Shown one piece after another: positions 1 to 64,000 of a stretch of 64,000 nt of DNA (position 1 is its first letter; every line of letters starts with the position of its first letter). A program made the position numbers and the translations under genes. The DNA is taken from IMG/VR virus record IMGVR_UViG_3300026076_000001; one strand, given 5' to 3'. The notes under the pieces are model-generated. The model saw nothing but the letters and a program-made list of their open reading frames with translations. It was not told where the DNA came from and did not search any database. The stretch is from a virus.

Positions 1-3000
1 ATTGCAGAACCAGTAGCACTTACAAAGGTATGAGCAGAGTTGATACTAATAGCACCTTGTCCACCGTTGACATTAACTGTAATACTGTTTGCAGTTGTAG
101 CAGTAATGTCTACAGCAGTGTTGTAAACGTAGTCAGCACCAGTATTTGTTGCTGCTCCAGTTGATCTTGGATATGTGCTCTGGTTATTAGAGGATGCTAT
201 ACCAACGTTACAAGAAACTGTAGTTCCTGAGACAGCAGTAATTGCTAATGCTTGTCCAAATGCAGGGTCTGTTGCTCTTGGATAAGAGTGATCAGTAGCG
301 TGGTTATCTGCATCACAAGTAAAGGTTATCTTATTAGCACCAATTGTTACAGTATCACTGGTCGTATAGCTATGAGCACCAATGGTTAATTCTAGTACAC
401 CTGTAGTAGGATCATAATCAGCGTCAGTTACATCTTTCAGAGTGCTATCAATTGTAACTGCATTCGCAGATGTTCCACCACTGTAAATATGAGTTCCAAC
501 AGCAGCAAGACAACTAAAGGTTAGTGAATTATCAGCAATCTTAATACTAGTACCTGTAGTTAACTCGTGATCACCAATAGTCAACTCCATATCACCCGTT
601 GCAGGGTCATATGTAGCATTTGATACATTATGGTTAACTAAAGGTGATGCACCAACATTAACTGTAATAGTATTCGCACCAGTTGTTGTAATAGGAACAG
701 CTTTACCACTTACAGGGTCAGTAGAACGAGGATAAACCTTAGTTGATGTTTGACCGTCCATTTGACACTTGAAAGTCAAGGCCCCATCAGGGATTCGGAC
801 TAATTCACCTGTAGTAAATGAATGAGGTCCAATATTCAGTTCTAAGAGACCAGTTGATGCAGTATAGGTTGCATCAGTTACACTACGTAGATTACCAGTA
901 GCCATTCTTGCTACTGCTTCTTCAGCAACGAAAGTCTTATTATCTTTGATTAATTTTGCAGCATCAATGAAGGTATTTGCTACAGGGTTGTCAATATTGT
1001 AAGGATCAGAGTAAACACCAATAGAATTGGATGTTGCACTGACAAATGTATGAGCATAATTACCACCTGATATAATAGCGTCAGTAACAGCAGCAACAAA
1101 CTTATGAGAATAGGCACCACCACTAATAACTGCTCCAGGAAGTGCTGAAACAAATGTATGAGGTGTGACATTAGTAGAAGGTGCTACATTAAGGATGTTA
1201 ATAGTAATTGTTGTATTACTTACTGCCTTAATATTAATTGAAGTATCACGGAAAGGATCTTTCTTCTGTTTGATACCATCAGTTACAGCAGAAACAAATA
1301 CGTGAGTATTAGTATTTGTAGAAGGAATATCATCAAGAACAGTTACATCAAATGTAGTAGCACTAACGTTAGATACCTTTAACCATCTGTTACTTGGGTA
1401 ATCTGTAGCTCTAGGATATGTTTTGGTTTGTCCACCAGAAACAGGACCAACATTAACAGTAATAGTACCAGCACCTTGATCAACAGAATCAATGTTTATA
1501 GAAGAATTATGTACAGGGTCAGTAGTACGTGGATAGGTATGGACAGTTGTGTAATTGTCCTCATCACAAGTGAATGATAATGAATTAGTAGCAATTGTTA
1601 TATTGTCACTGGTAGTTAGAGTATGAGTTCCAATAGTAAGGATTAAGTCTCCGTTTCCTGGAGTATACTGAGCATTAATAACATTAAAATTATTACCACC
1701 TGAAGAGATAGCATCAATTGCAGTGCCACCGACATATTGATGTGAAACTGATCCATAATTACAACTTAATGATAGAGATCCATCTTCAAACTTGATCCAT
1801 TCACCATTTGCCATATTATGTGCAACTGTTGTATGAACAGTCATCACACCTGTATTTGGATCGTAGACAGTACCACTAGCAGCTGTATGACTTATAGTGG
1901 CAGTTCTAGGATATGAGTAATTACCACTACCTTGAGTGCAATTAAAGGTTAGTGCGTTATCTAATAGTTTAATACTTGTGTTTGTTGCTAGTGTATGCTG
2001 ACCAATAGTCAATTCAACATCACCAGTAACAGGGTCATATGTAGCGTCTGATACATCGTGAGACACTAGGGGTGTTTGACCAACCTGTAATGTAATCGTA
2101 CCCTTCTCTAGCTCAACACCATTAGTAATAGCACTAACAAATGTGTGTACATCAGTATTGGTAGAAGGAAGAGTGTCTAAACACTGTATATCAAATGTAT
2201 TTTGAGTTACATTAGAGATAGGAATAAACTTACCACTAATAGGATCAGTAGCACGTGGGTATGCAGAACCAGGAGAACTTACACCAACGTTAACAGTGAT
2301 AGTAGTACCTGTTGTTGCAGTAATTCCAATTGGTTTGTTGTATACAGGATCAGTTGTTCTTGGATAAGAGTGATCAGAACCAAAGTTATCTTCATCACAC
2401 TGGAAGACTAAGGATCCAGCAGCAATAGTAACTGTATCTACATTTGTAAGACTGTGAGCACCAATAGTTAACTGGATATCACCTGATGAAGGATTGTAAG
2501 CAGCAGCAGTGACATCAAACTGAGAACCACCTGTAACTTGGATTGCATTAGCAGCAGTTCCACCAACATAGTTGTGAGTTCCACCACCATAGGTACAACT
2601 GAATACTAAAGAACCATCAGCAAGTTTAACTTTATCGCCAGCTTCAAATCCGTGGTCTGTAACCTGAATTGTAACAATACCTGTTGTAGGATTGTAGCTT
2701 GCAGTCTCTGCTGTATGGAATGTAGATCCAGTACTTACAATATTAAACGCTTTATCATAGAAAGGATCAGTAGTTCTAGGATAAGTCTTAACAGAATCTC
2801 TATGATCCATCTCACACTTGAATGAGAGGGAGTTAGGAGCAATCTTAACAGCAGTATTAGCAGAAAGGTTATGTGAACCAATATCAAGTGTCATAAGACC
2901 CGTTGCTGGATCATATGAACCGTCTGTTGGTGTATGAGTATCAAGAGTAGTTGTACCTACATTAACAGTGACAGTATCATCTGTTACTTGAGTAATATCA

Positions 3001-3200
3001 AGGGTTGATCTGTATGCAGGGTCTCCTGGACGTGGATATGTCTTAGGTGATGATCCACCATCCATATCACAACTCCAAGTCATTGCATTATCTGCAATGG
3101 TTATGAAATCTGCTGTAGTAAGCTCGTGATTTGGTATGGTTAGTACAAGTGTACCATTAGCAGCAGAATAGACAGCATCTGTAGGTGTTAATTTAAAGTC
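1..3200 (-). repeat. Degenerate protein-level tandem repeats (roughly 100 aa) in the gp7 C-terminal extension
   Basis: At least ten YPR motifs, most followed by xTDP (about 170, 285, 730, 1415, 1530, 1910, 2255, 2365, 2780, 3035), with recurrent HTFVSA and ASYxPxTG...IGxH motifs. Confidence 0.8.
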
Positions 3201-6200
3201 AGATGCAGCTGCTCTCTGATAATCATATAGATTGTCTATACCAAACTTATTACGTACCGCAAGGATAACCATATCCTGTAGATACTTCATAGACCATAGA
3301 GTTGCCTCTACTTCACCCTCAATATGCTTAATATCCGAATTAGGATCAGATGGGTCTAACAAATACTCTTTAGCAGCATCATAAGTGTTACTGTTACCAC
3401 CTTGAATAAGGTCGTCTGCCATTGCTCTCATTACAGACTTAAGGTCAACAATACACTGATTCCTTCCTAGACCTGGATATTGGAAATACTCAGGTGCAAA
3501 CTTACTTGTATCGTCTAATATACCTACTGCTTCTTCTGCTAGTACTGATGCGTTGTTATCAATGATATTAGCAGCATCTAGGAACTTATTACCTTGGAAG
3601 AACCTCTTAGCAACGATTTCACCTCTTGCTCCAGAAGTCTGTCCAACAACAAAGTCATTAACCAACCAATTAGTCGCATCACCTATTTCTAGCTCTACAA
3701 TCTTACCAACCTGTCTAGGTGGTTCTGTAAAGGTTATCTTACCATTTCCAGGATTAGTTGTTAATGTAAACGCTACATCAGGTTCCTGAATAACACCATC
3801 TAAAGAAACGTATAAATGGTCTCCTTCTACAATAGGAATACCTAAATCGAATTCTGTAGTAGTACCATCAAAATCAGAAGTGATATTATTCGCTTCTCTC
3901 ATATATTCAGCATTATTCGCATCATCTTGGAATTTCATCGACTTTCCGTAGAAAGTAACTCCAGGAACTGCAATACCAGTATTAGGATCGATATATGGTC
4001 CTAATGGTGCAGAAGCGAATGTAATGGTAGATCCACTAACTGTATAAGCAGTATCTGGATCCTGAAGAACACCATCCAATGTAACAACTAATTGAGTCGC
4101 TCTGAAAGGTACAAGTACCTCGTTGATGTCTTTCTTGAATAACGTAAATGTAGTGGTACCAATGATTGTACCATCTGCCTGAACAGCACCATCGAAGGCT
4201 GGTGAGATTGCTAAGTCAAATACTTCAATTTCAACGTTATTCTGTTCACTATAGTTAATAGTTCCCTTACCACGTTGTCTCGACATAGAATCGACTCTAA
4301 CGTGAGATTGAGTGATTCTTCTTGACTTATGACTACAAGTAACACCTAAAACGCCAGGTTCGATGATACTCATCACCGCACCGTAGCCATTGTCCTTTGT
4401 GCCACTTTGAGGAGTGTCTATGGTCTCTGGTTGTGTTCCATCACCTTCAGATTCAATTAAGACTTCTCCAAAGAGGTTAAATCCAGCAGGGTGTGTAAAA
4501 CGCTTAACAAAGTCTCTCCAGTCATTAATAGAGACTGTAGACTTAACTACGTAAGAATAATCTTGATAATAGATTCCATCTTGGACTTTCTGTGAAACAG
4601 CACTTAATTTACTTCTATCACTCGAATATGAACCAACTGAAGTACTTGTAGGTCCAATTTCGGGAGTTATGTTCGCAACGTAGATAATTTGGATATTTGC
4701 AGTACTACGAAGTGTTTCTCCATAGATTGAGTACCTTTGATCGAATTTTCCGTATAATCCTTTCAAACGAAGGATATTCATTCCATCAACCCAATAATCG
4801 ACTCTACCAGAAGCAATTACGTCTCCAGATGGATTTCTTTGCGTAATTAGCTCTCCATTCAAGAATGCCTTCTCTGGCATATCTTTTAGAGTCATAATAA
4901 TGGGTGGATTGACCTGAGGCACTAAAGTTGGGTCATTATTGAAGTCTTTACCCGAAGAAATGATTTCTAGGGTAGCCAACTTACCAATATCGGTTCCGTG
5001 AGCAAATAACTTAGTATCTGACTCATAAAGTCGTAAAGTAGTTGTAGAAGCGTAATTGGTTCCTTCTTGAACAGGAATAATACGACTTACACTTCCATCT
5101 GCTCTTAATTCGATTGTAAACTTAGCATTTGCTCCATCACCTTTATCTTCAAGTAAAACAATTGGTTTGGAGTAATTTAATCCAGTATCATTAACTGTAA
5201 TCGATGTAATACGTCCATCGGTCATATTTACAGTAAAGGCACCTCTAAAACGCTTGTTTAAGAAGACACCAGGTACTTGAGGTGGCATCGTATAGTTTTT
5301 ACCACCACTAATGACTTTAACCCTCTTAATCGCTCCTACAGCGTATAGAGAGTCAGTATAATACTGAACATTAGTAAATCCTTCATTTTGAGGAGATGCA
5401 GGTAGTCTATAAGCAAATTCTCTCTCGAATCCATAGAAGACAGCGTGCTTACCTGCAAATGGGTCTTCTACAAGAGTAAAGAACTGATCTTCGGAATTAA
5501 TCTTATTAGATACCTCTCCATAATAGATTTTGGTAGGAATATCCAATACAGGAGCACTCTTCCAAGTAACACCATCTATCGGTATACCATATCCTAGCTG
5601 GAATGCAATAAACGACCCAGTATTGCCTGGTTTGAGAGTTGACTGGTACGCTTGTACTAGTTCTGTAGTTCTATAGACGTTTTCATAGAATTTAAGGTTT
5701 CTGTCAACTAGAGAAGCATCAGAAGTGTCAAAAACATAACGATACGTCTTTTGAATGTCTATACTGATATTTCTCTTCCATTCAGACTCTGTAGACTTCT
5801 TAAATCTAAATCTCAATGATGTTGGTTCGACACTGGCTATAGAAACCTGTTTAGCAGGTGTACTACCATCCAAGAATCCAGATGAAGTGTCAATTATGGT
5901 ATCACCTTCATTTTGATAGTAAACAATGAGTTTATGAGTCTCAGGATCATAAGAATCGATCCAAGCATTGTTTCCACTAAACGAAACGTTAGTATCCTTA
6001 GTAAATCTGTAATAATTAGTTACAAGTGTAACATCTACACCTTCAATATGATCTTCTGCCTCTGAACCATTAACACCACGAAGAACAGTTAGGTAATTAC
6101 CACTAACACTAAGTACCTGAACAAATTCGTCAGTAATTTTAAGGACATCATCTCTTGAATACCCAGAACCACTAGCAACAGTTATGACAGTATCAGTTTT

Positions 6201-9200
6201 GGCACATCCAGCAGCATCTACAAAGAATGTAGCTGTCTGACTACCAACATTACCACCTAATAGTGAAGGTTGGAGTATAACAACATCTCCATACTTGTAT
6301 CCATCTCCTTTTGAGACAATTTGAACACTGTCAACGTGACCATCAGCATTAGTAGTGACTGTGACAGTTGCAGCAGTACCTGTACCAATTGAATTGGTTA
6401 AATTAATTCCTACAAAGCTTTGACTAGGAGTAAATCCACTACCAGCATTAATAATGCTAAGTCTTGCTACTCCAGATCCATTGATAGTACTGACTTTTGT
6501 AGGTTCGTTTAATTGTACTGTATGATACTTCTTAGTTTCAACTTCATAGCTCTGTGTAGAGATAGAAGAATCAGGTTCAACAGTAACAATGACATCATCA
6601 CCAACTGCTAGACCGTGATTGACGGAAGCAGTCTTAAGAACAGCAATATTATCTTCAATATCAAGTAATTTGAATCCTTTAGATAGAGATCTAACATTTA
6701 CAATAGTTGCAGCACCAGTATTGATCTGACATCCGAAACCAACGTCAAAGAATCCCAAATCAACGTATGATGTGCTTGGTATAGTAACTGTATTACCATC
6801 AATGTCTGTTGTAGTAAGTTGATTAGGGTTAGCAGGCTGTAATTCGACAATAACAGTATTCTTGTCTACAACATTACGTAAAACCTTACCAATAGCAACT
6901 TCGTGTGCTACACCAGCAGATTGAAGTGTATAAACGACTTGATCACCAACTGCTGCTAATACTGTGTTATCAAAGGTTATATTGTAAATCTCAGTTGTAG
7001 AATCAACTGTATCAGTAAGATTGAAGGTACCTGTAACATTTTTTACAACAAACTTGGAAGTCTCCTCAATTAGACCAATTACAGTCGCTGTAGCGTTTGT
7101 ATTGTTCTGAGTAAGGATAGATTCGTGATTTAAGTAAACAGGAGTGTTACAAGTGAAATAATTGTTCTTTGGAGTGTTACAAGTAAGAGTTGCAACTTCC
7201 TGACCTTGAATTTGGTCTACAGCAGCAAATAGTCCATCTCCATTGTCATTAATGGAATTATCGATGTATAAAACATCTTCATTCGTGAAATTGTAAGAAG
7301 ATTGATGAACTTCAATATCTGTGATAGGTCCATACTCAATTCCACTAACTCTAGACGTTAATAGCTCTCCACCGTCTGCTGTAGCATTTACAGTCCTTCT
7401 ACGGACTCCATCTGGCAAATATTTCTGTTTAGACTTAGTTTTCCAGTTTTCTTCGATAGGAACATTGTAAAATGCCTCTCCAATCGAATATGGGAAGGTA
7501 GGAGCCTCCGAATCGTCTGTAGTTAAGAAATATGCGTATACACCGTTTGGAAATTCAGGTGTAGTGCAGAAACGACCATTATTAGCGTCTAATGTTCCTA
7601 AACGTTCAATAAACTCATAATCGTTAGTAAAACGACCCATTGAGTAAGTTGTTTCGCTTGGTGAGTTTGATCCTCTAGTTGCTTTAAGTCTCCAGCTGGA
7701 TTCCATCCTTTCTATCGTAGGATTCGCAGCATCTGTATCTTGGAATGGATCTTCGTATCCAAAACTACCATATATCGGATTTCCATCATACGCCCAACCT
7801 AATATTGGTGAATGACTCTTATTAGAGAGTGGGTTACCCTGACCATCAACATTATCCTGTCTTAGGATCTTTAATGACGTAGGTGCAATGATATGACCAT
7901 ATGCATAACCATAATTAGGGTCATTTGCTGTATCTACGATACCACCAGCATTACCATTGTCAACAGACATCTCTAAGTATCTGTTATACTCCCATCTAGT
8001 CAAAACAGCAGTTGCTGAAGCACTTCTAGACCTAGGGACTAGTGTGACAGTTGTAGAACCGTCCTCATAGTCAAATCCACCAGATTGTTGAGTGAATCCA
8101 GTGATCTTACCTGTTGCAGTGTCTATTTGGCAAGTATAGAAGGCACCTTTACCTTTTCCACTTGCATCGTAGATAAAGACATCAGGTGGCTCCGTGTAAT
8201 TGCTTCCAGCGTCTATAATCTCAGCATTTTGGTTTACAGAGAGATAAATGTTCGCAATTTCACCTTGCTGAATCAAAACAGTAAATTGCCCGCCAGATCC
8301 AGAGGTAAATTCAACTGTAGGAGCAGTTGTGTAGCCAGAACCCTTATTTGTGACAGTTACGGAAGTAACTTGACCTAATCCATTAATCTCTGCCTCTGCG
8401 GTTGCATTTCCTTCAACAATAACCGTAGGAGCAATACTATAATTCCTTCCTGAATCGGTAACTTCGATTTTCTGCAATTCTCCGAAGTCTAGACCCCTTG
8501 GTGACTTATGATTGAGCAATGGAACACCATTAACCATCACACCAACTTCAGATGAGGTGGTTACTTCCTTTGCACTTGCATTTACTGGTGTTCTAGGGAT
8601 AATCTTAAGATGTTCCTGATCTTCAGGTACTTCAATGTTGTCAAAAGGTCCAATAGCGTAAGATGGGAATCCAGAAGACGCAATATAGTAATTTTCGTCA
8701 TCTCTATAGATTGCAGAGACATCAGAAAGAATTATATCCTTAATATTATTGGTTCCTACATTACTTGGATCAGAACCTGATAGTTTGGTAAAGTTTTGGT
8801 TTACAATCCACTGATTAGACAATGGTAAGTCATCTTGGAATCCAGAAGACTTAAATTCAACCATATTGTTGAAGGAAACGTAAGGAATCCCTCCAGCAGA
8901 GACATCAAAGTAATTATCTGCTGTTTCGTCATACTCTAGTCCAGCACTTGCTTCTGGTTCGATACCTTTAGACGCTAATCCAGCTACAAGACCGTAAATA
9001 CGAAGTTCTACTTCCTTACGGACTCCATTTTCGGTATACCAACCAGATAAGTTGTTTTTAGTGAAGCAACGTACTCCTTTAGCGTGAGCATAGAGTTGTT
9101 TGTTGTCACTATTAACAGCATCCCTCTCTTTAATGATAAATTGGGTAGCTGTTTTAGAACTATAGGTGATTTGCTCATCACCAATGATTATTCGACCATC

Positions 9201-10202
9201 TTTCTCTGGAAATCCAACTGTAGAGAAGACATCAATACGATCTCCAACACCTGCATTGGTAGAAACGTCATTCATAAGGAATGAACGTCTTGCAATAGCA
9301 AATATACCTGATTTAGAACCAGGTGAGATGGTTAGAGTATACTGTAGACTACCTTGATAAGGCTCACCGACTATATTGTCGATAATTGCACTAGCAGCAG
9401 TCAATTCTGGGTTATATGGATCAGGAGTTTGAATAATCTCGTTACCAACGATCTTTCTAATGTCTCCAGATATAACTTCACACACTAATAGCTCTTTACT
9501 GTTCCATCCAGACTCAGAACTCTTATAAACGTTCTCTTTTGGATAGATGATGTCAGGTTTAACACTAAACAGCATCTGGAAGATGAACTCCAGTGACTGT
9601 GGTGTACCTTTGACATTATAGAAGTCCTTGATTCTCTTTACAAGGAGGTTCTTATTGGTTTCATCCCTCAAATAAGGATATGGGAAACCACTAGTATATT
9701 GTTCTTCGTAATTCTTGATTAAAGCAGCCAATAGAAGGTTGCTTAGGTTGTTAACTACTGCATATTGCTTATGTACAGCAGCTGCAGAGTCTACAAAGTT
9801 AATTGCCTCATATAAATCACCAACTCTGGTCTTTGCACTATAACCACGGACGCAATTCCAGAATATAGTATCGGTTTTAGACTCATATAAGAAGATTTCC
9901 TGATCAATCATAATGATTCCATTATGATCAGGGAATCCATCAGTCTTATCGACTGTAATATTGATATTATCAGTACCTAAAGGTATTTCAATCTCCAAAC
10001 TTGCTGTCTTAACAAGAATCTCAGGTGAGAATGTATCAACATCGAGATATTTCTCGAAATTGTTGATAATGTCTTGCGGACCTTCACTTATCGATAATGC
10101 TTCATAATATTTCGACAGAAAATTCGTTACGAGGGGATAATCCTCGACAACGAAGTCTGGTAACTGACTTTCTATCAGTGCTGCTAGACTTGGACCTGCC
10201 AT
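1..10202 (-). CDS. gp7: Baseplate wedge initiator gp7-like giant protein (3' end runs off the window, >3400 aa)
   Basis: ATG at 10202 directly after the gp6 stop (TGA TAA ATG). Translates MAGPSLAALIESQLPDFVVEDYP...RIKDFYNVKGTPQSLEFIFQMLF and contains a YHYH-type segment (HSPILGWAYDGNPIYG, about 7780-7810) and FTHPAGFNLFGEV (about 4470-4500). Spot-checked open in the same frame at 1-60, 3301-3360 and 4981-5040. Presumably absent from the ORF track because it has no in-window stop. Position after gp6 fits T4-like synteny. Confidence 0.85.
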   Translation of the reverse strand, partial: MAGPSLAALIESQLPDFVVEDYPLVTNFLSKYYEALSISEGPQDIINNFEKYLDVDTFSPEILVKTASLEIEIPLGTDNINITVDKTDGFPDHNGIIMIDQEIFLYESKTDTIFWNCVRGYSAKTRVGDLYEAINFVDSAAAVHKQYAVVNNLSNLLLAALIKNYEEQYTSGFPYPYLRDETNKNLLVKRIKDFYNVKGTPQSLEFIFQMLFSVKPDIIYPKENVYKSSESGWNSKELLVCEVISGDIRKIVGNEIIQTPDPYNPELTAASAIIDNIVGEPYQGSLQYTLTISPGSKSGIFAIARRSFLMNDVSTNAGVGDRIDVFSTVGFPEKDGRIIIGDEQITYSSKTATQFIIKERDAVNSDNKQLYAHAKGVRCFTKNNLSGWYTENGVRKEVELRIYGLVAGLASKGIEPEASAGLEYDETADNYFDVSAGGIPYVSFNNMVEFKSSGFQDDLPLSNQWIVNQNFTKLSGSDPSNVGTNNIKDIILSDVSAIYRDDENYYIASSGFPSYAIGPFDNIEVPEDQEHLKIIPRTPVNASAKEVTTSSEVGVMVNGVPLLNHKSPRGLDFGELQKIEVTDSGRNYSIAPTVIVEGNATAEAEINGLGQVTSVTVTNKGSGYTTAPTVEFTSGSGGQFTVLIQQGEIANIYLSVNQNAEIIDAGSNYTEPPDVFIYDASGKGKGAFYTCQIDTATGKITGFTQQSGGFDYEDGSTTVTLVPRSRSASATAVLTRWEYNRYLEMSVDNGNAGGIVDTANDPNYGYAYGHIIAPTSLKILRQDNVDGQGNPLSNKSHSPILGWAYDGNPIYGSFGYEDPFQDTDAANPTIERMESSWRLKATRGSNSPSETTYSMGRFTNDYEFIERLGTLDANNGRFCTTPEFPNGVYAYFLTTDDSEAPTFPYSIGEAFYNVPIEENWKTKSKQKYLPDGVRRRTVNATADGGELLTSRVSGIEYGPITDIEVHQSSYNFTNEDVLYIDNSINDNGDGLFAAVDQIQGQEVATLTCNTPKNNYFTCNTPVYLNHESILTQNNTNATATVIGLIEETSKFVVKNVTGTFNLTDTVDSTTEIYNITFDNTVLAAVGDQVVYTLQSAGVAHEVAIGKVLRNVVDKNTVIVELQPANPNQLTTTDIDGNTVTIPSTSYVDLGFFDVGFGCQINTGAATIVNVRSLSKGFKLLDIEDNIAVLKTASVNHGLAVGDDVIVTVEPDSSISTQSYEVETKKYHTVQLNEPTKVSTINGSGVARLSIINAGSGFTPSQSFVGINLTNSIGTGTAATVTVTTNADGHVDSVQIVSKGDGYKYGDVVILQPSLLGGNVGSQTATFFVDAAGCAKTDTVITVASGSGYSRDDVLKITDEFVQVLSVSGNYLTVLRGVNGSEAEDHIEGVDVTLVTNYYRFTKDTNVSFSGNNAWIDSYDPETHKLIVYYQNEGDTIIDTSSGFLDGSTPAKQVSIASVEPTSLRFRFKKSTESEWKRNISIDIQKTYRYVFDTSDASLVDRNLKFYENVYRTTELVQAYQSTLKPGNTGSFIAFQLGYGIPIDGVTWKSAPVLDIPTKIYYGEVSNKINSEDQFFTLVEDPFAGKHAVFYGFEREFAYRLPASPQNEGFTNVQYYTDSLYAVGAIKRVKVISGGKNYTMPPQVPGVFLNKRFRGAFTVNMTDGRITSITVNDTGLNYSKPIVLLEDKGDGANAKFTIELRADGSVSRIIPVQEGTNYASTTTLRLYESDTKLFAHGTDIGKLATLEIISSGKDFNNDPTLVPQVNPPIIMTLKDMPEKAFLNGELITQRNPSGDVIASGRVDYWVDGMNILRLKGLYGKFDQRYSIYGETLRSTANIQIIYVANITPEIGPTSTSVGSYSSDRSKLSAVSQKVQDGIYYQDYSYVVKSTVSINDWRDFVKRFTHPAGFNLFGEVLIESEGDGTQPETIDTPQSGTKDNGYGAVMSIIEPGVLGVTCSHKSRRITQSHVRVDSMSRQRGKGTINYSEQNNVEIEVFDLAISPAFDGAVQADGTIIGTTTFTLFKKDINEVLVPFRATQLVVTLDGVLQDPDTAYTVSGSTITFASAPLGPYIDPNTGIAVPGVTFYGKSMKFQDDANNAEYMREANNITSDFDGTTTEFDLGIPIVEGDHLYVSLDGVIQEPDVAFTLTTNPGNGKITFTEPPRQVGKIVELEIGDATNWLVNDFVVGQTSGARGEIVAKRFFQGNKFLDAANIIDNNASVLAEEAVGILDDTSKFAPEYFQYPGLGRNQCIVDLKSVMRAMADDLIQGGNSNTYDAAKEYLLDPSDPNSDIKHIEGEVEATLWSMKYLQDMVILAVRNKFGIDNLYDYQRAAASDFKLTPTDAVYSAANGTLVLTIPNHELTTADFITIADNAMTWSCDMDGGSSPKTYPRPGDPAYRSTLDITQVTDDTVTVNVGTTTLDTHTPTDGSYDPATGLMTLDIGSHNLSANTAVKIAPNSLSFKCEMDHRDSVKTYPRTTDPFYDKAFNIVSTGSTFHTAETASYNPTTGIVTIQVTDHGFEAGDKVKLADGSLVFSCTYGGGTHNYVGGTAANAIQVTGGSQFDVTAAAYNPSSGDIQLTIGAHSLTNVDTVTIAAGSLVFQCDEDNFGSDHSYPRTTDPVYNKPIGITATTGTTITVNVGVSSPGSAYPRATDPISGKFIPISNVTQNTFDIQCLDTLPSTNTDVHTFVSAITNGVELEKGTITLQVGQTPLVSHDVSDATYDPVTGDVELTIGQHTLATNTSIKLLDNALTFNCTQGSGNYSYPRTATISHTAASGTVYDPNTGVMTVHTTVAHNMANGEWIKFEDGSLSLSCNYGSVSHQYVGGTAIDAISSGGNNFNVINAQYTPGNGDLILTIGTHTLTTSDNITIATNSLSFTCDEDNYTTVHTYPRTTDPVHNSSINIDSVDQGAGTITVNVGPVSGGQTKTYPRATDYPSNRWLKVSNVSATTFDVTVLDDIPSTNTNTHVFVSAVTDGIKQKKDPFRDTSINIKAVSNTTITINILNVAPSTNVTPHTFVSALPGAVISGGAYSHKFVAAVTDAIISGGNYAHTFVSATSNSIGVYSDPYNIDNPVANTFIDAAKLIKDNKTFVAEEAVARMATGNLRSVTDATYTASTGLLELNIGPHSFTTGELVRIPDGALTFKCQMDGQTSTKVYPRSTDPVSGKAVPITTTGANTITVNVGASPLVNHNVSNATYDPATGDMELTIGDHELTTGTSIKIADNSLTFSCLAAVGTHIYSGGTSANAVTIDSTLKDVTDADYDPTTGVLELTIGAHSYTTSDTVTIGANKITFTCDADNHATDHSYPRATDPAFGQALAITAVSGTTVSCNVGIASSNNQSTYPRSTGAATNTGADYVYNTAVDITATTANSITVNVNGGQGAISINSAHTFVSATGSA

Positions 10203-10205
10203 TTA

Positions 10206-12020
10206 TCAGATAAGTGCTTCTTGTGTGATCAGGAATACGCTAGACTGCAAATCAAGGCTTAGATATGCTTCACGATAAGCGTATATGTCTTTGTTGGTAG
10301 GAGAGACACGAAGTTCTATCCTCTCATCATCATAACTTCCTTTGATTATATTTAACCTGTTTAGCATTACCTCTCCTTTGACATAATCAACTGTTCCTTG
10401 CTGTGCATTTAGAACAAATCTATCTTGTGTCGTAGGATCGATCTTATAAAGGTAAATATTACCCTTTTGATCGTCTGCTAGGTAAACTATATCACTTGGA
10501 TAACCTGCAACTACAAATCCACTGCTTTGTACAGATGGATGAGAGCATCCACTCTTAATAACGTTTTGATAACAGATCTCATACTGGGTTACAGTATTTA
10601 ATACAGGAATGAAATCCTTTCTTAGCTTGATCTCTGTCTCATTAGAGGTAATTGAAGTATCGGTAGAATCGATGATACCAACAATACGACTATATTTAAA
10701 CCTACCATTGAATTTCTCAAGATCCGATGTACCTCTATAGGTAGTTAGGGCACTTATCACCGCAGCTTTCAATTCTGACTCATTCAATGTGGTCAAAGAC
10801 TTGTTATAGTAGACATTTGAGTTCAATTCAACATATGTAATTGAAGGATCTACTATTTCTGGTGTAACTGAGACTACAGCATACTTCTTAAGGTCTGTAG
10901 ATATCAAATTTTTAGTATATGCACTTAGTGAACTGGCATATGCTGGTTTTATGACGATTTTAACCTTCCCGTACTCTGGTGGACTAGCGTCCTCTCCACC
11001 GAAACACACAATGTCAGCAATTGCAGGGAAAATACGACGGATAATGGATTCGTAGTCATCTGCGGTAACTGCTCTATTCTGTGTATTGAAAAACTTCGGA
11101 GCATTTCGCTTAATCGAGTCAACTGATTCAAGGGTTTCACCTCCAGACGCTGCTGTAGTAGTAGTTAAAACAATCGTAGGTGCATAATCATTACCACCAA
11201 CAGTATCTTCTAATACAGCACCGTATGAGAACACTCTAGCAGCATTAGCTGCTGATCCATTAGTAGTGATATATGAAACTTCGATATAATTGTTAGTATC
11301 TAGTTTCTTACCTAAAATCCCATCTCCGAAAATGATCTCATAACGCTCATCTTCACCTTCTTGTAAGAAGAAGACTTGTGATGTGCCATCGAAACCAATA
11401 ATGTTATCTGCTAGGCGGTACTCAACCACACTAGTACTATTAAATGTTGGTCTAACAGTAACTTTGAGAGTACTTGTATCAATTCCTGAGTTTTGAAGGA
11501 TAAACCTTTGAGGTATTGCTGCATTGAATGTAAAAGTTTCTAAAACGTAGTTACCTTCCTTAATTTCAACGTCTTGAAAGTTAGCTACTTTCTGACTGTT
11601 AAGACCTACAACATAATCCTTAGCAGTAATAAAGGAATACGTGGTGCTGTTGATCCTTGTGAGGAATTGAGATCCTCTAGGCAACTTGACGATTGATGGA
11701 ATGTTATTTTCTGTGCTAAAATCAGCAGCAACATTCAAAACTGCTGTAGGAGCAACGGAAGACTTAGGGAGATATCCTATCTGCTTAGCCAGAGACACTA
11801 CATTGTCCCTGAGGGTCGCTGATTCGAGGAATGCCTCATTAACTACCATATTAGCGTTAAACGCCGTGTAGTACGTGTTATACGCTAATACATCTAATAG
11901 GGTAGAAAGAGTCGATCCTTCAAAATCATAATCAGTGAAGTCACTATTAGAGCGTAGGTATTCCTTCAGAGAGGATTTAATCTCTGTAAAGTCTAAATTG
12001 GCAACTTGAACGTAAGACAT
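10206..12020 (-). CDS. gp6: Baseplate wedge subunit gp6
   Basis: N-terminus LDFTEIKSSLKEYLRSNSDFTDYDFEGSTLSTLLDVLAYNTYY and internal QNRAVTADDYE are T4 gp6 signatures. Confidence 0.95.
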   Translation of the reverse strand: MSYVQVANLDFTEIKSSLKEYLRSNSDFTDYDFEGSTLSTLLDVLAYNTYYTAFNANMVVNEAFLESATLRDNVVSLAKQIGYLPKSSVAPTAVLNVAADFSTENNIPSIVKLPRGSQFLTRINSTTYSFITAKDYVVGLNSQKVANFQDVEIKEGNYVLETFTFNAAIPQRFILQNSGIDTSTLKVTVRPTFNSTSVVEYRLADNIIGFDGTSQVFFLQEGEDERYEIIFGDGILGKKLDTNNYIEVSYITTNGSAANAARVFSYGAVLEDTVGGNDYAPTIVLTTTTAASGGETLESVDSIKRNAPKFFNTQNRAVTADDYESIIRRIFPAIADIVCFGGEDASPPEYGKVKIVIKPAYASSLSAYTKNLISTDLKKYAVVSVTPEIVDPSITYVELNSNVYYNKSLTTLNESELKAAVISALTTYRGTSDLEKFNGRFKYSRIVGIIDSTDTSITSNETEIKLRKDFIPVLNTVTQYEICYQNVIKSGCSHPSVQSSGFVVAGYPSDIVYLADDQKGNIYLYKIDPTTQDRFVLNAQQGTVDYVKGEVMLNRLNIIKGSYDDERIELRVSPTNKDIYAYREAYLSLDLQSSVFLITQEALI

Positions 12021-12425
12021 TTATCGGGTTCTTTCTAGGAAGAATTCTACATCCTGTATTTGGACATCAGATTCAATTCCGATGATCTCAAAAGAAATCG
12101 CACAGTCAAAGCCATTACCATCGTAATTGGCAGAGACATCGCAACGAAGTAAATTTATACGAGGCTCGTATTTCTGTATAACATATTGAATTTCTTCTTG
12201 TAATAAAGAAGCAGTTGCTGAGTCGAGAGGTTCAAACAATAAATCCGCAACATTACTACCCAGATCAGGTTTGAAGAATCTCTCTCCTTTCCTGGTCATC
12301 ACAATATTATATAACGCTCTTTTAACCGCAGCTTCGTCGGTTATGTTAAGAACGTCTTCGGTAACTGGGTTCATACCCAACGATATGGATACGTCTTTAA
12401 AGTCAATAGCCTTCGGCATACGCAA
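12021..12425 (-). CDS. gp25: Baseplate wedge subunit gp25
   Basis: AVKRALYNIVMTRKGERFFKPDLGS...IQKYEPRI is the gp25 family pattern; lies directly upstream of gp6. Confidence 0.95.
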   Translation of the reverse strand: MRMPKAIDFKDVSISLGMNPVTEDVLNITDEAAVKRALYNIVMTRKGERFFKPDLGSNVADLLFEPLDSATASLLQEEIQYVIQKYEPRINLLRCDVSANYDGNGFDCAISFEIIGIESDVQIQDVEFFLERTR

Positions 12426-12444
12426 CTACACGAGTTCGTGACTT

Positions 12445-12451
12445 TATTTAG
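12445..12451 (-). promoter_or_regulatory. T4-type late promoter (CTAAATA)
   Basis: tatttag on the plus strand, about 20 nt upstream of gp25. Confidence 0.7.
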
Positions 12452-12457
12452 CGACTT

Positions 12458-12757
12458 TTAAGTTACCTGATAGAATGTATACTTTAAAAACAACTCTTCA
12501 CCCTTCTTAATAGGTCTTATAGTACGCATATGATATATCTTTCCCCATTCCTCTTCTTCAAATACTTTAATGCAATTAGGATCTTCACTATGGTTAACAA
12601 ACCCACCTAAAGGGGTTCTCATAATATCTTCATCAACCACAACGTGTGATATACCCAGATAAACATCATCGGGTATATCCTCCTTAGCAAATAGTCCCTG
12701 TCCAGCGACAGGGCTATTTTGTATATGTAAACACCTAGGTAATGCCTGGTAGGTCAC
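12458..12757 (-). CDS. Minimal SET-domain protein (putative lysine methyltransferase)
   Basis: All three SET signatures in 99 aa: GQGLFA, GFVNHSEDPNC, GEELFLKY. GTG start overlaps the upstream stop (GTGA). Confidence 0.85.
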   Translation of the reverse strand: MTYQALPRCLHIQNSPVAGQGLFAKEDIPDDVYLGISHVVVDEDIMRTPLGGFVNHSEDPNCIKVFEEEEWGKIYHMRTIRPIKKGEELFLKYTFYQVT

Positions 12758-12891
12758 TTTCTTCCCTGCCCACGGTATTTCTTCCTTGCCTTATTTGCTG
12801 AAGTCGCAGCATACTTAGTATGTGCTCCTGTACCTTGACGGGTTTTCTTGGGAGTTGCTTCTTTTTGAGTTGTGTTGTTGTAAAGTGCCAT
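12754..12891 (-). CDS. 45-aa Lys/Arg-rich peptide (not in ORF track)
   Basis: MALYNNTTQKEATPKKTRQGTGAHTKYAATSANKARKKYRGQGRK. TAATG overlap with the PAAR gene and GTGA overlap with the SET gene. Resembles the small basic protein I recall upstream of gp25 in marine T4-like phages. Confidence 0.8.
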   Translation of the reverse strand: MALYNNTTQKEATPKKTRQGTGAHTKYAATSANKARKKYRGQGRK

Positions 12892-13439
12892 TAGTTAGAG
12901 CAATCAGTAACAGAGTTATCACCTGGAGATTGTGACCCAGAACCACCTGATCCACCAATAGACGGAATCGATAGTATTGGGAACGCCCCCAGAGCTGCAA
13001 TTGCAGCGGCTGCAGCAGCAAGTTTAGAAACTGAACTACCACCCGCACATAATAGCACATTAGGTGCCCCTACCGCAACCTTTGACCCACAACTGATACT
13101 TGTTCCGATCTTTGCAGCTGGGAGACCAGTGGGACAAATCTTAGGTCCAATCTTCGCTAATACCGCATCTGTTTCCTTATCACCTGTCTTTGGTACTGGT
13201 TGTGGTACTGAAGGAGCACCTACACCCACATCTACAGTAGCACAACCCACGCCAACGGTGCCTGGGTGGCACGCAGGGTTCTTTCCACACGGTTTACAGT
13301 GCACATTTCGCACCTGAGTACTTACTAGAGGTGCAATTTTAGTTACTTTGACGGTTGTAACTGGTGACGGAGCATATCCTTGGGGTGGCCAGCACCCGTG
13401 ACCCGTACAAACGCCTGTTGTTAGTCCAAAAGCTGCCAT
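12891..13439 (-). CDS. PAAR-repeat spike-tip protein (gp5.4-like) with insertion and C-terminal extension
   Basis: CTGHGCWPP, VHCKPC, CHPG and GLPAAKIGTSISCGSKVAVGAPNV match PAAR motifs with Zn-ligand Cys/His; in the baseplate cluster. Confidence 0.75.
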   Translation of the reverse strand: MAAFGLTTGVCTGHGCWPPQGYAPSPVTTVKVTKIAPLVSTQVRNVHCKPCGKNPACHPGTVGVGCATVDVGVGAPSVPQPVPKTGDKETDAVLAKIGPKICPTGLPAAKIGTSISCGSKVAVGAPNVLLCAGGSSVSKLAAAAAAIAALGAFPILSIPSIGGSGGSGSQSPGDNSVTDCSN

Positions 13440-15937
13440 TATACGTAAACGTGCAAGAAAGTATGGTCATTTCGGAGGTGTTGTTTGCCTTCCGTCTGCT
13501 TTCTTTGCCTTAATAAGTTATTTAGAGTGACACTTCCGTCTTCATTTTGCGTTTTTCCATCAAAATGAGCAATTTCCCGTGTATTTTCGTAAGTAAATGA
13601 GCTTCCTGTCTCCGATTGGAGGAATAAGCGGGTGTATGCGGTCGCATTTGCCACTTGAGGAGCACTAAAAGTGAAATCTACTCCAGTAAGAGACGTATTT
13701 GACGCAGTATCCATCTGAATTGCGGTCTTTGTGTTCACTCTATACACTCCAGCTGGTACATTTTGGGAAACTTGGATGGTTGAACCGTTTAAAGTGACTG
13801 ATTGTACGTAAATTGTTGGGTCATCGAACCCTTCGATGAGCATTCCAGTCTGTATATCGTCTAAATCGTACTCTTCACCGAATGTATACACCGTATTTAC
13901 TACTAGTACGTTCGTACCATCCGCAGTACATTGGAAATCTACGGCGGGAATGAGTCTTTGTACCTGTCTTTCATTCATTTGACCTAGGTCATCTTGCACT
14001 TTTACTCCCATAAAGAGTAATGGGTACGCATCCATAGTGATATTAATCATATAACTACTCCCCATAACCACATCAGCAGTCGCACTTAGGTCAGGATCGG
14101 GAGCAGAGACGGTAATAATTGGGCTTTGTATGTAACCACTACCACCATAAGTGAGCTTGTATCCGTATATACGCCCTCCTGTTACTACTGCATCTGCCGT
14201 AGCTAGTGTACCACCAGGTAAATCAGGGTCACTAAAGGTCACAGTAGGTTGACTCATATACCCTAAACCTGGATCTAGTGCAGTAATGTCACTAATTCCT
14301 TGTCCAGCATACTCATAATTGTTCAATTCTAGGTATCCATACTCAGGGAAGTTCGCAATGTCGTAATCAAATACGGTAATTTTGTCGTGACTAGGGTCAA
14401 CGAATGATTTTATCTGTGTAATTAGCACATCATCATAAGGATTTCCTTGTCTTTCGACAGCTTGTGCCAATAAATCACGGTAAGTATCCCAATTTGAGTT
14501 CAATTCGAGGTTAATATTGAAAGTATGAGTAGCTTGAGTACCTACTTGACCCTGTACTAGGTCAGCACAGTACCATCCACCTACTATAGTGTAAGGAAAT
14601 ACCTCTCTTCCTCTACTATGAGGGACGTATTCAAAGATATTCCACTTAATTCTAGGTCCAGAAGGAGGTACACCTCTAAAAGAAGTAGTAGACCACTCTT
14701 GCATCTTCTCTGTATACCAAGTAGATGGCACTACAGTCTGTTGATTCTTCATAATCGCATCAGCATTCTCTGCCATAGCGATCTCCATATCAATTACATC
14801 AGTAAAATCGCAGTTATATGTCCTTACTTCTCTCCAAAACTCTGCTGTGTCACCTGGATCGCCTTCTAGTCCAGCATCCATTTGGTTAACATAGGTCTGT
14901 TGTGCACCATCTATAACGAAATCAGCATTGAAAGCAAGGTCAACATCCATTGCCTCTGCTAATTGTTGCATTTGTTGTGCACTATGGAACCCTCCTCCAT
15001 CATCACACATACCAGTTGCTGCATCGAACCAAGCATTCCAAGACTTATCTACTTGTTCCTTTAGTTCTGGATGCACTTGCTGTTGCATACCTATAGGATT
15101 ACCGTTGGCATCTTCCCCTAGTAATGGTACTGCAACATAAACACCTGTATCAGCATTAATCGGCCACGTTGATTCACGACTACAAGTTTGTTCTGTTGTT
15201 CCCCATACAGAGGTAGCTTCCATATCTTTATGGAATTGAGTAAACTCACAACTGCCACCCGTCGTATAGAACATCTCATTCCATCCCTTGCTTTCGTCAG
15301 GATAGTCGGCAATCGGTCCGCAGACCTCTACAAGGGTATCACACTTAGGACTTAAGTACTTTGTATAGGAAACCTTCTTGGGATAGGCATAGAACCCACT
15401 AAGGGTCGCTACAACGGGTTCTGTCTGTACTGTGACTCCACCTATTAACGTACTACCAGGACTATCAAACCATCCCGCCACACAATCGGCGGTCGCCCCC
15501 GATTCAGTACCTGTTACAGTCTCACCTGGAAAATTCCCAGAGGGACTATCCATCTCTATGATATCTAAACCATTAACCTCTCGGAAGTTGTGCCATTCCT
15601 TTACAGTGCCAGTAGCACCATTAGGTGCTGTGATCGTCTCACCTACCTTAAACTGCCCACTGCTGTTTCGCACTGATATACGTTCAGTCGTGCTATCGCA
15701 TATCCATAACGTAAAATATTGCTCGGTACCAGTAACCCTTATACTGGACGGTGCATAGGTATCACACAATGTATCAGTACAAGTGACAGTGTTTAGGGAA
15801 AACTCATATTCAAAGTATGTCTCATCATTATTGACTCCCAATAAGTTGTCATCAGGATCCTGTCCAGTTGCATCATAGGTAAATGGACTACCGTAGGCAC
15901 TGGAGATGGTTAATCCTGCTTGGAAGTTACATCCCAT
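13439..15937 (-). CDS. Putative virion/baseplate-associated structural protein (832 aa)
   Basis: Long ORF coupled (TAATG) to the PAAR gene. Contains the GxGY...PxVT repeats (DPGLGYMSQPTVT, GGSGYIQSPIIT) typical of cyanomyovirus structural proteins; Cys-rich N-half. Confidence 0.6.
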   Translation of the reverse strand: MGCNFQAGLTISSAYGSPFTYDATGQDPDDNLLGVNNDETYFEYEFSLNTVTCTDTLCDTYAPSSIRVTGTEQYFTLWICDSTTERISVRNSSGQFKVGETITAPNGATGTVKEWHNFREVNGLDIIEMDSPSGNFPGETVTGTESGATADCVAGWFDSPGSTLIGGVTVQTEPVVATLSGFYAYPKKVSYTKYLSPKCDTLVEVCGPIADYPDESKGWNEMFYTTGGSCEFTQFHKDMEATSVWGTTEQTCSRESTWPINADTGVYVAVPLLGEDANGNPIGMQQQVHPELKEQVDKSWNAWFDAATGMCDDGGGFHSAQQMQQLAEAMDVDLAFNADFVIDGAQQTYVNQMDAGLEGDPGDTAEFWREVRTYNCDFTDVIDMEIAMAENADAIMKNQQTVVPSTWYTEKMQEWSTTSFRGVPPSGPRIKWNIFEYVPHSRGREVFPYTIVGGWYCADLVQGQVGTQATHTFNINLELNSNWDTYRDLLAQAVERQGNPYDDVLITQIKSFVDPSHDKITVFDYDIANFPEYGYLELNNYEYAGQGISDITALDPGLGYMSQPTVTFSDPDLPGGTLATADAVVTGGRIYGYKLTYGGSGYIQSPIITVSAPDPDLSATADVVMGSSYMINITMDAYPLLFMGVKVQDDLGQMNERQVQRLIPAVDFQCTADGTNVLVVNTVYTFGEEYDLDDIQTGMLIEGFDDPTIYVQSVTLNGSTIQVSQNVPAGVYRVNTKTAIQMDTASNTSLTGVDFTFSAPQVANATAYTRLFLQSETGSSFTYENTREIAHFDGKTQNEDGSVTLNNLLRQRKQTEGKQHLRNDHTFLHVYV

Positions 15938-16203
15938 TAAATGTCAAGTTCTATTCTTAGCTCTAATGTATTTAACCTATTTTCGAGTGTGTCCAAATAA
16001 TCAGCAAGTTCCATATGCTTAGTGGAACCTGGGGGACGGTACATTATCTTACCGATAGGTCTTGCTGAGAGTTCTTCCACCCGTTTTTCAAGGGCGTTTA
16101 TTTTTTCTTCGAGTACCTTGTTCTCATTCTTAACGATCTGATCATTCAGTACTTTCTCATACCACTCACCGCTATCAGGGGGTGATTTTTTCGACTCTGG
16201 CAT
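15937..16203 (-). CDS. Hypothetical protein, coiled-coil-like
   Basis: 88-aa ORF coupled to the downstream gene; heptad-like LEEKINALEKRVEEL. Confidence 0.6.
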   Translation of the reverse strand: MPESKKSPPDSGEWYEKVLNDQIVKNENKVLEEKINALEKRVEELSARPIGKIMYRPPGSTKHMELADYLDTLENRLNTLELRIELDI

Positions 16204-16384
16204 CGGGATTACTCATCTTAAGTTTATCTAGTTCTTTCTCAGCAGTCGTCGTGGAGCGAAATTTGTGAGCGTCCTCGACGGCGTTTGTCCAGATACTATC
16301 CTGTCTCCAGTATATCACACCCGAAGATAATTTGCTACCCTCGTGCACACGGGATACAGTCCAGAAAGGTTTCTTAGTAGCCAT
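16175..16384 (-). CDS. Hypothetical protein
   Basis: 69-aa ORF downstream of the late promoter at 16426-16432. Confidence 0.6.
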   Translation of the reverse strand: MATKKPFWTVSRVHEGSKLSSGVIYWRQDSIWTNAVEDAHKFRSTTTAEKELDKLKMSNPDARVEKITP

Positions 16385-16425
16385 AATAGAAATTTTCCTT
16401 ATAAGAGAAATTTTTTCTCAAAAAA

Positions 16426-16432
16426 ATATTTA
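16426..16432 (-). promoter_or_regulatory. T4-type late promoter (CTAAATA) opening the baseplate operon
   Basis: tatttag on the plus strand, just downstream of the strong terminator. Confidence 0.6.
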
Positions 16433-16479
16433 GCTCACTCGTTTGGTTCGTTATAGATTAGCATTGCCGAAATCTCCCT

Positions 16480-16514
16480 ATAAAAATCCCCTCGGTTTCA
16501 CTGTCCGAGGGGAT
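16480..16514 (-). terminator. Rho-independent terminator closing the accessory island
   Basis: 10-bp perfect stem ATCCCCTCGG/CCGAGGGGAT (16486-16495 and 16505-16514) followed by a T-run on the minus strand. Confidence 0.85.
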
Positions 16515-16521
16515 CACTGTT

Positions 16522-16659
16522 CTACTCAGTGCAGTAACTGGGGTCGATGGCACAAATCTGATCCATCTTGTCTGACTGCATTTGATCAACTTGGCGAATG
16601 GCGTTGGTGCCAAGGTGGACACCAACCAAGATTACGCCGAGTGCTAGGATGATTCTCAT
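16522..16659 (-). CDS. 45-aa membrane/secreted peptide (not in ORF track)
   Basis: MRIILALGVILVGVHLGTNAIRQVDQMQSDKMDQICAIDPSYCTE; ATGA overlap with the upstream gene; hydrophobic N-terminus. Confidence 0.65.
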   Translation of the reverse strand: MRIILALGVILVGVHLGTNAIRQVDQMQSDKMDQICAIDPSYCTE

Positions 16660-16919
16660 TGCCAAACTCCGTTGACTGAATCACCCCATCCGTTGCGGAA
16701 GTATTCTTCACGCTCACGGTTCCTGATCTGAGGATCACCCAAATCATCCAACACGTCCTGTAAGAAATTTACTGGACTGACTTCACGAGTTTGAGGTGCG
16801 ATACCTGCAACGTGACGGTCGTGCTCATCACTCATTTGCTTGAGGATGGATTTCATAGCAGCGATCACAACGGGATCTTTGCGTGCTGCTTCGTTGGTGA
16901 GAAAGATGTTGTTGTTCAT
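16656..16919 (-). CDS. Hypothetical early protein (start revised to ATG 16919)
   Basis: MNNNIFLTNEAARKDPVVIAAMKSILKQ; the ATG lies 7 nt after the TATAAT box. Confidence 0.7.
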   Translation of the reverse strand: MNNNIFLTNEAARKDPVVIAAMKSILKQMSDEHDRHVAGIAPQTREVSPVNFLQDVLDDLGDPQIRNREREEYFRNGWGDSVNGVWQ

Positions 16920-16925
16920 ATTCAA

Positions 16926-16982
16926 ATTATAAACCCCCACTCGTGAGAATGGGGGTTCAAGTGGACAGTTATTTATCTGTCC
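16926..16982 (-). promoter_or_regulatory. Early-type promoter: palindromic element + hairpin + TATAAT
   Basis: GACAGTT-ATTT-ATCTGTC at 16964-16981, hairpin 16933-16957, -10 box at 16926-16931. Confidence 0.75.
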
Positions 16983-17136
16983 TAGCTATTGATTCTTGTG
17001 CCCATACTCCAAAGTAGTATTTGATGTAGGGATCATTGCACAATAGGTCGTAGGTCTCTGAAGTCATTTGTGATGAAATAGAACGAGTTTGCGATTGAAT
17101 GGTTTGAGGATCTTGTTTACGATTCGGATCATTCAC
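16969..17136 (-). CDS. Possible small hypothetical protein (not in ORF track)
   Basis: GTG overlapping the upstream stop gives 55 aa ending DLLCNDPYIKYYFGVWAQESIARTDK; start uncertain. Confidence 0.35.
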   Translation of the reverse strand: MNDPNRKQDPQTIQSQTRSISSQMTSETYDLLCNDPYIKYYFGVWAQESIARTDK

Positions 17137-17273
17137 AAGACCTCCTTCATTAGTTGAGCAATTACCGCTTCATCCTCTGGAATGTCGTTGAGATAGATTT
17201 CCAGATTCTCGTCTGATCCGAGAGATTCACGGATCAGATCATCAACGGCGTTAGTGTCGAACTTTTGGATCAC
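17133..17273 (-). CDS. 46-aa acidic hypothetical protein (not in ORF track)
   Basis: MIQKFDTNAVDDLIRESLGSDENLEIYLNDIPEDEAVIAQLMKEVL; GTGA overlap with the upstream gene. Confidence 0.55.
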   Translation of the reverse strand: MIQKFDTNAVDDLIRESLGSDENLEIYLNDIPEDEAVIAQLMKEVL

Positions 17274-17581
17274 TTGATTAACTCCATAGGAACATTAGGT
17301 GTGCAAACGAGACCAACCGAGTCTTGGCGAAATGCCTTAGCATATGCCTTGCCGATTTGTCTAAGAACTGATTCTAGCATTTGCTGGTCAGACTCTGCTG
17401 CCATTATGACTAAGATTTTACAATCTTCACGGGTGCCTTTCCAAAGACCAACGCCGTCAATAATTGTAGCATAGTCGAGATGTGGAGCAATGTCACTACG
17501 GATGAATTCATCAAACATAGTTTCGGTGACGGTGCCAGCGTCGGGGATGTCCAATCCCATCATCAGTTCAAGTCGGATCAT
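17270..17581 (-). CDS. DUF3574-like protein
   Basis: LMMGLDIPDAGTVTETMFDEFIRSDIAP...DGVGLWKG.REDCKILVI...AYAKAFRQDSV matches the DUF3574 pattern as I recall it. Confidence 0.65.
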   Translation of the reverse strand: MIRLELMMGLDIPDAGTVTETMFDEFIRSDIAPHLDYATIIDGVGLWKGTREDCKILVIMAAESDQQMLESVLRQIGKAYAKAFRQDSVGLVCTPNVPMELIK

Positions 17582-17617
17582 AAAACCTTGGTTGCTTTAC
17601 TCTTTAAGTATAGCGTC

Positions 17618-17983
17618 TCAGTACCGACTTGGGATGCGTGAGTAGTCAGTTTGTGAACTGTCTGCTAGCTGTGGTTTTGGTACGTCATCCCGTCCTACAA
17701 TAAAGCAGTCGGGTGGATTGATACCATAACAAGAACCGATAATGTCATCCGCAGTTTCTGGGTCTTCCATTTCATTTATGTGCTCGATTAGTTCGTGCTC
17801 AGTCATTTTCTCGTAATAGTCCGTGAGACTATCCCACACATACTGTTCGAGATCTTTGTTGTCCATCCGATCCAGTACAATGTCTGTGTAGTTTTCAACT
17901 AGTGCATCAAATGTGCAGTCCTTCGCTTCGGGCATAATGGCAGTAAAAAAGAACAGTAAAAAGAGGATCGTGCTCATTGGCAC
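17618..17983 (-). CDS. Hypothetical acidic protein (start uncertain)
   Basis: 121-aa ORF in the small-gene run. Confidence 0.55.
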   Translation of the reverse strand: MPMSTILFLLFFFTAIMPEAKDCTFDALVENYTDIVLDRMDNKDLEQYVWDSLTDYYEKMTEHELIEHINEMEDPETADDIIGSCYGINPPDCFIVGRDDVPKPQLADSSQTDYSRIPSRY

Positions 17984-18114
17984 TGATCCTCAAACCTTTT
18001 ATAGACTTCGGTGTCTATTTCTTCTTGAGTCCAGTTGAGGAGTTCAGTTCTGAATTCTACAACCAAATCCTCGTAAATGGTTTCAAGGATTGACTCGTGA
18101 TGAAGTGTGCTCAT
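17974..18114 (-). CDS. 46-aa hypothetical protein (not in ORF track)
   Basis: MSTLHHESILETIYEDLVVEFRTELLNWTQEEIDTEVYKRFEDQCQ; ATGA overlaps at both ends. Confidence 0.75.
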   Translation of the reverse strand: MSTLHHESILETIYEDLVVEFRTELLNWTQEEIDTEVYKRFEDQCQ

Positions 18115-18299
18115 AGTCCGTTTAAATACTCGTGAAGTTCGTTGATGTAATCATCATAACTCGAATCAGGGTATCTTTTCAAGTACCATTGTGGCACTTC
18201 CTTAACTGGTTCGGGTTTGGGTTTATCTGTTTTGAGATCGTACCCGTTCGCTCTGATGAATGAAGCATAGAAATGCTGTGGATAGAGATCACCGTACAT
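18111..18299 (-). CDS. Hypothetical protein
   Basis: 62-aa ORF, coupled on both sides. Confidence 0.65.
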   Translation of the reverse strand: MYGDLYPQHFYASFIRANGYDLKTDKPKPEPVKEVPQWYLKRYPDSSYDDYINELHEYLNGL

Positions 18300-18454
18300 C
18301 AGGAATACTCAAAGGGTGAGGGTTCAAAAACTCTGTCACAGAGTTCTTCAAATGCTGCCTCGTCAATGTGATCAGGGCAACCGAGGTCACGAAGCATAAT
18401 GAGGGAATCCACGAGGGCGGTTTCCATTGCTTCGGTAAGTGGGATTTGTCTCAT
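18299..18454 (-). CDS. 51-aa hypothetical protein (not in ORF track)
   Basis: MRQIPLTEAMETALVDSLIMLRDLGCPDHIDEAAFEELCDRVFEPSPFEYS; ATG 7 nt after TATAAT. Confidence 0.7.
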   Translation of the reverse strand: MRQIPLTEAMETALVDSLIMLRDLGCPDHIDEAAFEELCDRVFEPSPFEYS

Positions 18455-18460
18455 ACATTA

Positions 18461-18520
18461 ATTATACAAAAAAATCACCCCTTGTGGGGTGACCTTGTGA
18501 CAGTTCCTGAACTGGTTGGC
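18461..18520 (-). promoter_or_regulatory. Early-type promoter: palindromic element + hairpin + TATAAT
   Basis: GACAGTT-CCTG-AACTGG from 18499, hairpin TCACCCC/GGGGTGA, -10 box at 18461-18466. Confidence 0.75.
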
Positions 18521-18529
18521 AGCCTGAAT

Positions 18530-18715
18530 TTATGCGAACAATGGACGCATATACTCTTTGAACTCCTCGCATCTGTGCTTAGCTAGCACTTGCATCTCTT
18601 TCTCTGTGATTACAATGTCGTAACCATCTGCCTTCATTTCATCGTAGCACGCTTGACTGATTCCCTTGTCGGTGATATCGTACTCGTGAAGTTGAACGTG
18701 CTTGAAAAATGACAT
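18530..18715 (-). CDS. Hypothetical protein
   Basis: 61-aa ORF MSFFKHVQLHEYDI, downstream of the structured leader. Confidence 0.7.
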   Translation of the reverse strand: MSFFKHVQLHEYDITDKGISQACYDEMKADGYDIVITEKEMQVLAKHRCEEFKEYMRPLFA

Positions 18716-18737
18716 AGATTACCTTGAAAGAATAAGT

Positions 18738-18881
18738 GGTGTGGAGTCTTCAAAACTGTCTTTTCAGATGAAGTGCTCATCAGCAGTACAAGAGGTCTCC
18801 AAACATAAAGAGCAGTTGTCCACAGTGTGCGATCTAAGACGCTCCTGAATTGTTGCTCACCCCTGCCTTGCGTCTCCACAT
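18738..18881 (-). ncRNA. Candidate structured RNA or 5' leader (about 140 nt)
   Basis: The predicted transcript start (about 18880) coincides with UGUGGAG, which pairs with CUCCACA (18746-18740). Internal AGACGC/GCGUCU and CUUCA/UGAAG stems; GAGCA/UGCUC possible pseudoknot. Folded by eye only. Confidence 0.45.
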
Positions 18882-18885
18882 ATTC

Positions 18886-18942
18886 ATTATAGCAATAAAA
18901 AAGCACCTGTAAGGTGCTTGTGGACAGTTTAACTAATGGCAC
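18886..18942 (-). promoter_or_regulatory. Early-type promoter: palindromic element + hairpin + TATAAT
   Basis: GACAGTT-TAAC-TAATGGCAC from 18923, hairpin AAGCACC/GGTGCTT, -10 box at 18886-18891. Confidence 0.7.
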
Positions 18943-19120
18943 AGCCATCAGCATCTAACTCTCGAATTTCGTTAATATCCCATTCAGAGACATACTCGTC
19001 AATGACATCAAATGAATTAATGTCCTCACGTGCTTTCTCTCGTGCTTCATCCTCAGAGTCAGCATCAACCTCGATCGTGAAATAATTGATCTCGGCACAT
19101 TCGATTAGATAGGATTTCAT
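18929..19120 (-). CDS. Small acidic protein, DpnD/PcfM-like
   Basis: MKSYLIECAEINYFTIEVDADSEDEAREKA matches the ExEAxSxxEAxE pattern. Confidence 0.5.
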   Translation of the reverse strand: MKSYLIECAEINYFTIEVDADSEDEAREKAREDINSFDVIDEYVSEWDINEIRELDADGCAIS

Positions 19121-19572
19121 TGACCTAGGTATCCAGCAACCATCATTCCAGGTTCGTCATAGAACCACGTGACATCAACATCAGGAAATAGTTGACGCAA
19201 TGCGTAGAATATTCCTTCGGGTGGTGACCACGCAGTCTCAAACTCACATTCAAAACTGTTTTCATCTAAATGGTCACAACTGCCTTTGTCAATCTCCCAC
19301 TTAGTACCCCAGTTGATAATATTCCAATCGTACCAACGATCGTCATTTTTACCATCAGGGAAATCATACGTAGTGTGAATGACTCTGCCCTCGGTGTCCT
19401 TCATCTCTCTCAAGACTGGTAGTTCACCTTTGTCGTTGGGTGTGGTCTTCCAATCGGGTGCTGGTACGATATGCTGAAATGGTTCGTCATTGTCAAAGAT
19501 GTCATAGACTTCTTTTAACTGTGTTTCATTATCTGAATAGAATGAAACTCGGTTTTGACACCAGTTTGGCAT
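19117..19572 (-). CDS. YubB/DUF1281-type ferredoxin-like domain protein
   Basis: MPNWCQNR...WYDWNIINWGTKW...FETAWSPP...WFYDEPGM family signature. Confidence 0.8.
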   Translation of the reverse strand: MPNWCQNRVSFYSDNETQLKEVYDIFDNDEPFQHIVPAPDWKTTPNDKGELPVLREMKDTEGRVIHTTYDFPDGKNDDRWYDWNIINWGTKWEIDKGSCDHLDENSFECEFETAWSPPEGIFYALRQLFPDVDVTWFYDEPGMMVAGYLGQ

Positions 19573-19596
19573 AAATTCTCCTTAGTGGACATACCT

Positions 19597-19653
19597 ATTA
19601 TAGCAACCAATGCAACAAAATTAGATCAGATCAGACACTTTATCAACTGTCAC
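19597..19653 (-). promoter_or_regulatory. Early-type promoter (no hairpin)
   Basis: GACACTT-TATC-AACTGTCAC from 19634; -10 TATAAT at 19597-19602; AGGAG SD before the ATG at 19572. Confidence 0.7.
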
Positions 19654-19839
19654 CTTCTCAGCATCGGTACCGTATACAGTGTTGTAGTATAGTACTATGT
19701 CTTCAATATCCTTATTACCAAATTCTTTATACAAATTATCCAATACCTTCTGATAGTCTATTCCAGGAGTACTCTCTACTAGTTTAGCCATCCTGTTAGC
19801 TACTATCCTTTTGATTAAATCTTTCTTAGTGTGAGTCAT
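19621..19839 (-). CDS. Hypothetical protein
   Basis: 72-aa ORF. Confidence 0.6.
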   Translation of the reverse strand: MTHTKKDLIKRIVANRMAKLVESTPGIDYQKVLDNLYKEFGNKDIEDIVLYYNTVYGTDAEKVTVDKVSDLI

Positions 19840-19912
19840 AGTTAGTTGTTAACTCTACAGCATACCCATTTAATGTAAAAAGATTAAATAGAAGATTTAA
19901 TAGAAATTAGGA

Positions 19913-20098
19913 TTATAGAAATTCTTCAAAAGTCACATTATTGACTTTTTCGAGATCCTCAATTTCTAGTAAATCTTCCCAGTCCCACTGGGTTGGGTCA
20001 TCTTCTAATGTCAGGTCCAGGGTCACGCGGTACCTTGTAGTACTTGGTTGTGACAGTTCAATATGTGGTATACTGATGAAGTTCCTGGGAGCTGACAT
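19913..20098 (-). CDS. Hypothetical acidic protein
   Basis: 61-aa ORF; CTAAATA at 20121-20127 upstream. Confidence 0.55.
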   Translation of the reverse strand: MSAPRNFISIPHIELSQPSTTRYRVTLDLTLEDDPTQWDWEDLLEIEDLEKVNNVTFEEFL

Positions 20099-20123
20099 AG
20101 AATAACGACCAATGCTGATGTAT

Positions 20124-20441
20124 TTAGGCGAACGTTTGCCAGTTGCCTACGTACTCAACCTCACCCTGCGGGGTAGGAACGAACCAATCAAATTTGCGTT
20201 GGAATAACCCGTAGCCTAGAACATCTCTAAGGATCTCGTTTAGGATCTGCTTAGTAGTGACGGTCCAGTACCCGCAATTGTTGATCTCTACACGGCAGCG
20301 ACCTGGTGCAATGGTTGCGATGTGGTGCCCGTGGAATCTGACCTCTACTCCTGTGTCTGTATGTGTTACAGATCTGTTGCCTTTGGCGAATGATTTGCCA
20401 TATGCAATTGAAGCGAGCATTTCAGAATCAACTTTTCTCAT
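20124..20441 (-). CDS. Hypothetical phage protein
   Basis: 105 aa; VRFHGHHIATI...NCGYWTVTTKQILN resembles a widespread small phage family (unnamed here). Confidence 0.7.
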   Translation of the reverse strand: MRKVDSEMLASIAYGKSFAKGNRSVTHTDTGVEVRFHGHHIATIAPGRCRVEINNCGYWTVTTKQILNEILRDVLGYGLFQRKFDWFVPTPQGEVEYVGNWQTFA

Positions 20442-20967
20442 CGTGTGGGTTCTTGTCTTTGTACTCTTCTATTATAGCGTCGCTCATCTGAATATCAAAC
20501 GCATTTGTGCCACTTTGTAGATTGGTTGCATCTGGGACCTCGAAGTTCAGCCCAGCCTCACCAACGACCACGGCATCCTCTGGCATTGTGCTACCTGTGA
20601 AAGCGTCCCAACCCCGCTTGAGCATATCTGGATTCTGTTCTAGTCTAGAATCTAGTTTTAGATTGCCTGATTGTATTCTTTCAGTAATGAAACGTCCAAT
20701 CGATGCATCTTCCCTCTCGATTGTGTCATTTATATCCTCTACTAGTTGATCTTCGTCGTCTCTATCTTGTTCAGCTTCCAATTTACCACTTAATTCCATA
20801 AATGAAGACTGAAACTCATCTAAATCATTATTTTTGTAACAATATTGTACATTAATGTTAGATTTAAACGTTACTTTAACAAAATTATTATCAAAATCAA
20901 GCTCCAAATACTCAATTGCACTGCTTGGTACCTCTCGATACCCTATTTTTCCTAGAATCTCAGCCAT
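20428..20967 (-). CDS. KTSC-like domain protein with acidic insertion and tail
   Basis: VPSSAIEYLELD...VKVTFKSN..QYCY...SIGRFI follows the KTSC pattern (SSxI, VxF, YxY, SxGxF). Confidence 0.5.
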   Translation of the reverse strand: MAEILGKIGYREVPSSAIEYLELDFDNNFVKVTFKSNINVQYCYKNNDLDEFQSSFMELSGKLEAEQDRDDEDQLVEDINDTIEREDASIGRFITERIQSGNLKLDSRLEQNPDMLKRGWDAFTGSTMPEDAVVVGEAGLNFEVPDATNLQSGTNAFDIQMSDAIIEEYKDKNPHDEKS

Positions 20968-20996
20968 TTTGACGTTTTTGATTAAATCTTAAACTT

Positions 20997-21025
20997 ATAA
21001 TAACTCATTTATCTAAAAAAGTCAA
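20997..21025 (-). promoter_or_regulatory. Sigma70-like promoter
   Basis: TTGACT (21025-21020), 17-nt spacer, TATTAT (21002-20997). Confidence 0.6.
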
Positions 21026-21196
21026 GTTTTTAACTTATTAAACTTTCGAGATTTCCGAATATTTCAGTTTTTTAAGTTTCTGAGGTTTTTGGTTGACAAA
21101 TGCTAGACTGCGGGCTAAGACCCCCAAATCCCTCAACATTAACCGAGAGATAGAACACCTAGGTATGGTTTATTTAACATTTATAAATGAACATAC

Positions 21197-21240
21197 TTTT
21201 CCACAGGTTTTCCACAAGTTATCCACAGGGTTGTGGAAAA
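21197..21240. other. Cluster of four DnaA-box matches
   Basis: TTTTCCACA 21197-21205, TTTTCCACA 21208-21216, TTATCCACA 21219-21227 (11-nt period) and an inverted TTTTCCACA at 21232-21240, in a 285-nt intergenic gap next to AT-rich DNA. Confidence 0.7.
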
Positions 21241-21252
21241 CTATCTGTCATA

Positions 21253-21450
21253 CTAAGGGGAGCTACGTGCGGAGCGTGTGGTAAGATTCTTCTTATCCTC
21301 TAGTAAACTGAGTTGTCTATCCACTTCTACCTTCAATGACATTAGATGTCCACCAAGGTACTGTTCCCACTCATTACCCTCGAACAAATCACCCAAATGT
21401 AGTAGATGTTCTTGTGCAAAGTACAATTTAGTTTGTTCATTCATTGCCAT
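21253..21450 (-). CDS. Hypothetical protein
   Basis: 65-aa ORF coupled to the upstream gene. Confidence 0.65.
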   Translation of the reverse strand: MAMNEQTKLYFAQEHLLHLGDLFEGNEWEQYLGGHLMSLKVEVDRQLSLLEDKKNLTTRSARSSP

Positions 21451-21662
21451 TAGCAGTCACATAGGTTAGGATGTTCACCTGTGTCACACCAAGCTTGAGC
21501 ACCTCCTTCTACACCTTCTGCATACTCACAAGAATATACACCTGGTGTTCCTGGATTACTCCAGTTAATTGCAGGTGCTCCTCCGTTGTATCCAAATCCA
21601 TATCCTCCATTAGTACATCCTACTAACAAGGGGGCTAGTAGTAGTAATTTAATCCTCGTCAT
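21450..21662 (-). CDS. Putative lipoprotein
   Basis: MTRIKLLLLAPLLVG-C: basic N-terminus, hydrophobic core, lipobox LVGC; four further Cys. Confidence 0.65.
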   Translation of the reverse strand: MTRIKLLLLAPLLVGCTNGGYGFGYNGGAPAINWSNPGTPGVYSCEYAEGVEGGAQAWCDTGEHPNLCDC

Positions 21663-21774
21663 CTTTCTCTTTAAATGATACGATGTTATCTATGTTAAGC
21701 CAACCTAGTAGTGTCCATAGCCATATTAATGACAATACTAATACAAGTAATTCTACTACTGGTGTTGGTAACAT
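21649..21774 (-). CDS. 41-aa single-pass membrane peptide (not in ORF track)
   Basis: MLPTPVVELLVLVLSLIWLWTLLGWLNIDNIVSFKEKDDED; TAATG overlap. Confidence 0.65.
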   Translation of the reverse strand: MLPTPVVELLVLVLSLIWLWTLLGWLNIDNIVSFKEKDDED

Positions 21775-22034
21775 TAGTCTAGTGACCCAAGGTCAGATAT
21801 TTGTTGTGGCTTTGGTTTATGTGCTTTAAACTCATCGTGGTTACCATCACCAGGCATTTTACCAAAGGCGAGGTACTCAACTGCTTGTATGCTCCCTTCA
21901 AGGCGATCTAGATCTCTGTCTAGTTTCACATACTCAAGATGTGCTTCTTCCAATTCAACTTGTCTCATTTCTAATTGTGTCACTCGTTTTGTGAAGCGAG
22001 CTAGCAACTGTTCGTATGATTCAGTTTCTTTCAT
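21774..22034 (-). CDS. Coiled-coil hypothetical protein
   Basis: 86 aa with heptad pattern LLARFTKRVTQLEMRQVELEEAH. Confidence 0.7.
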   Translation of the reverse strand: MKETESYEQLLARFTKRVTQLEMRQVELEEAHLEYVKLDRDLDRLEGSIQAVEYLAFGKMPGDGNHDEFKAHKPKPQQISDLGSLD

Positions 22035-22061
22035 TGTTTTATACCAAAGGTGTGTAATGAT

Positions 22062-22256
22062 TTATGGGCGTTGTACTGGCATTAGTTTTGGTCCTGTATC
22101 ACGTTGGCAGGATGTTTGGAATGTATTCATTAGTTCTTGTGCCATATGACGGTAGCCACTACCAACATAGACCTGACCGCCGACGACCGCAACCGCACAC
22201 ACAGCCCAAAACCAATAATACCATTGAGTTTTTATCTGATGATCATTAGGTTTCAT
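22062..22256 (-). CDS. Small membrane protein
   Basis: WYYWFWAVCAVAVVGGQVYVG hydrophobic segment; follows the sigma70-like promoter. Confidence 0.7.
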   Translation of the reverse strand: MKPNDHQIKTQWYYWFWAVCAVAVVGGQVYVGSGYRHMAQELMNTFQTSCQRDTGPKLMPVQRP

Positions 22257-22276
22257 ACTATTAGCGAAGATATGTT

Positions 22277-22305
22277 ATTATAACATACGGGTGGAGATGT
22301 GTAAA
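22277..22305 (-). promoter_or_regulatory. Sigma70-like (host-type) promoter
   Basis: TTTACA (22305-22300), 17-nt spacer, TATAAT (22282-22277). Confidence 0.75.
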
Positions 22306-22311
22306 CCTCGG

Positions 22312-22374
22312 TATAAATACTCGTTTACAGATCATTAAGAAACTAGTGTGTGACAGGGATCCAGGACATAAATA
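22312..22374 (+). promoter_or_regulatory. Two T4-type late promoters on the plus strand
   Basis: TATAAATA at 22312-22319 and CATAAATA at 22367-22374, divergent from the sigma70-like promoter. Confidence 0.6.
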
Positions 22375-22454
22375 GTAGTAGAATGAGCGAGGTCACAACA
22401 GATGCACCCAAACTTCCTTGTTATGAGGATCATTCAATCAGAGGTTAAACATTT

Positions 22455-22619
22455 ATGTTAAATCACAACGTCATCAGCAGTAATCAATTAGCAGATTGGA
22501 AAGAATCAACTGAGTCAGTCTACGAAGTGGACAACCATCTCAATAACTATTACGAGTGCATCATTGATGCTGGTGATGATACGTATACTGCACGTAGGTG
22601 CAACAGGCTACTACAATAA
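22455..22619 (+). CDS. 54-aa hypothetical protein (not in ORF track)
   Basis: MLNHNVISSNQLADWKESTES...NYYECIIDAGDDTYTARRCNRLLQ; GAGG SD at 22441-22444. Confidence 0.7.
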   Translation: MLNHNVISSNQLADWKESTESVYEVDNHLNNYYECIIDAGDDTYTARRCNRLLQ

Positions 22620-22623
22620 GCAT

Positions 22624-22683
22624 AGTCCAGTTAACATACCGCCCACGAAACCCCTCGACAGAGGGGTTTTTTAATGCTATAAT
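22624..22683 (+). promoter_or_regulatory. Early-type promoter in inverted orientation
   Basis: GTCCAGTT half-site at 22625-22632, hairpin AAACCCCTC/GAGGGGTTT with T-run, then TTAATGCTATAAT, the same string seen at the minus-strand copies. Confidence 0.7.
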
Positions 22684-22690
22684 GAATTCT

Positions 22691-23203
22691 ATGTCAGTAT
22701 CACATCTATTTTCAATACCCATACTTGAAACTAAGGTTGATCTAGATCAGATCATCTTGGATGAGTGTGAGTATTATTATAATGGTGAAGTGAACTGGAC
22801 TTATGGTCATCAAGAATGTGGTACACCCACACTTGATTACTTGTATGATATTATTTCTCCATTTCTTATGGAGTATGATCCCTACACACATTTTAGTTTC
22901 ACTGACATATGGCGTAATAGATACGTAGCTACTGACTATCAGGGCTACCATATCCACGCTCAATCACAATGGTCATTCATAATATATGAGACTGTTGATA
23001 GTAAAACTGTGTTATATAATCCAGCGTGGCTATTAATTCAGAATCATATGGGTGTAAGTAAATCTATGCCCTGTATTCACAATGTTAAATTGAGTGCTGG
23101 TCATATGGTCGTGTTCCCTTCATTTGTTGCTCATCACGTGAACAATGGTAATGAAGGTACTACTATTTCAGGTAACATTAAACTACAGTACAATGGGATG
23201 TAA
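22691..23203 (+). CDS. 2OG-Fe(II) oxygenase-like protein (HxH...H type; start revised from 22598)
   Basis: YHIHAQSQWSFIIY and VVFPSFVAHHVNN motifs; ATG 22691 follows the TATAAT box. Confidence 0.8.
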   Translation: MSVSHLFSIPILETKVDLDQIILDECEYYYNGEVNWTYGHQECGTPTLDYLYDIISPFLMEYDPYTHFSFTDIWRNRYVATDYQGYHIHAQSQWSFIIYETVDSKTVLYNPAWLLIQNHMGVSKSMPCIHNVKLSAGHMVVFPSFVAHHVNNGNEGTTISGNIKLQYNGM

Positions 23204-23381
23204 GAACTGCGACAATGTGTCACTAGAGGACTACGAGAATGCTATGTTTGCTCATATGATAACAGAGCGACGTGGTAAGTGGTACGTAAGGACTGATAGT
23301 GGTATAATAAAAGAGTTTAAATCACACACAGCAGCCAAGGAGTTTATCTTTATGGGAGGTGCACAAGATGGAAATGGATAA
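23193..23381 (+). CDS. Hypothetical protein (start revised to 23193)
   Basis: MGCKNCDNVSLEDYENAMF...; overlaps the upstream stop. Confidence 0.55.
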   Translation: MGCKNCDNVSLEDYENAMFAHMITERRGKWYVRTDSGIIKEFKSHTAAKEFIFMGGAQDGNG

Positions 23382-24171
23382 ACAAATCAATCCAGAGATT
23401 ATGAAGCGTAGGGAGCAGAAGCAAGCTCTACGTGATTTTGCACCTGGTGAGGGTCAGTCTAGTAATACTTACCCTGAACGTAAAATCATAAAACATTATA
23501 CAGATGATGGTGTTGATACATTTATCCGTGAGTATCCACAACACGCACCTGATAAGTTCTGTGATATGTTGATGGACTATTCAAATAGTTTATTGAAAGC
23601 TAGTAAGGAGAATAAACCAACACCTGAATCAACTGGTGAAGGATTTCCTGTTGGTCAATTTGAACGTAAGGATTTCTATTACTTCTTAACTGAGGGTACA
23701 TCACCCAACGTACGCAATACATTATTTGCAGGTTGGTCTAAACTATCATCTGAACATTATATTGATGAGTTCACCCAACTAGGTCAGAATGATTTCTGGA
23801 TGTCACCTGGTAAAGTACAAATCACTAATCCTAGTGAGGGCTTCCACGGATGGCACTATGATAATGCTGGTTTCTTTGTTGGTATGCGTGAGTTTGTTAT
23901 CATTACATACTTAAATGATGTACCTGAGGGTGGTGAGACTGAGTTCTTGTATCAACAAGTAAGAATTAAACCAGAGAAGGGCAAGACAATTATATTTCCA
24001 GCAGCATACACACATATGCATCGTGGTAATCCACCAATCAAGGGAACAAAATATATTGCTACAACGTGGGCTAGTAGACTGCCACGTATTGATGCAGAGA
24101 CACAAGAACGCAATGAAATAGAATGTATTGCACCATCAGAACAGTTGGTACAATACTACAAACATCATTAA
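23359..24171 (+). CDS. 2OG-Fe(II) oxygenase (prolyl-4-hydroxylase-like)
   Basis: [39 protein letters not shown]. Confidence 0.9.
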
Positions 24172-24172
24172 A

Positions 24173-24246
24173 CGGGATTGACGAGGATCGAACTCGCAAC
24201 TTCCTCCGTGACAGGGAGGTGCTCTAACCAGTTGAACTACAACCCC
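24173..24246 (-). tRNA. trnD: tRNA-Asp (GTC)
   Basis: GGGGTTG/CAATCCC acceptor stem, D-arm TAGTTCAACTGGTTAGAGC, anticodon arm CCTCC-CTGTCAC-GGAGG, T-loop GTTCGAT; CCA not encoded. Confidence 0.95.
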
Positions 24247-24248
24247 AA

Positions 24249-24272
24249 TAAAAAGAGGACAATCAGTCCTCT
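24249..24272 (-). terminator. Terminator-like hairpin immediately upstream of the tRNA
   Basis: AGAGGAC/GTCCTCT 7-bp stem followed by a T-run on the minus strand. Confidence 0.55.
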
Positions 24273-24478
24273 ATAAACTTCCTTGGATTAATCATACGTG
24301 ATACCAACTCTATTACTTGCTCTCGTATTTGTATCACATCATCATAACATTCTTGATTATGTGCACAAGAGCGTAATGCAGGGTCAGGTTTATGTAATGA
24401 CTCAAGTACTATTGCTTTAGCACGATCCCACTTCTCATATGATGTGGGTGACTCGTCTAAGGTTCGTTGATCTTTCAT
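24263..24478 (-). CDS. Hypothetical protein
   Basis: 71-aa ORF, ATGA-coupled. Confidence 0.7.
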
Positions 24479-24663
24479 CCTGTAAATGGTTCAGTTGATA
24501 GGTTGATTAAAATAGTTGTTAAGTCTGGATACTTAGAGTATGCTGATTTAACTGCGGTAGCAGGATCTACACAACTATGTACAAACTTAGTCCATTGTAA
24601 TTTATGGTCTATCTTAGCTAGTACATTAACTTCCCATTTCTTCTTCTTTGATGGCATTAACAC
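24475..24663 (-). CDS. Hypothetical protein
   Basis: 62-aa ORF. Confidence 0.6.
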   Translation of the reverse strand: MLMPSKKKKWEVNVLAKIDHKLQWTKFVHSCVDPATAVKSAYSKYPDLTTILINLSTEPFTG

Positions 24664-25058
24664 CCCTCCGAGGTATGTTCAAGAGGTTCAGGTAAATTAT
24701 CATTTACCCAAAAATCCTCCCAGTCTTCTTGACTACTTCCAACATCACGAACAGGATACTTGTAAGTATGTTGTTCTTGATGAACACGACCAATTAGATC
24801 ATCAACACGATGCAATTGTGTCTTATGGAAGTCTTGGAGTTCATAAAGTGCGTGCTTAACGTCCGAAATCACATCAGAAGCACCGCCAGCGAGATAATCT
24901 TCAATTACTTGACGTAATTGTTCATACCTCTGAGTCGCACCATCCGTCGTCAAGACGGTTGGCAGCTCTTGTAAGTTTGGCGTAGAGATCACCACATTTG
25001 ACTCCACTGTGTTTTTCTGTGGTGAATTGTTGGCTTGAGCTGAGGTGTTGTAAGGCAT
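24657..25058 (-). CDS. Hypothetical protein (true start probably further downstream)
   Basis: The C-terminal 90 aa or so look coding; the 5' part overlaps 24922-25110. Confidence 0.5.
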   Translation of the reverse strand: MPYNTSAQANNSPQKNTVESNVVISTPNLQELPTVLTTDGATQRYEQLRQVIEDYLAGGASDVISDVKHALYELQDFHKTQLHRVDDLIGRVHQEQHTYKYPVRDVGSSQEDWEDFWVNDNLPEPLEHTSEGC

Positions 25059-25110
25059 CAGACAATACGGTTAGTTCGGATTTGTTAAGCAGCACTTTAA
25101 GAAGTCTCAT
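24922..25110 (-). CDS. Hypothetical protein
   Basis: 62-aa ORF after TATAAT at 25138-25143. Confidence 0.6.
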   Translation of the reverse strand: MRLLKVLLNKSELTVLSDALQHLSSSQQFTTEKHSGVKCGDLYAKLTRAANRLDDGWCDSEV

Positions 25111-25157
25111 TGAATTGTGTCAACCACTATAATAGTAATTATACAGTGGGTGGGGGC

Positions 25158-25400
25158 TTACGCAGCCCCTAGAACAGGATTTCCTAACTGTGGAATAGTA
25201 TTGAAATCAGTCACGTCCCAACCGTAGTTGACTCGCTCTTGAACTTCACTGTCCAACTCATTAGTATTGATGAACCTTTTGTTCACCGTCCGTCCATTAA
25301 GAGATAAAACCTCTAGCAAGTAACGGTATGATACTTCACCAAATGGTAAGCGTACAGGATAGTAATCTGCTTGCTGACCAGAAGAGTTACGAATTTGCAT
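25158..25400 (-). CDS. Hypothetical protein
   Basis: 80-aa ORF directly after an early-type promoter. Confidence 0.7.
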   Translation of the reverse strand: MQIRNSSGQQADYYPVRLPFGEVSYRYLLEVLSLNGRTVNKRFINTNELDSEVQERVNYGWDVTDFNTIPQLGNPVLGAA

Positions 25401-25428
25401 TGGGTTGAATTCCCTTGACTACTCTAGT

Positions 25429-25488
25429 AGTATAGCATTAAAAAACCCCCTGTAAAGGGGGGCTTGTGACAGTTTGTAATGTGGTTCA
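25429..25488 (-). promoter_or_regulatory. Early-type promoter with terminator hairpin
   Basis: GACAGTT from 25468, hairpin CCCCC/GGGGG with T-run, TTAATGCTATACT (-10 at 25429-25434). Confidence 0.75.
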
Positions 25489-26025
25489 CCTGAGTGCTTT
25501 TCCGTGCGATCTGATGTATGATGCACATATATTATCACCTAGGCGAGGATCTGCGGGTTGCTTAGCTCTTGATTTGAGCCTCTTGTACTTCGTTTCTAGT
25601 CTAGGTTGTAGATAATCGTATACTTGTTGACCTTTAAGGTGCCACAACTCTACTATATCTCCGTGTTCATAGCGTGCATAGTAATGATCATCATATTTTA
25701 AGAGCTTTTCTTCTCTTAAATACTGATCTTGCTCCTCCCACGTATCCTTAACACTAATACCATTGTACGTAGCGTTGATGTTGTTACCTATTGTTGACTT
25801 GTATTCTACTGGTTCACCCTGATCATATGCGTCAGCACCACTATATGTGTCTGCTACATCGTGATCAAGTGCGATAGCCATATGTATTTCACGTGATCTA
25901 GCATAAGAGAATGGGTCACCCCACCCTTGATCTAGACACACATCATACAATCCCTTGAAGCATTCTTCATACTTCTTGCGTGCTTCTTCTGGTGTGTACT
26001 TAGTCATCTGTTTCAATGCCTTCAA
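25486..26025 (-). CDS. PD-(D/E)xK endonuclease, PvuII-like (likely start ATG 26007)
   Basis: SGADAYDQGEPVEYKST aligns by eye to PvuII, as recalled from memory (GNDAVDNAGQEYELKS; catalytic D58/E68/K70). GWGDPF, KY..hhhArY and YIRSHGK also parallel GINDIF, KY...IFAIY and YVMEHGTK. Similar length. Confidence 0.6.
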   Translation of the reverse strand: MKALKQMTKYTPEEARKKYEECFKGLYDVCLDQGWGDPFSYARSREIHMAIALDHDVADTYSGADAYDQGEPVEYKSTIGNNINATYNGISVKDTWEEQDQYLREEKLLKYDDHYYARYEHGDIVELWHLKGQQVYDYLQPRLETKYKRLKSRAKQPADPRLGDNICASYIRSHGKALR

Positions 26026-26212
26026 GGTCGTGTATGTCTCTAGCAGGTACAGTGTGTAGTCCTCCTATGAGATAATAATGGTCTTTGATACCATTAACAG
26101 TCTCTTCACCTAGGTAAAAGAGTTCAGTTGGTGGGAAACTATGTTCCCTTAGCATTGCTTGTAGCTGGAGGTGTATCATTTCTCCGTGTGATGGTACAGT
26201 TAGGCCAGTCAT
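26000..26212 (-). CDS. Hypothetical protein (start uncertain)
   Basis: HLQLQAMLREHSF...HYYLIGGLHTVP. Confidence 0.6.
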   Translation of the reverse strand: MTGLTVPSHGEMIHLQLQAMLREHSFPPTELFYLGEETVNGIKDHYYLIGGLHTVPARDIHDLEGIETDD

Positions 26213-26366
26213 TGCGATAAATTAGTACATTACATTGTGAGTATCCGTGCATCTTACCTGGATCAGGCCATTGACGCACGCATAGAGTAAAATAGGGGTC
26301 ACCTACAAATGTGATGAATCCTTCATCATCACCACACTTGACGTGATCCCCTACATTGAATTTCAT
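26139..26366 (-). CDS. Small beta-barrel-like hypothetical protein
   Basis: MKFNVGDHVKCGDDEGFITFVG resembles an SH3/KOW-type start. Confidence 0.6.
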   Translation of the reverse strand: MKFNVGDHVKCGDDEGFITFVGDPYFTLCVRQWPDPGKMHGYSQCNVLIYRNDWPNCTITRRNDTPPATSNAKGT

Positions 26367-26608
26367 TCAACTTCCTCGAAGTAAATTCCGTGGTATGCAT
26401 TGAATGCATCTAGTGAGAGATAGTCATCGTTGTGTATCTTGATACCACTCTCATCGCCAAGACACATAAACTCTTCAGCGAAATAGAAAGCATTGGTATC
26501 GTGACGCTCACAACAGTCTAAATACTCCTCGACTTGCTCATCACTCATCCCACACGTATCTATGCAGAATGAGAGATCGTCTAACAGTGAATTTAATGTG
26601 GATTCCAT
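26363..26608 (-). CDS. Acidic hypothetical protein (start revised to ATG 26608)
   Basis: MESTLNSLLDDLSFCID; the longer track start overlaps the upstream gene. Confidence 0.6.
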   Translation of the reverse strand: MESTLNSLLDDLSFCIDTCGMSDEQVEEYLDCCERHDTNAFYFAEEFMCLGDESGIKIHNDDYLSLDAFNAYHGIYFEEVE

Positions 26609-26675
26609 TTGTAGAGGGTGTAGATTAGGACAATTGTGCAAATTAAAATGCACGAAAAAGAGACAATAATAATGT

Positions 26676-27077
26676 TCATCTGATGTATAGGTATCCTCCT
26701 GCCCAGTCTGCTCTGTTGTAGCACTCCATACGTGACTTGATGATGCGTAGATCATATCTCACAATGGATGCTGCTTTGTTCCAAGATGCTGGTTTGTATA
26801 CCTCACCAGTTTTCTTGTCAACAAATGCGTGAACTGATGAGTCACGACCATCTTCAACTTGAATGATCTTTAGATACTTACGTCCTTTAGCAATACGAAA
26901 TGTTAGAGGACGAGAGTAAGGACCATTATGATTTCTGTTGTAGTCTGCTTCAAGACACTCAATGAGTTTCTCAGTCCAGTTGTAGATCCTATCCTCAAGG
27001 TTCAATGATGTAACCTTGCCAGATACGAACTCATCAACTGTGATCTCTTGAGCAGCAGCTACAGATTCAAGACTCAT
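26676..27077 (-). CDS. Conserved-looking phage hypothetical protein
   Basis: GRKYLKII...SVHAFVDKKTGEVYKPASW...ADWAGGYLY; AGGAG SD; first gene after an early-type promoter. Confidence 0.8.
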   Translation of the reverse strand: MSLESVAAAQEITVDEFVSGKVTSLNLEDRIYNWTEKLIECLEADYNRNHNGPYSRPLTFRIAKGRKYLKIIQVEDGRDSSVHAFVDKKTGEVYKPASWNKAASIVRYDLRIIKSRMECYNRADWAGGYLYIR

Positions 27078-27104
27078 AAACTCTCCTTTGTTTGGTATGT
27101 ACCT

Positions 27105-27161
27105 ATTATAGTCCTTATCGGTACCGACTCAACCATTTGTGTGACAGTTATTGAACTGGAC
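27105..27161 (-). promoter_or_regulatory. Early-type promoter
   Basis: GACAGTT-ATTG-AACTGGAC from 27143; TATAAT at 27105-27110. Confidence 0.75.
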
Positions 27162-27755
27162 AGTATGTCCATCATCCACCTTGTCAGGCATAGCATTAAA
27201 TGCTAGAGTATAACGAATTGTTTCATTTTCGTTTTCAGTCACGAAGTGCTGCAAACTCGAAGGAAACACGACCATTTTACCACCTTGTGACTGAAATGGC
27301 ACAGTATCGTGTACATTTGTAATCTTAAGCACCTCTTCATTGTATGGGTTAGGCTTTATGAATACCATATTACCTGAGTTCCCTGTAAGGAACACAACAC
27401 CACTATACAATGACCAAGGATGACTGTGTGCTCTATTATAGTCACCCTTTTGATATCTGTTCATCCAAGCAGCATTTATTCTCACATTGCTACTGTAATT
27501 ACCTGGTATACTATTATTAATGGTGTCTAGCTGCTCTTCTGCCCACTTAGAGAATGGTACAAAATCAGAATATGATAGTATACCATCCTGTTTAGGAAAA
27601 TTGAGTACATTACAACTAGAAGAACCACCTGCATATGTCTCAGCAGTATCCCAGTCTACAGTGGTGCAGAGGGATAACAACTGAGCATATATGTCAGGTG
27701 GTACATCAAACTCAAATACAGGAGTTGGAAACAGGTTGTACCGTTCAAATTTCAT
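27129..27755 (-). CDS. 2OG-Fe(II) oxygenase-like protein (HxH...H type)
   Basis: LFPTPV, AWMN, AHSHPWSLYSGVVFL, VFPSSLQHFV, RYTLAFN. Confidence 0.9.
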   Translation of the reverse strand: MKFERYNLFPTPVFEFDVPPDIYAQLLSLCTTVDWDTAETYAGGSSSCNVLNFPKQDGILSYSDFVPFSKWAEEQLDTINNSIPGNYSSNVRINAAWMNRYQKGDYNRAHSHPWSLYSGVVFLTGNSGNMVFIKPNPYNEEVLKITNVHDTVPFQSQGGKMVVFPSSLQHFVTENENETIRYTLAFNAMPDKVDDGHTVQFNNCHTNG

Positions 27756-27955
27756 TGTAATACAGGTGCACAGGTTAGATCATACTTATCAACCATCCTC
27801 TTACAGTACATACAACCTAGTGCAGAGAATGAGAAGTTGAATACTCTCATAGCTCCATCACAATGAGGACAAATGACATACTTGCCTTGTCTTGGTGCTC
27901 TTGTGTATCGTGTGACTTTAGGGAATTGCATTGATACCTCATTAATGTATTTCAT
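27752..27955 (-). CDS. Small Cys-rich (zinc-ribbon-like) protein
   Basis: CPHC...CMYC; likely start ATG 27931 with a GAGG SD. Confidence 0.65.
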   Translation of the reverse strand: MKYINEVSMQFPKVTRYTRAPRQGKYVICPHCDGAMRVFNFSFSALGCMYCKRMVDKYDLTCAPVLQ

Positions 27956-28010
27956 TATAGCATTAAAAAACCCCCTGTGAAGGGGGTTGATGTGACACTT
28001 ATTGAACTGC
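27954..28010 (-). promoter_or_regulatory. Early-type promoter with terminator hairpin
   Basis: GACACTT-ATTG-AACTG from 27994, hairpin AACCCCC/GGGGGTT, TTAATGCTATAAT. Confidence 0.75.
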
Positions 28011-28301
28011 TACTCGATCTGGAACTTTAAGTCCAGCGTTCTGTAGAATGTTCACAACAAATGCCTCAAGATAGATTAGAGGTAGTACCACGAAGTCAAA
28101 CCCACGTAATTTTGTGATGTCTGCTGGTGGTTTTAGTGCTGCTGGTGCAGGTGCCTCTACTTTAGGTGTCTCCGTCACTTTAGGTGCCTCTACTACTGAT
28201 GTAGTATTTAATACTGCTTTGGATACTGCTTTAGGTGCTGTAGCTTTCTTAGCAGTTGCAGTGGACTTGCGTGTACGGCGACGAGTTGAGGTTGTGGTCA
28301 A
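27999..28301 (-). CDS. Basic, Ala/Lys/Thr/Pro-rich protein with a hydrophobic C-terminal segment
   Basis: TSTRRRTRKSTATAKKATAPKA...PKVTETPKVE...FVVLPLIYLEAFVVNIL. Confidence 0.65.
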   Translation of the reverse strand: MTTTSTRRRTRKSTATAKKATAPKAVSKAVLNTTSVVEAPKVTETPKVEAPAPAALKPPADITKLRGFDFVVLPLIYLEAFVVNILQNAGLKVPDRVAVQ

Positions 28302-28326
28302 GTGTTGAACTTGCGAACGTGATACT

Positions 28327-28382
28327 ATTATAAGGGTAGTTTGTTCGGAATGGTGGAAATACGTGCACTTTGTAAACTGGCA
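28327..28382 (-). promoter_or_regulatory. Early-type promoter (within the 3' end of the methyltransferase gene)
   Basis: TGCACTT-TGTA-AACTGGCA from 28364; TATAAT at 28327-28332. Confidence 0.6.
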
Positions 28383-29275
28383 TAGTCCTCGTTCAACTCA
28401 CACCCTATGTACGAACGACCTAGATCCTTGGCTACCATTGCTGTTGTGCCACTTCCTAGAAATGGATCAAGTATGATGTCACCACGCTCTGAACCTGCTA
28501 GAATACAAGGACGGATCAACTCAGGTGGATACGTAGCGAAGTGAGCACCCTTATAAGGTTTCTTATTTACTGACCAGACAGAGCGTTTATTGCGTTTTGT
28601 ATATGATTTTGTAAGACCTGTATGCGGTTGGAGTCCTGTTCCTGGATTGTGGTACTTACCATTTGTTCTGTCTCTTGTTCCCCAGTCTTGCTTAACTGGT
28701 TCTTTAATTGCTTCGTTGTCATAGTGATAGTATTTACTCTTACTTAATAGAAATATGTACTCGTGTGACTTGGTACACCTATCCTTGACTGACTCAGGCA
28801 TAGGATTAGGTTTATGCCATATAATATCCTGACGTAGATACCATCCATCTGCACGCAATGCAAATGCTAACATCCAAGGGATACCAATAAGATCTTTATC
28901 TTTATATCCTACTAGCTTGTTAGATCTACGTGGTGTGGTCTTGGGTAAGTCTTGTCTACTCTCAGAGAATGTCTGCTTAGGTATGCAACCATCCTTTCTA
29001 TAGTTATAGTATGAATCACCTATGTTTAACCATAGTGTACCATCATCAGTCAGTACATCACGTACCTTTCTGAATACATCAACTAATTCTTCTACAAATT
29101 CTTCAGGTGACTGCTCTTGTCCAATCTGATTATCTTCACCACCATAATCTCTTAAGCCATAGTAAGGTGGTGAGGTGACACACATACGTGGTTTCTCAGC
29201 AATCCCAGTTGTAATTTGTGCTTTGAGTGTGCTGAGTGTCTTACGACAGTCACCAAATAATACTGTATCTCTCAA
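28328..29275 (-). CDS. Beta-class amino (probably N4-cytosine) DNA methyltransferase
   Basis: Motif IV VTSPPYYGLRDY near the N-terminus, motif I DPFLGSGTT near the C-terminus; WHKPNPMPES and HFATYP; SPPY..LRDY recalls the M.SmaI/M.Cfr9I family. Confidence 0.9.
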   Translation of the reverse strand: MRDTVLFGDCRKTLSTLKAQITTGIAEKPRMCVTSPPYYGLRDYGGEDNQIGQEQSPEEFVEELVDVFRKVRDVLTDDGTLWLNIGDSYYNYRKDGCIPKQTFSESRQDLPKTTPRRSNKLVGYKDKDLIGIPWMLAFALRADGWYLRQDIIWHKPNPMPESVKDRCTKSHEYIFLLSKSKYYHYDNEAIKEPVKQDWGTRDRTNGKYHNPGTGLQPHTGLTKSYTKRNKRSVWSVNKKPYKGAHFATYPPELIRPCILAGSERGDIILDPFLGSGTTAMVAKDLGRSYIGCELNEDYASLQSARISTIPNKLPL

Positions 29276-29562
29276 CGTTCAACATTACGGATCTTATCAA
29301 GTATACCACTTCCTAGATTCTTTTGCAACTCGTGAAACTGCTGTCTCTTGGTCATATCAGAGCAAGCATTGAATTTCTGTGCTGTCATCACCTCTGCAAA
29401 CATATGCCTATAGGTGTGTAACATTTCTTTAAGATACCCACGCTCATCCCTACTGAGCACCAGATCACGGTAGTCTGTTAGATCCATAGTTGACCCCTTA
29501 TGAAGAGATGAGTTTGAGTGTGCACCCATTGGCTTTTCCTGTAATTGTGATGATTCTAACAC
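29272..29562 (-). CDS. Hypothetical protein (start uncertain: TTG 29562 or a downstream ATG)
   Basis: Coupled (ATGA) to the methyltransferase gene. Confidence 0.55.
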   Translation of the reverse strand: MLESSQLQEKPMGAHSNSSLHKGSTMDLTDYRDLVLSRDERGYLKEMLHTYRHMFAEVMTAQKFNACSDMTKRQQFHELQKNLGSGILDKIRNVER

Positions 29563-29563
29563 A

Positions 29564-29571
29564 TATTTATA
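29564..29571 (-). promoter_or_regulatory. T4 late promoter TATAAATA
   Basis: tatttata on the plus strand, upstream of the ORF+methyltransferase pair; a TG-n-TAGAAT extended -10 lies just downstream. Confidence 0.6.
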
Positions 29572-29597
29572 GGCAAAAACCTCTCCTTAAGGGTATC

Positions 29598-32500
29598 TTA
29601 AGATTGCTTGTATGCTTGTAGGTCTTTGGTAACCACTGAGAATGTGCCTAAACCTGATATGTCAGCGACTGCTGTACTACCACTAAATGCTGCTAGTTCT
29701 GCTACTGCACCTAGTGCACCCCAGAAGAATCTAGTACCATCACGATAGTTAGAGCTAGTTGATACACTAAACTCAACATTAAATAGTCCTCGTGCAGACA
29801 TAGACATAGACAAATCAGCTTTAGACCAGTAAACAAACTGTGATCCTACCTCTCTATAACTAGCATCTTGCTTACTCATATCTGTTGGTATCTTAGTTGT
29901 CAAACACTGACGATCATTAGGAGTACCACTGTTAGCACTGGATGATGATGTCATTATAGTACTGTGCTCAGGACCATTAATGACTAGACCAGCAGGATCA
30001 GTAATACCTGACGTGCTAATCTTACCAATACGTGTTATATTAGCAGCATCTGGTGTTTTATTCTGTATATTACTATTACCACCATCAGATCTTGTTGTTA
30101 GATTAGCAGATGTGATCTCTATAATATATGTGTCAATCTGTGAGAACTGGTTAGTAATAGCTGCCAGTACAAATAATCTATCATTCCAACACTGTAGTTG
30201 ACGATATCTTAACTGTGTAGCAGTATGAACGTCATCCTCATTCTCTGTAATAGTTGTATCTACACTTGGTTGCTCAACAAATCCCCAACGCATATCTTTA
30301 ACTATGTCAGCACCTTGAGAGTTGTTGATAATAAAACTAGTGACTGAGTATGGATGATCTTCATAACCTGAAGCCCAACTGGTTGTACCATTAATAGTTT
30401 GTTGAGTATTACATATGAGTACTACACCATTTGTTTTACTAGACTGTGTTTCTTGTCCACCAACTGCAAATGAGTATCCCCAAGGTGATTGTTGTGTGTT
30501 ATGAATAGAATCAACACCCTTCTGGAATCGGAATGTATTTAATTTAAGATCATCACCGAGTACATATCCTGAAGAGTTAGACCCTGTTGTAGCATCAGGT
30601 GTGCTGCCATTATATTCAATAACACCATACATACCACGAGTAGTGGCACCTGTCGTATCATAGAGAGAACCTGCATATCCTACGTAAAGTGTTGAGTTGT
30701 CATTACTATCTGATTGGAATACATCTAAACCAAATACACCATCAATAGCATTATTAGAGACACCAGCACCAACCTTAACTGATGTACTACTATTCTGTGC
30801 TGCTACAATTGTGGGTGCACCACTACCAGCAACAGTTAAAGGAATACAAGATATAACAGCGTGTTGTGTTGGTACTGTTGTTGCTAGTGATGTGAAATGT
30901 CCACCAACAAATAGTTTAGCAGTGTTAGTACTATCCATAGTTACTGCTACACAATGAAGCTGGAAGTTAGCAGTTGCATCTCCCAACGTAGATGTATCAC
31001 TATTAGTGAAATGATAATCCCATTGGAATGTTAAATCTTTATCGTAGCAGGTAATATATCCTACACCATAGTTGTTACCACCAGTAGTATCAGCAGCCCA
31101 ACCAACTGTGTATATATTTCCTACTTCATCTATTACTACATCTTTAGGATAAGTATTATATCCTGTATCATACATTCTAGTCTCTACACCACCAGTAGGA
31201 GTGTGACGACTGAGTAACTGTTTACGAATGGTACTACCATCAAAATACTGTGATACAGTAATCATACCATTAGGATGCTCTTGCTTCTTAATTCTTGATT
31301 CTTCAATAGATCCATCACCCTGTAGCTTAGTGTACGTTGCTACATCAAAGTCTGTTTGTGCGTTGTCAGTACTAACTGTCTGATCAACATACAAATGTGC
31401 AGGACAAGATGCTTTAGGTTCAATTAAACTAAGTTCAGCTGACTCTTCAAATGTCTGTAAGAATATACCTTGAGAACCACGACGCTCTGCTCTATCCCAA
31501 GCTCTAGTGCTAGTAGTATCTAACTGTAGATTTTGTGTGGGTGCTACCCATAAGAATCTACCATTATATGTACCACTATCTAATGTCTCTAGTCTCTTAG
31601 CATTACCAGGTATAGTTGTTGCTTGGTAAGTAGCAGTCTTTTGTTGTGTACCTAACTGTGATGGGTTGACTGTCTGATTGTAATCAGTATTCCAACCAGT
31701 ACAACACCTCAACAGTTTCCATTTCTCTGTACCATTTGAATCAACAACGTTGGCATCATATAACATTTCCTCCCAACATCTTACCACTGTTGCAGGAGTA
31801 TATGAGAATCTTCTTAGTCTAAGATCAGTAGTTCCTACTGGTGGGAATAGATCTCTTACCTCAATTGGTCCAATCAAGTCACCATTGTGAGGTAATTTGA
31901 ATATAACATTATCAACGAAATGACCAGATGATCCAACATTACTATCACTAACGTGACGTGCAGTAACTATCATATTGTTGAATGCATCAAAGTTGATGCT
32001 ATCTAATAATACACCACCATTTTGTTCTGATTGATAATAATATGGTGGGAACTGTGCTGCATTGTTGTTAGTATACTCTAGAATATTATCTACTAGACTT
32101 CTAATTTCTCTAATATAATCAATACTGCCATCGAAATTAACTTTGGCAATGAATCCAATATAACTATTCTTATTTCTATATGGAGAACTGTTAGGTAGTC
32201 CCTCTGTCTGGTATACTACATTTCCAACATAGTATATTCCATTAACAAATACTTTACTGTCAGCTACTGAAATTTGTGGCAGACCTCTGGTATCCATCTC
32301 TTGCCCTGATCCACTCGCTGCTTGAGAATCATTATTTCTATCTCTCTTAGCACCATCAGGAATTGCAAAGAAGTTACGTACCCATTCAAATGCTCCTGTT
32401 GATTTAATTGCTTTCTGTAATCCTACAAAGTTATGATATCTAGCAGTATATGACCAATAGTTCTGGTTATCTCTTTGTTGAGTACCACCAAGCATTTCAA

Positions 32501-33827
32501 CTGTGATAGCTGGAGCTAGTCCAGCAGTGGTAACATACTCATAGGTACTACCAGCACCCCATTCTTTCTCTACCTTACATACTTTAGGTACCACAACCTC
32601 AGTTGACTGACCATAACGTATGAATTCAAAGTCAGTAATACTACTGAAATCATATCTTAAATATGCACCTAGGTTCTCAGTACTGATATTGTTAGAGTGA
32701 CCAGTATCAGTATAGAAATAGTAGTCACTATTACCAGAAGCAGTACTCACACTACCAGCTTGATCGTGATATCTACGCTCCTTAGTGGTACTAGTCCAAG
32801 GTATAACTAGATGACCACTACTATCAAATGAAATCTTAGCATTTTGATCCCAACCACCAGGATATACTATCTCTCTAGCATTAACAGAAACACCAGTGAA
32901 AGGTATCTTAAGGATATGCATTGTACTTCTAGACAATGACATATCAGTTGTAGAAGCATTAGCAGCAACTAAACAATAGAAACATAGATTGGTTTCATCA
33001 ATCAGTATGTTAGATGTAGATTGTGGTCTACCACCAAAGTGAGGACCATCTAATGAATATACATCACACTGTCTTTGTTGTGTTGTGTCTACTCCAAGAG
33101 TGGCATATGTATCACCATCACTACGCTGATTAGTGCTAGAATCATTATTCCAATGGAAATAACTATTTCCACTTTGTAGTCCAGGTCTACCAACTACTTT
33201 GCTTAGCTGTAGATCAGGTGCACCAATGTAAGGTTGTCTGTTAGTACTCTGAGATTCTTGACTTCTGTTAAAGAATACGTTGGAATAACTATGAGATGCA
33301 CTACCTTCTGTTACCTTGTTGATTGCAGCAGGGTAGTTAGTTGCGTTAGAACTCTTATATACATTCTCCCACTGTCTTGTACCAGATGAGTTAAACTTAA
33401 TGAAGTGATAGATCGCATCATTAGTACCATCTTGCCAAGCAGCATCAGTATCGTCTGCTCTCTTACCATTATAGTTGTTTGCACCACTAAGATCAGTGGT
33501 TTCCATTACACAGATGTATACACTATTATCTGTTGTATTACATCCTAGTGCACAAGGGTAGCAGTTCTTTGCTGAAGATATAGTATACTGCCAAGATATA
33601 CCACCAATAGCACCTATCTTAGCAATGATAGCATTGTATAAACCAGTTAGAGGGTTTCTCTCTCCATTAAGAGTATAAACCTCACCAGAACTTGATGTAG
33701 CAACATCAAACATTCCAGAAGGTTTACGGTAACTAGCGTCATTCAGGTTAGCACGCTTTGCTTCTATAAGTGTATAGAAATTGCCTCCCTGACCTGAGGC
33801 CATCATTTTACCAGAGAATAATGCCAT
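29598..33827 (-). CDS. Large virion/tail-tip protein with beta-propeller-like repeats (1409 aa)
   Basis: SBBP-like repeats (IDEVGNIYTVGW, FDAFNNMIVTA, FDSSGHLVIP); short MALFSGKMMASGQGG leader following the adapter gene. Confidence 0.6.
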   Translation of the reverse strand: MALFSGKMMASGQGGNFYTLIEAKRANLNDASYRKPSGMFDVATSSSGEVYTLNGERNPLTGLYNAIIAKIGAIGGISWQYTISSAKNCYPCALGCNTTDNSVYICVMETTDLSGANNYNGKRADDTDAAWQDGTNDAIYHFIKFNSSGTRQWENVYKSSNATNYPAAINKVTEGSASHSYSNVFFNRSQESQSTNRQPYIGAPDLQLSKVVGRPGLQSGNSYFHWNNDSSTNQRSDGDTYATLGVDTTQQRQCDVYSLDGPHFGGRPQSTSNILIDETNLCFYCLVAANASTTDMSLSRSTMHILKIPFTGVSVNAREIVYPGGWDQNAKISFDSSGHLVIPWTSTTKERRYHDQAGSVSTASGNSDYYFYTDTGHSNNISTENLGAYLRYDFSSITDFEFIRYGQSTEVVVPKVCKVEKEWGAGSTYEYVTTAGLAPAITVEMLGGTQQRDNQNYWSYTARYHNFVGLQKAIKSTGAFEWVRNFFAIPDGAKRDRNNDSQAASGSGQEMDTRGLPQISVADSKVFVNGIYYVGNVVYQTEGLPNSSPYRNKNSYIGFIAKVNFDGSIDYIREIRSLVDNILEYTNNNAAQFPPYYYQSEQNGGVLLDSINFDAFNNMIVTARHVSDSNVGSSGHFVDNVIFKLPHNGDLIGPIEVRDLFPPVGTTDLRLRRFSYTPATVVRCWEEMLYDANVVDSNGTEKWKLLRCCTGWNTDYNQTVNPSQLGTQQKTATYQATTIPGNAKRLETLDSGTYNGRFLWVAPTQNLQLDTTSTRAWDRAERRGSQGIFLQTFEESAELSLIEPKASCPAHLYVDQTVSTDNAQTDFDVATYTKLQGDGSIEESRIKKQEHPNGMITVSQYFDGSTIRKQLLSRHTPTGGVETRMYDTGYNTYPKDVVIDEVGNIYTVGWAADTTGGNNYGVGYITCYDKDLTFQWDYHFTNSDTSTLGDATANFQLHCVAVTMDSTNTAKLFVGGHFTSLATTVPTQHAVISCIPLTVAGSGAPTIVAAQNSSTSVKVGAGVSNNAIDGVFGLDVFQSDSNDNSTLYVGYAGSLYDTTGATTRGMYGVIEYNGSTPDATTGSNSSGYVLGDDLKLNTFRFQKGVDSIHNTQQSPWGYSFAVGGQETQSSKTNGVVLICNTQQTINGTTSWASGYEDHPYSVTSFIINNSQGADIVKDMRWGFVEQPSVDTTITENEDDVHTATQLRYRQLQCWNDRLFVLAAITNQFSQIDTYIIEITSANLTTRSDGGNSNIQNKTPDAANITRIGKISTSGITDPAGLVINGPEHSTIMTSSSSANSGTPNDRQCLTTKIPTDMSKQDASYREVGSQFVYWSKADLSMSMSARGLFNVEFSVSTSSNYRDGTRFFWGALGAVAELAAFSGSTAVADISGLGTFSVVTKDLQAYKQS

Positions 33828-33830
33828 TGT

Positions 33831-34748
33831 TTAGAACTCTTGACCAGATGTGAATCCGTAGTAAATTGTACCACCTGTAAAGGTAGTGAATAAGAAGATG
33901 TCAGTAGCGTTAGGGTTAGTAGATACTGTTGGTACAACACCACCAGCCCATTTAACTGTACGACCTACAAAATTAGTTAGGTCAACCACTCTACCACCTA
34001 CACCATCTTGTGTCAAAACAAGTACGAAACTAGTTGATGCTCCAGCTTGCTCACCAGATACTGTGAATCCAGTAATATTTTCAGTAAGGTTAATACTAAA
34101 GATAGCTGCCTGTGTTAGGTCAATTACTACACTACCAGATGATATACTTTCAGACTGAACCTTCTCTGAGTATGAAGGTACGTGCAATCTAGCAGGGTTA
34201 CCTCCTAGTGTAGCAGTAAAGTAATCTTCTGTTTCTTTAAATGAGAACTTAGCATTGAGTTCAGTACCTCTTTCAATTTCAATACCAGCATCACCATCTG
34301 CGTGTTGAATACCAGCACCTACTTCACCAGAGTTGAGAACAATAGTATTATCTGAAATTGTAGTGTTGGTAGTATTTACTGTAGTCTGAGTACCTTGTAC
34401 TGTTAAGTCTCCCGTTACTATGGCGTTAGGTGCTGTCAATGTGTTTAATGCAGCATCATAAGAGAACCCTGTCTCTCCACCAAAACCTGTACCAGTTTTA
34501 TACTGGATTTGTCCGTCAGCACTACCACCTGACGCTGACTCTGTACCACGTGCCAAGTAATTCCAACTTGCGTGTGGTGTGTTGTTATTTGAGGGATCGT
34601 TCCCTGTACTGTTAGCTACACAGATATATGCAGAGGTAGTAGCTCCATCATAGAAACTTACTGCATCATCAGGTTCATAGGCAGTACCAGATGCGTACGT
34701 GCCTTGCCACTTGATTTTTATCTTGCCAACATCAATTGTGAGTGCCAT
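33831..34748 (-). CDS. Tail-fibre/adapter-like protein, paralog A (305 aa)
   Basis: IDVGKIKIKWQG..Y...D...SAYIC N-terminus and VKWAGGVVPT...TDIF...GGTIYYGFTSGQEF C-terminus, both shared with 35561-36817. Confidence 0.65.
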   Translation of the reverse strand: MALTIDVGKIKIKWQGTYASGTAYEPDDAVSFYDGATTSAYICVANSTGNDPSNNNTPHASWNYLARGTESASGGSADGQIQYKTGTGFGGETGFSYDAALNTLTAPNAIVTGDLTVQGTQTTVNTTNTTISDNTIVLNSGEVGAGIQHADGDAGIEIERGTELNAKFSFKETEDYFTATLGGNPARLHVPSYSEKVQSESISSGSVVIDLTQAAIFSINLTENITGFTVSGEQAGASTSFVLVLTQDGVGGRVVDLTNFVGRTVKWAGGVVPTVSTNPNATDIFLFTTFTGGTIYYGFTSGQEF

Positions 34749-34778
34749 TTAACTCAGAAGATACTTGTTCTCTTTACC

Positions 34779-34785
34779 TATTTAG
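34779..34785 (-). promoter_or_regulatory. Late promoter CTAAATA
   Basis: tatttag on the plus strand, 31 nt upstream of ATG 34748. Confidence 0.6.
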
Positions 34786-35561
34786 TGGAGCCATAACTCC
34801 CATTCATTCATAATTCTATATTCATTATACGCATCAGTCGTACCGTGAATACAGTATGAATTATATGTCTCACCTCTTTGTGATCCCCAGCTTCTATACT
34901 GAGTATTAGAGTGATAGTTATTGCCTGAACACCAGTTACCTGGATCTAGACTACGCATATTACTATTCCAAGATCCACTTGGATTACCATCCCATACTAC
35001 AGTCCAGTATCCCTGACCATTGTTTTCATAAGGAGAATTATTAATGATACCATTGTAATTCTCATTCATATATCCACAGTCAGCAGTATCACTACCATAT
35101 GTGTGTGCTTGCATCCACCAACGCATAGATGTATGTGCAGGTAATCGGTATCTAATAGTTGATAGAGAGTTACCACCTTGGTGTGATTGTTCTCTACCTA
35201 TTCTAAACCTACCAGTACCGATACTAGTATGAGAGTCTGTATTATTATCTTCAGTCCAAGCAGGAATTATGCTGCTAGGACTACCATATCGTAACCAATC
35301 AATTTGACTGTAATTGTTACCAAAGAACCACCTATCATAATTAATCCAACCATACTCATTAGTGCCATACCTATCACTATCATCATATTGGAATTGGAAA
35401 GAACCATTTCCAGGTATGCTTACCCAAGCAGTGCTACCACGAAGTCCTCCATTATATGCTTCTTTTGCTGAGATTGCTGGATTACCAGCAGATGATCCAT
35501 TACCTCCTCCAGCACCAGATGCAGTTGTAATAATAGCTTTAGCGAAACCTATAGGCGACAT
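34782..35561 (-). CDS. Putative tail-tip/adhesin protein (259 aa; start revised to ATG 35561)
   Basis: TAATG overlap with the upstream gene; MSPIGFAKAIITTASGAGGG leader; Trp/Tyr/Asn/Gly-rich body. Confidence 0.6.
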   Translation of the reverse strand: MSPIGFAKAIITTASGAGGGNGSSAGNPAISAKEAYNGGLRGSTAWVSIPGNGSFQFQYDDSDRYGTNEYGWINYDRWFFGNNYSQIDWLRYGSPSSIIPAWTEDNNTDSHTSIGTGRFRIGREQSHQGGNSLSTIRYRLPAHTSMRWWMQAHTYGSDTADCGYMNENYNGIINNSPYENNGQGYWTVVWDGNPSGSWNSNMRSLDPGNWCSGNNYHSNTQYRSWGSQRGETYNSYCIHGTTDAYNEYRIMNEWELWLH

Positions 35562-36817
35562 TATGAGAACTCCTGACCACCAATGAAACCAAACCAAGAA
35601 CTACCACCTGATACAGTAGATAGAGATATAATATCACTATTGTTCTGTGTGGATGTCATAGTAGGTGATGTACCACCTGACCACTTGGTATTTGCTGGCC
35701 AGTTAATAGTATAGTTTGCTCCGTCTGGATTAGTAAAGACAAATGTAAGGGTAACTGAACGTGCACCTGAAGGAAGTGTCACATTAAATGCAGTTATATT
35801 CTTATCTAAGTTTATAGTAAAGACTGACGCTGTTGTTGCATCAATGTCTAGAGCATTAGCATTACTGATAGCAGGAGTATTAACTGCCTCATCAAAACAT
35901 CCATTAATCCTTAGAGGATTATTTAATGTAAGTAATGATGGTGTGATATGTACCTCGCTGTTACCAGCTAGAGAAATATCTAAAGTAGATGTACTAGTAC
36001 TAGTATTTGATACACTTACTGCACCACCATCATTCTCGATAGTAAATGGTTCAGTACGTAACGAATTCTTATGTAAATGTATACCAGACTTCTGTGCTTG
36101 TGCAGTATTAGGATGTACTTCTATGTACGTAGCCTTAGCAGTAGTATGATCTGCTTTAAATCTAGCAACTACTATATCAGCATCACTAGATACTGATTTA
36201 ACATCAAGGGATGTCGCAGGTACTGCTGTATTAATACCAACACGGTCTGTAGTGTCATCAAATATCAATCCACCTGTCTTAATATTAAGACCAGTGGATG
36301 CTGTAAGATTAGTGACTGATATATCTGCTGGTAGATATGAGTTACCAACAGTACCAGATGTTATCTGTGCTCCAGATATATTATATGTTAATTGATTAGC
36401 ACCTTCATAGTATGCTGTGGCACGTACAGTACCAGTTACATCAACATCGTATGTTGTACTACTACCTGATACAGTAATAGAAGGAACTGTAAGTAAATCT
36501 GTTGATGGATCGTAAGTAAATGCTGCTTCACCACCCAGTGCTAGTCCATCTTTATACTGTACTTGATTAGTAGCATCACCACCTGGTTGTAGTCCACCAG
36601 CTAGTCCACCAGAAGCAAACAAGCTCCAGTATGATGTGTTAACAGTACCTGTAGTAGATGGTACTTGATTAGTACTATCTTGCACACAAATATATGCACT
36701 AATAGTTGATCCATCGTCATACCTGACAAGATCATCCATTACGTAGTCAGTTGTATTTGACCACAGATCTTTCCAAGTAAGTTTGATCTTACCTACGTCG
36801 ATAAAAAATTCTGCCAT
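35561..36817 (-). CDS. Tail-fibre/adapter-like protein, paralog B (418 aa)
   Basis: IDVGKIKLTWKD...SAYIC N-terminus; TKWSGGTSPT...SDII...GGSSWFGFIGGQEF C-terminus. Confidence 0.65.
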   Translation of the reverse strand: MAEFFIDVGKIKLTWKDLWSNTTDYVMDDLVRYDDGSTISAYICVQDSTNQVPSTTGTVNTSYWSLFASGGLAGGLQPGGDATNQVQYKDGLALGGEAAFTYDPSTDLLTVPSITVSGSSTTYDVDVTGTVRATAYYEGANQLTYNISGAQITSGTVGNSYLPADISVTNLTASTGLNIKTGGLIFDDTTDRVGINTAVPATSLDVKSVSSDADIVVARFKADHTTAKATYIEVHPNTAQAQKSGIHLHKNSLRTEPFTIENDGGAVSVSNTSTSTSTLDISLAGNSEVHITPSLLTLNNPLRINGCFDEAVNTPAISNANALDIDATTASVFTINLDKNITAFNVTLPSGARSVTLTFVFTNPDGANYTINWPANTKWSGGTSPTMTSTQNNSDIISLSTVSGGSSWFGFIGGQEFS

Positions 36818-38781
36818 TACCTTACAGTGACGATGAGATGCCCACTACTATCTATATCGAATCCCAGACCAGCTGGTGCGAAGAATTGGTGAGTATTGAG
36901 TGGGTTTGAATACTCAGCATATGAGACATTTGTAGATCTACCTGCCTTAAGAACAGTTAGATTAGTTTGAGTTGATGTTGGTTTCTGAATGATATAATAA
37001 TCACCAGCATCACCAGACTCTTTCCAATTGACACCATTATATGTCTTAAGTGTATCTTCAGCAGTATTGTAGAAGATCTGTCCATTAATAGGAGTAGAAG
37101 GATCTACTGCACCAGATATGTCTATCTTATCTGATGTCACTGCATTATCAGCTAACTTAGCAGTAGTCACATTCAAGTTACGAATAGTATTAGTTACTAC
37201 TGCTTCAACACCTGTACCACTATTTAACTTAACATCCGTTACAGAGTCATCAGCTAGTGATGCAGACGCATCTACACCACCTATAGCTATTTTCTGTGAT
37301 GTTAATGTATTGTCTGCTAATTTGGCATTCGTGACTGATAGGTTAATAATCTTATTAGTTGAGACTGACAAGTCATCAAGCGTATCCGTCTGGACTCTTG
37401 TGAAGTCCTGTAGAGTACCAGTTGCAGTTGCAGGAGACTGAAATAAGAAACCTGCTGAGTATACTGACCAAATGGTACCGTTCCAATATCTGACTCTAAC
37501 ATAATAGTTGGTAGATGGACGGATGGAATCAGTTGGAATTGGGAATGTAGTTTTATTTGTAGTATCTGATAAAGCAGTAATAACTACGTTAGTAAAACCA
37601 GCATCAGTAGCTACTTCCCAGTCACTATAATTATGTGTCTGACCAGCAGTAGGAGTTGCAACAAATGTAGATGAAACTACATCCATTCTATCATAAATGT
37701 TAGACTCTATGATACTTGTAATTTCAGGACACTGAATCTCACCAGGAACTGCAATAGTTGTGAAGTAGATAGGTTCAGACCACTCTGAATTCCACTGAAC
37801 ACTTTGTAGATCAACGTACTGATATCTTACACGTACATAATACGTCTTAGCTTCTTCTAAGATACCAGGGTTAATTGTAATAGTTGTTTTGTTGTTAATA
37901 TCATTTAATGCTTCATACACCAGACCACTAGTGTTGCTAATCTGTGATGATGTAGTACCAGTAGCACCAGGTGCAGTAGATGAACTACTTCCAAATGTAG
38001 ATGAGTATGCAATCTGCCAAGTAGATGATACGTGAGTAGCATTATTACTACCACTAAATCCAGAACCAGATATGGTTGGAGTTAATGAGTTACCTGAAGA
38101 TGCATCAACTGGATTGGTGATAGATGGTCTATCAATCTGTGGATTAACATTAGTTTGTGTATCAGTATAGAATGATGCTGGATTAGACCACTCAGAATAC
38201 TGACCAATATTATCTTTATACCTTACTCTTACATAATATAATGTACTATACGCTAAGCTACCAGGCTCAGAGTATTGTGTCAAAGAAGTTGGAGAATCTA
38301 ACAGTTGTTGTACTATTGTACCGAAATAGTAATCAGTAGATACTTGCCAATCACTTCTGCTATGTGTATTGACACCAGTATAAGCAGATGATGAAATAAT
38401 AGGTTGTAATGGTGTTGGTGAAGTAACTGTTATAGTAGGAGTATCAATCTGTAATCCAGTATTGAATTCTGCTACCTGAGACCAGTTAGATATATTACCA
38501 AGAGTATCACGATGACGTGTACGCATATAATACGTAGTATTAGATGCAAGCGTTGATGCTGCTATAGCGAGTGATGTTAGATTAACTGTATCATTCTGGT
38601 TATACACGAAAGAAGCAGACTCAAAACCATTAGAGGTATTGATCTGCCAATCACTTGATTGATGGGTACCAGGAGCAACTCCACCAGTTGTCACTGCATA
38701 AAATGCAGTCGAAACCACGGTCGGTGTCAACGAACTTGGTGAAGGAATATTTGCGACAGCTGGTGGGAATACTAGTGCCAT
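36817..38781 (-). CDS. Virion protein with four FN3/Ig-like repeats
   Basis: Four HxxSxWQ/E...YYVRVRY...SxWS repeats, VTTAKLADNAVT fibre repeats, and NGQIFYNT...YNGVNW. Confidence 0.7.
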   Translation of the reverse strand: MALVFPPAVANIPSPSSLTPTVVSTAFYAVTTGGVAPGTHQSSDWQINTSNGFESASFVYNQNDTVNLTSLAIAASTLASNTTYYMRTRHRDTLGNISNWSQVAEFNTGLQIDTPTITVTSPTPLQPIISSSAYTGVNTHSRSDWQVSTDYYFGTIVQQLLDSPTSLTQYSEPGSLAYSTLYYVRVRYKDNIGQYSEWSNPASFYTDTQTNVNPQIDRPSITNPVDASSGNSLTPTISGSGFSGSNNATHVSSTWQIAYSSTFGSSSSTAPGATGTTSSQISNTSGLVYEALNDINNKTTITINPGILEEAKTYYVRVRYQYVDLQSVQWNSEWSEPIYFTTIAVPGEIQCPEITSIIESNIYDRMDVVSSTFVATPTAGQTHNYSDWEVATDAGFTNVVITALSDTTNKTTFPIPTDSIRPSTNYYVRVRYWNGTIWSVYSAGFLFQSPATATGTLQDFTRVQTDTLDDLSVSTNKIINLSVTNAKLADNTLTSQKIAIGGVDASASLADDSVTDVKLNSGTGVEAVVTNTIRNLNVTTAKLADNAVTSDKIDISGAVDPSTPINGQIFYNTAEDTLKTYNGVNWKESGDAGDYYIIQKPTSTQTNLTVLKAGRSTNVSYAEYSNPLNTHQFFAPAGLGFDIDSSGHLIVTVR

Positions 38782-38805
38782 TTGTATGCGGGTCTATAGT
38801 TTAAT

Positions 38806-41800
38806 TTATGCACAAGTTGGGTTACAATCACCTAAGTATGAATAAAGAATTGGCCAAGGTGCAGGAACCTGGAAGTCCAGTGTTCGTGGTGTAATACCGT
38901 CAGTTACCTTGACTTGTGCTATGCCATCCATACCTATGATAGGTTGTTCAGGATGATTACGATCTCTCAATGGTTTGATAAAGTTACAGAAGTAATCATT
39001 AGATGGTGTAACGCAAGCACCGTTCTGAGTATATGCGAAGTCATATGTGTGATCCTGACAAGGATCAGCAACTGCTGTAAGGTTAATCAAGTCAGTCAAT
39101 GTAAATGGTGACTCAACTAATTCTACCCATAATGTGTACATCTTTTGAGTACCACGTGCAGGGAAGATAGCAGGTTGAATATCATTCTTAATTGAGAAGT
39201 CAACTGGCATATTGATATTGGTGTCACCACGGAAGGGACACTCACGTAAGAGTCCAGTTGCTGTTGCTAGCTGTCCAGTATATGTGCTAAAGTCACCAGT
39301 GTTAACCACTGTAGGACCATTAGCGTGAGTAGGATTATTAAGAGTAAAGATAGTTCTTGTACCACCATCAGTAGTTTCCATATATGGGAACTCATTGATA
39401 ATACGTAACCTCCAAGTAAATGTACCAGCATCAATTGTGTATGATACCTGTACATCCTGTGTCTGGTTATTGGTGACAGTAAAGTTCTGTGCACCCTTAT
39501 AGTAGTCCTGAACCTTCAATGTATTGATATCAATGTATGGTAGAGCACTTAATGGTGCACCAGCAACATCAATAACAAATGAACGTGTAAGGATATTACC
39601 GAAGTAATCACCACAGGTTAATGTGGTATCTACAAATCCAGCATCGTGCTGTAAGTATCCATTAGATACAGTACCAGTCCATCCATTAGAATACTCGTAC
39701 CACCACATACCTAGTTCAGGTGGGTTAGCGATAACACTTATCTCATTAGATAGTGATGAGTATGATCCATTGTAGAGATACAACTGGAATGAATATGGTT
39801 CATTAACACCAGCTGGAATACCATTACAAGGAATGTCAGTGGAACGCATAACGTTACCAGATCCATCCTTAGGTGGTACTAAAGCTGATGGGTTTTGAAT
39901 AGGTACTTCAATAGCATATCCACCGTACATAGTACGAAGTGGGAACTCTTCAGTAGTACTTACATAGTTACCTACATATACACCATTTCCTCCCTCAACT
40001 GGTGAGTAGTCAACAGTGACATCCTCACGAGCATCCACTCTAGATCTATAGTAATTAGATGCTAGTGGAATATAATCAGGATATGTTTCATAACCTGACT
40101 TCCAAGCGAATGACTTAGTACCTGAAGCAGTATCATAAGCAAATGACTTACTGAACCAGATATACTCAATGTTCTGGTCAGTACATACCAACTGTACTGG
40201 GAAACGACCTTGCTTAGGAGACTTACCAGCAGTCAGATAAGGAGTGGTATTTGGATAATGTGTTTCACCACCATACTCAGTATTTGCTGAGAACAAGTTA
40301 GCAGTAATTGTATTAGCACCACTGTACATAGTCAATGCTGGCTGTGCAGGTAGTGTAGGTAAATTAGATACTGTTAACTGTGCAGTGGAACTAACAATAG
40401 CAGTGTAAGTAGTAGTAAAGTCTAAGTGCTGTGATGCAAATGTAGTACCACCAGACTGACCGAACCAAATACTTGCTATACTATATGACTCAGGTATATA
40501 AACTTCATACCAAGCACCTGCCTGACCTGGAGTTCCATAGCTACGTACATTCTGAGTAGATGCACTAGCAGTAGCACCGAGTCTGAACTCTAATGTCTTA
40601 CCAGCCCAAGAAGCATCACTAACATCGAAACGATAGAATGCTCCCTTAGGTACTTCGTATACAGTAGAACCACCAGCATTTATTTGTACCTGATAGTCAT
40701 TACCAACTGCTACAAGGTCAAATGTTAGTCTCCAACGCATCTTACAACGGAAGAATGCAGTAGCAAACTTCCACCATCTGTTCATAACTAGATGAGCAAA
40801 TCCCATCTCACGTCCTGTTACATCCTCATATCTCTCAACGTATGAGTAATGTGTATTCTTATTTTCTACGTTATTTTCAAACCAATCTTCTTCTTCGTAA
40901 CTAACACTAGTTGCAGCAGCTAACTCATTCAAGTTATACCAAGTACTACCACTACCCTTGTCACCATAGATCTGCCAGAATGGTACGTACTCAAACTTAT
41001 CGTTCTCGTATGCACTCTGTGTCATCATCATAGACAATGACTTATAGAACATAGGACGTGAGTACCAGTTGTTGTTACTCCAAGTAACATCATCATTAGG
41101 CTCACCGTGTACCTTGTATACAGTGTTGTAGTCTACATTTTTAGACAATACATCATAAACCATTTCAAGGTCAGATGATGTCGTCGTGATGTTAGTTAGT
41201 TGAATCGTATACTCCTGAGTTTGGCCAGAAATATTTTCTTCGACTGTTAATGTTAGGTCAAGCGTTTCTGTATTAGTTAAGACACCACTGAATACACCAG
41301 TCTCAGTGTCAAATGTTAATCCACTAGTTGTGAATGGTGCAGAAGAACTTATACTATAATCTCTATCAAGAATAGTTTCATTAGCAAATGTTCTTAAGAA
41401 AGATACACCCAACTGTATGTTAACTGTGTCACCAATATTAAATGTTCCTAGAGCACCAGCTGGAGTATACCAAGTGGTTAGTAGATTAATATACGGAGTA
41501 ATAACACCTCTAGTTGTAGATGTAGGTTGATCAGGTGCATTATGATCTGTACCAGTATCTACTGGGAGATTATTGATTAATGTACCCTCACCAGCTCCAG
41601 CTTGTTCTTGTTGCTCAGTCTGGAACCATATCTTATTAGAAACACGATTCTCTGCTTGCCAAGTTTCAATACCATCACCTGCTTGGTGTGTACCAGTAAT
41701 TTTAGCAACCTTGACTAAATTACCACCAGTTTCAGAACTAGTAGCAGTGAATGAAGCAGCATTTGCAGTGATCTGGAAACTATTATTAGCTGAGTCTACA

Positions 41801-44800
41801 TCACTGATTTGATGCCAAGAATGTTGAAGAACATCAAATTCTACACCACCAATATCATATACAAATGATGAACTATCATATGCTGTATCACCAGGGAATA
41901 TAGGATCTGACTTGTACTCATCACCCAAAATATATGGGAATGCAGGATCACCATTGCTATCTTCAGTAATGAAGTATGCATAGGTACCATTAGGATAGTC
42001 AGGAGTTACACAGTAGCGACCATTTCTCTTGTCTAGGTCACCAACAATGATCCTCTCACCCATATTAGCGTGGTTATAGCAGAAGTAGAAGAGTGCTTGT
42101 GGTACATCAGATGGAGGTGTGATCTCTACTGATCTTAGAGTTGCAGTATCAAAGCCAGAAACGTATGTAGCATAATCTACTACAACATTCTCTAACTTAT
42201 AGACTACACCACCAGTGTAAACTGCGTTTGCATCCTGTGCATTCTGTCCACTAACGTGCCAACCCTGTGAAGTACCATCACCATAGATGGAGAAGAGCAG
42301 AGCGTGAGTAGTTAGAGATGCATCAGATAGATTAAAGATATACTTTCTACCTTTTCTAAAGTTGAACGATGGTTTCTCTTGAGTACCATCTAGTCCACCA
42401 CCACTAATGTAGTAGCGATTACCACTACCACTAAGAACAGCAGTAGATACAGAGACTGTAAATGTTGTTTCTATGTTATCGGTTTCATTACCAGCATACT
42501 CAAAGTCCTCAATGAATGACTTATATGGGTATGATACAGTAGAAGGACGATTCTCATATCCATCAGGTATTCTACCTACCAATTTCTCCATATATCCTGG
42601 CTTGACACGGATAACAGTACTACTATCATCCATCTCAGATGAATAACCATAAGGTCCGTAGATAGGATAACCATCAAATGCTATACCTAAGATCTTAGAG
42701 TGTCCATTAGCGTGTCTCTTATAGTCACCCTGTACATTATCATTCATTGCAGCACCAGAGGAATTACCCATCTTTTGATGTGCGTCACAAACATAGTATA
42801 ATGTGGCAGGTGAATCAAGAGGAACTGTAATAGTAACAGATCTTGTGGTAGCTACATCAAATGATGCAACGTATGAAACAGCATCAACTGCAACACCATT
42901 AAGTCTGTATGTTACACCAGCAGTGTATCTAACACCACCTTGATGTATACCATCCTCAGTGCTAGAGAAGTATAATGGATGACCATCACAACTAGAATGA
43001 TCTAAGTTGAATACGTATGTGTTACCTCTAGTAAAGTTCAATGCAGGTGCTTCTTCATTAACACCAGTTAGTGAACTCTGTAAGAAATAACATTGAGTGC
43101 TACCCTGGTTAAAGTATGAGTTACCAGCAGTCTTAGTAGCAACAGTTGTAATGAAATTAATAGTCTGATATCCTAAGTCAAAGTATGTTAAACCAATATA
43201 ATTAGAACCAGCTTGTACAGCAGCAGTTTCATATGCTTCTAGTAACTTACTGGAATTATATCCATAGATGTTAGAAGAATTAGGATAACCACCGTATGAG
43301 TCAGCACCAGTCAAGTTCTCGTTAGTAACATCATTAAATGTCCAACCAGGAGTTGGTCCACTCTCATTACTATAGTGGTACATATACACACCAGTTGTAG
43401 TCATACCAAATGGTTTGACACTACGTAGTGGCTTAGCAGTAGGAGTTTCAGCACCATAATCAGTACCACCTCTCCAGTTAAAGTTTTGATCAAATGCTTG
43501 ATCTACAATACTATTTGGGTTACCAGCTGTGATTGCAATAGATGCTACAGCAGTTGCTTGTACACCACCACCAACGTTCGGTGCAGTAAGAGAAACAACA
43601 GGAGCAGTTGAGTATCCAGAACCACCATCTGTTACATTTAATCCTGAAACATAACCATCAAGAACCGATAGAGTTGCAGATGCTTCAGCACCAGCACCAC
43701 CTCCTCCAGTGAAGCTAACAGTACAAGTAGTGTATCCAATACCAGCTTCATCTACTGTTATGCTAGTAACAACACCAGTCTGTGTACCAATATCACATCC
43801 AGCTGCTGCTGGTTCCTCGAACACTGGGTTAGCAGATGCAGTTTCACTATAATCTAGTGCATCACCATAGTATCTGTCTCCTAAAATGTATGGGAATGCT
43901 GGTTCTCCAGAGGAATCAAATGTTAAGAAGTAAGCATAGGTACCACCTGGATAGTCTGGAGTAATACAGAATCTACCATTTCTACGATCTAGGTGTCCAT
44001 TGTCTGTGAATTCGTAATCATTTACGAATGATCCCATTGGATATGTGTTAGTATTAGGAGCATAACCAACAGGTTCTGTTAATGTAATAGTACCTGTCAT
44101 TGCTTGGTGTGCTTGACAGACGTAGTAGTAAGTACCAGCAGAAGCAGTTGCAGTATTCCACAATATAGTAGCATTATGCTGACCATTGTTAACAACACCA
44201 GCTACTACCTGTGCAGGGTTATAAGGTGCAGGTACATTCTGGATCCAGAAAGGATGAGTGATTGTACTTCCACCGCCACCACCAGCAGCTGAAACTGTTA
44301 TGGTTCCAACCATACTACCGTGGTATTCGCACTGGTAGTAGTAAGTACCAGTAGCACCTGAAGATGGAATAGTCCAAGAAACAGTACCAGCTTCAGTACC
44401 TTGGTTAGTAACATTAGCAATATCGTTACTAGTACCAGTACCAGCAACTGTCTTCAAGTGGAATGGGTGACCAGTAGCAGATACTGTAAAGTTAACTGTA
44501 TCTCCTTCATAAAATTCTAGTGCGGGATCTCCACCACTAATATTACCAGTTCTATCAGAACCAGATAGGGTGTAATCACTGTTACCAGAAGCAGTTACAA
44601 CAATATTATATGTCTGTGGAGTGGATCCACCACCTCCACCTGTGTTATAAGATGCATTAACATTAAATACTAGGTTGTCACCAACATTAGCACTAATAGA
44701 AATATCGGATCCAGAACTATATCCAGTGAAATCGTAATCTAAATTATCATCAGCAGCAACGTTCCAAGTATAAGTCAATGGACTATACTGTGTACCAGTA

Positions 44801-47800
44801 CGTTGAGCTCTCAATGACCAACCTGATCTCATCCTTGCTAAAGTTGATGTAGATCCAGGTTCATCGTATCCAATAGGTCCGTAGATAGGATAACCATCTA
44901 ATGCCCACCCAGCTATCTTCGAGTGATGAGTAGCATCAGCTATATCTTGAGTAGTACAAGATGGTAGTGCAGCAGTATTTGCTAGAGTTGACACAGATGC
45001 AGCAGCACCAAGACCAGAATATAATGAACAATAATAGAATAAGTTCGGTGAATCAGGTTGTACCTGTATGTAAATACCAGTACCAGACTGACTATCACCA
45101 GGAGTACCTTGATATCTAATACCAGTTAGATACTCAGAACCACCTTGAATATGGATACCATCCTGTGAATCAGATATCCTTAATGGGTTACCACTATTAC
45201 TACTATCACTTTGATCGAAGTAGTATGTGTTACCTTCTGTCAACTGAAGGTTAGGTGTCTGTACACCATCAATATAATATCTGTCTCCAGATGCAGTATT
45301 TACAATGGTAACTATCATTGTAGTAGTACTACCCTTCCATAGTTCTGTATAGAACTTACCACTAGTGTAGTAGTATGAACCATCAGATCCTACAGTACCA
45401 TCTCCAAGGTCAGCACCGAAAGCACTAGCATTAAATACTCTATCGAAAGCATAACCATCAGGGCAGTTCTTTCCATTAGGTAGATCAATAGCAGCTCCGT
45501 GATTCATACCACGTATCTGACAACCATTGATTGTAAGACCAGCAAAGAAGAAAGAAGCAGTGAAATCTTCAGTACTTGTATAAGAAACGTTTCTTCCACC
45601 ACGGTATGTAAATGTATGGTTCCAAGACTTTGGTAGAATACTATAAGCGTTATTTGTGTTAGGGAAAGTACCATACAACGCAGGTTGTGGTAGGTTATCA
45701 GCAACAGTTGTTAGTGCATTACTTACAATGTTTAATGATCCAGTTGTAACAGATCCACCACCAGATACGAATGAATTAGCAACATCATATGTCGTTCCTT
45801 GAACTGGAGCACTTGCACTAGCAATAGCAACAGCAGGTGCTACAGTATATCCAGAACCTGGGTTTGTGATAGTAACAGAACTAACACTACCATCAACAAC
45901 AATTGCGGTTGCTGCTGCTCCATTTCCACCACCACCTGTAAAGGTGACTATTGGTGCGTTCAATGGGTTATATCCATTACCACCGTTGGTTACGTTAACT
46001 GTTTCTACACCACCACCAGTTAATGTGATGTTTGCAGTTGCAGTTGCTCCAGCACCATCACCAGTAAGGACTACAGTAGGTGCCTCGGTGTATCCAGAAC
46101 CAGATTGATCAACGTTAATACCTGTAACAGCACCACCAGTTAGTGTGATCTGTGCAGTTGCTTGAGCACCAGCTCCACCACCACCTGAGAAACTAACAAC
46201 AGGAGCTACAGTATATCCTGAACCCTGTTGACTTAGTGTAAGTTGAGAAACGTATCCAGATGTACCAGATTTAGGGAAAACACCATAAAGACCTGGTGCA
46301 GGATGATTATCAGTAACTACGTTAAACAGTCCACCTTCCAAATGATATCCATCAGTAGGTGATCCAGCAGATGTTACCCATACATCCTCAATTATATCTT
46401 GTGCTGGTAAAGCAATAGGAGTACGTATCTGGACTTGTTCACCAACAGAAGGGTTAAATCCAGCAAATTCTGATCCTAAGTTAAATGTAATTACATTACT
46501 TGCTAGTCCAGTAGTAATAGTGGTATTCAGACCATCAAATGTAAGCTCGTCTATGCTATTGTTAGGATATGTTTGTACACTAGCACCACCATACTCATAA
46601 CTTACGGGTGATACATTAAGACTATTCCAAGTACGACTGTAATCCCAATCAAGTGGTCTACGTAACCATTCTTTTGATAACTGTGGGAGTGCTTTACCAC
46701 CTTCATAGGTAGCTCTGTTCTGATACCCCATCTTGGTAGCCCACTGTGCTATAACACCAGCAGTTAAAGGACCAGAGAATGATGTACCATCTATATTTGC
46801 ATAGTAAGAGGAACTAATAGCATTATATGGTGTAGCACTGTTCCAATAGTATTGTGGAACATAAATTGATTCACCAGGAGCACTGGTAGTAATGGTACCG
46901 TAATTAGAGAATGTTGAGAAAGCATTATTATGTGCTGTTGCACCAACACTAATCTTACCGTTGTTACTAGTGTCAGGGATCTCCATATTGTGTAGGTTAT
47001 CCTTAGGACCAGCAGTCCTAACACCTACTAAGTACTTACCTTGATATCCACCGTACGTACCAGCCCAAGTATTATCTGTAAATCCATTACCAGCAGAACG
47101 TACAAAAACTATACCGTACGCCAAGCAGAAGTTCTCATAGTCATCAAACAATGTGTCTCCGTTTGTACCACCCCAAGCATCAAATCCTGGTTCGTTCTTA
47201 GCAACATAAGGATAACCTCTACTAGGAGTAAGAGAACCTAATGAAGCATTAACGATTGCGGGTCGAGCAGATCCTTTATAGTTTGCGTGTGCTGGATCAT
47301 TATGGTTAATAATCGCAAACATACACATAATATATCTGGATGTGAACGTGGTATATTCAGATCCATAGGTATTAAATACCTTCATTGCGAAGATACGTGA
47401 CTTCTTAGATACACCAAAGGTTCTACCAGCAGCTAGAATAGCACACTGAGTACCGTGGCCATCATCATCTTCGTTACTATTTGGAAGACCATTTAATGTA
47501 ATACCAGAGTCATATCCTGGTACCTCATATACACGATAATTGTTTTGCTCATCAGCACCATTAAAGTCACTAATATAGTCTGGATGATATAATTCTGGGT
47601 GTAAATTAGCACCACTAGCATTAACAGGACGTGATGCACCACGAACACCTGAGTCAATAATATAGATATCTGAATTTTCTCCGTCTTCAGTTAGTGAGTA
47701 TAGACCATAACCCAATCCATCAGTAGACTGCGTTAGTCTCTGTAAATGCCACTTACTAAAGATAGTGAACTTGAATGATCTTGTTGTTGAAGGTACCCAC

Positions 47801-48603
47801 GTTCCTGTAATACCCATTGTAGGTGTGGTATCTTCATAAACGTAGAGCTCTAGTGGTGAAGTTGCTGTTAATGCAACACTTACAGACGAACCAGCAGTTC
47901 CTGGAGTACCTACTCTTGTTATACCTGTTGTATACTCTGTTCCACCATTATTTGTACCGTCTGGTGTGGTAGAGAAGCACCATTTATAGTTTAAATTACT
48001 TGAATCTTCTAGATTAATAACAATGGTATAGTTGGGAAGGTTATAGTCTATTGCAGGGGTTTCATATACGCTTCCACCAGACAAGAAAGATAACTTAGGA
48101 CCATATGAACCATTATTAATTACACCAGTGTATCCTAGTGTAGAACCACCTGAGAGATAGGGAACAACATTACCGTAAGAGAAAGGTTTAATTTGTTGGG
48201 TTAATGCATCAGTAGTGTCGCCAGCAGTAGCTACATTAGCAGCAACTTGCTCACGTGTAGTCTCGTTAGGGGATACAGCAGGAGGATTTTCTAAATCAAA
48301 ATCTTCTTCAGCAAGATCTAAAGCATCATAACGCTTGATACCTGCTTCGTTTGCTAGTGCATCGTGGGGAATAACAATCTTCTTATCCCAATGTGCACCT
48401 ATAACTTCTGGAAATTCATCACCTTTAAGTATGGTGAGGAAATTATCATCCCTTGCAGGGAAATCCAAAAATAGTGTTTTTAACCTTTCCAGGTTATGTG
48501 TGTTTGCTAGTGATGTGAAACGTTGCTTTGCACGCTCAATGACAGTAGCGACCTCAATCTCCTTCGAGACTTGGACAATAATTCTGCCTTCCTCTATTTG
48601 CAT
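38806..48603 (-). CDS. Giant (3265 aa) putative virion protein: I9-like propeptide, S8 subtilase, two YHYH-type domains, multiple cupredoxin-like domains
   Basis: IYIIDSG (D about 47654), GHGTQCA (H about 47456), SAGN, GTSFSGP (S about 46781); two HSKIxGxAxDGYPIYGP motifs; four YYxCxxHxxM-type motifs; GxGY repeats. Confidence 0.85.
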   Translation of the reverse strand: MQIEEGRIIVQVSKEIEVATVIERAKQRFTSLANTHNLERLKTLFLDFPARDDNFLTILKGDEFPEVIGAHWDKKIVIPHDALANEAGIKRYDALDLAEEDFDLENPPAVSPNETTREQVAANVATAGDTTDALTQQIKPFSYGNVVPYLSGGSTLGYTGVINNGSYGPKLSFLSGGSVYETPAIDYNLPNYTIVINLEDSSNLNYKWCFSTTPDGTNNGGTEYTTGITRVGTPGTAGSSVSVALTATSPLELYVYEDTTPTMGITGTWVPSTTRSFKFTIFSKWHLQRLTQSTDGLGYGLYSLTEDGENSDIYIIDSGVRGASRPVNASGANLHPELYHPDYISDFNGADEQNNYRVYEVPGYDSGITLNGLPNSNEDDDGHGTQCAILAAGRTFGVSKKSRIFAMKVFNTYGSEYTTFTSRYIMCMFAIINHNDPAHANYKGSARPAIVNASLGSLTPSRGYPYVAKNEPGFDAWGGTNGDTLFDDYENFCLAYGIVFVRSAGNGFTDNTWAGTYGGYQGKYLVGVRTAGPKDNLHNMEIPDTSNNGKISVGATAHNNAFSTFSNYGTITTSAPGESIYVPQYYWNSATPYNAISSSYYANIDGTSFSGPLTAGVIAQWATKMGYQNRATYEGGKALPQLSKEWLRRPLDWDYSRTWNSLNVSPVSYEYGGASVQTYPNNSIDELTFDGLNTTITTGLASNVITFNLGSEFAGFNPSVGEQVQIRTPIALPAQDIIEDVWVTSAGSPTDGYHLEGGLFNVVTDNHPAPGLYGVFPKSGTSGYVSQLTLSQQGSGYTVAPVVSFSGGGGAGAQATAQITLTGGAVTGINVDQSGSGYTEAPTVVLTGDGAGATATANITLTGGGVETVNVTNGGNGYNPLNAPIVTFTGGGGNGAAATAIVVDGSVSSVTITNPGSGYTVAPAVAIASASAPVQGTTYDVANSFVSGGGSVTTGSLNIVSNALTTVADNLPQPALYGTFPNTNNAYSILPKSWNHTFTYRGGRNVSYTSTEDFTASFFFAGLTINGCQIRGMNHGAAIDLPNGKNCPDGYAFDRVFNASAFGADLGDGTVGSDGSYYYTSGKFYTELWKGSTTTMIVTIVNTASGDRYYIDGVQTPNLQLTEGNTYYFDQSDSSNSGNPLRISDSQDGIHIQGGSEYLTGIRYQGTPGDSQSGTGIYIQVQPDSPNLFYYCSLYSGLGAAASVSTLANTAALPSCTTQDIADATHHSKIAGWALDGYPIYGPIGYDEPGSTSTLARMRSGWSLRAQRTGTQYSPLTYTWNVAADDNLDYDFTGYSSGSDISISANVGDNLVFNVNASYNTGGGGGSTPQTYNIVVTASGNSDYTLSGSDRTGNISGGDPALEFYEGDTVNFTVSATGHPFHLKTVAGTGTSNDIANVTNQGTEAGTVSWTIPSSGATGTYYYQCEYHGSMVGTITVSAAGGGGGSTITHPFWIQNVPAPYNPAQVVAGVVNNGQHNATILWNTATASAGTYYYVCQAHQAMTGTITLTEPVGYAPNTNTYPMGSFVNDYEFTDNGHLDRRNGRFCITPDYPGGTYAYFLTFDSSGEPAFPYILGDRYYGDALDYSETASANPVFEEPAAAGCDIGTQTGVVTSITVDEAGIGYTTCTVSFTGGGGAGAEASATLSVLDGYVSGLNVTDGGSGYSTAPVVSLTAPNVGGGVQATAVASIAITAGNPNSIVDQAFDQNFNWRGGTDYGAETPTAKPLRSVKPFGMTTTGVYMYHYSNESGPTPGWTFNDVTNENLTGADSYGGYPNSSNIYGYNSSKLLEAYETAAVQAGSNYIGLTYFDLGYQTINFITTVATKTAGNSYFNQGSTQCYFLQSSLTGVNEEAPALNFTRGNTYVFNLDHSSCDGHPLYFSSTEDGIHQGGVRYTAGVTYRLNGVAVDAVSYVASFDVATTRSVTITVPLDSPATLYYVCDAHQKMGNSSGAAMNDNVQGDYKRHANGHSKILGIAFDGYPIYGPYGYSSEMDDSSTVIRVKPGYMEKLVGRIPDGYENRPSTVSYPYKSFIEDFEYAGNETDNIETTFTVSVSTAVLSGSGNRYYISGGGLDGTQEKPSFNFRKGRKYIFNLSDASLTTHALLFSIYGDGTSQGWHVSGQNAQDANAVYTGGVVYKLENVVVDYATYVSGFDTATLRSVEITPPSDVPQALFYFCYNHANMGERIIVGDLDKRNGRYCVTPDYPNGTYAYFITEDSNGDPAFPYILGDEYKSDPIFPGDTAYDSSSFVYDIGGVEFDVLQHSWHQISDVDSANNSFQITANAASFTATSSETGGNLVKVAKITGTHQAGDGIETWQAENRVSNKIWFQTEQQEQAGAGEGTLINNLPVDTGTDHNAPDQPTSTTRGVITPYINLLTTWYTPAGALGTFNIGDTVNIQLGVSFLRTFANETILDRDYSISSSAPFTTSGLTFDTETGVFSGVLTNTETLDLTLTVEENISGQTQEYTIQLTNITTTSSDLEMVYDVLSKNVDYNTVYKVHGEPNDDVTWSNNNWYSRPMFYKSLSMMMTQSAYENDKFEYVPFWQIYGDKGSGSTWYNLNELAAATSVSYEEEDWFENNVENKNTHYSYVERYEDVTGREMGFAHLVMNRWWKFATAFFRCKMRWRLTFDLVAVGNDYQVQINAGGSTVYEVPKGAFYRFDVSDASWAGKTLEFRLGATASASTQNVRSYGTPGQAGAWYEVYIPESYSIASIWFGQSGGTTFASQHLDFTTTYTAIVSSTAQLTVSNLPTLPAQPALTMYSGANTITANLFSANTEYGGETHYPNTTPYLTAGKSPKQGRFPVQLVCTDQNIEYIWFSKSFAYDTASGTKSFAWKSGYETYPDYIPLASNYYRSRVDAREDVTVDYSPVEGGNGVYVGNYVSTTEEFPLRTMYGGYAIEVPIQNPSALVPPKDGSGNVMRSTDIPCNGIPAGVNEPYSFQLYLYNGSYSSLSNEISVIANPPELGMWWYEYSNGWTGTVSNGYLQHDAGFVDTTLTCGDYFGNILTRSFVIDVAGAPLSALPYIDINTLKVQDYYKGAQNFTVTNNQTQDVQVSYTIDAGTFTWRLRIINEFPYMETTDGGTRTIFTLNNPTHANGPTVVNTGDFSTYTGQLATATGLLRECPFRGDTNINMPVDFSIKNDIQPAIFPARGTQKMYTLWVELVESPFTLTDLINLTAVADPCQDHTYDFAYTQNGACVTPSNDYFCNFIKPLRDRNHPEQPIIGMDGIAQVKVTDGITPRTLDFQVPAPWPILYSYLGDCNPTCA

Positions 48604-48636
48604 TATCCCAAAATGAGTGGTACTTTCCCTAAGGGT

Positions 48637-48643
48637 TATTTAG
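48637..48643 (-). promoter_or_regulatory. Late promoter CTAAATA
   Basis: tatttag on the plus strand, 34 nt upstream of ATG 48603. Confidence 0.65.
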
Positions 48644-49314
48644 TAAGCTTTATAACGCATCAATGAGTGTAACTGTTCATCCAGACTTCTTGTCATACCA
48701 TAATGTTCATCATCAGGATCGGTTGCGTTCGGGTAAAGTTTATTTAATTCCTGTTTTATCTCATAATTATAAGTCGCTATCCGTCTGTCTTCTTGACTCT
48801 GGAACATTGATTTACTCCAAAATACAGCAACATCCCTTACTCCAGATGTTACTTCCTTAACCATATGTTTAGTTCCCGTAGGATAACTAAATGCCATTCC
48901 AGCAGGTAATTTGACTTCAATAGTCTCAGTACCATACTTTAAAACTAGTTCCCCTCCTTCGTATTCATCTGGTGAATTTAAAAATACAGTTGTGCTGTAA
49001 TCAGATCTCACTCCACCTGCCATCATAGGTTGATCACAATGCCAAGCGTAGTGCATACCCTCTGTATACCTAATGAATAAAGCTGTAGTGGTGTTACAAA
49101 CCCACATATGCCACATAGGTATTTCGTGTTTCTGATAATTATCCCAAATTATATTCCAAGCAGCATTTTGATGCTCAACGGACATTTCGATGTTATTCTT
49201 TATTCTCTTATCACCAGCTCCAGTGCGTGCACCATCGTGATAATCAGTGAAGTCGTAAAAGTCTTGTACGTGTTTCAGATTAACATCATTCAAAAGCTCA
49301 TAACGAAAAAACAT
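48640..49314 (-). CDS. PKHD/PiuC-type Fe(II)/2OG hydroxylase
   Basis: YAWHCD, DYSTTVFLNSPDEYEGGELV, HMVKEVTSGVRDVAVFW. Confidence 0.9.
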   Translation of the reverse strand: MFFRYELLNDVNLKHVQDFYDFTDYHDGARTGAGDKRIKNNIEMSVEHQNAAWNIIWDNYQKHEIPMWHMWVCNTTTALFIRYTEGMHYAWHCDQPMMAGGVRSDYSTTVFLNSPDEYEGGELVLKYGTETIEVKLPAGMAFSYPTGTKHMVKEVTSGVRDVAVFWSKSMFQSQEDRRIATYNYEIKQELNKLYPNATDPDDEHYGMTRSLDEQLHSLMRYKAY

Positions 49315-49316
49315 AA

Positions 49317-49994
49317 TTAAGGAACGAAAGAAGGATCTGCGGGATTAACTGGCCAACCAGTAAAATTGGCATATTCATATGGATCTGCCTGTTGTGCAGG
49401 TAGATCTCTCAATCTTTGTCTATAGGTTTTCCAATTATCAAGAGACTTAGCAGCAGCAGGGACACTAGCTAGTGCCATACCAGAAGCAGCTTCCCATACA
49501 TCAGTCAACATAATCCAATCAGTATCCTTGAGGAGATTAGTTCTCATTGCACGCAATGAACCCAAATTCTCTGGAATTTGATTGTCAACAAAATATTTTT
49601 GTTGGTTTGCTTTATCTAACGCTGCTTGTTGTGCAGCATCATACGCTTCTTTGTACTGTGTACGAAGAGGTGATAAAGTTTCATATAAAACCGTTGCTTC
49701 ATCAATTTTTGAGGAATCATTTGTGGTGAGATCTAACTCTCCACGCATATCCAAATTCTCCGCAAGGTACCAAACAGGTTCACCAACAGGATTATCTGCC
49801 TTCCAGTAGTGTAAAACTTTAAGTTCATCTACACCAGCAACGTGAAAAGTTCCGTTGATAGCGGGAAGAACAGTATTAGTCCAATCACTATCAGAGATCT
49901 CAAACCCCTGTTGAGTACCGTCTGGATTTCTACCGCCGATAATCTTTCTGGAAACCCAGAGTATAAAATCAGCTTCCGCAAAATTACGAGCCAT
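49317..49994 (-). CDS. Tail-fibre assembly chaperone-like protein
   Basis: LRAMRTNLLKDTDWIMLTDV...WKTYRQRLRDLPAQ...WP is the phage tail assembly chaperone pattern. Confidence 0.8.
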   Translation of the reverse strand: MARNFAEADFILWVSRKIIGGRNPDGTQQGFEISDSDWTNTVLPAINGTFHVAGVDELKVLHYWKADNPVGEPVWYLAENLDMRGELDLTTNDSSKIDEATVLYETLSPLRTQYKEAYDAAQQAALDKANQQKYFVDNQIPENLGSLRAMRTNLLKDTDWIMLTDVWEAASGMALASVPAAAKSLDNWKTYRQRLRDLPAQQADPYEYANFTGWPVNPADPSFVP

Positions 49995-50640
49995 TTAATA
50001 GATACCATCCTGTCAATATGTATTTATCACCCGATAAAACTAGGTTTCCTTTATGGGTGTGAGTATAACCTGCTGGCCAAATCATTACTGTTCCAGTAGT
50101 AGGTTTAACTCTTCTTTTTTGATCTAAAAACTCAGTTTCACCTCCCTCAAAACCTTCATTAAGGTATATCATCCAAGTTAATACCCTTGGAGAATGAGAC
50201 AAACCCATAGCTTCGTAGTGCCAAGTATGGTATCCACCACCCTCAGGGGTATGCTGGAACTTGATTATACTACTCATCATTGGTTGTGATTGTAGTTGTC
50301 TAAATGTAAAGATATACTGATCAGTACAAGCTCTAAGATACTGTATAGTACATCTCTGTAAGTCGTGACTATTATGATTAATTAAAATCTGTTTATCATA
50401 CCTACCTAAATTTCCATTTTCAAACTGAAACCTACCATCACCAAGAGTCTCATCAATCTGAGGTTGTATGATGTCTGCTTGTTCTTTTAAACTATTATAC
50501 CAATCAATGTACTTATTACATACATTTTCTGGCATAAAATTATCCCAGACTCCAATGAAGTCTGAGAAGTCAACCTTTGTCAGGTTCTTATCCAACATCA
50601 ACTCTAGAGGTTTGATGGGTGGAATCTGATCCTCTGCCAT
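49984..50640 (-). CDS. 2OG-Fe(II) oxygenase (prolyl-4-hydroxylase-like)
   Basis: YHTWHYE, WMIYLNEGFEGGETEF, WPAGYTHTHKG, KYILTGW. Confidence 0.9.
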   Translation of the reverse strand: MAEDQIPPIKPLELMLDKNLTKVDFSDFIGVWDNFMPENVCNKYIDWYNSLKEQADIIQPQIDETLGDGRFQFENGNLGRYDKQILINHNSHDLQRCTIQYLRACTDQYIFTFRQLQSQPMMSSIIKFQHTPEGGGYHTWHYEAMGLSHSPRVLTWMIYLNEGFEGGETEFLDQKRRVKPTTGTVMIWPAGYTHTHKGNLVLSGDKYILTGWYLLNGS

Positions 50641-50647
50641 AACAAAT

Positions 50648-50680
50648 CTAAAGGGTCAAAAATTTTGCCGAGTTTTTTTC
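50648..50680 (-). repeat. 33-nt upstream motif, copy 1
   Basis: Plus strand CTAAAGGGTCAAAAATTTTGCCGAGTTTTTTTC; same ends and length as 63778-63810. Confidence 0.5.
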
Positions 50681-50699
50681 TGGGTTTATTATAACACAG

Positions 50700-53600
50700 T
50701 TATGGTGCTCCGTCACCTGGCTCCCATAATGTGTTAATATCTGTAGTTGCGAACGCTCCAGCTGGTAGTGCGATTGCGAAGTTACCTGTAGCAGCAGTGT
50801 TAGCATTAGTAGATGCACCAGTGAAGTCAGCAACGTTACAATGAACTGTCAAGTCAACGTAATCATTATCGCTGTTAGCACCAGTTATATCCTCAACTAA
50901 GAACTTACCGTTAATAACCTTACCGAATAGTTCACCTGTTGTATTACCAATATGACATATAATACTTGTGCAATTCCAAGTTGATCCAGCTGGTATGCTA
51001 GCTGGTGACGTATCAACATAAGACTGGTTGGTACTAATAGGACCAAACTGCATTGTAGCACCTTGTTGTGTTATACTTGCGACTTCTACCCAAGCATTAC
51101 AGTCAGTGCCATCACTATCCCAAACACAGAACTTCTGATTGACTCCACCAGAACTAGAGTTCTCAACGTGGTATCCACCAACGCCAGGAGCACCAGTTAC
51201 AACAGCATTATATGTTGTACCACCAGTAACTGTAACAGTTGCAGTGTCACTACCTGTAGTTGTATTTCCTTGATCGAATGATATACCAAGAGCAGAGATA
51301 GAGTAATTTCCAAGTGCTTGACCGTGATCAGATGGATTATCATTCCATCCGAAGTTAAATGTGACTGACGCAGATCCACTACCAGTGGTTATTAGGTTAC
51401 CAGTTCCATCGAAGTACATACCAACATTACTGGTAGATCCAGACTGGTTGAAGTATGCAATATCCTGATAGTCACTGTACCTAGCAACACGGAATGTAAG
51501 TATCTTAAATCTTATAGCAGATGCAGCACTCTGACCCATTGAGTTAGATGCTTGTAGTAAGATCATACCCTGTCTCTTACTTGCAGACACAGCATTAGAT
51601 CCACCAGCAGCATTACCATTTTCAGTAGGAGCTATCTTAATACTACTCCAAGTACCTGAGGTTGCATTTCCATTAACACTAACTAGACTACTATTGGTTC
51701 CATCACCAGATGGGTTCGTTCCATCATCAGCATAGTTACCATAATAGATGCCACCCGTAACAGTATCAGCTGATCCCGTGATAGCCCATCCGATTGTAAC
51801 TGCTTCTTCACAACAGAAGTATAACCAAGGTAGAGCAGCAGTACTCTGACCAGAAACATATGAGTAGGATGCACTACCACCTGAAGGTGTATATGCTCTA
51901 GTAACAGTCAACGTAATTTCAGGCATAAAGTATACCTGAATATTAACACTAGCAGAATCAGATCCACTTGCGTTAGTAGCAGTAATTGTGAATGTAGTAT
52001 CTTCTTGAGGTCCAACAGGTAAGGTACCACTGTCTGTGGTAGGGTTCCAAGCAGCGAATGCTGGTGTAGATGATCCTGTAATAGTATCAGCATCAGAACT
52101 ACTCCAAGTCAAGATTGCCTCAGTATCATCATTAGGATTATAATTACCTTGTTCAATAACAGTAACGTCAGTAGATAGAGTAACAGTAGGAGATGGTATA
52201 GGAACAACAGTTATACTTACTGACTGAGATGCTTGACCATTTGCATTGCTCAATGTAACAGTATAAGTTGTGTCTGCTGAAGGTGATACTGCTTGTGAGA
52301 AGTATGCTATGTTACCAGCAGAAGTAGCAGCATTATCCCAAACAGTGTCAACAGGAGAAGAAGTTGCAGATATAAACGTATCAGCATTAGTACAACTATA
52401 TGAAACCGTTGCAGTTGATCCAGCATTCATAGATGTTGGAGTGACACTCATACTGATTTGTGGAGCATTAGCAGCAGCTATGGTACATACAGCAGTAGCA
52501 GTTGTGTTACCCCAAGTGTTGCCTAGTGTAATAGTGTATGTGGTTGTAACAGTTGGATTCTGAGTTATAGTAGCACCAGTTGGGTTAGTAGCACCGAAGT
52601 TAGATGCGACAACAGAAGTTGCTCCAGGTGCATCGTAAGTAACATTAATAGCAGAACCAGAGGTCACTGTTGTTGGTAATACAGATAGGTCAACAGTAGG
52701 TGCTGCCTCGTATGTGATATTAGCAACAGCAGTCATCTGTGTGACTGAATTGTACTTAACTCTAATCTCGTAATTTGCTTGAGTACCACCACTAGAAGGT
52801 GCTTCAAGTGTCATACTAACAGTATCACCGTTTACATATCCAGTGTTGACTGCACCACCAGTACCACTAAGGTTAATAGGCGTTGCACCAACAGATTGTC
52901 CACCAGATTTTACTACTTCAACATCAAAGCTGTAGTTGGAACTTACACCAGTGAGTTGGAAACTTACAACTCCATCTCCAGATGCTGTAGTTACACCAAC
53001 ATCGAAAGGACCAACCTGATCTGGTACTGTATCACCAGCAGGAGGTACAGGAGGTGCAGTGTATGCAGAACTACTAACTCCAGCAAAGATCATATATGCT
53101 GTTTCTTGATACTCTGGTTGTAGATCTGGAGTACCATCTAAACCTAAATCAACGTCTAAACCAAATGTTATTTGTGTAGCATCTACAGGGGAATACTGAA
53201 CGTTCCACTGCATCATAGCTGCGGTTGGTCTGATTAAACAATTACCATTGCTATCGTATACGCCATCGTTTGCTTCATCACCATCAGCAGGTGTAGAATC
53301 ACCAAGTCCACTACCACCTCCAGAACCACCAATTCCACCCCACCCTATCCAGTGTGAGTGTGGTAAACTTGAACCACCTACTGCTGGACATTGAGAACCA
53401 TCGTGTGAGTTTGGACCTGAACTAGCACCACCCTGAACTTGTGTATCACCAGAACCAGGAGATGTACGGTCAGCAGTTAGACCACCGCCAGGAGTAATTT
53501 GCCAAAACTCATTACCGTGGTCGTGAGTTGGCCAATGTGGCATTGTATGGTTAGCTAAGAAACCACTATTAACCGCTAAATGCCCATCTGTAAATTGTGT

Positions 53601-54050
53601 TGATGATTGTTGTACTCTAGATGTGTTAAACACACTCTGTACACTTCCAGTTACAAGTTGTACTCTTGTAGCTACGTCTCCTAAAGTTATATTATTCTTA
53701 CCACCAAAAGATCCACAATTATTAACTGTACCAGCATCTAATCCTTCTAACTGAGGACTAGACCCGTCTGGTCTGAGTCTTCCCGTACCAACAACCCGTC
53801 TGTCTCTAAGATCTGGTACCTTAAAATCTCCAGAAATGTTAGGAAAATTACCACTAGCACTACCTCCGTATGTATTTTGAATAATTTGATACAAACCTAG
53901 GTATTCATTAGGATTAATAGATCTACCATTACACTCCATCCATCCATCAGGAGCATAATACGCACCAGTATCATCCTTAGGCATCATTGAGATGGTACCT
54001 ACCTGTACGCCTGTCCAATCAGGTGCTGTCTGGGAATAATACTTTGCCAT
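50700..54050 (-). CDS. Tail-collar-domain fibre protein with Ig/PKD-like repeats (1116 aa)
   Basis: VGTISM...GWMECNGRSI...YLGLYQIIQNTYGG...FKVPDLRDR collar; repeated LxWSxxxA...P..xTTYTxT units. Confidence 0.8.
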   Translation of the reverse strand: MAKYYSQTAPDWTGVQVGTISMMPKDDTGAYYAPDGWMECNGRSINPNEYLGLYQIIQNTYGGSASGNFPNISGDFKVPDLRDRRVVGTGRLRPDGSSPQLEGLDAGTVNNCGSFGGKNNITLGDVATRVQLVTGSVQSVFNTSRVQQSSTQFTDGHLAVNSGFLANHTMPHWPTHDHGNEFWQITPGGGLTADRTSPGSGDTQVQGGASSGPNSHDGSQCPAVGGSSLPHSHWIGWGGIGGSGGGSGLGDSTPADGDEANDGVYDSNGNCLIRPTAAMMQWNVQYSPVDATQITFGLDVDLGLDGTPDLQPEYQETAYMIFAGVSSSAYTAPPVPPAGDTVPDQVGPFDVGVTTASGDGVVSFQLTGVSSNYSFDVEVVKSGGQSVGATPINLSGTGGAVNTGYVNGDTVSMTLEAPSSGGTQANYEIRVKYNSVTQMTAVANITYEAAPTVDLSVLPTTVTSGSAINVTYDAPGATSVVASNFGATNPTGATITQNPTVTTTYTITLGNTWGNTTATAVCTIAAANAPQISMSVTPTSMNAGSTATVSYSCTNADTFISATSSPVDTVWDNAATSAGNIAYFSQAVSPSADTTYTVTLSNANGQASQSVSITVVPIPSPTVTLSTDVTVIEQGNYNPNDDTEAILTWSSSDADTITGSSTPAFAAWNPTTDSGTLPVGPQEDTTFTITATNASGSDSASVNIQVYFMPEITLTVTRAYTPSGGSASYSYVSGQSTAALPWLYFCCEEAVTIGWAITGSADTVTGGIYYGNYADDGTNPSGDGTNSSLVSVNGNATSGTWSSIKIAPTENGNAAGGSNAVSASKRQGMILLQASNSMGQSAASAIRFKILTFRVARYSDYQDIAYFNQSGSTSNVGMYFDGTGNLITTGSGSASVTFNFGWNDNPSDHGQALGNYSISALGISFDQGNTTTGSDTATVTVTGGTTYNAVVTGAPGVGGYHVENSSSGGVNQKFCVWDSDGTDCNAWVEVASITQQGATMQFGPISTNQSYVDTSPASIPAGSTWNCTSIICHIGNTTGELFGKVINGKFLVEDITGANSDNDYVDLTVHCNVADFTGASTNANTAATGNFAIALPAGAFATTDINTLWEPGDGAP

Positions 54051-54979
54051 TAATACTTAACGATGAATTCCATAATCATATATGGAGATGTAACGTGATT
54101 TAAGTGTTCTCTACTATCAGCAGTTAGACCACAACTAGCAGTAGAACCTGAGAATGATATATCTATAGCTGGTTGAGTAAACTCAAACTGGTTAGAAGCA
54201 GCACTACCTCCACAGTTATGACTATGATTAACATCTGCACCAGTGTGGTTAATAGGGAAGTAACCAGGAAAGTTAACTCCACCTACACCAATAGATGGAC
54301 CTTTCCAGAGGTTAACACCATACTTATCAAACTCAGTTAAGTCTGTATCAAAACCAATCTGTTGTTGGTGTGTCATAGTAGGTGCACTACCACCTGTCAT
54401 ACCGTGATCGTGTGCATCTATCTCAGCAATGGATATAGTAGCAGATGAATTACCAGCTTGATCCACTGTTAATATTGGTGATCCTGTTGCTGGGGCTTTA
54501 TATTCTTCCACACGAACATATCCAGTATAAGAACTGGCTGCTGCATTCTGTATTTGTGCTTTATATCCTATACCAGCACGTTCTATAACACCACCACCAC
54601 TCATTGCAGCATCACCAACAAACTGAGTACCTGCTGTATTACTAGGTTGTAAATACTTTGCTCCTAAATTAGGAACACAAAATGTACCAGCAGTAAAGTT
54701 ACCATCTGCATCTAATGTGGGATTTAATAATGAAGTACCAGAAACTCCAGCTGGATATCTACAAGCAGGTATTCCACTACCACCAGCAGCACCTACACCC
54801 AAAACTCTTGCAAGATCTGGATAATCTTGTGCTTGATATACACTTCCATCACATCTTAAGTACCCAGCTGGAACACGTTCCAATTGCTGACTACTATTTT
54901 GAACTTCTCTAGAGAAAGGTATAATAACCCCTGGTGCTACACCTTGTGCTCCTTTAATTGCTGAGTATACCTTTGCCAT
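54050..54979 (-). CDS. Tail-collar-domain protein (309 aa)
   Basis: PGVIIPF...PAGYLRCDGSVY...YPDLARVLG...FCVPNL; ends PYMIMEFIVKY. Confidence 0.8.
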   Translation of the reverse strand: MAKVYSAIKGAQGVAPGVIIPFSREVQNSSQQLERVPAGYLRCDGSVYQAQDYPDLARVLGVGAAGGSGIPACRYPAGVSGTSLLNPTLDADGNFTAGTFCVPNLGAKYLQPSNTAGTQFVGDAAMSGGGVIERAGIGYKAQIQNAAASSYTGYVRVEEYKAPATGSPILTVDQAGNSSATISIAEIDAHDHGMTGGSAPTMTHQQQIGFDTDLTEFDKYGVNLWKGPSIGVGGVNFPGYFPINHTGADVNHSHNCGGSAASNQFEFTQPAIDISFSGSTASCGLTADSREHLNHVTSPYMIMEFIVKY

Positions 54980-55746
54980 CAGAATGCCTTGATGATGTAT
55001 ATTGCTGTTTGATATGGAGGAGTCATTGCCAGTTGAGAATTACCTACACCTGGATTATTATTTAGAGCCACAGTACTATTACCAGCATCGTAATCCCTTG
55101 TATACGGTGCGATTTGAATACTTCCTCTCTCTACTGTATATTTAACACTTCCGTGACCGTGAGGTGCTCCACTACCTGCTGACGCAAAATCTTTTGGATA
55201 GTTACCAGCAGCAATATGACCACTCCAGTCACCACCAGATTCAGCACTAGGATTACCAGTTCTCTGATCATTACAGTTTTGAATACTGTAAGTATGATTG
55301 TGTGCGGGTAAACAATCGTGTGATAGTACTCTTGCTTGAATACTAGCAGTTTGCTCCCATATACATCCTCCAGGACCAGTTGATTGTATAGCTTGAGGTG
55401 CAGAGAATGATACTACTTTATTTGGTCTAGTATCAATAAGCCATTCGGCATTCAATGTAATATTTGTTGTTGTAGATCCACCTGTTGCGGATGCGTATGC
55501 AGATCCTTTATGGACTGGTACTCTATTCTGTCCATTTAAGTTTGGTAAAACAAAAGTAGATGACCCTGAACTACCACCGTAGGTATATCCAATAATGGCT
55601 ACTAGTGCAGGATAATCAGCATCATTAAGTGTAGTACCATCACAAGCTAACCAACCCTGTGGTAAGTCGCTTCCTGTACCAGTCCACGACATAATTGTAC
55701 CTATAGAGGCATTCTTGAATCCTCTTATTGACGCTAAATTCTTCAT
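54979..55746 (-). CDS. Tail-collar-domain protein (255 aa)
   Basis: IGTIMSW...PQGWLACDG...YPALVAIIGYTYGG...FVLPNL; ends PPYQTAIYIIKA. Confidence 0.85.
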   Translation of the reverse strand: MKNLASIRGFKNASIGTIMSWTGTGSDLPQGWLACDGTTLNDADYPALVAIIGYTYGGSSGSSTFVLPNLNGQNRVPVHKGSAYASATGGSTTTNITLNAEWLIDTRPNKVVSFSAPQAIQSTGPGGCIWEQTASIQARVLSHDCLPAHNHTYSIQNCNDQRTGNPSAESGGDWSGHIAAGNYPKDFASAGSGAPHGHGSVKYTVERGSIQIAPYTRDYDAGNSTVALNNNPGVGNSQLAMTPPYQTAIYIIKAF

Positions 55747-58700
55747 TATAGTTCAATTAGTCTCCAACCAATTCCAGCTGTAAGATATACGAGACCTAAA
55801 CCAGCACCTGGTGTTTGGATAACAAGTTGACCTTGTGTATCTCCTTGAACAGGTATAATACTACCACCACCTTGAGGTGTCTGTATTACAATTGCCTTGT
55901 TATAAGTCAAAGCATCAGTAGTATCTAGGATGCGAATCTCATCACCCTTCTGAGGAGCAGAAGGTAGTGTCAAAGTTAATGTAGCAGCACCGAATGTAGT
56001 AACGTAGTAATTAGTATTAGCTTCTAGATCTCCATCCACACTAACACCAACCCACTTACGTCCACCTGTAGGAGTAAAGTATCCAGTAACCTGATTAATA
56101 TCAATACTACCATCAGTATTGACCTTAAAGTTATTAGATCCACCATTGTTGATGTCAATTCCACCAGAAGCAGAAGATATATTTCCACCAGCGTTGATAT
56201 CTCCACCAGCGTTGATGTTACCTTCAACTCCAAGACCACCGTCAGAAATTATAACTGCACCAGTGTCCTTATCAGAGGAGTTAGTGTTACTATGAACGAT
56301 TAATGTACCAGAGTTATCAGTATCATTACCAATAACTGTGTTACCAGTTTGTGAGTCAATGGTATAGGTTACATCATCATTAATATGTGTCTTAGCAATT
56401 AGGAAATCTTGTCCTATGGATAGTGCACCATTAGCATCCCAACGTCCAGTAGGATCAGTAAGGCTACCAGAACCAACTAGATCAATACGCCCATCCTTAT
56501 TCATTGTAAGTCTAGGAGTAGTCTGGTTGTAAACTGTTAATAGTTCAGCACCATCAAGTTCAATCTTAGTAGAACCTTTAACCCATAGTCTCTGTGCAAT
56601 GTCAGGTGAAGCAGCACCAATAGAAACCATACTGGTATCAGTCATCTGGATACCACCATCGGAATCACCGATACGTGCGGATCCATCTGCGAGAGCAACT
56701 AACTTAGCAGTTGATGCATCATCAAAGTGATCGTTAGACCAAATAGCATCACCAATTACAATGTTCTGACCGTGTGCAGTAATATAATTGTTGTCAGCAG
56801 CAGTATTTGCTTGTTGAACATCAATACGCAGATCAGTACCACTATCTAACTGATACATCTGCATATTACCACCACGGACATACAAGTCCTTAGTGACTGT
56901 TAGGTCACCAACCATCTCGTGAGAACCATTACTTAAAGCAGTAAAGGTACCATCAATAGTTAAGTTACCTCCAGAATGACCACCACCAACAGATTCTACA
57001 GGAGCTGTACCAGCACCTGATCCACGGATGATTGCGTCACCACCGACCCATAATCCAGTTATAGTCTGTCTCTCTCCATCATCACCACCATTAACGTGTA
57101 CACGTCCTACACCATTACCATCATCATCAAATACACGTAATGTATGAGCACCAGTTGGGTTAAGGTTATCACCACCAACCCATAGAGAGTTGCGGAAGAT
57201 ACCTGAACCTTCTACATCTAATGTCTGTGTTGGTATAACACTAGAATTAGTAGTACGTACGTTTCTGAGGTTAACACCCAACCTCATATCATCGCCAGGA
57301 TCATTAGCAGTAGAACCAGAACCTGTAGTATATGTGGTTAAAGCATCAGTACCAATTAGACCCCACTCTCTCCATCCATAGTTAATAGCACCGCCATCCC
57401 ATCCACTAAGTTGAGTGTATATCCAACCTAAGGAAGTGTTGTAGTTGACGTTAGCAATTCTATGTGCTTCACCAACTGTCTGGGTACCACGAAGTTCAAT
57501 TGTTCCTTCTTCTTTAAAGCTTTCAGAAGCAGGGACTGTCTTATCTGTAGAAGTTTTGATTACGTATTTAACACCACTAGTTTCATTACGTGGGTTAATT
57601 ATCCACTGTGCAAATGCAATACTATTAGGTTTAAAGACTGGGTTAACACCTAGATCAGTTGTAGTAAGTGTTGGGTCAACATTTGGATTACCAATATTAC
57701 CAACACTCTTAACAAGGAGTGCAGGTTTATCATCACTACTGTTAGCAAATGGATCCTCTGCTAGTTCTATCTCAACAGGTGATGTAAACTTAGTACCACC
57801 TAAAGCAGCAACTTCAAAGTCAGCAGATAAAGCAAACTTAACTTTCTTATTAACAGTTAAGGTGTCAACTGTTAGATCATTAGTATTCTCTTCCTCATCA
57901 ACGTTCTCACCAGCTACCCTTAGAATAGAGTCATCAATCTTAGTCTCTTCACCAGAAATAGCATTAATTCTTTGGTTACCAACGAATAGATCACCGTTAG
58001 CGTTTAGACCAGAGTAGAATACAACACCACCGTCTTGACGTTTTGCCTGAGAGAAGAGGACTTCATCGTCAGATAGAACGTATTCCTGTCTAGATGGGAA
58101 TGCAGTTGAGTAGTTACCTGGACCAAATCCAGTGTATTCAAACGTGTGGTTACCAGATCTTGCCTGTGAAGGTCGTCTAAGTTCAACATAGAACCTACGG
58201 TCAGCAACATCGTTACTATCTCCTTCAATACCAATAACTCTGTCTTCACGAGAAGCAACTGCCTTACCATCCATAGCAGCAAGACCTACAGTAATAGGAT
58301 CACTACCACCAAATCTACCAATATTAGTTAAAAGATTCTCTGTAGCTTCTCTAGTAATACTGTTCTTGTTATCATCAGCAACAACGAGACCGTGTACATA
58401 GTTGTCAGCAACAGATATAGTTGCTGGAGCATCCTTAACAGTCTGTCCATCACCATTAGGGTCGAACCATAGTGGATCATCAGCAAATAGTTCAGGATAT
58501 AGTCTCTCTGTTGGATGACCAAACTTGAATGAGTTAAACTCACTTACAGATGGTGCAAAGTCACCACGTAGAGCAGTTAGATAGTAAATACCATCTTGCT
58601 GGTTATAAATTCTCTTACGAAGAGTCTTAACACGATAGATGTAATAGGTGTTATCAATCTCATCAACATCACCAACAGAAACAATCTTATAATCTTTCTG

Positions 58701-61700
58701 ATTACCATCAGTTTCGTCTCTAACAAAATCACCAGGTGTTAGTGTGTATACTGGTGCATTCTGGATAACATACTGTCTACCAAGATCATCATCATAGGTC
58801 TTAAAGTCATCTCTACCACCATTTGGCTTCTCTGCCAAAATACCAGTACCTGTTCCACTAGCAAGTATTGTGCTAGTATTAGCATCATAACTGATATATG
58901 GAAGTAGTGAGAAGTCACTTGCTACAACAACATATGTGTTTCCACCTTCAGTATACTGCTTATGAACAGTAGGAAGTGTACCACTTATCTCAGTACTACT
59001 AGAGAACCCAGACCAAGCAACTGAGTTACCAGTTATAAATCCACCACCAGCAACACTGGTTAGTTTAAATTCTGTGAGGATAGTACCAGATGCTAGTGCA
59101 GTACCAGCAGCTATGTTAGTATTAATAGTATGATCTACAACTGTTAATTCAATTCTATTGACGGAACTAACCATCTTCTGCCTTACAGATTCAATAGTGA
59201 ATTTAACACCAGAATCAGTTACAAGAGACTTACTATTACCAGTTAGATAAGGATCATAATTATAGTCGCTATGTATTGGTAAGTTATTACCATTACCATC
59301 TACAGTAGGATCTCCACCGTAGAATGTTGGCATATCTGTAGTACCATCCAGTGCCTCTAGAATAACCTTCTGAGGTCTTAATCTTCTATTCTCGTCAGTC
59401 CTGATCTTAAGGACATAACCGAGCAATGGTTCACGTACGTTGTCAACTTCCTTGGGTACGACGTAACGGAGACGGTAGATGCGGTCATCTTCCCTGCGTC
59501 TATCGTTGATACGTTTGATGTACGTATTTGAGGTTGTAAGGATTTCTTCATTGACATACTCGTCTAAGGTTGAAATACGTTGGAATATCTGGTTAGGTTG
59601 TGTACCAGTATTTAAAACATTTAGATACCAGTGACCATCTCTTAGTGGAGATGCAGTCATTTCTGGGTCATATCTCAGTGGATGACGGGTGTTGCAAGAG
59701 AATACGTATATTTCATCTTGACCAGACTGTCCAACTGTACCACTTGATGTAATACTATACGGGACACCACCACCTTGAATTGCAAGAGCAGCAGTTTCTG
59801 CAATCTTAAACTTATTGGTATTCTCACCAGTATTATCATATATGACATAATACATCTTGTTCTTATCCAGTCCCGTAGGAAGCTGGGAACCAGGCTTAGC
59901 ACGGAAGAATACAGGTGTTGCTGCTTTAGTTGCAAAACCCTTATCAAAAACGTGTGCAGATTCTAATGTAAACTCGTTAGTAGCAGGATCTGCATTAGTA
60001 AGTTTATACTTGTAAGGTGTTGGAATAACATCAAAGATGTACTGGAACATAGTTACCTGTACACCAGAGTTTAGACCTTCTGGTACGTAAATAGCGTTAC
60101 CAGCAGCAGCGTCATCTTCAGATGCTGCTAATAGGAATGTGTTTAGATCTTCTGTTGGGAATGTTTGATCTGGAGGAACAGGTGATGTATGACGACCTGG
60201 AGAAATAACATAATATATGGTATTTGGATCTAATCCTTTAGGGAGACGAACTAATTCATCAGCAATAGTAGGACTAGTTCTATTAGGTACTAAACGAACA
60301 GGGCTACCTGTGTATAAACCGTGTGCCTCAGGACAAGTAAAGATTGTCGTACGATATGTGATTGTTTCTCCCTGTGCATTCTGTACTGACTGTGAAGCAG
60401 TAGAAAGAGTAGAAACTGTATATGTATCGAAACCAGCAGGAGATAGTTCAGCAGATTTCTCTTGTGGACCTGCTTCACCACCTGAAATGTCTGGTTCTAA
60501 CTTGGAGAATATTCTATCATCACGTTTAGAACCGACCTTATAATCCTGTAGGATATATGATGGTGTCTTATCTGGATCAGCTATATCTTCTGGTTCACCA
60601 GACAAGTATATACGTGTCGAACCTTGTGGTTCCTTAGAAGCAAGGATGTCTATACCGTAATATGGAGGTTGTGTAGTATCATCAGTATCGACTGTTTGAG
60701 GTGGAACAATATCTGTAATATAACCGTGCTTATCTTGGAAGAAGGAATATCCCTTATATCCAATAGCATCTAGAGCAGTATTACCAAAGTTACTGTTACT
60801 GTTAGTAATTGAAATGTCAGCACCAGACTCAATTAGGAAGTGATCTGCGAAACCAACAGCGAAGATCGAAACTGCCTGAATGAAAGCATCATTAGACAAA
60901 CGAACGTGAGCATTACGCCACTCATTCTTAAAGTATGCTCTACCATCAGTATGATATGGTGTAGTAGCAAATGAACCAGTAGCTAGTTCTTCTGGATCTG
61001 TTTCAGCTACGCCATCCCACGCTGATTCAAACTGTGCAGTATCATCGTTAAACTTAACAAATGCTCTATCATCTTTTTGTAGTGATACACCAGTATACTG
61101 TGCACAAACCATAGATTTGAATCCAGTAACCTTAGATCCATCAGCCCAAAGACCACAAAGACCCCATACAGAACGTATGGAAAGGTTGAACATATATGGT
61201 GACGCTGAGTCAACAGTGTCAATCTCTGCCTGTACAATAGCGTTCTCATTCAACCTATTAGGAGGTAGAGACGCAGTAGTATAGGTAGTACCTGAAATTA
61301 GAGAGGTTATATTCGTGTTTACACGATAATAGAATAATGTATTATCAGCAGGGTCTAAACGTGTAATCAGGAATGAACCGTGAAGGTCATTAGTTAGACC
61401 AGTGTCATCAACAGTAATAAACTGTCCTACAAAGTAACCGTGAGGTGCTTTTGTCTTAATTTTAATTTCTGTAGCGTTACCACCAAGTGTCTGAGGGGTA
61501 ACAGATTCTATAATCTTCTTATCTGATAGAGGACCAACAATTCTATTTTCTAGGTCAGTCTCTTCAATAGCTCCATCAACGTTGATGTCAGTGACCATAT
61601 TAAGGTATGCATCACCGATCTTATCGTAGTAAAGATCAAGGTCTTCTGCATCAGCAAAAGTGAAGTTAGTGATCTTATGATGTGAGAAGGTAGGATTAGC

Positions 61701-62255
61701 CTTATTACCTGTAGTGTCGAAATATACCTTTGCTTTACCATCAAAAATAGAGAATTGCCAGAAATAGCATCCACCAGTTACATTGAATATGGATGAATCT
61801 GGTATAGTATTGTCAGTAGGGTTAGGCACATATAAAGGACGAACCTTCGTCTTTCTCAAGTCCATACCAACTAGAGAAGTACCACGAGGTACAATACATC
61901 CACCTGTAGTTGAGTTAAACTTGTATAAGTCGTTCTGAGAGTTACCTAAGTCAAAGTTAACATTGGTACTAAAATCAGGTATAAGACTGGCACTAGCTAC
62001 ACCTGGTCTGTTATCAATATAATGATCTCCTGGAGACAATACGACTGTGAACTCGTCAAACCTGTCGTTATCTGGTCCTGATTTGTATGAAAAGCGTGCA
62101 ACCTCAAGGAAAGCACGCTGAATACTCTTAAATGGTCGGGTGGGAGAATTACCCCTATTGTTTACGTCGTCAGATGCGTTAAAGTCATCAGGAGAAACGT
62201 AGACGAAACGTCCAGTTTTACTGGATATAAGATTCTCTAATCTGGTAAGTGCCAT
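55746..62255 (-). CDS. Large tail fibre / virion structural protein (2169 aa)
   Basis: N-terminal YVSP...NRGNSPTRPFKSIQRA (pectin-lyase-like beta-helix start), fibre repeats GALxxxGGLGVxGN, and a C-terminal LTLPSAPQKGDEIRILD module of T4-fibre type. Confidence 0.75.
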   Translation of the reverse strand: MALTRLENLISSKTGRFVYVSPDDFNASDDVNNRGNSPTRPFKSIQRAFLEVARFSYKSGPDNDRFDEFTVVLSPGDHYIDNRPGVASASLIPDFSTNVNFDLGNSQNDLYKFNSTTGGCIVPRGTSLVGMDLRKTKVRPLYVPNPTDNTIPDSSIFNVTGGCYFWQFSIFDGKAKVYFDTTGNKANPTFSHHKITNFTFADAEDLDLYYDKIGDAYLNMVTDINVDGAIEETDLENRIVGPLSDKKIIESVTPQTLGGNATEIKIKTKAPHGYFVGQFITVDDTGLTNDLHGSFLITRLDPADNTLFYYRVNTNITSLISGTTYTTASLPPNRLNENAIVQAEIDTVDSASPYMFNLSIRSVWGLCGLWADGSKVTGFKSMVCAQYTGVSLQKDDRAFVKFNDDTAQFESAWDGVAETDPEELATGSFATTPYHTDGRAYFKNEWRNAHVRLSNDAFIQAVSIFAVGFADHFLIESGADISITNSNSNFGNTALDAIGYKGYSFFQDKHGYITDIVPPQTVDTDDTTQPPYYGIDILASKEPQGSTRIYLSGEPEDIADPDKTPSYILQDYKVGSKRDDRIFSKLEPDISGGEAGPQEKSAELSPAGFDTYTVSTLSTASQSVQNAQGETITYRTTIFTCPEAHGLYTGSPVRLVPNRTSPTIADELVRLPKGLDPNTIYYVISPGRHTSPVPPDQTFPTEDLNTFLLAASEDDAAAGNAIYVPEGLNSGVQVTMFQYIFDVIPTPYKYKLTNADPATNEFTLESAHVFDKGFATKAATPVFFRAKPGSQLPTGLDKNKMYYVIYDNTGENTNKFKIAETAALAIQGGGVPYSITSSGTVGQSGQDEIYVFSCNTRHPLRYDPEMTASPLRDGHWYLNVLNTGTQPNQIFQRISTLDEYVNEEILTTSNTYIKRINDRRREDDRIYRLRYVVPKEVDNVREPLLGYVLKIRTDENRRLRPQKVILEALDGTTDMPTFYGGDPTVDGNGNNLPIHSDYNYDPYLTGNSKSLVTDSGVKFTIESVRQKMVSSVNRIELTVVDHTINTNIAAGTALASGTILTEFKLTSVAGGGFITGNSVAWSGFSSSTEISGTLPTVHKQYTEGGNTYVVVASDFSLLPYISYDANTSTILASGTGTGILAEKPNGGRDDFKTYDDDLGRQYVIQNAPVYTLTPGDFVRDETDGNQKDYKIVSVGDVDEIDNTYYIYRVKTLRKRIYNQQDGIYYLTALRGDFAPSVSEFNSFKFGHPTERLYPELFADDPLWFDPNGDGQTVKDAPATISVADNYVHGLVVADDNKNSITREATENLLTNIGRFGGSDPITVGLAAMDGKAVASREDRVIGIEGDSNDVADRRFYVELRRPSQARSGNHTFEYTGFGPGNYSTAFPSRQEYVLSDDEVLFSQAKRQDGGVVFYSGLNANGDLFVGNQRINAISGEETKIDDSILRVAGENVDEEENTNDLTVDTLTVNKKVKFALSADFEVAALGGTKFTSPVEIELAEDPFANSSDDKPALLVKSVGNIGNPNVDPTLTTTDLGVNPVFKPNSIAFAQWIINPRNETSGVKYVIKTSTDKTVPASESFKEEGTIELRGTQTVGEAHRIANVNYNTSLGWIYTQLSGWDGGAINYGWREWGLIGTDALTTYTTGSGSTANDPGDDMRLGVNLRNVRTTNSSVIPTQTLDVEGSGIFRNSLWVGGDNLNPTGAHTLRVFDDDGNGVGRVHVNGGDDGERQTITGLWVGGDAIIRGSGAGTAPVESVGGGHSGGNLTIDGTFTALSNGSHEMVGDLTVTKDLYVRGGNMQMYQLDSGTDLRIDVQQANTAADNNYITAHGQNIVIGDAIWSNDHFDDASTAKLVALADGSARIGDSDGGIQMTDTSMVSIGAASPDIAQRLWVKGSTKIELDGAELLTVYNQTTPRLTMNKDGRIDLVGSGSLTDPTGRWDANGALSIGQDFLIAKTHINDDVTYTIDSQTGNTVIGNDTDNSGTLIVHSNTNSSDKDTGAVIISDGGLGVEGNINAGGDINAGGNISSASGGIDINNGGSNNFKVNTDGSIDINQVTGYFTPTGGRKWVGVSVDGDLEANTNYYVTTFGAATLTLTLPSAPQKGDEIRILDTTDALTYNKAIVIQTPQGGGSIIPVQGDTQGQLVIQTPGAGLGLVYLTAGIGWRLIEL

Positions 62256-62288
62256 TACCTAAAATACTGTATGTGGATATCCTTTGGG

Positions 62289-62296
62289 TATTTATA
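62289..62296 (-). promoter_or_regulatory. T4 late promoter TATAAATA
   Basis: tatttata on the plus strand, 34 nt upstream of ATG 62255. Confidence 0.75.
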
Positions 62297-62635
62297 TTAT
62301 CTACCAGGTATGTATTGGAGACCTCGCTTCAAAGTAGGTTCAACTAATGGCAAAATATCATTTTCAACCTTTTCTATAACATCATCTATAACATTAACGT
62401 CCAAATTCATAAATGGAGGTATAATCCCTAAAATTCTTAATAATCCGTCTACAAACAGGGCTAGACAGGTAAAACCGAGTATCATAGAGATAATTGTAGC
62501 GTCTCGGTTGTGTTTACGCATCGATGCTTCATCGATTGCCCTTGCTTCATCCACAGCAGCCTTGATCAGGTCATCTACTTCTGATTTAGTGTAGAAAGCA
62601 CCTATTCCAGGTATGTCGTGAATATTCGGTGTCAT
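62297..62635 (-). CDS. Membrane protein of unknown function
   Basis: Hydrophobic IISMILGFTCLALFVDGLLRILGIIPPF. Confidence 0.75.
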   Translation of the reverse strand: MTPNIHDIPGIGAFYTKSEVDDLIKAAVDEARAIDEASMRKHNRDATIISMILGFTCLALFVDGLLRILGIIPPFMNLDVNVIDDVIEKVENDILPLVEPTLKRGLQYIPGR

Positions 62636-62796
62636 TGATAGTACTCATCTAATACGTCAAGGGTTCTGTTTAGGTACTCATTTGCACCTTTACATTCCCA
62701 CTCTCCTTTTTCTCCAATTTCACATTTGTAGTGTAGTTCCCTTTTAAGTTGCATAAGTTTGGAGGTCATTGCAACTTTGTCTAATCTGCCGTTCAT
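62632..62796 (-). CDS. 54-aa hypothetical protein (not in ORF track)
   Basis: MNGRLDKVAMTSKLMQLKRELHYKCEIGEKGEWECKGANEYLNRTLDVLDEYYQ; ATGA overlap. Confidence 0.75.
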   Translation of the reverse strand: MNGRLDKVAMTSKLMQLKRELHYKCEIGEKGEWECKGANEYLNRTLDVLDEYYQ

Positions 62797-62868
62797 TGGT
62801 AATTACGATTAGTTATACTTACTAATTATCAAACAAGGGAGATTTTTACGTCCCCCTGTGTGTTGAAA

Positions 62869-63735
62869 CTAGAACCAGTCAGAAGACCATTCTCCAGCAT
62901 TACCATCTGGTGACTCAGGAGGAGTACCAGGATTTGGACCTTCTACACCGCCACCAGCACCTGTTGGGATATTTTCTGTAGGTGTATTATCTGTACCCAA
63001 TTGATCTCCAAGTCTCTGTCCAGCTTCTTGCTCTGAAACAAGTTCTACATTAAAAGAGAATGAGCAATATAACTCACCGTTAGGATTCTTGGTAATACCA
63101 GGTTGCCTTTGAACCATATGTTCTAACTGTGAAGGGAATATGACAATATCACCCTCTTCAATGTTTAGAGACATTTCCTCTTTATAACAACCATAACCAC
63201 ATAGGTCAGGATCGTAATAATGCTTATTAAAGCGTGGTCCCTCAAAGAACATCTTATTGGGATTCATAAATGTTGTTGAATTATGCTTCTCTGGATCATA
63301 TTGAACATAATAGACACCAGACAAATGTGAAGGAACGTGATTATGTGCTTCCTGATTCTGTCCTGGACCATATGCATTAAACCACTGTTGAGCGACCAAG
63401 AAGGCGTGAGGGTAAAATTCTGCCATTTTGATAGCTTCTTGGATATTCTGCGAAATGTCTTGAAGCAATTCTCCTACAGGGATCTCAGTTTCCTTAGTAT
63501 GGTCAACCATACTCTCATCAAAGAATGATGTGTAGCAATCACAATTCCAAGATGCTGTACCACCTGTATCTCTTGTATAACTATTTGATCCGTTCTGTTC
63601 TTCGTATCTACGCTTTATAATTGGAAAAATCTGGTCTTTCCACTTTGCGTGAGTTTGCAACTTTCCACGATATAGGAACATCGGGAATAGTGAAAACAAA
63701 CCATATTGATCTGCTTTATTGGTCTGTTGTGCCAT
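62869..63735 (-). CDS. 2OG-Fe(II) oxygenase-like protein (HxH...H type)
   Basis: LFPMFLY, QWFNAY, AHNHVPSHLSGVYY, EEGDIVIFPSQLEHMV, SFSFN. Confidence 0.9.
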   Translation of the reverse strand: MAQQTNKADQYGLFSLFPMFLYRGKLQTHAKWKDQIFPIIKRRYEEQNGSNSYTRDTGGTASWNCDCYTSFFDESMVDHTKETEIPVGELLQDISQNIQEAIKMAEFYPHAFLVAQQWFNAYGPGQNQEAHNHVPSHLSGVYYVQYDPEKHNSTTFMNPNKMFFEGPRFNKHYYDPDLCGYGCYKEEMSLNIEEGDIVIFPSQLEHMVQRQPGITKNPNGELYCSFSFNVELVSEQEAGQRLGDQLGTDNTPTENIPTGAGGGVEGPNPGTPPESPDGNAGEWSSDWF

Positions 63736-63777
63736 AACGACGAAATCTGGTAATGTATCTAGTATATCATAAAAAAA

Positions 63778-63810
63778 CTAAAGGGGGTAAAAACCGCCTG
63801 AGTTTTTTTC
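63778..63810 (-). repeat. 33-nt upstream motif, copy 2
   Basis: Plus strand CTAAAGGGGGTAAAAACCGCCTGAGTTTTTTTC; preceded in the minus sense by a 9-bp hairpin CGACTTTAG/CTAAAGTCG (63812-63835). Confidence 0.5.
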
Positions 63811-63848
63811 CCGACTTTAGGGGAATCTAAAGTCGAATTTCCCTCAGA

Positions 63849-64000
63849 TTAGCTATCTGAGAGTGGGGCGTAGATTGTTTCATCTGACGCTTCATTGCGA
63901 CATAGTTCTACGACCCGAAGGAATGCTTCATAGTCATCAGAACAGTCAATTGTATTGCTCTCACCTTCATCAGAATAAATCCTGACGCAACGTGATTCCA
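63849..64000 (-). CDS. 3' end of a hypothetical protein (start outside the window)
   Basis: ...ESRCVRIYSDEGESNTIDCSDDYEAFLRVVELCRNEASDETIYAPLSDS*. Confidence 0.6.
   Translation of the reverse strand, partial: ESRCVRIYSDEGESNTIDCSDDYEAFLRVVELCRNEASDETIYAPLSDS

What the first reader, a model, noticed from the sequence alone, without database searches (positions are those of the whole stretch)
41900..45700. Blue-copper (cupredoxin-like) domains nested inside YHYH-type domains of a putative virion protein
Seen: four motifs with the type-1 copper ligand order H...C-x2-H-x2-M. They are GHPFHL...YYQCEYHGSM (about 44320), THPFWI...YYVCQAHQAM (about 44110), GHPLYF...YYVCDAHQKM (about 42780) and THALLF...YFCYNHANM (about 42070). 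One copy has lost the ligands (YYCSLYSGL, about 45020). They are inserted between the pieces of two YHYH-type domains: ING/TTG segment, [insert], HSKIxGxAxDGYPIYGP, [insert(s)], LDxRNGRxCxTPDYPxGTYAYF. The YHYH signature itself has lost its histidines (YYYT, YGYN). Established: C-x2-H-x2-4-M plus an upstream His is the plastocyanin/cupredoxin Cu site. Inference: the virion may display several Cu-binding or redox modules, for metal scavenging, for a 'Trojan horse' contact with host Cu/Fe uptake systems, or simply as receptor-binding folds. I know of no functional description of this.
Basis: partly seen in the sequence, partly recalled or inferred. Interest (0 to 1): 0.75.

Follow-up and report, generated by a model that had tools for sequence, protein, structure and literature searches.

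The report
Blue-copper-type domains in phage baseplate protein
A giant tail/baseplate protein of a marine T4-like cyanophage carries copper-protein (cupredoxin) domains spliced into the loops of two other domains; four of the five in this stretch keep a complete blue-copper binding site, which suggests, but does not prove, that these abundant ocean viruses display copper centres on their tails.

Summary
The stretch lies in one 3265-aa ORF (38806-48603, minus strand) in a cyanomyovirus tail-fibre/baseplate gene block.

AlphaFold models give confident folds for modules B, C, D and E (pLDDT about 76-96). Almost every structural match is a cupredoxin: rusticyanin, laccase domains, amicyanin, plastocyanin.

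Alignment with insert-free phage YHYH proteins shows the modules sit in two loops of two YHYH (PF14240) domains. Module B is itself nested inside module C.

Among 18-19 homologues at 65-95% identity, B and E keep all four ligands. C and D lose two or three ligands together in sub-clades. Modules A, D and E belong to a large family with no Pfam model (4610 cluster representatives) in which the four ligand columns are 84-92% conserved.

The same architecture occurs in cultured cyanophages. The S-SM1 homologue (T4-GC399) was detected in virions by mass spectrometry.

Copper binding itself and ligand geometry are untested, and the function is inferred. I found no published description. The scan flagged this same stretch before, on this genome (e1-5805283, e1-5805284).

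The parts
38806..48603 (-). Giant ORF, 3265 aa. Putative baseplate/tail-fibre-associated virion protein.
   Evidence: ORF list and translation. PHROG hits to baseplate wedge subunit and virion structural protein. Neighbours are tail-fibre genes.
43864..45606 (-). YHYH domain 1 (aa 1000-1580), degenerate: YYYT in place of YHYH and the RH histidine lost. Carries modules A and C[B].
   Evidence: PF14240 hit. Alignment with insert-free YHYH proteins.
44992..45327 (-). Module A (aa 1093-1204). D/E-type cupredoxin-like module without copper ligands, inserted at site 1 of YHYH-1.
   Evidence: A1 profile hit at 5.6e-44. No homologue has the ligand set: 16 of 18 keep only the Cys, two have lost it too. 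The AF2 model is poor here, pLDDT below 55.
44641..44790 (-). N-terminal half of split module C (aa 1272-1321), followed by a GGGGGS linker.
   Evidence: B-type profile positions 2-50 match aa 1275-1318. In the model this half packs with the C-terminal half into one cupredoxin.
44284..44622 (-). Module B (aa 1328-1440). Complete plastocyanin/amicyanin-like cupredoxin with ligands H1379, C1425, H1428, M1431, nested inside module C.
   Evidence: PF00127 and amicyanin/plastocyanin profile hits. Weak match to plastocyanin 1b3i, with Cys, His and Met aligned. pLDDT 84-95. VIA Z 7-8.3 to cupredoxins over model residues 328-445. Ligands kept in 19/19 homologues.
44068..44265 (-). C-terminal half of split module C (aa 1447-1512), with ligands H1450, C1496, H1499, M1502.
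   Evidence: B-type profile positions 48-110 match at 7e-16. About 98-100 residues aligned over model span 276-514 to single cupredoxin domains: Z 10.2 at rmsd 2.2 for ascorbate oxidase, Z 9.6 for rusticyanin. Full ligand set kept in 14/19 homologues; Cys and His2 lost together in the other 5.
41854..43506 (-). YHYH domain 2 (aa 1700-2250), degenerate: YGYN in place of YHYH, RHxxGHSK kept. Carries modules D and E.
   Evidence: PF14240 best stretch at aa 1963-2042. Alignment A4.
42754..43167 (-). Module D (aa 1813-1950). Cupredoxin with ligands H1875, C1939, H1942, M1945, at site 1 of YHYH-2.
   Evidence: pLDDT 81-94. VIA Z 6-6.9 to laccase, FVIII and ascorbate-oxidase cupredoxin domains, and Z 4.9 to stellacyanin. 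Ligand states in 18 homologues: HCHM 12, HCHQ 1, HSGE 5.
42040..42474 (-). Module E (aa 2044-2188). Cupredoxin with ligands H2100, C2175, H2178, M2181, at site 2 of YHYH-2.
   Evidence: pLDDT 76-96. VIA Z 7.5 to rusticyanin, 6.4 to auracyanin B, 5.4 to plastocyanin. Ligands kept in 18/18 giant homologues and in the 1150-1186-aa one-insert proteins.
47806..48144 (-). Sixth D/E-type module, without ligands (aa 154-266), upstream of the subtilase domain. Lies outside the finding's coordinates.
   Evidence: A1 profile hit at 1.4e-10.

Best explanation
Shown. The stretch encodes two catalytically degenerate YHYH (PF14240) domains of a giant cyanomyovirus baseplate/tail-fibre-region structural protein. 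Two surface loops of each domain serve as insertion sites for cupredoxin domains.

Five modules lie in this stretch:
- A, D and E belong to a large, unnamed, mostly marine family with the signature G-x-TY-x-F ... HP ... DG ... LYYYC-x2-H-x2-MG.
- B and C are plastocyanin/amicyanin-like, and B is nested inside C.
- B, C, D and E keep the full type-1 copper ligand set (His, Cys, His, Met) in the shortest known loop spacing, C-x2-H-x2-M. That this spacing matches amicyanin is from my own knowledge, not a test made here.

Inferred. Each intact module binds one metal ion, most likely copper, in a blue-copper-type site. The metal locks the C-terminal loop and stiffens the module. The modules project from the baseplate periphery, the position of gp10 between gp9 and gp8, as rigid host-surface contact or spacer modules. 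Selection keeps at least one metallated module in each YHYH scaffold. Whether the copper also does redox work is open.
For: Fold:
- The AF2 models give pLDDT 76-96 for B, C, D and E.
- All of the top 50 Foldseek PDB hits listed are cupredoxin proteins for both models (86 and 464 hits at E<=1e-3).
- VIA gives Z up to 10.2 at rmsd 2.2.

Sequence:
- PF00127 scores 27.6 bits against a gathering score of 21.2.
- The amicyanin and plastocyanin TIGRFAM profiles match at 4e-6 and 8e-6.
- hhalign of the D/E-type against the B-type alignment gives probability 91.5% (E 8e-7), with His1 and C-x2-H-x2-M in register.

Ligand placement (DSSP strings): in all four modules His1 lies just before a strand, Cys is the last residue of the seventh strand, and His2 and Met lie in the loop into the last strand.

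Conservation:
- B keeps its ligands in 19/19 homologues and E in 18/18, at 65-95% identity.
- C and D lose two or three ligands together in whole sub-clades, with no partly degraded single-ligand states.
- One homologue has the natural Met-to-Gln axial swap in D.

Family-wide, over 187 modules: His1 92%, Cys 90%, His2 89%, Met 84% plus Gln 7%.

The fold survives without ligands. Module A and the large tandem arrays lack them, and arrays of 4 or more modules keep them in only 20/42 cases, against 77/81 in single-module proteins. Their retention in B and E is therefore not a folding requirement.

Virion location:
- S-SM1 SSM1_104 (T4-GC399) has the same nested architecture with ligands.
- It was detected in virions with 8 peptides. 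The gp9-like connector, which has a C-terminal cupredoxin, was detected with 25 peptides (PMC3037559 Table S8).
Against: - No copper-binding data exist, and the tools gave no coordinates, so convergence of the ligands in 3D was not measured.
- Phage particles assemble in the cytoplasm, where free copper is scarce. Cellular cupredoxins are normally metallated after export. The modules might therefore be empty or hold zinc.
- The same module is shuffled among tail-fibre-like proteins and occurs without ligands in large arrays, so a purely structural role is possible.
- VIA Z scores for D and E (5-7.5) are in the range the tool calls middling.
- The YHYH scaffold and module A were modelled poorly, so the spatial arrangement is unknown.
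Confidence: 0.55

Rival explanations
1. The modules are metal-free, or zinc-holding, beta-sandwich decorations. They act like the Ig-like domains on many phages: spacers or weak adhesins. The ligand motif is then an inherited feature of the domain family with no copper chemistry in the virion.
For: - The same module appears in many cyanophage tail-fibre-like, gp9-connector and giant-virus 'beta-sandwich' proteins.
- Ligand-less copies are tolerated: module A, the N-terminal module, and arrays such as P0006 and P0023.
- D and C lost their ligands in sub-clades without loss of the module.
- Virions assemble in the cytoplasm (general knowledge).
Against: - The ligand columns are among the most conserved in the family.
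- They are invariant in B and E while 52-57% of the other module columns vary.
- Losses are coordinated, which points to a site that works as a unit.
- In the lineages sampled, every YHYH scaffold keeps at least one intact site.
Confidence: 0.25
2. The copper centres are redox-active in the virion. They might pass electrons to or from the host surface or extracellular reductants and so gate baseplate triggering. Alternatively they might feed an oxidative activity that works with the remnant metal site (RHxxGH...D) of the YHYH scaffold to attack the host envelope.
For: - The sites have a complete type-1 ligand set and an amicyanin-like loop, as in electron-transfer proteins.
- The host domain, YHYH, has been predicted to be a tail-associated metal hydrolase (Iyer et al. 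2021, PMC7824862).
- RHxxGHSK and DGYP stay invariant in all forms.
- Several copper sites sit in one protein.
Against: - The His-Cys-His bridge motif of nitrite reductases and multicopper oxidases is absent (sequences).
- The insert-bearing YHYH domains have lost the YHYH histidines.
- No partner or electron donor is known.
- S-PM2 and P-HM2, the phages with light-dependent adsorption, lack the T4-GC399 gene (PMC6628666), so no link to that phenotype is apparent.
Confidence: 0.12
3. The virion uses the modules to scavenge copper or to mimic a host metal-uptake ligand.
For: Only fold-level similarity to the cupredoxin domains of the iron-uptake proteins EfeO and FtrB, at Z 7.7 and 7.4 among many other cupredoxins.
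Against: - No specific similarity to uptake-system ligands.
- No receptor is known.
- A buried type-1 site is not an exchangeable metal store.
- The modules also occur on proximal tail-fibre parts, far from the receptor-binding tips.
Confidence: 0.03

Closest known systems
Single-domain blue copper proteins (plastocyanin/azurin family, PF00127; amicyanin, rusticyanin, auracyanin)
   Same: - Greek-key beta-sandwich fold.
- His...Cys-x2-His-x2-Met ligand set in the canonical positions.
- B and C match the Pfam family above its threshold.
- The loop spacing equals that of amicyanin (from my own knowledge).
   Different: - These are not free, exported electron carriers. They are inserts in a 3265-aa virion protein.
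- They score far below the equivalog cut-offs for plastocyanin and amicyanin.
- D and E belong to a separate sequence family with no Pfam or NCBIfam model.
- One domain is nested inside another.
Cyanophage PetE (plastocyanin auxiliary metabolic gene)
   Same: A cupredoxin encoded by T4-like cyanophages (PMC3037559).
   Different: PetE is a small host-derived photosynthetic electron carrier expressed during infection. The modules here are parts of structural proteins and are not PetE orthologues: TIGR02656 scores 26 bits against a cut-off of 88.
YHYH domain (PF14240), predicted tail-associated Zn hydrolase of phages (Iyer et al. 2021, PMC7824862)
   Same: - Strong Pfam match.
- Located in tail/baseplate proteins.
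- RHxxGHSK, DGYP and NGRYC-TPxYP motifs are kept.
   Different: The name-giving YHYH histidines, and the GGH histidine of insert-free phage forms, are replaced (YYYT, YGYN). Two loops carry whole inserted domains. No published description of such inserts was found.
T4-GC399 'structural protein' and gp9-like connector of cultured cyanomyoviruses (S-SM1 SSM1_104/103, S-ShM2 SShM2_097/096, S-RIM4 QBQ74975.1)
   Same: - The same YHYH-plus-nested-cupredoxin architecture with ligands.
- The same gene neighbourhood (gp7, gp9, this gene, gp8, VrlC).
- Virion presence shown by proteomics for S-SM1.
   Different: - Those proteins have one YHYH domain with one or two inserts, in 1150-1390 aa.
- The window's protein has two YHYH domains, six modules, an N-terminal S8 subtilase and a further 1000 aa.
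- It is only 31-48% identical to them.
Multicopper oxidases and copper nitrite reductases
   Same: Top structural matches; several cupredoxin domains in one chain.
   Different: No His-Cys-His motif and no type-2/type-3 histidine pairs. The domains are nested in loops rather than arranged around a trinuclear centre.

Membership tests
Cupredoxin fold (superfamily) | Greek-key beta-sandwich of 7-8 strands | tested here: met
   - Modules B, C, D and E: AF2 pLDDT 76-96. Foldseek and VIA hits are almost all cupredoxins.
- Module A: the model is poor. It is assigned by sequence homology to D and E (26-32% identity).
Type-1 (blue) copper site | His (N-terminal part) plus Cys, His and Met from the C-terminal loop | tested here: met
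   The set is present in B, C, D and E and absent in A and in the N-terminal module. It is conserved in homologues and across the family.
Type-1 (blue) copper site | The four ligands converge on one point; copper is bound; 600 nm band and small A-parallel EPR signal | not testable with these tools
   The tools return no coordinates and no wet-lab data. Only the positions relative to strands could be checked, and these are canonical.
Pfam PF00127 Copper-bind (plastocyanin/azurin) | Score at or above the gathering threshold of 21.2 bits | tested here: met
   - B and C region: 27.6 bits. Whole protein: 23.7 bits.
- B alone scores 17.9 bits, below threshold.
- A, D and E give no hit, so they are not members by this test.
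Plastocyanin (TIGR02656) / amicyanin (TIGR02657) equivalogs | Score at or above the curated cut-off (87.85 / 110.2 bits) | tested here: not met
   26.3 and 27.1 bits. The modules resemble these proteins but are not orthologues.
YHYH domain PF14240 | Pfam score at or above 25 bits | tested here: met
   132.7 bits in four stretches, split by the inserts. The insert-free L019 form matches in one stretch.
YHYH domain PF14240 | Conserved YHYH histidines (part of the predicted Zn site, PMC7824862) | tested here: not met
   The window has YYYT and YGYN. Insert-free phage forms keep GGH...YHYH. RHxxGHSK is kept in domain 2 and partly in domain 1.
Multicopper oxidase / Cu nitrite reductase | His-Cys-His bridge and type-2/type-3 histidine motifs | tested here: not met
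   The residues next to the ligand Cys are Q/E, V/Q, V/D and F/Y. No HCH motif is present.
Virion structural protein | Detected in purified particles | tested here: inconclusive
   This protein itself has not been tested. The S-SM1 homologue with the same architecture (T4-GC399) was detected with 8 peptides (PMC3037559 Table S8). Gene context and PHROG hits agree.

The most novel reading that the evidence does not exclude
The baseplate of many marine T4-like cyanophages carries working blue-copper redox centres. These would sense or exchange electrons with the host surface, or with extracellular reductants such as superoxide, and so take part in the decision to trigger tail contraction. That would be a redox-gated infection step, and a virion-bound copper pool in the surface ocean.
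Probability: 0.08. Interest if true: 0.9.

Novelty: new variant of a known kind. Interest (0 to 1): 0.68.

Why it matters
T4-like cyanophages are among the most abundant viruses in the ocean, and how their baseplates recognise Prochlorococcus and Synechococcus is largely unknown.

If the sites bind copper, these virions would be, to my knowledge and from the literature searched here, the first phage particles reported with blue-copper centres. Several follow-ups would open:
- a spectroscopic handle (600 nm, EPR) on baseplate proteins;
- a possible metal or redox dependence of infectivity;
- a virion-bound copper pool in copper-poor surface water.

Two results hold whatever the metal does. First, the work defines a large cupredoxin family with no model in Pfam or NCBIfam (4610 cluster representatives at E<=1e-3). 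Second, it documents a rare three-level domain nesting: a cupredoxin inside a cupredoxin inside a YHYH domain.

The question can be tested with cultured phages (S-SM1, S-ShM2, Syn9, Syn19) and with small, easily expressed modules.

Tried and rejected
- **Chance motifs.** Rejected: 0.0045 expected against 4 seen.
- **Near-identical known phage.** None. Megablast of the region and of 25 kb of the window found only short matches of about 70-90 bases.
- **Single-sequence searches of D and E.** Pfam, NCBIfam and PDB sequences gave nothing meaningful. The link to cupredoxins needed profile-profile comparison and structure prediction.
- **The YHYH scaffold.** It was modelled poorly (pLDDT 30-67), and no solved relative exists by sequence. 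Its fold and the geometry of the inserts remain unknown.
- **Module A.** It was not modelled confidently.
- **Whole-genome search.** No genome is held for this window.
- **Genome-collection scan with the D/E profile.** The peptide pattern was narrow and returned only 7 MAG loci, so the cellular range is under-sampled.
- **Link to light-dependent adsorption.** Considered and set aside. S-PM2 and P-HM2 lack T4-GC399.
- **Multicopper-oxidase reading.** Rejected, because there is no HCH motif.
- **Literature.** Searches for cupredoxin or plastocyanin-like domains in phage virions or tail fibres found nothing relevant.


Full report
**Where it is**

The finding lies inside one open reading frame, 38806-48603 on the minus strand, of 3265 aa. 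The frame sits among tail-fibre, tail-collar and short-tail-fibre-like genes. PHROG profiles call it baseplate wedge subunit or virion structural protein. The window has no close nucleotide relative among 50,697 phage records. At protein level the stretch matches 465 records, almost all Synechococcus and Prochlorococcus myoviruses (Kyanoviridae), at 31-48% identity. The window is therefore a new T4-like cyanomyovirus lineage. Ten IMG/VR contigs carry 77-82% identical copies, one more a 98% identical partial copy, and others are 62-71% identical.

**Checking the observation**

From the ORF's composition, 0.0045 C-x2-H-x2-M motifs are expected by chance and four are seen. No other frame of the window has one. 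Pfam reports YHYH (PF14240, 132.7 bits, four stretches) and Copper-bind (PF00127, 23.7 bits against a gathering score of 21.2).

**Anatomy**

I call the modules by letter:
- A: aa 1093-1204.
- C: split into aa 1272-1321 and aa 1447-1512.
- B: aa 1328-1440, lying between the two halves of C and joined by GGGGGS linkers on both sides.
- D: aa 1813-1950.
- E: aa 2044-2188.

The nesting in YHYH domains is shown by alignment. A phage YHYH protein without inserts (L019) matches PF14240 in one stretch. Proteins of 1150-1186 aa have one insert. The window's two domains align to these piece by piece, with the modules as clean insertions.
- Site 1 lies between the YHYH motif and RHxxGHSK.
- Site 2 lies between the RM-x-SGY strand and LD-x2-NGRYC.

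Module E of the window sits just after the 'SFIEDFEY' strand. The equivalent inserts of other phages, and module C, sit just before that strand. Site 2 has therefore been used at two neighbouring points.

**Two module families**

B and C match PF00127. Together they score 27.6 bits; B alone scores 17.9. They also match the amicyanin and plastocyanin TIGRFAM profiles at 4e-6 and 8e-6, far below the equivalog cut-offs. Against Prochlorothrix plastocyanin 1b3i the match is weak (E 0.044), with Cys, His and Met aligned.

A, D and E are 26-45% identical to each other and hit no Pfam, NCBIfam or PDB sequence. A profile-profile comparison of the A/D/E alignment with the B alignment gives 91.5% probability (E 8e-7), with His1 and the C-x2-H-x2-M loop in register.

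**Fold**

AlphaFold2 was run on alignments of 31 and 32 sequences.
- YHYH-2 model: pLDDT 81-94 for D and 76-96 for E.
- YHYH-1 model: pLDDT 78-95 for the C[B] unit.
- The YHYH scaffolds and module A came out below 55-67 and cannot be interpreted.

Foldseek against the PDB found 86 and 464 hits at E<=1e-3. The 50 best listed for each model are all cupredoxin proteins: laccases, CotA, nitrite reductases, factor V/VIII and rusticyanin.

The Foldseek-independent VIA search assigns each module separately.

| Module | Model residues | Best matches |
|---|---|---|
| D | 112-259 | small laccase, Z 6.9; stellacyanin, Z 4.9 |
| E | 343-490 | rusticyanin, Z 7.5 (rmsd 3.5, 116 aligned); auracyanin B, Z 6.4; plastocyanin, Z 5.4 |
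| B | 328-445 | cupredoxins, Z 7-8.3; amicyanin, Z 6.2 |
| C | 276-514 | ascorbate oxidase domain 1, Z 10.2 (rmsd 2.2); rusticyanin, Z 9.6 |

For module C only about 98-100 residues are aligned across a 239-residue span. The aligner skips B and joins the two halves of C into one cupredoxin. The B-type profile agrees: its positions 2-50 match aa 1275-1318 and its positions 48-110 match aa 1446-1509. The 'cupredoxin in cupredoxin in YHYH' nesting is thus supported by sequence and by the model.

**Ligand positions**

In the DSSP strings of both models the four ligands of each intact module lie where type-1 sites have them. His1 comes directly before a strand. Cys is the last residue of the penultimate strand. 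His2 and Met lie in the short loop into the last strand. I could not measure distances, because no coordinates are returned.

**Conservation**

The table gives ligand states among 18-19 distinct giant homologues at 65-95% identity.

| Module | Ligand state (His1, Cys, His2, Met) |
|---|---|
| B | HCHM in 19/19 |
| E | HCHM in 18/18 |
| C | HCHM in 14; HSAM in 5 |
| D | HCHM in 12; HCHQ in 1; HSGE in 5 |
| A | never has the set |

The losses are multi-residue and clade-wise. The single Met-to-Gln change is the natural axial-ligand variant of stellacyanin (from my own knowledge). Only 43-48% of columns in B and E are invariant.

In the more distant cyanophage proteins:
- The one-insert type keeps its site (YYFCYNHANM).
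- The roughly 1380-aa type keeps the site-1 module (IYYYCKYHRYM) and has lost the site-2 ligands.
- The gp9-like connector carries a C-terminal B-type module with LYYQCT-x-H-x2-M.

In every lineage sampled, each YHYH scaffold keeps at least one intact site.

**The wider family**

A profile of A/D/E found 4610 cluster representatives at E<=1e-3, and 1730 at E<=1e-10, among 1.84 billion. In 187 near-complete modules from the best 150 proteins, His1 is 92% conserved, Cys 90%, His2 89%, and Met 84% with Gln a further 7%. These are among the most conserved columns. Single-module proteins keep the site in 77/81 cases. Arrays of four or more modules keep it in 20/42, and some giant arrays have none. 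The fold therefore does not need the ligands, which argues that their retention reflects selection on metal binding.

The members looked up are unnamed proteins from metagenomes, plus one uncultured Euryarchaeota giant protein. A few MAGs of Planctomycetota, SAR324, Verrucomicrobiales and others also carry the module. In the viral structure library the same module appears in several kinds of protein, none named as a cupredoxin:
- cyanophage tail-fibre-like proteins;
- gp9 connectors;
- YHYH proteins;
- an S8 peptidase protein;
- 'beta-sandwich proteins' of giant viruses.

**Virion location**

In S-ShM2 and S-SM1 the homologous gene (T4-GC399) lies between the gp9-like connector and gp8, roughly where T4 has gp10 (T4 gene order from my own knowledge). 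It has the nested architecture with ligands. Table S8 of Sullivan et al. 2010 (PMC3037559) lists T4-GC399 as detected in purified S-SM1 virions with 8 peptides, and gp9 (T4-GC398) with 25 peptides. This makes a virion location likely for the window's protein, though it is not shown for it.

**The YHYH scaffold**

Iyer et al. 2021 (PMC7824862) predicted YHYH to be a tail-associated Zn hydrolase with three conserved His and one Asp. A 2026 preprint also predicts a three-His zinc site. Insert-free phage forms keep GGH...YHYH. All insert-bearing forms, including both domains here, have replaced those histidines. RHxxGHSK, DGYP and NGRYC-TPxYP stay invariant, except that domain 1 has lost the RH histidine. 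The scaffolds are probably inactive as hydrolases and serve as platforms.

**Interpretation**

- Shown: the architecture, the fold, the ligand set and its conservation, and virion presence of homologues.
- Inferred: that the sites bind copper (my estimate is about 60%), and that the modules act as metal-stiffened contact or spacer modules at the baseplate periphery.
- Rivals: metal-free decoration (0.25), a true redox role (0.12), and copper scavenging or 'Trojan horse' (0.03).
- Against copper: virions assemble in the cytoplasm, and no data exist.
- Against a link with light-dependent adsorption: S-PM2 and P-HM2, the phages that show it (PMC6628666), lack T4-GC399.

**Novelty**

Searches of the paper library for cupredoxin or plastocyanin-like domains in phage virions, tail fibres or cyanophage structural proteins found nothing relevant. 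Database names are 'hypothetical', 'baseplate wedge subunit' or 'YHYH domain-containing'. The parts (cupredoxin, YHYH) are known. The new elements are the context, the unnamed family and the triple nesting. I class it as a new variant of a known kind.

Earlier notes of this scan flagged the same stretch (e1-5805283, e1-5805284) and the N-terminal subtilase (e1-5805282). I had recorded the nesting idea before reading them, and I tested it here.

Noticed in passing
window 46738-47499 (-), aa 369-622 of the same ORF: The N-terminal region is a subtilase (Peptidase_S8, PF00082, 71.5 bits). A protease fused to a giant structural protein might process it. An ACG-2014e 'Peptidase S8/S53 domain-containing protein' also carries the cupredoxin-like module.
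   Followed up: partly
window 47806-48144 (-), aa 154-266: A sixth D/E-type module, without copper ligands, lies before the protease domain (profile hit 1.4e-10). A possible seventh remnant lies at aa 2621-2699 (window 40507-40743; weak, i-E 0.0017).
   Followed up: partly
window 48640-49314 (-) and 49984-50640 (-): Two 2OG-Fe(II) oxygenase genes (phrog_61) flank a tail-fibre-assembly-like gene (49317-49994) directly upstream of the giant ORF. They might modify structural proteins.
   Followed up: no
window 45799-46266 (-) and 43534-43806 (-), aa 780-935 and 1600-1690: Glycine-rich tandem repeats of about 45 aa (G-x-GYT ... GGGG-x-GA-x-A) separate the protease, YHYH-1 and YHYH-2. The aa 780-935 set matches virion-structural PHROGs (phrog_701, 460, 19630); the aa 1600-1690 set was seen by eye only.
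   Followed up: no
L012-L097 (IMG/VR loci), e.g. L012:1227-2477, and L099:1127-2350 (S-SM1 gp9): The gp9-like 'baseplate wedge tail fiber connector' of many cyanomyoviruses has a T4_gp9_10_N domain and ends in a B-type cupredoxin with LYYQCT-x-H-x2-M. It is an abundant virion protein in S-SM1 (25 peptides).
   Followed up: partly
L030 (IMGVR_UViG_3300032182_000650), module D; also P0050, P0062, P0080, P0082: Natural Met-to-Gln change at the axial ligand position (C-x2-H-x2-Q), as in stellacyanin. About 7% of family members have it.
   Followed up: partly
L044-L097, ~1380-aa proteins (S-RIM4/S-SM1 type), alignment A4 columns 150-300: In this type the site-1 insert is larger. An extra domain of about 100 aa ('FTWNIKVEF...') comes before the cupredoxin. 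The site-2 module has lost Cys and His (LYTFSYS...).
   Followed up: no
BFVD hits A0A481Z6J5, A0A481YY19, A0A481YWX9: 'Beta-sandwich proteins' of Pithovirus-like and Marseillevirus-like metagenomic giant viruses match the D/E-type module (TM 0.71 on the target, 24% identity). The family therefore reaches eukaryotic giant viruses.
   Followed up: no
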